Source of the DNA: a virus
Taxonomy: Duplodnaviria; Heunggongvirae; Uroviricota; Caudoviricetes
Length of the DNA: 4,746 nucleotides
Virus record (IMG/VR): IMGVR_UViG_2675903595_000009
Strand: one strand, 5' to 3'
The translations under genes were made by a program, and so were the position numbers. Positions 1 through 4,746 of this stretch are shown here, piece by piece. Positions within the stretch are counted from its first letter, which is position 1. Each line of letters starts with the position of its first letter. The notes beneath the pieces were generated by a model, which was not told where the DNA came from, searched no databases, and worked only from the letters and a program-made list of their open reading frames with translations.

Positions 1-41
1 GCTTTGAACTCTTTAGAGTAACGTTGGGTTTTTCTGCTCAT
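1..41 (-). CDS. IS3-family transposase OrfA, N-terminal 13 codons only (5' partial gene running off the window)
   Basis: ATG at 39..41 (minus strand) with an AAGGAG SD 6 nt upstream; translation MSRKTQRYSKEFK(A). It is absent from the supplied ORF track because it is too short within the window. Confidence 0.4.
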   Translation of the reverse strand, partial: MSRKTQRYSKEFK

Positions 42-105
42 TATTAGCTCCTTCTGATGCCATTCTATTTCAGGAAGGAGTGTCCGTTAAACTCAGGCTA
101 CCTCA
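1..105 (-). mobile_element. Putative left end of an IS3-family insertion sequence (IS600-like), partial; the element continues beyond the window start. The inner boundary is uncertain (somewhere between ~70 and ~105).
   Basis: The minus strand reads 5'-TGAGGTAGCCTGAGTTTAACGGACAC...GAAGGAGCTAATA-ATG-AGC-AGA-AAA-ACC-CAA-CGT-TAC-TCT-AAA-GAG-TTC-AAA-3'. It starts with TGA like IS3-family inverted repeats, and about 66 nt further in a strong SD (AAGGAG, 6-nt spacer) precedes an ATG. The ORF running off the window start encodes MSRKTQRYSKEFK, which matches my memory of IS3-family OrfA N-termini (IS600-like). Only 13 codons are visible. Confidence 0.4.
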
Positions 106-159
106 GGTTATTCGCTTCTGGGCATGGGCGGATCAACAAATGATAGACGGTAATGCAGA

Positions 160-182
160 TTGTAACGCTCGCGGCGTTACAA
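160..182. repeat. Inverted repeat TTGTAACGC-N5-GCGTTACAA (core GTAACGC-N5-GCGTTAC); putative binding site for a dimeric protein, possibly an origin iteron
   Basis: Read directly: 9-bp perfect arms at 160..168 and 174..182 with a 5-bp spacer. The same 7-bp core arms recur at 371..389. Confidence 0.5.
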
Positions 183-370
183 AAAGTGCAATAGATCGCA
201 TCACTTTTATGTCTGGTTTTGCTGATGCGTTAATTCAGGTTGGATGGCTGGTCGAAAATGACGGAGGGCTTTCTCTACCTAACTTTGAACGTCATAACGG
301 AAAAAGCTCTAAAAAAAACGGGCGGTTACAAACGAGCGAGTAACAAAAATACGCGAACTGAAACGAAAAG

Positions 371-389
371 GTAACGCTGCCAGCGTTAC
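371..389. repeat. Second copy of GTAACGC-N5-GCGTTAC (a 19-bp near-perfect palindrome, GTAACGCTG-C-CAGCGTTAC); an extra GCGTTAC half-site lies at 406..412
   Basis: Read directly; identical core arms and spacer length to the 160..182 site. Both lie inside the replication-initiator reading frame, as lambdoid ori iterons lie inside gene O. Confidence 0.5.
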
Positions 390-414
390 ACAAACGGATC
401 AAAAAGCGTTACCA

Positions 415-432
415 GAGGAAGAGGAAGAGGAA
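415..432 (+). repeat. (GAGGAA)x3 hexanucleotide tandem repeat encoding an acidic EEEEEE stretch (frame 1) in the initiator linker
   Basis: Read directly: gaggaagaggaagaggaa. Confidence 0.85.
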
Positions 433-788
433 GATCTAAATACTGATCTCCCCCTCGCCAAAAACGAGCGTCTAAAAAATTCGAGCCGGAGGCTATTGAG
501 CTGCCCGATTGGTTGCCGGAAACACTCTGGCATGAGTGGGTCCGGTTCAGACAGGCATTGCGAAAACCGATTCGAACGGAGCAGGGCGCTAACGGGGCGA
601 TACGGGAACTGGAAAAATTCCGTCAGCAGGGTTTTACACCTGAGCAGGTGATTCGACACAGCATCGCCAATGAATACCAGGGCCTGTTCGCGCCGAAAGG
701 TGTTCGGCCTGAGACGTTGCTCCGACAGGTTAACACCGTCTCGTTGCCGGACAGTGCGATCCCGCCAGGCTTCAGGGGGTAACGGACC

Positions 789-1221
789 ATGAAAAATATT
801 GCGACAGGCGGCGTTCTGGAACGCATCCGCCGACTGACCCCGCCACATGTAACCGCCCCATTCAGAACGGTAGCGGAGTGGCGCGAGTGGCAACTTGCTG
901 AAGGCCAGAAACGTAGCGAGGAGATCAACCGCCTGAATCGCCAGTTGCGGGTGGAAAAAATTCTGAATCGCTCAGGCATCCAGCCGTTGCACCGTAAATG
1001 CTCGTTTGCGAATTACCAGGTGCAGAACGACGGCCAGCGATACGCGTTAAGCCAGGCGAAATCCATCGCCGATGAACTGATGACCGGGTGTACAAATTTT
1101 GCGTTCAGCGGAAAACCTGGTACCGGGAAGAATCACTTAGCGGCAGCTATCGGGAATCGCCTGCTGAAAGACGGTCAGACAGTGATTGTGGTTACCGTGG
1201 CTGATGTTATGAGCGCCCTGC
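789..1221 (+). CDS. DnaC-family helicase loader (phage P-like / IstB-like AAA+ ATPase), 3' end lost in the assembly gap
   Basis: ATG at 789. The translation contains the Walker A motif FSGKPGTGKNHLAAAIG and the segments NRSGIQPLHRKCSFANY and VTVADVMSAL, which align with E. coli DnaC as I recall it (NRSGIRPLHQNCSFENY ... FSGKPGTGKNHLAAAI ... ITVADIMSAM). The ORF-track extension through the N run (to 1781) is an artefact. Confidence 0.9.
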
Positions 1222-1661
1222 NNNNNNNNNNNNNNNNNNNNNNNNNNNNNNNNNNNNNNNNNNNNNNNNNNNNNNNNNNNNNNNNNNNNNNNNNNNNNNN
1301 NNNNNNNNNNNNNNNNNNNNNNNNNNNNNNNNNNNNNNNNNNNNNNNNNNNNNNNNNNNNNNNNNNNNNNNNNNNNNNNNNNNNNNNNNNNNNNNNNNNN
1401 NNNNNNNNNNNNNNNNNNNNNNNNNNNNNNNNNNNNNNNNNNNNNNNNNNNNNNNNNNNNNNNNNNNNNNNNNNNNNNNNNNNNNNNNNNNNNNNNNNNN
1501 NNNNNNNNNNNNNNNNNNNNNNNNNNNNNNNNNNNNNNNNNNNNNNNNNNNNNNNNNNNNNNNNNNNNNNNNNNNNNNNNNNNNNNNNNNNNNNNNNNNN
1601 NNNNNNNNNNNNNNNNNNNNNNNNNNNNNNNNNNNNNNNNNNNNNNNNNNNNNNNNNNNNN
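1222..1661. other. Assembly gap (440 N)
   Basis: Run of n characters; the real sequence is unknown. Confidence 0.99.
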
Positions 1662-1677
1662 AGTTTCAGGAGGATTT

Positions 1678-2100
1678 ATGGCGAAACCTTTTACTCCCGA
1701 ACAGCGGGAAGAACTGAAGACGCGAATTGTGGAACTCGTGCATCAGGACGGTCGGGTCACGATTCGGCAGTTGTCAGATGAAACAGGTATCAGTCGTGCG
1801 TCTGTCGGTCGCTTATGCATAGAACTGGTCGCAAGTGGTGATGTATATAATTCTGGCTACGGCTTATTCCCGTCTGAACAGGCTCGCAAGGACTGGCAAA
1901 GCGCCCGCAAAAAACTCTCGAGAGTAAAGGTGAGGAAACCGGTTGTTGTTGATCCGGACCTTATCTGGTCATTACCTGACGGAGAAATACGCCGCTACGA
2001 CAGGCGCCTGAATATAATCTGTCGCGAGTGCCGGAAGAGCGAAGCTATGCAGCGTGTACTGGCTTTCTATCAGGGTAATTTTCAGGAGGCGATACTGTGA
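1678..2100 (+). CDS. Hypothetical protein, 140 aa, with a predicted N-terminal winged-HTH-like region; function unknown
   Basis: ATG at 1678 preceded by a strong SD (AGGAGGA, 1668..1674). The N-terminus (IVELVHQDGRVTIRQLSDETGISRASVGRLCIELVASGDV) has the look of an HTH DNA-binding domain. The reading frame is open back into the gap, so a longer protein starting inside the gap cannot be excluded. Confidence 0.6.
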   Translation: MAKPFTPEQREELKTRIVELVHQDGRVTIRQLSDETGISRASVGRLCIELVASGDVYNSGYGLFPSEQARKDWQSARKKLSRVKVRKPVVVDPDLIWSLPDGEIRRYDRRLNIICRECRKSEAMQRVLAFYQGNFQEAIL

Positions 2101-2157
2101 ATGAAATTAGCTATCAGGCTTCAATTACCGCTGGCATTCGCATCAAAGGAGAGGAGC

Positions 2158-2514
2158 ATGGAAATAAAACCAGAAGATGAGTTAAGCAATATCGTTTTAT
2201 TTCCGGTAAAAGAGGATGACCCTCGTAATCAGGTTAATTTTCTTTATGAGCCATCGGAAAGACCATATTGCCATCACGCCTCTGTACGGGTTGACGAAAA
2301 AGAGCGTCAGGTCCGCTGTAAAATCTGCGGTGCGGTTGTGGAGCCGTTTGACTGGATGCTCTCTGTGGCAAAAAGAGAAACCAGACTGGCAGATGATGTA
2401 AGGCTATTGCGCCAGGAGGAACAGGAAAGGCGGAGAAATATAGAAAAGCTGATACAGATTGAGCGTAACGCGAAAGCGCGGATACGCAGGGCGACAAAAT
2501 CCAGAACTGAATAA
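2158..2514 (+). CDS. Hypothetical zinc-ribbon protein (C-H-H ... C-x2-C) with a basic coiled-coil C-terminus, 118 aa from the preferred start; function unknown
   Basis: ATG at 2158 with SD AGGAG at 2147..2151 (6-nt spacing). The in-frame ATG at 2101 directly abuts the upstream stop (TGA-ATG), giving a 137-aa alternative. Motif YCHHASVRVDEKERQVRCKICG; the C-terminal 40 residues are rich in R, K, E and Q. Confidence 0.55.
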   Translation: MEIKPEDELSNIVLFPVKEDDPRNQVNFLYEPSERPYCHHASVRVDEKERQVRCKICGAVVEPFDWMLSVAKRETRLADDVRLLRQEEQERRRNIEKLIQIERNAKARIRRATKSRTE

Positions 2515-2661
2515 TTAAATTTAGCACTGTTAAAAATTTAATCCTTAACCGGAGGGATTTCTGCACCCTCAAATCATCAGGAGACCACCCGAAAGGGCGG
2601 GGAGCAGTCACACATCTGTTTCCGATAGCCCCGTTCTAATGCTACACTCTTTGATATTTTT

Positions 2662-3348
2662 ATGACCCCAATAAACATATTTATGACAGTTGCTGATTTC
2701 AAACGGCCCAAATTGGAGCTCCCAAACGGGGCAAACAAACTACTACTGCACTCTTGCTGTGCTCCATGTTCCGGTGAGGTGATGGAGGCGCTTCAGGCCT
2801 CGGGAATCGACTACACCATCTTTTTCTACAACCCGAACATTCATCCTCAGAAAGAGTATTTAATTCGTAAGGATGAGAATATTCGCTTTGCTGAACAACA
2901 CGGCGTGCCGTTTATTGATGCTGATTACGACACAGACAACTGGTTTGAACGAGCCAAAGGAATGGAATGGGAGCCCGAACGAGGGATCCGTTGCACCATG
3001 TGTTTTGACATGCGTTTTGAGCGGACAGCGCTGTACGCCGCTGAAAATGGTTTCAGTGTGATCAGCAGTTCACTGGGCATTTCACGCTGGAAAAATATGC
3101 AGCAGGTTAACGACTGTGGGCGGCGAGCCGTCGCGCATTATCCGGGCATGGTGTACTGGGATTATAACTGGCGCAAGCAGGGCGGCTCGTCCCGTATGAT
3201 TGAAATCAGCAAGCGCGAAAAATTCTATCAGCAGGAATATTGTGGCTGTGTGTATTCTCTGCGCGATACCAATCTACACCGCAAATCTCAGGGACGCCCT
3301 CTTATCAAAATTGGTCAACTCCACTACGGTAAAGAAGAGAAGGAGTGA
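2662..3348 (+). CDS. queH: QueH-like epoxyqueuosine reductase (DUF208 family), 228 aa; looks intact
   Basis: Family hallmarks are present: [46 protein letters not shown] and [10 protein letters not shown] (Cys pattern CCxxC ... CxxC ... CxC). Alternative in-frame start at 2683. No obvious SD before either ATG. Confidence 0.8.
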
Positions 3349-3369
3349 TTTTATGGGGCACCTTTCTGA

Positions 3370-3399
3370 TTGATTTCATATTGGCGAGGTAAGTAGAAT
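3370..3399 (+). promoter_or_regulatory. Putative sigma70 promoter of the mok/hok mRNA (-35 TTGATT at 3370..3375, 18-bp spacer, -10 TAGAAT at 3394..3399)
   Basis: Hexamers read directly. The predicted transcript start near 3406 (GGGUGCUUGAGGCU...) resembles the 5' end of plasmid R1 hok mRNA as I recall it, and a 5' stem-loop lies at 3409..3433. Confidence 0.35.
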
Positions 3400-3454
3400 G
3401 ACTGCGGGTGCTTGAGGCTATCTGCTTCAGGCATGAACACCAAAAGGCAGATAG

Positions 3455-3527
3455 AGAAAAGCCCCAGTTAACATTACGCGTCCGGCAAGACGCTTAACAT
3501 TAATCTGAGGCCAATTTCATGCTTTGC
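3455..3527 (-). ncRNA. sok: Putative Sok-like antisense RNA overlapping the mok SD and start codon; coordinates approximate, 3' end not determined
   Basis: Placed by inference from hok/sok locus architecture plus a minus-strand promoter-like element at 3534..3562. No clear terminator was identified for it. Confidence 0.3.
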
Positions 3528-3731
3528 ACATGTAGGTTAGCCTCTTACATGCCGAAAGGCAAGGAGAAGCAGGCTATGAAGCAGCAAAAGGCGATGTTAA
3601 TCGCCCTGATCGTCATCTGTTTAACCGTCATAGTGACGGCACTGGTAACGAGGAAAGACCTCTGTGAGGTACGAATCCGAACCGGCCAGACGGAGGTCGC
3701 TGTCTTCGTAGACTACGAATCCAGGAAGTAA
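3519..3731 (+). CDS. mok: Mok-like reading frame (in-frame N-terminal extension of hok), 70 aa
   Basis: ATG at 3519 with a GAGG SD about 8 nt upstream. The N-terminus MLCTCR... resembles E. coli MokC (MLNTCR...) from memory; it shares frame and stop with hok. Confidence 0.55.
   Translation: MLCTCRLASYMPKGKEKQAMKQQKAMLIALIVICLTVIVTALVTRKDLCEVRIRTGQTEVAVFVDYESRK
3534..3562 (-). promoter_or_regulatory. Candidate sok promoter on the minus strand (-35 TTGCCT = plus 3557..3562; 17-bp spacer; -10 TAACCT = plus 3534..3539)
   Basis: Hexamers read from the reverse complement; the position inside the mok 5' coding region matches known hok/sok loci. The hexamers are only a moderate match to consensus. 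Confidence 0.25.
3576..3731 (+). CDS. hok: Hok/Gef-family type I toxin (HokD/RelF-like), 51 aa
   Basis: ATG at 3576 with SD AAGGAG (3561..3566). The translation MKQQKAMLIALIVICLTVIVTALVTRKDLCEVRIRTGQTEVAVFVDYESRK has the family's single transmembrane helix and conserved Cys; the first ~44 residues match E. coli HokD as I recall it, and the C-terminal 7 residues differ. Confidence 0.85.
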   Translation: MKQQKAMLIALIVICLTVIVTALVTRKDLCEVRIRTGQTEVAVFVDYESRK

Positions 3732-3739
3732 GAGTGACC

Positions 3740-3767
3740 GGGCGGGGAGCTGATCCCATCCCCGCCC
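3740..3767 (+). other. Perfect 9-bp stem-loop (GGGCGGGGA / TCCCCGCCC, 10-nt loop) 9 nt after the hok stop; candidate 3' structural element of the hok mRNA
   Basis: Read directly. It is not followed by a U-run, so it is probably not the terminator itself. Confidence 0.4.
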
Positions 3768-3807
3768 ACCTCTGATGTGTCAGGCATCCTCAACGCACCC
3801 GCACTTA

Positions 3808-3852
3808 ACCCGCCCATCGCTGTGATCTCTCAGCGTTTCGGCGGGTTTTTTG
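3808..3852 (+). terminator. Rho-independent terminator of the hok transcript
   Basis: GC-rich extended hairpin (CCCGCC 3809..3814 pairs with GGCGGG 3840..3845; inner stem CGCTG/CAGCG) followed by T6 at 3846..3851. Confidence 0.6.
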
Positions 3853-3871
3853 TTGTTTATTTCCGGTGAAT

Positions 3872-3899
3872 TTGATTCGCGCACCTTCGCAGATAGAAT
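3872..3899 (+). promoter_or_regulatory. Putative sigma70 promoter for the downstream small-gene operon (-35 TTGATT at 3872..3877, 16-bp spacer, -10 TAGAAT at 3894..3899)
   Basis: Hexamers read directly; they are the same two hexamers as the putative hok promoter. Confidence 0.3.
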
Positions 3900-3980
3900 C
3901 GACTCACTTAAGTAGCGCGCAGGGAGAAGAGGGATGGACCCCGAACAGGGGAGAGCTATTTATCTGGAAGGATTCTGAAG

Positions 3981-4268
3981 ATGAAAATCGAAGAATTGCG
4001 TGAAATTTTTAGTGAAAATGGCCTCTATGCTGTGCGCGTTGAGAATGGAGCGATTGTCAGCCATTGCCGCATTAGATGTTTGCAATCTCAACAAAGGAAG
4101 AGCGGTGCTGTGTTATTTTATTTTTGTAATGGACTTCTGACGGACGGTTTTATTTTGCGTGAGGACGAATTTGTCACATCATTACGGGTTTTGAAAGAGA
4201 TTGGTTTTAAGGCTGGTTTTCTGCTTTTGCTGAAGAATAAACTCATCTACAATCTTGAGCAGGATTGA
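3981..4268 (+). CDS. Hypothetical protein, 95 aa, no recognised family
   Basis: ATG at 3981 with SD GGAAGGA (3966..3972). A 14-codon upstream ORF (3934..3978) ends 2 nt before this ATG. Confidence 0.45.
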   Translation: MKIEELREIFSENGLYAVRVENGAIVSHCRIRCLQSQQRKSGAVLFYFCNGLLTDGFILREDEFVTSLRVLKEIGFKAGFLLLLKNKLIYNLEQD

Positions 4269-4306
4269 ACTCCTGCTGTGTAACACCGTGCCACCGGAGA
4301 AAGCCG

Positions 4307-4660
4307 ATGGCACATATACAACTGGTCAAACAAACCTCTTCCGGATTACTTCTCCCGGCGACGCCGGAGAGTTGCGATTTTCTGCATCAAATCAAAATAG
4401 GTGAGTGGATACACGCAGACTTTAAGCGTGTGTGTAACTACGCATTCCACAAGCGTTTTTTCAAACTCCTGCAACTGGGTTTCGATTACTGGACTCCGGT
4501 CGGTGGGGCGATCACGCCTCGCGAACGAAAACTGGTGTCCGGTTTCGTTGATTACCTGTGTGAATCAGTAGGCCGGGAACATACGCCAGCTCTGAGCGAA
4601 GCCGCAGAGCAATTGAGGTGTACTGGCAATAGCGGACACTACCATTTGTTCTTTTTTTAA
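4307..4660 (+). CDS. Hypothetical protein, 117 aa from the ATG at 4307 (the ORF track's 4265 start is a TTG overlapping the upstream stop); the C-terminus may be affected by a T7 homopolymer
   Basis: SD GGAGA (4296..4300) 6 nt before the ATG; the ORF ends ...HYHLFFF* inside the T7 run 4652..4658. Confidence 0.5.
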   Translation: MAHIQLVKQTSSGLLLPATPESCDFLHQIKIGEWIHADFKRVCNYAFHKRFFKLLQLGFDYWTPVGGAITPRERKLVSGFVDYLCESVGREHTPALSEAAEQLRCTGNSGHYHLFFF

Positions 4661-4671
4661 GCAGCCATCTG

Positions 4672-4746
4672 ATGATATTTTTCCCTGAAGGCTGCCGGGG
4701 AGATATTCCCCAGACGAGAGTGACGACGCTGACGATTGTAGAAAAT
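4672..4746 (+). CDS. Possible 5' partial ORF (MIFFPEGCRGDIPQTRVTTLTIVEN...) running off the window, or the shifted continuation of the previous gene
   Basis: Frame 1 is open from 4633 to the window end; ATG at 4672; no clear SD. Confidence 0.2.
   Translation, partial: MIFFPEGCRGDIPQTRVTTLTIVEN

Follow-up and report, generated by a model that had tools for sequence, protein, structure and literature searches.

Inverted-repeat sites inside the YdaU-like initiator gene of Rac-like prophages as a candidate replication origin

Results

Initiator pseudogene and replication module of the prophage remnant

The DNA analyzed here, a stretch of 4,746 nt from the viral record IMGVR_UViG_2675903595_000009 (hereafter the window), is a fragment of a Rac-like lambdoid prophage. 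From position 105 on it matches E. coli genomes at 98–99% and the phages vB_EcoS-666R9 and 'Rac' MN652886 at 93%, and positions 1–104, the end of an IS600 element (IS3 family), are 100% identical to copies of this element in thousands of E. coli genomes. Positions ~4610–4746 are also 100% identical to the end of an IS600 copy, so that an IS600 element flanks the remnant on either side, as is typical of Shigella and of IS-rich E. coli. Homology to ydaU-type genes starts at 105, and positions 105–782 of the plus strand constitute a YdaU-like replication-initiator pseudogene of the PHROG 2509 type, laid out as a winged-helix-like N-terminal domain, a disordered linker and a DnaT-like C-terminal domain. 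The IS600 end at 1–104 takes the place of the 5′ ~100 nt of the gene, together with a palindrome that lies upstream of it in intact relatives. Alignment of the window copy with three intact 789-nt genes revealed two further lesions on the plus strand: a run of A8 at 312–319, where intact genes have A6, creates a +2 frameshift, and a 10-bp deletion of TCCCCCTAAA at 447–448, between short direct repeats, shifts the frame a second time. An initial annotation of the window had placed the repeats described below inside an initiator gene; the sequence is indeed that of a YdaU-like initiator, but with the IS600 end, the two additional A residues and the 10-bp deletion this copy is a pseudogene, homologous to PHROG 2509 but truncated and frameshifted. 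An intact initiator gene is present in the same prophage of E. coli FDAARGOS_944.

The partner gene of the replication module, ydaV, encodes a DnaC-like helicase loader and occupies 789–1221 of the plus strand in the ORF list, from where it runs into a masked segment (bases 1222–1661, given as N). It is annotated 'ydaV: ATP-binding protein' in near-identical genomes, and NCBI annotates the matched gene pair as 'phage replication initiator YdaU family protein' and 'ydaV ATP-binding protein'. Genes for DUF977, QueH, hokD and DUF1367 follow downstream. The starts of ydaV and of the DUF977 gene are 889 nt apart in the window and 761 nt apart in the near-identical prophage of FDAARGOS_944, which implies ~128 extra bases under the mask. 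The gene for QueH (epoxyqueuosine reductase) lies at 2662–3348 and a hokD-type type I toxin ORF (MKQQKAMLIALIVICLTVIVTALVTRKDLCEVRIRTGQTEVAVFVDYESRK) at 3576–3731 downstream of it; the near-identical E. coli prophage has annotations for both. Lying in a prophage remnant disrupted by IS600, the window copy of the module is a relic and is probably inactive now; its remaining sites could act only with an initiator supplied in trans by a co-resident prophage.

Palindromes, half-sites and a purine tract within the initiator sequence

The whole window contains exactly two copies of GTAACGC-N5-GCGTTAC, at 162–180 and 371–389, against an expectation of 0.01, and none of 200 dinucleotide-preserving shuffles gave two. 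GCGTTAC alone occurs six times (0.31 expected), five of them within 162–412. The initial annotation had located both copies of this repeated 7-bp-arm core with its N5 spacer correctly and had rightly judged them unlikely to arise by chance. Palindrome 1 (cluster A, 160–182) reads TTGTAACGC-TCGCG-GCGTTACAA, with the 9-bp arms that had been ascribed to it, and overlaps the codons for C-N-A-R-G-V-T in a surface loop. Palindrome 2 (cluster B, 371–389), in the part coding for the disordered linker, reads GTAACGCTG-C-CAGCGTTAC; a 19-bp palindrome had been noted there and called near-perfect, but the 19-mer is perfect, with 9-bp arms flanking the central C.

Three further half-sites, all on the plus strand, accompany the palindromes. 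The terminal GCGTTAC(C) at 406–412, which had been correctly listed, lies 23 bp (two helical turns) past the right arm of palindrome 2. Two sites had been missed alongside the main ones: an isolated GCGTTA at 227–232, which close enteric relatives have as well, and a decayed GTAATGC with one mismatch at 150–156, 12 bp upstream of the next half-site, which reads GTAACGC in Rac MN652886 and phage 666R9. Conversely, a 'related GGTTACA' assigned to 322–328 is actually found at 324–330 and is not among the conserved sites. Two bases past the last half-site begins an all-purine tract of 21 nt (AGAGGAAGAGGAAGAGGAAGA, 414–434, plus strand), which includes (GAGGAA)3 at 415–432 and is a candidate DNA-unwinding region. 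The window thus holds two perfect palindromes and three further half-sites as dyad-symmetric repeats inside the initiator ORF, and such repeats are likewise found in ~80 homologs.

Domain architecture of the intact initiator

A search of Pfam returned no match for the intact initiator protein. The intact homolog matches PHROG 2509, 'replication initiation protein', at 3.9e-89, and its match to the 'O-like' PHROG 678 is limited to the C-terminal part. Residues 170–262 match the C-terminal domain of DnaT (2ru8_A, E = 1e-4; 9zbt_D, E = 3e-4), and NCBIfam returned only a sub-threshold match to the DnaT tail (NF002770, E = 0.006). The last residues, ...PDSAIPPGFRG (window 750–782), align with the extreme DnaT C-terminus in NF002770; a tail of this type also occurs in K-12 YdaU and in phage ST11-OXA245phi3.2, and may be a short partner-binding tail. 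Homologs in TL-2011b, ZX5 and BUCT554 are annotated 'primosomal protein I', yet have only the N-terminal half in common with the window type. DnaT itself, the primosomal protein I of the PriA replication-restart pathway, resembles the initiator in the C-terminal domain (residues 170–262) but has no origin-binding N-terminal domain and no sequence-specific sites, whereas the initiator fuses the DnaT-like module to a domain predicted to be site-specific.

The AF2 model of the protein comprises a compact N-terminal domain (residues 11–95; helices and a β hairpin), a disordered linker (96–160) and a helical C-terminal domain, with a mean pLDDT of 66.7 and values of 70–90 inside the domains. Palindrome 1 encodes a low-pLDDT loop (residues 52–57) that tolerates a 4-residue insertion, and palindrome 2 and the purine tract encode the disordered linker.

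Selection on the half-sites as DNA

Homologs were collected from one genome per species with an alignment of the N-terminal domain as query, which yielded 78 distinct genes from Enterobacterales, Pseudomonas, Xanthomonadales, Burkholderiales, Planctomycetota and Verrucomicrobiota. The equivalent of palindrome 1 was found in nearly all of them, with frozen GGT, AAC and GTT codons, and the position of palindrome 2 is kept across phyla, at gene nt ~+345 to +400; phages of Xanthomonas, Ralstonia and Pseudomonas present the same site picture. At the position of palindrome 1, 55 of the 78 genes encode G-N-A-x-x-V-[TS]. Although these 55 homologs share only 40–70% amino-acid identity, the codons beneath the half-sites are GGT in 55/55, AAC in 55/55 and GTT in 53/55, and serine at the fifth position is AGC in 47/47, counts that are not independent events since the homologs are mutually related. 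Background usage in the same genes is 0.27 for GGT, 0.71 for AAC and 0.33 for GTT. Codon entropy is 0–0.26 bits under the half-sites versus 0.6–2.4 bits at further residues that at least 90% of the genes share, and all residues with an entropy of 0–0.26 bits sit under half-sites. The control residue Gly34, for instance, is encoded by GGC 21 times, GGA 20 times, GGG 8 times and GGT 5 times. Shared ancestry is an insufficient explanation for this pattern, because the flanking synonymous positions are saturated. Conservation in homologous initiator genes whose synonymous sites vary freely, on which the initial annotation had staked its proposal, is therefore what these 55 distant homologs with their frozen codons exhibit.

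The half-sites TAACGC/GCGTTA are present at 13.6/kb between gene nt 100 and 450 versus 0.49/kb, the chance value, in the other 226 kb, and their density peaks at 44/kb (nt 150–200) and 36/kb (nt 350–400). Neighboring half-sites are spaced at 11 bp (114 times), 12 bp (32 times), 22–23 bp (32 times), 33–34 bp (31 times) and 44–46 bp (seven times), that is, at multiples of ~11 bp that place them on one face of the helix. Many genes have three copies of TAACGC, then two of GCGTTA, then a purine tract, and a terminal xCGTTA[CG]C followed by the purine tract is found in 60 of the 78 homologs. In a set of 59 distinct close relatives, the 5-bp spacers vary while the arms show essentially no variation. 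Moreover, the array of cluster B is read in the (G/S)NA...SVT frame in most lineages and as VT...ALQ in others. Phages ST11-OXA245phi3.2, TL-2011b, BUCT554 and ZX5, whose N-terminal ~140 residues are ~63% identical to the window type, each carry exactly two perfect GTAACGC-N5-GCGTTAC palindromes, again 209 bp apart; here the second palindrome is read as GTA ACG C (V-T), versus xGT AAC GCx (x-N-A).

These data bear directly on the simplest alternative, that there is no function at the DNA level and that the repeats reflect the conserved peptide GNAxSVT, the low-complexity linker or chance. Palindrome 1 does overlap the conserved peptide G-N-A-x-x-V-T. However, synonymous positions are frozen only beneath the half-sites, the same DNA is read in another frame in other lineages, the peptide lies in a low-confidence loop with room for a 4-residue insertion, and 0.01 matches to the palindrome pattern would be expected by chance; we regard this explanation as having almost no probability. 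The codon and frame data indicate instead that the half-sites are under selection as DNA, apart from the protein that they encode.

The purine tract shows a similar bias. Family-wide, arginine in the tract is encoded by AGA in 68 of 69 cases, versus 44 of 857 elsewhere. The tract starts directly after the last half-site; A makes up 52% of it and purines 76%. By composition alone, then, an easily melted, A/T-rich and strand-asymmetric region adjoins the sites. An argument that the tract is read in several frames was dropped, because any reading frame of a 5-nt repeat yields the same peptide; the choice of arginine codons was considered in its place.

Structured RNA is another conceivable target of such selection, with the palindromes forming hairpins in the mRNA that act in stability, processing or translational pausing. 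The palindromes fold at −15.9 and −17.1 kcal/mol (z about −3.3), and their stems are kept while loops and spacers vary. Yet folding is inherent to any palindrome and does not discriminate, and the stems lack covariation, being invariant in sequence and not merely complementary. The unequal numbers of left and right half-sites, the tandem half-sites 12 nt apart in the same orientation and the lone half-sites cannot pair, and each genome has the same sequence at two or three places. Rfam contained no matching family, with only a chance-level match elsewhere in the stretch, and a terminator search gave one minus-strand hit, at palindrome 2 of the intact E. coli COL60J locus, which is within shuffle expectation. 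Hairpin function in the mRNA is accordingly very improbable in our assessment.

A further palindrome upstream of intact genes

Intact relatives possess a perfect TGTAACGC-N5-GCGTTACA palindrome that directly adjoins the Shine-Dalgarno sequence, 12–32 nt upstream of the ATG. In E. coli COL60J it reads TGTAACGC-TGCGA-GCGTTACA (3866–3886 of the extracted locus), and other intact relatives have equivalents; the window lost it to IS600. Half-sites are ~7-fold enriched family-wide at −100 to −1. This palindrome may be an autoregulatory operator or a third element of the origin, and it looks at least as operator-like as origin-like; the two roles are not mutually exclusive and can coexist.

The location of this palindrome raises the possibility that all the sites are operators only, through which the initiator would throttle transcription or translation of ydaU-ydaV while replication starts elsewhere. 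The perfect palindrome at the Shine-Dalgarno sequence and the enrichment just before the gene are in keeping with such a role, and there is a precedent in iteron plasmids, where dimers of Rep act at inverted repeats to repress the gene that encodes them. On the other hand, a crude promoter scan around the sites and the intact gene detected no sigma-70-like promoter, and most of the sites lie 150–400 nt within the gene, where up to five half-sites are arrayed in phase with the helix. Behind these arrays comes a purine tract, rich in A and enforced at the DNA level, for which an operator has no need. The upstream cluster, moreover, is limited to some lineages, whereas the internal clusters are nearly universal. 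A purely regulatory role is thus unlikely, though it deserves more weight than the RNA explanation.

Site specificity follows the N-terminal domain

Comparison of related initiators provided three natural domain swaps. First, YdaU of the K-12 Rac prophage is 85% identical over the C-terminal 119 residues, but its N-terminal half is an unrelated DUF1376 domain. GTAACGC palindromes are absent from the 5 kb searched around K-12 ydaU, and the gene carries its own GATGTTCAA repeats: in this one genome A[GC]ATGTTCAA occurs in 5–7 copies at gene nt ~+141, +228 and +352 to +448. Second, the Klebsiella phage BUCT711 has the C-terminal half in common with ST11-OXA245phi3.2 but an N-terminal domain that is only 33% identical, and in place of TAACGC palindromes it has GTCCGC-N7-GCGGAC at nt 66 and 354. 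Across 74 distinct genes of this sister family, GTCCGC-N7-GCGGAC takes the same two positions as the window-type palindromes, at gene nt 66 and 345/354, with up to 59 half-sites/kb and no TAACGC in the same regions. Third, TL-2011b, ZX5 and BUCT554 keep the N-terminal domain and the palindromes and have an unrelated C-terminal half. A homolog from a Vibrio phage has yet another palindrome. In the BUCT711-type genes the sites are then followed by the same AGAGAAGAG purine tract.

In the K-12 MG1655 gene (extract of the ydaU region of NC_000913.3, 2761–3078), the A[GC]ATGTTCAA copies lie at 2761, 2848, 2972, 3005, 3038 and 3050, and a further copy, at 3068, is inverted. The spacings are 33, 33 and 12, and the two-cluster layout is like that of the window type.

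A search of viral contigs with the palindrome pattern only, independent of any gene, gave 120 contigs, in 100 of which (83%) an ORF matching the N-terminal domain is no more than 400 nt away from the pattern. All 52 loci with at least two palindromes are at such an ORF, and two of these 52 have one further copy elsewhere on the contig. The other 20 contigs have single pattern matches, for which chance matches or contig edges are possible reasons. Taken together, the comparisons of these genes indicate that site specificity co-varies with the N-terminal domain of the initiator.

A different binder, such as a host factor or another phage protein acting in partition, packaging or repression, would need only to have its sites located inside the gene. 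Room for this idea is left by the weak assignment of the N-domain fold, for which a Foldseek match to 4pta (E = 0.64) offers weak support for DNA binding. But the motif tracks the N-terminal domain through three independent swaps while neighboring genes and the C-terminal domain change, and 83% of the pattern-only matches in viral contigs fall at the initiator gene. Hosts range from Enterobacterales to Planctomycetota and Verrucomicrobiota, making a common host factor unlikely. We therefore consider a binder other than the initiator improbable, more so than an operator-only role. A protein-binding function, which the initial annotation had called likely, gains support from the frozen codons, the use of two reading frames, the invariant arms and the co-variation with the N-terminal domain.

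Discussion

Based on these comparisons, we propose that the palindromes are probably binding sites for the N-terminal domain of the initiator and that, together with the tract at 414–434, they form a replication origin within the initiator's own gene. In this mechanism, the initiator would bind TAACGC/GCGTTA half-sites one helical turn apart, in two clusters ~200 bp apart and, in intact relatives, in a third cluster just upstream of the start codon. The bound initiators would then build a higher-order complex comparable to the O-some of phage lambda, and the adjoining A-rich, all-purine tract would melt. Finally, the DnaT-like C-terminal domain would bring in the host helicase DnaB with the phage-encoded, DnaC-like loader YdaV. 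We infer the firing of such an origin, and the assignment as an origin, by analogy with lambda. The initial annotation had left the choice between the prophage origin and an autoregulatory operator open; the gene comparisons favor initiator-linked binding sites, and it is the lambda analogy that points to an origin.

The lambda origin lies inside gene O, where four iterons adjoin a high-AT region of 39 bp; every iteron is a hyphenated inverted repeat of 18 bp to which a dimer of O binds (PMC6022878). In the O protein, a flexible linker lies between the N-terminal domain, which binds DNA, and the C-terminal domain, which binds P (PMC6022878). The window type is similar in several respects: its sites lie in the initiator's own gene, in the part coding for the N-terminal domain and linker; they have 18–19 bp of dyad symmetry with flanking A runs; an A-rich, purine-skewed region that by its composition should melt easily lies immediately downstream; and sites and N-terminal domain are swapped together as a module. 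The proteins are also arranged alike, with an N-terminal domain for DNA binding, a flexible linker and a C-terminal domain for recruiting the helicase-loader complex, both functions being predicted ones in the YdaU type. There are clear differences, however. The TAACGC core is unrelated to the lambda iterons; two clusters ~200 bp apart and an upstream one, built as convergent half-site arrays with 11–12 bp phasing, replace four adjacent iterons; and the C-terminal domain is DnaT-like and the loader DnaC-like, unlike lambda P. Membership in the lambda O family by homology was rejected: the initiator has no sequence similarity to lambda O and no Pfam match, and the core of its sites is unrelated. 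The kind of arrangement is one that is conceptually expected from lambda; the initiator family is distinct, widespread and without a Pfam match.

Iteron plasmid replicons provide a second point of reference. They too have helically phased initiator sites and an initiator with a winged-helix-like domain, and, like the intact relatives, a palindrome before the initiator gene with possible autoregulation. Beyond the weak Foldseek hint to 4pta, however, no homology to them was detected, and the window-type sites differ in lying within coding sequence, in a phage context and next to a gene for a DnaC-like loader. In a plasmid collection only two records with this initiator type were found, CP088505.1 (E. 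coli pE16EC1016-8) and NC_015459.1 (Pusillimonas sp. T7-7), both circular and 41–52 kb long; pE16EC1016-8 has no PLSDB replicon type and phage-like neighboring genes, and the two may be phage-plasmids or circularized phage genomes. As an argument for autonomous replication they were rejected, two records being too few.

The Rac prophage has been reported to contain an active origin, oriJ (PMC3945230). The K-12 Rac prophage is of the same type as the window prophage and has the same gene order (racR/cI-like, ydaS, ydaT, ydaU, ydaV), but the N-terminal half of its YdaU is unrelated and a different repeat takes the same relative positions. Identity of the window sites with K-12 oriJ was rejected, because K-12 ydaU lacks both the palindromes and any homology in its N-terminal half. 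Judged from their sequence and layout, the A[GC]ATGTTCAA repeats in K-12 ydaU are a candidate for the oriJ core. Plasmids based on oriJ are reportedly the subject of a study by Potrykus et al. (2000). We found no sequence-level description of the sites in the literature searched on oriJ, ydaU and Rac replication, which is no proof of absence.

A farther-reaching interpretation is possible but rather doubtful. The sites might represent an undescribed, ancient initiator-origin module whose recognition code is near-frozen in phages of Proteobacteria, Planctomycetota and Verrucomicrobiota. The code would consist of TAACGC half-sites every ~11 bp in two clusters and a purine tract enforced by AGA codons, the sites would dictate the peptide GNAxSVT, and relics may act in trans. 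Relic sites such as those in the window might then fire in trans or titrate the initiator of a co-resident Rac-like prophage, serving as incompatibility or interference elements.

If the proposed origin within the initiator gene is correct, it would allow origins to be predicted from sequence in a class of replication modules that is very widespread among temperate phages. This class includes Rac-like prophages of E. coli and Shigella, epsilon15-like and TL-2011b-like phages, and relatives in Pseudomonas, Xanthomonas, Ralstonia, Planctomycetota and Verrucomicrobiota, and its initiators are mostly annotated 'hypothetical', with no Pfam domain. It would also be a case of overlapping codes, in which the predicted binding sites of a protein constrain the protein's own coding sequence, and in which synonymous mutations could thus separate the function of the DNA from that of the protein.

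Follow-up and report, generated by a model that had tools for sequence, protein, structure and literature searches.

Two small genes lie one behind the other on the same strand of a prophage, just upstream of a queH gene and a hok/sok locus, and the question is whether they act together. The original prediction described them as a tightly linked pair, an HTH-like protein and a zinc-ribbon protein, which might form a regulator pair, an exclusion or defence module, or regulators of queH. We asked here what the two proteins are, how the second gene is started and how constantly the two genes are found side by side. Taking the evidence together, we consider it reasonably probable that the two are co-oriented, mutually independent accessory genes from the early region of a Rac/lambda-type prophage and not a two-component system.

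The window, by which we mean the whole 4,746-nucleotide stretch that was analysed, is a decayed, replication-defective remnant of a Rac-type prophage bracketed by IS600. Its left end was matched at 100% by megablast to thousands of sites that carry an IS3/IS600 transposase annotation, and the same 106 nt were found again elsewhere in another locus of our set (L019). In 2,908 genomes the right end likewise had 100% matches, labelled IS3 family transposase. In locus L001, which is 99.7% identical to the window, PGAP labels the helicase-loader gene as ydaV ATP-binding protein, and an intact 262-aa homologue from this locus is split over the three reading frames of the replication-initiator remnant. 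The prophage accessory setting that had been predicted is thus correct. Since both genes reside in an IS600-bracketed, replication-defective remnant, any expression of them here would hang on read-through from upstream. The coordinates of all features are collected in the table.

Features of the window and the basis of their assignment (residue numbers refer to the respective protein)
Feature	Position	Strand	Basis or remark
IS3-family (IS600-like) element end	1..106	.	cuts the prophage short on the left side
Replication-initiator (O/YdaU-like) gene remnant	107..782	+	5' end missing, two frameshifts
ydaV-type (DnaC-like) helicase-loader gene, visible 5' part	789..1221	+	remainder inside masked run 1222-1661
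Gene 1 SD, AGGAGG	1668..1673	+	sequence reading
Gene 1, DUF977/YdaW/'LygF'/Ren-like winged-helix protein, 140 aa	1678..2100	+	PF06163, phrog_142, PGAP
Winged helix-turn-helix, gene 1 residues 7-64	1696..1869	+	AF2 model
Allelically variable part, gene 1 residues ~27-50 (helices 2-3)	1756-1827	+	variation clustered there in alignment
C-terminal motif NIICRECRKSEAMQRVLAFY, common to gene 1 and lambda Ren	2011..2070	+	BLASTP and alignment
Spacer, 57 nt	2101..2157	+	open over 19 codons, frame shared with both genes
Gene 2 leader, last ~28 nt of the spacer	2130-2157	+	counted to the gene 2 cassette; SD AAGGAG 2146-2151
Gene 2, orphan zinc-ribbon/long-helix protein, 118 aa	2158..2514	+	PHROG 1621
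N-terminal linear motif E6-x-E-L-x-N-V/I-V-x-F-P16	2173..2205	+	predicted disordered tail, pLDDT 55-59
Zinc ribbon C38-x-H40 ... R50 ... C54-x2-C57, then (E/D)PFD 62-65	2269..2352	+	conservation and AF2
Single long helix, residues 63-117	2344..2508	+	near-invariant LRxEExxRRxNIEKLIQIERNAKARIRR segment
Intergenic region	2515..2661	+	conserved 3' tail of the gene 2 cassette takes up the first ~45-95 nt
Hairpin CCACCC-GAAA-GGGCGG	2585-2600	+	one mismatch in the window
QueH (epoxyqueuosine reductase) accessory gene (moron)	2662..3348	+	PF02677, 1.9e-65; outside the pair
hok/sok type I toxin-antitoxin locus	3406..3731	+	sok match 3406-3581; hokD 3576-3731
IS3-family element, second, end	4613..4746	.	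interrupts a DUF1367/NinB-like ORF

Profile searches assigned gene 1 to DUF977 (PF06163, 1.1e-33, 116.5 bits against a cut-off of 22.1), with residues 1-136 covering profile positions 1-134 of 134, and to phrog_142, annotated as 'Ren-like exclusion protein' (2.7e-44). PGAP labels it 'DUF977 family protein'. The HTH-like N-terminus that had been predicted was borne out by Pfam matches to HTH_24 (7e-6) and HTH_IclR (6e-5) and by the AF2 model, in which helices 7-24, 29-36 and 40-53 are followed by a wing (pLDDT 92-95). A Foldseek search of this model against the PDB returned only generic winged helices of the IclR, MarR, GntR and ArsR types, with E values of about 1e-2. The C-terminal motif aligned with residues 73-92 of lambda Ren (BLASTP, 12/20 identities, E 3e-7). 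Furthermore, the gene order corresponds to lambda O-P-ren, with gene 1 occupying the ren slot behind a DnaC-type loader gene. Judged by its sequence, gene 1 falls into the Ren/DUF977 family of winged-helix proteins, which is known but little understood, and adds one more allele to this abundant family. The original statement that neither protein belongs to a recognisable family is therefore true of gene 2 alone, and gene 1 matches a lambdoid family by profile (DUF977 and PHROG 142) as well as by its ren/nin position. What survives of the proposed exclusion function is only a role in exclusion or counter-exclusion for gene 1 alone, as the analogy to lambda Ren would suggest.

The family of gene 2 is widespread and its motifs are sharply conserved, yet it lacks a Pfam entry, a structure and any literature. 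Gene 2 matched phrog_1621 from end to end (3e-56, residues 1-117 on profile positions 1-120 of 134); this PHROG and the related PHROGs 8538 and 4865 are all annotated as 'unknown function'. We found 148 close homologues, and 1,601 clusters at 50% identity match the profile. All of 40 diverse relatives matched PHROGs 1621 and 8538, and 39 of them also matched 4865. Searches of gene 2 itself gave no family match in Pfam, the PDB or PADLOC. Sequence and profile searches against the PDB yielded coiled-coil noise (keratin, GCN4) and S27e at an E value of 0.55 only, and Foldseek searches of the model against the PDB and BFVD returned generic zinc ribbons, none below E 0.4. Pfam searches with the 40 diverse and 10 longer relatives revealed no consistent family, the scattered matches to DivIC, ZapB and YabA being due to the coiled coil.

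Three conserved parts can be distinguished in gene 2. In the N-terminal motif, the homologue alignment shows no variation at E6, F15 or P16 and conservation of 90% or more at E8, L9 and N11; the core [DE]NV[IV]xFP is retained even in remote members. The second part is the zinc ribbon. C38, R50, C54 and C57 do not vary among the 40 diverse members, where H40 reaches at least 90% conservation, and the AF2 model places strands at 43-46, 51-54 and 60-61, forming beta hairpins between residues 43 and 61. Gene 2 thus has the four conserved predicted zinc ligands and the two beta-hairpin knuckles of a zinc-ribbon fold. The ribbon had been predicted as C-H-H...C-x2-C; the ligands are C38, H40, C54 and C57, and H39 is not conserved. 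The highly charged, helical C-terminus foreseen in the original prediction is modelled as one uninterrupted helix (pLDDT 82-94). Across the family, conservation reaches 90% or more at L98, E102, N104 and R108 of this helix, which ends in a near-invariant EExNAKxRIR motif. Invariant residues of gene 2 are encoded by two to five synonymous codons, in line with selection at the protein level. Because of this codon variation, a DNA-level constraint behind the invariant C-terminal helix was ruled out.

How gene 2 is started decides whether the two genes are coupled in translation, as had been proposed. Our reading of the sequence agrees that the 140-aa frame (1678-2100) ends with TGA at 2098-2100, that an ATG follows directly at 2101, and that AAGGAG precedes the in-frame ATG at 2158. 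The codon at 2101 is not conserved as ATG and reads GTG or GTA in most other DUF977-adjacent loci, and gene 2 homologues of all genera begin at the methionine of 2158, where the PGAP start and the PHROG 1621 profile also lie. The functional start is therefore 2158. Consequently, the gene 1 stop neither abuts nor overlaps it, a gap of 57 nt separates the two genes, and translational coupling has to be given up. The last part of this gap, the leader GCTGGCATTCGCATCAAAGGAGAGGAGC, is identical or nearly so in all locus types but one, irrespective of the upstream gene.

The two proteins could nevertheless work as one functional module, such as a specificity subunit that binds DNA together with a zinc-ribbon effector or co-regulator, acting as an exclusion, counter-defence or regulatory pair. 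Their genes are on one strand, and we found no promoter- or terminator-like site between them. In all 47 loci in which DUF977 adjoins gene 2 the gap is exactly 57 nt and in frame, and 975 complete genomes carry the junction. In rare natural cases four independent stop-loss alleles, each with a different stop-codon substitution, even join both proteins and the linker into a fusion of 278 aa. These fusions are, however, single-member clusters compared to thousands of unfused copies, and a single base change suffices to create them, since the 19 codons of the spacer are open by chance (p ~0.4).

The wider neighbourhood speaks against such a module. Directly upstream of gene 2, 92 loci carried DUF977 in 47 cases, an Ead/Ea22-like gene in 32, another gene in 11 and no called gene in 2. 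Among 5,426 complete E. coli genomes gene 2 was present in 1,679 and DUF977 in at least 3,617, against the 975 with the junction, so that a large share of contexts hold one gene without the other. Only 4 phage records contain both genes, with DUF977 in 25 and gene 2 in 22. Allele matching is absent as well: DUF977 alleles of 54-100% identity stand beside gene 2 copies of 97-100% identity, a uniformity of gene 2 that is partly a sampling effect, since the 80 viral loci were picked as its best matches. Contexts of gene 2 without DUF977 include ArgO145, Klebsiella ST15-VIM1phi2.1, Tyrion, pO111_2, Erwinia, Photorhabdus and Pantoea. None of the distant homologues that we examined had a DUF977 neighbour; they come after NinG, RusA, HNH, methyltransferase or primase-like genes. 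Contigs of further remote relatives were mostly 1-2 kb long and told little about context, and on one contig of a high-GC-type phage the gene lies late in the early region, ahead of portal and terminase. A defence module found no support in PADLOC-DB v2 either, where gene 2 had no match and gene 1 gave only weak matches in its HTH region (best E 0.0017, Csa3 HTH). The genes are thus not neighbours conserved across related and distant genomes, and we regard a two-protein module as unlikely. The best reading is that they are common but facultative neighbours that are co-transcribed and not obligately paired, and therefore ordinary phage accessory DNA.

The 32 loci with an Ead/Ea22-like ORF directly 5' of gene 2 raise the possibility that gene 2 is instead tied to these proteins, either as their partner or as a C-terminal module that can be detached, sharing their role in the lysis-lysogeny decision, and that its adjacency to DUF977 is a by-product of recombination. 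Where checked, this ORF overlaps the gene 2 start by 23 nt, and the same order is found in ArgO145, Tyrion and the phage-plasmid pO111_2. In several proteins of 201-264 aa Ea22 and gene 2 are fused, and the conserved leader of gene 2 codes for an Ea22-like C-terminal tail. A role in this decision would fit with Ea22, which is reported to favour lysogeny (PMC7093339). The window itself, on the other hand, has no Ea22-like gene, and the remote homologues follow the other kinds of genes listed above. Ead/Ea22 genes are also highly mosaic, so their adjacency to gene 2 may mark only a shared recombination hotspot. We therefore remain doubtful about a dedicated link between gene 2 and Ead/Ea22.

Regulation of the downstream queH or hok genes by the pair was suggested by the gene order in the window and by the winged helix of gene 1. 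This proposal is already largely refuted, and we consider it very improbable. Only 14 of the 92 loci have QueH behind gene 2, which leaves regulation of queH unsupported; elsewhere other genes fill its slot, and a cassette boundary lies ahead of queH. The PGAP start of queH corresponds to 2683. The region between gene 2 and queH (2512-2665) had no Rfam match, and its fold was no better than that of shuffled sequences (z = -0.54). The hok/sok locus is recognised by Rfam (RF01794, 117 bits) and labelled hokD by PGAP; its distance from the pair is variable, and hok is absent from many loci.

We thus return to two independent early genes as the preferred explanation and infer the roles of both proteins from analogy and architecture only. 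Gene 1 would be a factor of the ren slot that takes part in early replication by binding DNA or a partner protein. By analogy to Ren, it may protect the replication of its own phage from abortion by Rex-like or toxin-type abortive-infection systems, and its variable recognition helices would set the specificity. Gene 2 can be understood as a self-contained mobile cassette with its own leader of ~28 nt and SD, which would insert behind genes as varied as DUF977, Ead/Ea22-like genes, NinG, RusA and HNH. Cassettes were located in the nin region of the pR early operon, where accessory genes lie downstream of the replication genes, in the exo-xis region of the pL early operon and in P1-like phage-plasmids. 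The long, basic helix of the protein is probably self-associating, and the conserved N-terminal peptide might serve for docking. Most likely gene 2 encodes an oligomeric adaptor whose EExNAKxRIR helix and [DE]NV[IV]xFP peptide would bind a target. Candidates for this target are a nucleic acid or a DNA-transaction protein that is universally conserved, and by binding it gene 2 might modulate early development or host takeover.

For the locus itself little changes, as the pair represents a frequent, non-obligatory neighbourhood in a mosaic lambdoid early region. The range of the gene 2 family is broad, and its roughly 1,600 clusters at 50% identity extend from enterobacterial to high-GC-type phages. 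As a long shot, gene 2 might stand for a large, unnamed family of effectors that phages use early; its conserved N-terminal peptide and the invariant EExNAKxRIR helix would then dock on a universally conserved host machine, for instance the replisome, RNA polymerase or a defence sensor. The recurrent placement of gene 2 behind Ren- and Ea22-like proteins, and its occasional fusion to them, could in that case mark a counter-defence or developmental-switch toolkit built of modules, with specificity supplied by the N-terminal partners. The family is a reasonable candidate for screens of early and host-takeover genes of phages.

Comparison with known systems places the two proteins at different distances from characterised relatives. 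The gene 2 model resembles zinc ribbons of the TFIIB and S27e type in its two zinc knuckles on beta hairpins, and its best Foldseek match was the N-terminal ribbon of TFIIB (1pft, E 0.42, 35 columns). However, the first knuckle is C-x-H in gene 2 and C-x2-C in TFIIB, and TFIIB ribbons lack the 55-residue helix that comes after the ribbon of gene 2. The match to PF08271 (Zn_Ribbon_TF) was weak (21.5 bits, below the gathering score of 29 bits), and any match to this family was found in only 8 of the 40 relatives.

Gene 1 is closer to lambda Ren. Both proteins match PHROG 142 (1.6e-41 for Ren), and they have an N-terminal winged helix and a C-terminal ECRxSxAMxRVLAxY in common. Both genes follow directly 3' of a helicase-loader gene, ren behind P in lambda and DUF977 behind ydaV in L001 and its relatives, where the ydaV stop lies 14 nt upstream of the gene 1 ATG. 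They differ in length, Ren having 96 aa and gene 1 140 aa with a conserved insertion of ~45 residues (residues ~63-110), their pairwise identity is only ~25%, and Ren falls short of the Pfam DUF977 model whereas gene 1 is well above the cut-off. To our knowledge, the Rex-escape phenotype is that of lambda Ren and has never been demonstrated for any DUF977 protein, and we know of no established biochemical function of Ren itself. Neither do we know of an established function of the DUF977 family, the sole functional lead being ydaW as a blocker of the retron-Sen2 toxin. Our literature search for PF06163, phrog_142, phrog_1621 and the RefSeq protein ids found no paper naming them, and matches to 'LygF' were fish or bird lysozymes or Salmonella genome notes. 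YdaW/'LygF' of the K-12 Rac prophage shares with gene 1 the full-length DUF977 match and the position after ydaV; Rac/LygF proteins of phage records are ~73-77% identical to gene 1 in amino acid sequence, and gene 1 carries another allele of the helix 2-3 recognition region. Lambda ren is expressed on the pR transcript and described as 'likely involved in DNA replication', and Rex proteins interact with O and Ren in a two-hybrid assay (bioRxiv 10.1101/2021.04.19.439022). K-12 ydaW was recovered, upon overexpression, as a blocker of the RcaT toxin of retron-Sen2 (bioRxiv 10.1101/2020.06.22.160242). Combined with the two-hybrid data on Rex and with the retron-blocker result, the explicit tie between DUF977/YdaW and lambda Ren leads to a testable counter-abortive-infection hypothesis.

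Both open reading frames, gene 1 and gene 2, were borne out by reading the sequence, as were the TGA at 2098-2100 abutting an ATG at 2101 and the ATG at 2158 with its good Shine-Dalgarno sequence AAGGAG (2146-2151). The proposed translational coupling of the two genes did not hold. The equivalent methionine starts every gene 2 homologue, in Escherichia, Kluyvera, Klebsiella, Erwinia, Serratia, Yersinia and others, the PHROG profile sets in at the Met at 2158, the NCBI annotation pipeline (PGAP) calls the same start, and most other loci with the same upstream gene have GTG or GTA in place of the ATG at 2101. This comparative evidence puts the gene 2 start at 2158, which leaves a 57-nt spacer after gene 1 and no translational coupling. 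Nothing resembling a promoter or terminator was found between gene 1 and gene 2, hence co-transcription is the natural reading.

A conserved two-gene pair, as the original prediction would require, is not what the gene neighbourhoods reveal. The ORF immediately upstream of gene 2 was DUF977 (the gene 1 family) in 47 of 92 loci, Ead/Ea22-like in 32 and another gene in 11 (NinG, RusA, HNH, methyltransferase-like, primase-like and others); two loci had no callable ORF there, one being a contig edge and one a 233-nt contig. Of 5,426 complete E. coli genomes, 1,679 carry gene 2 DNA and at least 3,617 carry DUF977 of the gene 1 type (5,014 places); the junction of both occurs in 975. Phage records contain DUF977 in 25 cases, gene 2 in 22 and both in only 4. 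DUF977 alleles with 54-100% identity were found beside gene 2 copies that are 97-100% identical, the latter figure being inflated by picking the loci for gene 2 similarity. The best-supported reading is that gene 1 and gene 2 are independent early accessory genes that happen to adjoin in one frequent layout of a strongly mosaic region. A role of the pair as queH regulators also lost ground, since QueH is the ORF downstream of gene 2 in only 14 of the 92 loci, and the suggestion of a recognisable defence system found no backing in PADLOC, where gene 2 had no match.

We nevertheless keep a functional link of gene 1 with gene 2 open. Where DUF977 and gene 2 adjoin, the spacing is always exactly 57 nt in the same frame, and 278-aa fusions exist on different DUF977 alleles, the stop codon having been replaced in four different ways (by W, G, R and R). 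In these proteins (P0377, P0378, P0380 and P0381) a codon for W, G or R stands where the window has TGA at 2098-2100, and DUF977, a 19-codon spacer and gene 2 are read in frame, giving four independent fusion events. Several Ea22-gene 2 fusions of 201-264 aa (P0002, P0242, P0383-P0388) were also observed. However, each fusion requires just one base change, and the fusions are single-member clusters, compared to unfused clusters of 610 and 3,282 members. We regard them as weak "Rosetta stone" evidence, hinting that gene 2 may tolerate, and perhaps use, an N-terminal partner domain.

In the Stx-type phage ArgO145 gene 2 is located in the leftward (pL) early operon, in the exo-xis region behind an Ea22-like gene. 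It lies between NinG (upstream) and YlcG/Q (downstream) in a Klebsiella phage, is preceded by Ead/Ea22 in Enterobacter phage Tyrion and is also found in the P1-like phage-plasmid pO111_2. Regardless of the upstream gene, about 28 nt before the ATG (GCTGGCATTCGCATCAAAGGAGAGGAGC) and the first 45-95 nt past the stop are conserved, and gene 2 therefore acts as a cassette that brings its own ribosome-binding site. Upstream Ea22-like genes often traverse this leader with their last codons and reach 23 nt into gene 2 (e.g. in the loci L077 and L096). The Ea22-like/gene 2 link is tighter than that between DUF977 and gene 2. The conserved leader is also the coding end of the Ea22-like C-terminus.

Gene 2 matches PHROG 1621 (3e-56); its matches to PHROGs 8538 and 4865 are weaker, and all three families are of "unknown function". 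No Pfam model scored above threshold (TFIIB zinc ribbon, 21.5 vs 29 bits), PDB searches found no solved relative, and fold searches with the gene 2 model returned generic zinc ribbons and nothing further. A word-seeded search yielded 148 homologues, every named one in Enterobacterales. The exhaustive profile search yielded 1,601 clusters at 50% identity, 254 of them at E ≤ 1e-10, with high-GC sequences among them, one located on a phage-like contig just upstream of a portal gene. The architecture is constant across diverse relatives. Conservation and the AF2 model (pLDDT 76) upheld the predicted zinc ribbon and helical C-terminus, the ligands being C38, H40, C54 and C57 and not C-H-H as first read. 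The model has a disordered N-terminus, small hairpins at residues 43-61 and a single helix at 63-117 (pLDDT up to 94). Invariant residues are encoded by 2-5 different codons among seven genera, thus constraint acts on the protein. Gene 2 is best regarded as an orphan zinc-ribbon/long-helix cassette of moderate novelty as a family. Judged from architecture and breadth only, the most plausible role is that of an oligomeric adaptor, which would bind a conserved nucleic-acid or DNA-transaction target.

The 999 bases around 1678-2514 match a Rac-type lambdoid prophage of two E. coli chromosomes at 99.7% identity. In the annotation of that prophage, cI-like and Cro-like genes come first, then YdaT, an O-like initiator and ydaV (DnaC-type loader), followed by "DUF977 family protein", "hypothetical protein", QueH, hokD and a hypothetical gene, and then DUF1367, DUF1364, DUF1133, tRNAs and lysis genes. 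This order places gene 1 and gene 2 within the rightward (pR) early operon, directly after the replication genes. The prophage in the window is a remnant. In the O/YdaU-like gene an IS took the place of the 5' end, and two frameshifts, one near the A-run at ~318-325 and one near ~455-470, are present compared to the intact 262-aa homologue of L001, a 99.7% identical locus; the prophage is therefore replication-defective. Gene 1, gene 2, queH, hok/sok and orf95 are intact despite this loss, and the DUF1367 ORF is interrupted by the right-hand IS. The ~4.5-kb prophage segment between both IS ends is IS-bracketed. Positions 1222-1661 are a masked run of N (440 nt), and the equivalent flanking anchors are 312 nt apart in seven near-identical loci (L001, L019, L020, L025, L028, L034, L051); either the mask does not preserve length, or the 3' part of ydaV has a 128-nt insertion beneath it.

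Downstream of gene 2, a hairpin reads CCGCCC-GAAA-GGGCGG in most loci, with one mismatch (CCACCC) in the window, and is not a canonical terminator because no T-run follows. Many other loci have a Shine-Dalgarno sequence (CCGGAGGT) past gene 2 and then a 70-72 aa ORF (MLNTQK...AMSYHND). The window keeps the SD-like sequence (2550-2565), and the ORF is supplanted by the queH accessory-gene (moron) junction. Many related loci have the 95-aa ORF conserved behind hok.

Features of the window and of the gene 2 protein
Feature	Position	Strand	Remark
IS3-family/IS600-like ends	1-106 and 4613-4746		100% identity to thousands of copies
O/YdaU-like replication initiator pseudogene	107-782	+	compared with intact 262-aa protein of L001
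Gene 1	1678-2100	+	140 aa
Allelic region of gene 1	residues ~27-50, window 1756-1827	+	A5 alignment (gene 1 homologues)
Gene 2	2158-2514	+	118 aa
Gene 2 N-terminus	acidic tail with [DE]-N-V-[IV]-x-F-P		conserved across relatives
Gene 2 zinc ribbon	C38-x-H40, R50, C54-x2-C57, then (D/E)PFD		conserved across relatives
Gene 2 long helix	L98, E102, N104, K106, R108; consensus EExNAKxRIR		conserved across relatives
GC-rich hairpin, GAAA loop	2585-2600		downstream of gene 2
QueH (epoxyqueuosine reductase) accessory gene	2662-3348	+	minority of related prophages only
hokD/sok type I toxin-antitoxin locus	3406-3731	+	Rfam sok, 117 bits
95-aa ORF	3981-4268		PHROG 340 (unknown function), 6e-20; no Pfam family

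Gene 1, previously taken for an uncharacterised protein, is a member of a known family, and its novelty is low. Pfam DUF977 covers it end to end (116.5 bits vs a gathering score of 22.1), and PHROG 142, "Ren-like exclusion protein", matches at 2.7e-44. In phage records the protein is named LygF or Ren-like, and it corresponds to the YdaW protein of Rac. The HTH-like N-terminus was confirmed by AF2, which models residues 1-82 as a winged helix with one extra helix (pLDDT above 90); the C-terminal half is unconfident. Foldseek with this model found nothing beyond generic IclR/MarR/GntR/ArsR winged helices. Among the DUF977 homologues the scaffold is almost invariant, and winged-helix helices 2-3 occur as several discrete alleles (for example SRASVGRLCIEL, TRYLMSVLAREL, SRYYISTLAREL and SKTTIRRLSDSL), which suggests differing DNA or partner specificities. 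The allele pattern recalls immunity-type specificity swapping.

A preprint (bioRxiv 10.1101/2021.04.19.439022) calls the ren gene "likely involved in DNA replication" and reports that Rex proteins interact with O and Ren in two-hybrid analysis. In an overexpression screen, K-12 ydaW emerged as blocking the retron-Sen2 toxin RcaT (bioRxiv 10.1101/2020.06.22.160242). Gene 1 is the Ren-slot winged-helix protein and, by analogy only, would probably act as a replication-associated factor against abortive infection. Ren is named after the escape of lambda from Rex exclusion, which the PHROG name reflects. PHROG 142 also takes in lambda Ren (1.6e-41), which has the C-terminal motif ECRxSxAMxRVLAxY in common with gene 1 (12/20 identities, E 3e-7). 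In phage lambda, ren and the nin region, the accessory genes past the replication genes, occupy the position equivalent to that of gene 1 and gene 2.

Follow-up and report, generated by a model that had tools for sequence, protein, structure and literature searches.

Lambdoid prophages of Escherichia coli carry an intact gene for a predicted QueH-type epoxyqueuosine reductase

A DNA segment of 4,746 nt recorded as a virus of the Caudoviricetes (IMG/VR record IMGVR_UViG_2675903595_000009; the whole of this stretch is called the window below) contains an open reading frame whose product is very probably a real, intact and canonical QueH, the cobalamin-independent epoxyqueuosine reductase, as judged from sequence comparison and structure prediction. 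RefSeq already names the protein QueH, so its identification is not new, and the case is that of a known enzyme on an undescribed carrier. What appears to be under-appreciated is the carrier and its prevalence, that is, a gene of queuosine maturation borne by lambdoid phages and possessed by about 18% of the complete E. coli genomes in addition to the universal QueG. The explanation that we favour as a whole, and regard as reasonably probable, is that a functional QueH was captured together with its promoter by a lambdoid phage and serves as a lysogenic-conversion gene selected on the host.

The window is a decayed 4.5-kb lambdoid prophage remnant lying between two copies of IS600, the ends of which, in the same orientation, form both ends of the window (Table 1). 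The left IS600 removes the start of the replication initiator gene, which in comparison with the intact prophage also shows an insertion of 2 nt in the A-run at 311-313 and has lost 10 nt near 449. Upstream of queH, this truncated initiator gene is followed by genes for a DnaC-like loader, a DUF977/Ren-like protein and a zinc-ribbon protein, and downstream of queH are sok, hok and a NinB-like DUF1367 gene. Positions 105-4613 showed 99.6% identity to the genome of E. coli FDAARGOS_944 (accession no. NZ_CP065613.1), with homology stopping at 4613, and the closest records, E. coli FDAARGOS_944 and FDAARGOS_943, are without the IS600 copies. The species representative of E. albertii was 93% identical to the window at the DNA level.

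In NZ_CP065613.1, the segment is located inside a complete lambdoid prophage next to ybhA, and queH of this intact prophage is 100% identical to that of the window. The early part of the prophage encodes an integrase, an excisionase, Gam, RecE, cI/Cro, YdaT, a replication initiator and the DnaC-like YdaV, and it continues with DUF977, the zinc-ribbon protein, QueH, hokD, DUF1367, DUF1364 and DUF1133. The rest comprises four tRNA genes (Ile, Arg, Thr and Gly), none of the Q family, and the lysis and structural genes. The preliminary description, made from the letters of the window, had regarded the gene as prophage cargo and had placed it between phage replication genes and a hok/sok locus. Both the placement and the phage nature of the flanks were confirmed, the prophage being decayed and IS600-bracketed in the window and complete in NZ_CP065613.1.

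Table 1. Coordinates of queH and the surrounding features in the window (residues numbered from the ATG at 2662)
Feature	Position	Strand	Description
IS600 end	1-104	-	orfA start reads leftwards; truncates the phage replication initiator gene
DUF977/Ren-like gene	1678-2100	+	PF06163, phrog_142; usual upstream neighbour of prophage queH
Zinc-ribbon protein	2158-2514	+	phrog_1621; optional gene between DUF977 and queH, in 14 of the best 80 (of 188) viral loci
-35-like hexamer TTCCGA (3/6)	2620-2625	+	17 nt upstream of the -10 box; weak; inside the block common to prophage copies
Extended -10 box TGcTACACT	2640-2648	+	Putative native queH promoter, proposed from conservation
queH CDS	2683-3348	+	Most likely 221 aa + stop; ORF, PF02677, RefSeq start, ATG common to chromosomal orthologs
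HSCCAPCS motif	2749-2772	+	C32, C33, C36; aligned to C9, C10, D13 of 7lc5
RCTMCF motif	2989-3006	+	C111, C114, CxxC pair; aligned to RCERC of 7lc5
YCGCVYS motif	3238-3258	+	C194, C196, CxC pair; aligned to YCGCVFS of 7lc5
hok/sok type I toxin-antitoxin	3406-3731	+	sok 3406-3581 (RF01794, 117 bits); hok CDS 3576-3731 (PF01848; RefSeq hokD)
Second IS600 end	4614-4746	-	orfB C-terminus reads leftwards; truncates the DUF1367/NinB-like gene

The protein generated a hit on QueH (PF02677) in Pfam with E = 1.9e-65 and 220.6 bits against a cut-off of 23.5 bits, residues 27-201 covering positions 1-174 of the 175-position profile. It was further aligned with the sequence of the crystallised Thermotoga maritima QueH (7lc5, 7lc7 and 9deu) with E = 5e-22 over residues 27-203, in which every cysteine was aligned. 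The seven cysteines C32, C33, C36, C111, C114, C194 and C196 were invariant in all 15 aligned relatives. The metal-site residues are reportedly divided between a [4Fe-4S] cluster and an extra iron (Li et al. 2021). An AlphaFold2 model of the protein (mean pLDDT 76.2, pTM 0.77, with confidence only moderate around residues 100-115) was compared with the PDB, and the top five matches were all T. maritima QueH (7lc5, 7lc7, 9d86, 9deu and 9dco), with target-normalised TM scores of 0.80-0.86 and E-values down to 7e-12, while the next matches were distant PP-loop proteins of the TtuA/TilS type with TM scores below 0.4. No model in NCBIfam matched QueH at E <= 0.01, so the family assignment draws on Pfam, PDB and structure. 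The window protein thus agrees with the T. maritima enzyme (7LC5, 7LC7, 9DEU; DUF208, PF02677, COG1636) in profile, fold and metal-site cysteines and differs from it in reading CCAPC where the crystallised enzyme has CCAPD, as well as in being encoded on a lambdoid prophage in a host with QueG. In a survey of 150 representatives of 50%-identity clusters, 113 of which had the motif, CCxPC was found in 109 of these 113 and CCAPD in 3. CCAPC is therefore the majority form in the sampled family and not a peculiarity of the phage copy.

The plus strand from 2662 to 3348 is one uninterrupted ORF of 228 aa when counted from the first ATG. Alignment at the DNA level of three prophage or phage copies and four chromosomal copies showed that the ATG at 2683 is common to all of them, and the identical RefSeq protein (WP_012421537.1) also starts there. 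The in-frame ATG at 2662 sits in the short 5' leader and is missing from the chromosomal copies in the same alignment; the start at 2662 was rejected, as this ATG is not conserved in the chromosomal orthologs. From this comparison of orthologs, the start at 2683 and a length of 221 aa seem most likely. No Shine-Dalgarno sequence was found ahead of the 2683 start. A third candidate start comes from PHROGs, in which the family is entered as phrog_3217, "unknown function", with a 188-aa profile that begins at M41 and does not contain the CCAPC motif. The corresponding ATG at 2782 is preceded by the Shine-Dalgarno-like sequence GGTGAGGTG. This start was rejected because the stretch of residues 15-40, in which HSCCAPCS is located, does not vary between genera even though the DNA has synonymous changes, which marks the 188-aa form as a gene-calling artefact. 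The intact 228-aa ORF of the preliminary description was accordingly kept as to its open frame and shortened as to its start, and the DUF208/QueH motifs named there were all located (Table 1). The profile search and the structural comparison that it had proposed both gave QueH, with a near-full profile match, invariant metal-site cysteines and T. maritima QueH at the top of the structural matches.

In IMG/VR, 188 viral contigs encode the QueH protein, and the best 80 of these 188 loci were compared in gene order. DUF977 was upstream of queH in 75 of the 80 loci, and 65 of the 80 had hok downstream, at about 900 nt from the queH start. Among the same best 80, the flanking immunity and replication modules were 29-100% identical and QueH was at least 99% identical. 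queH occupies a fixed slot after the DUF977/Ren-like gene, usually ahead of hok/sok, in mosaic backbones; a survey of how constant this position is had been suggested in the preliminary description, and the two counts answer it for the best 80 of 188. Among isolated phages, queH was found in one, Escherichia phage HannyBb, where its product is labelled hypothetical and an insertion separates the gene from hok. The other 73 of the 74 matching phage records, Stx phages included, share the hok/sok DNA only and are without queH. One O157:H7 strain has, in place of hok downstream of queH, genes for a cytosine methyltransferase and an NgoMIV-family endonuclease. An E. coli B derivative has an intact queH inside a decayed Qin-like prophage, and laboratory strains of the E. 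coli B type apparently have the gene as well. Among GTDB species representatives, a phage neighbourhood of queH was found in E. albertii only.

Prophage-type queH was present in 995 of 5426 complete E. coli genomes (18.3%) and queG in all 5426, in agreement with the earlier premise that Escherichia uses QueG. The queH copies were almost always single, 985 of the 995 had at least 80% coverage, and their places were 1014 chromosomal and 3 plasmid; all 60 evenly sampled E. coli entries were annotated "epoxyqueuosine reductase QueH". Every one of 87 copies (prophage-type and close enterobacterial) was open from the common ATG. Prophage queH is under purifying selection, with a mean pairwise dS of 0.10, a dN of 0.003 and a ratio of 0.03 among 18 distinct prophage alleles. 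The viral loci in this analysis were the best 80 of 188, a choice biased towards intact copies.

Outside Escherichia, the proteins closest in sequence were annotated QueH proteins of many Enterobacterales with 79-92% amino acid identity, followed by QueH of Pseudomonas, Stenotrophomonas, Sphingomonas and others with 74-80%. queH of Providencia adjoins tmcA, purC, bamC and dapA, and queH of Photorhabdus and Pantoea is located among unrelated chromosomal genes. In Scandinavium, Kluyvera and two Enterobacter species (89-92% identity), the flanking genes are metabolic or regulatory and have no phage homologs. A lambdoid phage therefore probably took queH, its putative promoter included, from a chromosome of the Enterobacteriaceae. 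The DNA block common to the prophage copies begins at 2612, and this left junction is shared by the sampled prophage copies, namely those of E. albertii, phage HannyBb and most of the E. coli genome matches. A common left junction favours a single capture, after which the phage-borne gene diverged under purifying selection.

The extent of the captured DNA was further delimited from the chromosomal side. Nucleotide homology to the Scandinavium chromosomal copy is confined to 2635-3352, that is, from just upstream of the -10 box to 4 bases past the stop codon. When the upstream regions of three prophage or phage copies and four chromosomal copies (Scandinavium, Kluyvera and two Enterobacter) were aligned, the sequence GCTACA[C/A]T was invariant in all seven, about 35 nt before the ATG, in surrounding DNA that could not be aligned, and TG stood ahead of it in six of the seven. 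These features suggest an extended -10 element, so that the phage may have captured a minimal cassette consisting of the native promoter and the CDS. A consensus promoter scan called nothing upstream of queH, and the promoter proposal consequently draws on comparative conservation only. A consensus terminator scan of 2400-3900 found none. As to regulatory elements, sok was the sole match when the complete window was compared with Rfam (E <= 1), with no riboswitch or other RNA element upstream of queH; the leader folded no better than shuffled sequences (z = -0.15), giving no stable structure; and the best matches to a Fur box in the conserved upstream region, 9-13 of 19, were within the range of shuffled sequences.

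Prophage QueH would act as an iron-sulfur, cobalamin-independent reductase converting oQ34 to Q34 in tRNA-Asp, tRNA-Asn, tRNA-His and tRNA-Tyr. queH is located between the replication/ren and nin regions and is co-oriented with the early rightward operon, so that lysogens would transcribe it from its own promoter and the lytic cycle would add read-through transcription. QueG needs cobalamin, for which E. coli has no de novo synthesis, so the prophage copy would be a B12-independent way to finish queuosine, giving this B12 non-producer a cobalamin-independent route from epoxyqueuosine to queuosine. As a lysogenic-conversion (moron) gene, it would be kept by selection on the host, and this would be why queH is intact even in decayed remnants like the window. 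The preliminary description had suggested that the element manipulates wobble-position Q; this was too strong, and in the simplest view QueG and QueH are redundant and differ in the cofactor that they need.

The literature describes the cofactor side of this proposal. PMC4646009, which cites Frey 1988 and Miles 2011, describes the oQ-to-Q step of E. coli and Salmonella as cobamide-dependent and states that oQ accumulates in K-12 queG knockouts. Four enzymes of E. coli depend on a cobamide, QueG among them (PMC11841063). QueG and QueH carry out the same last step of queuosine synthesis, and E. coli has the full Q pathway (PMC5372724). The two enzymes would thus share one predicted reaction, oQ34 to Q34 in tRNA (PMC5372724, PMC4646009), in the same cells, whereas QueG is non-homologous, has another fold and requires cobalamin, and is a core protein (5426 of 5426 genomes) where prophage queH is accessory (995 of 5426).

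Several points count against the proposal. E. coli in the gut can usually import corrinoids, and strong growth defects are not reported for queG mutants. The -35 hexamer is weak, and 82% of E. coli genomes are without queH. In addition, deletion of queG left the assayed cobamide-dependent growth unaltered (PMC11841063). The chances that B12 limitation is the selective agent appear to us evenly balanced. That a temperate phage here changes the tRNA-modification state of its host, with queH lysogens completing queuosine without cobalamin, is possible and somewhat doubtful.

Selection could instead act on phage growth, if QueH were made mainly from the early rightward transcript during the lytic cycle and fully matured Q-tRNAs made the reading of NAU/NAC codons in late genes efficient. 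The co-orientation of queH with the replication and nin genes, without a terminator on either side, would suit such a role, as would the conserved position in the phage genome and the presence of the gene in an isolated, virion-forming phage. It is nevertheless unlikely, since the promoter box common to the chromosomal orthologs is kept, the tRNAs of the same prophage (Ile, Arg, Thr and Gly) are not Q-tRNAs, the lytic cycle is short relative to tRNA turnover, and many closely related lambdoid phages, Stx phages among them, have the adjacent hok/sok DNA but no queH. Moreover, queH is intact, at a dN/dS of 0.03, in prophages that are no longer able to replicate, an indication that the host, and not phage growth, is the target of selection. 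A less likely possibility still is that queH is a neutral passenger without function, hitch-hiking with the hok/sok addiction module and with mosaic recombination of the nin region. The proximity of hok, which lies some 900 nt further downstream in 65 of the best 80 of 188 loci, and the restriction of queH to 18% of E. coli genomes are what a passenger would lead one to expect, and a dN/dS of 0.03 at a dS of 0.10, 87 of 87 intact ORFs and 985 of 995 full-length genomic copies are not. As queH persists with a restriction-modification pair in place of hok in O157:H7 and with an insertion between the two genes in HannyBb, linkage to hok is not obligatory.

Two further roles were considered, both very improbable. 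In one, conversion of oQ to Q, or a fixed Q state, would alter the sensitivity of Q-tRNAs to colicin E5 or defence ribonucleases, in superinfection or counter-defence. Q is not known to be strictly required for cleavage by colicin E5. The slot does lie among conflict cargo, with the Ren-like exclusion gene, hok/sok and, immediately downstream in O157:H7, a type II restriction-modification system, but the protein is a QueH of the housekeeping type without modification, neither the complete prophage nor the 80 viral loci showed a nuclease or immunity partner accompanying queH, and the sequence offers no pointer to a conflict role, colicin E5 included. In the other, the substrate would be a different epoxide, or a 7-deazaguanine modification in phage DNA rather than tRNA. 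An epoxyqueuosine-type base is not known from DNA. This option had been raised in the preliminary description, and it is opposed by the identity of 79-92% to chromosomal QueH in non-phage neighbourhoods, which makes a different substrate unlikely, and by the invariance of every active-site (metal-site) cysteine. Bases derived from preQ0 are known in phage DNA (PMC6884629), but neither a DpdA/Tgt-family transglycosylase nor preQ0-synthesis genes were found among the 61 annotated features of the NZ_CP065613.1 prophage region or in the flanks of the 80 viral loci.

Viewed as a host-selected lysogenic-conversion gene, queH resembles the lambdoid morons in being of chromosomal origin, located between phage modules and apparently equipped with its own promoter, and also in being dispensable to the phage (absent from many relatives) and retained in defective prophages. 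The classic moron architecture is at most half present, since no terminator follows queH and the promoter is putative, and the cargo differs in being a tRNA-modification enzyme and not a toxin, exclusion or surface-alteration factor. Phage sets for 7-deazaguanine DNA modification (FolE, QueD, QueE, QueC and DpdA) are likewise phage-borne genes of the queuosine pathway, but they act on phage DNA with early-pathway enzymes and DpdA (PMC6884629), whereas the queH prophage has the last, tRNA-specific step only and is without DpdA. Hutinet et al. 2019 reported no QueA, QueG or QueH homologs in the viruses analysed there (PMC6884629), and the present carrier bears on the published statement that viruses have no Q-specific maturation genes. 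The searchable literature yielded no work on QueH carried by a phage or prophage, and a mention in the key QueH papers (Zallot 2017, Li 2021) is possible. If the proposal is true, no phage-encoded enzyme of tRNA queuosine maturation would have been described before this one.

If the enzyme is active, strains would differ in the B12 dependence of the last queuosine step. About one in five E. coli strains, including O157:H7, O104:H4, ST131, APEC and E. coli B lineages, would then differ from K-12 in Q/oQ in B12-poor niches, and the decoding of NAU/NAC-rich genes could be affected. This would also bear on tRNA-modification studies that take K-12 as representative and on the ecology of corrinoids in the gut.

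Two reductases with different cofactors in one genome are also known from other bacteria. In Staphylococcus aureus, QueG coexists with an iron-dependent QueH, and the two are expressed differently, which has been ascribed to cofactor availability (PMC13443448). The pairs of S. aureus and Pantoea are alike in this respect to that of Escherichia, and they differ from it in that both genes are chromosomal there, while the second enzyme of Escherichia arrives by temperate phage. For Pantoea, QueH and QueG were both recorded on one contig of 4,241,285 bp, and the strain and species names found for one protein recur for the other, so that the two genes are apparently on the same chromosome.

Both ends of the window consist of IS600 (IS3-family) termini in one orientation, so the intervening 4.5-kb prophage segment lies between two direct IS600 copies, and queH and hok/sok are both contained within it. 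The left junction, between IS600 and the replication gene, is present in 100% identical copies in several other E. coli genomes, e.g. 97-3250 and FORC_028.

Features in and around the IS600-flanked prophage segment
Feature	Window position	Remark
IS600 (IS3-family) terminus, left	1-104	same orientation as right copy
Phage replication initiator pseudogene	105-782	
Run of 440 N	1222-1661	covers 3' half of DnaC-like ydaV
Internal ATG (M41 of 228-aa ORF)	2773-2784	SD-like GGTGAGGTG precedes ATG
Promoter-like TTGATT-18-TAGAAT	3370-3399	
Complete hok/sok locus	3406-3731	
hok CDS	3576-3731	
IS600 (IS3-family) terminus, right	4614-4746	same orientation as left copy

The replication initiator gene upstream of queH is a pseudogene. 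Its N-terminus was lost to IS600, and compared with the intact 262-aa gene of the lambdoid prophage in E. coli FDAARGOS_944 (NZ_CP065613.1) its A-run at 311-313 is 2 nt longer and 10 nt are missing near 449; this truncation together with the indels leaves two separate ORFs (80-343 and 513-782). In the window, the starts of ydaV and DUF977 lie 128 nt further apart than in the near-identical FDAARGOS_944 prophage, and thus the masked stretch may not be faithful in length or may conceal an insertion. On the other side of queH, the sok match (Rfam, 117 bits) was reported on the + strand, overlapping the mok/hok leader. The slot held by hok/sok in the window is occupied differently in a prophage of E. 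coli O157:H7 Z892 (L170), in which the genes directly downstream of queH encode a DNA cytosine methyltransferase and a type II restriction endonuclease of the NgoMIV family (9872-11882).

Judged from amino acid identity, conservation of this QueH subfamily is unusually high, with Escherichia prophage copies at 74-80% to proteins from Pseudomonas, Stenotrophomonas, Sphingomonas and Bradyrhizobium (L111, L126, L131, L148, L155 and other loci). Such identity across distant genera suggests that the subfamily either is under very strong constraint or has spread widely by horizontal transfer. The same range includes a contig labelled Bacillus subtilis, and some organism labels among these distant relatives may reflect contamination. 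As to origin, Enterobacter sp. ECC-175 carries a chromosomal queH about 1 kb downstream of icd (L094, 3680-6672). The icd gene is a classic lambdoid/e14 integration target, and this location is a conceivable setting for capture by aberrant excision.

The PHROG model phrog_3217 ('unknown function', 188 aa) represents QueH from the internal ATG and therefore leaves out the CCAPC motif. With this start, phage records tend toward truncated, unnamed QueH, which may be why virus surveys overlooked the protein.

An intact queH was also found in E. coli B-ZidR (L171, 9022-9687), within a decayed Qin-like prophage that carries dicB, ydfD, dicC, hokD and rem, a frameshifted integrase gene and an IS3 insertion. 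Given this intact copy in an E. coli B derivative, the capacity of B/BL21-type laboratory strains for converting epoxyqueuosine (oQ) to queuosine (Q) may not be the same as that of K-12.
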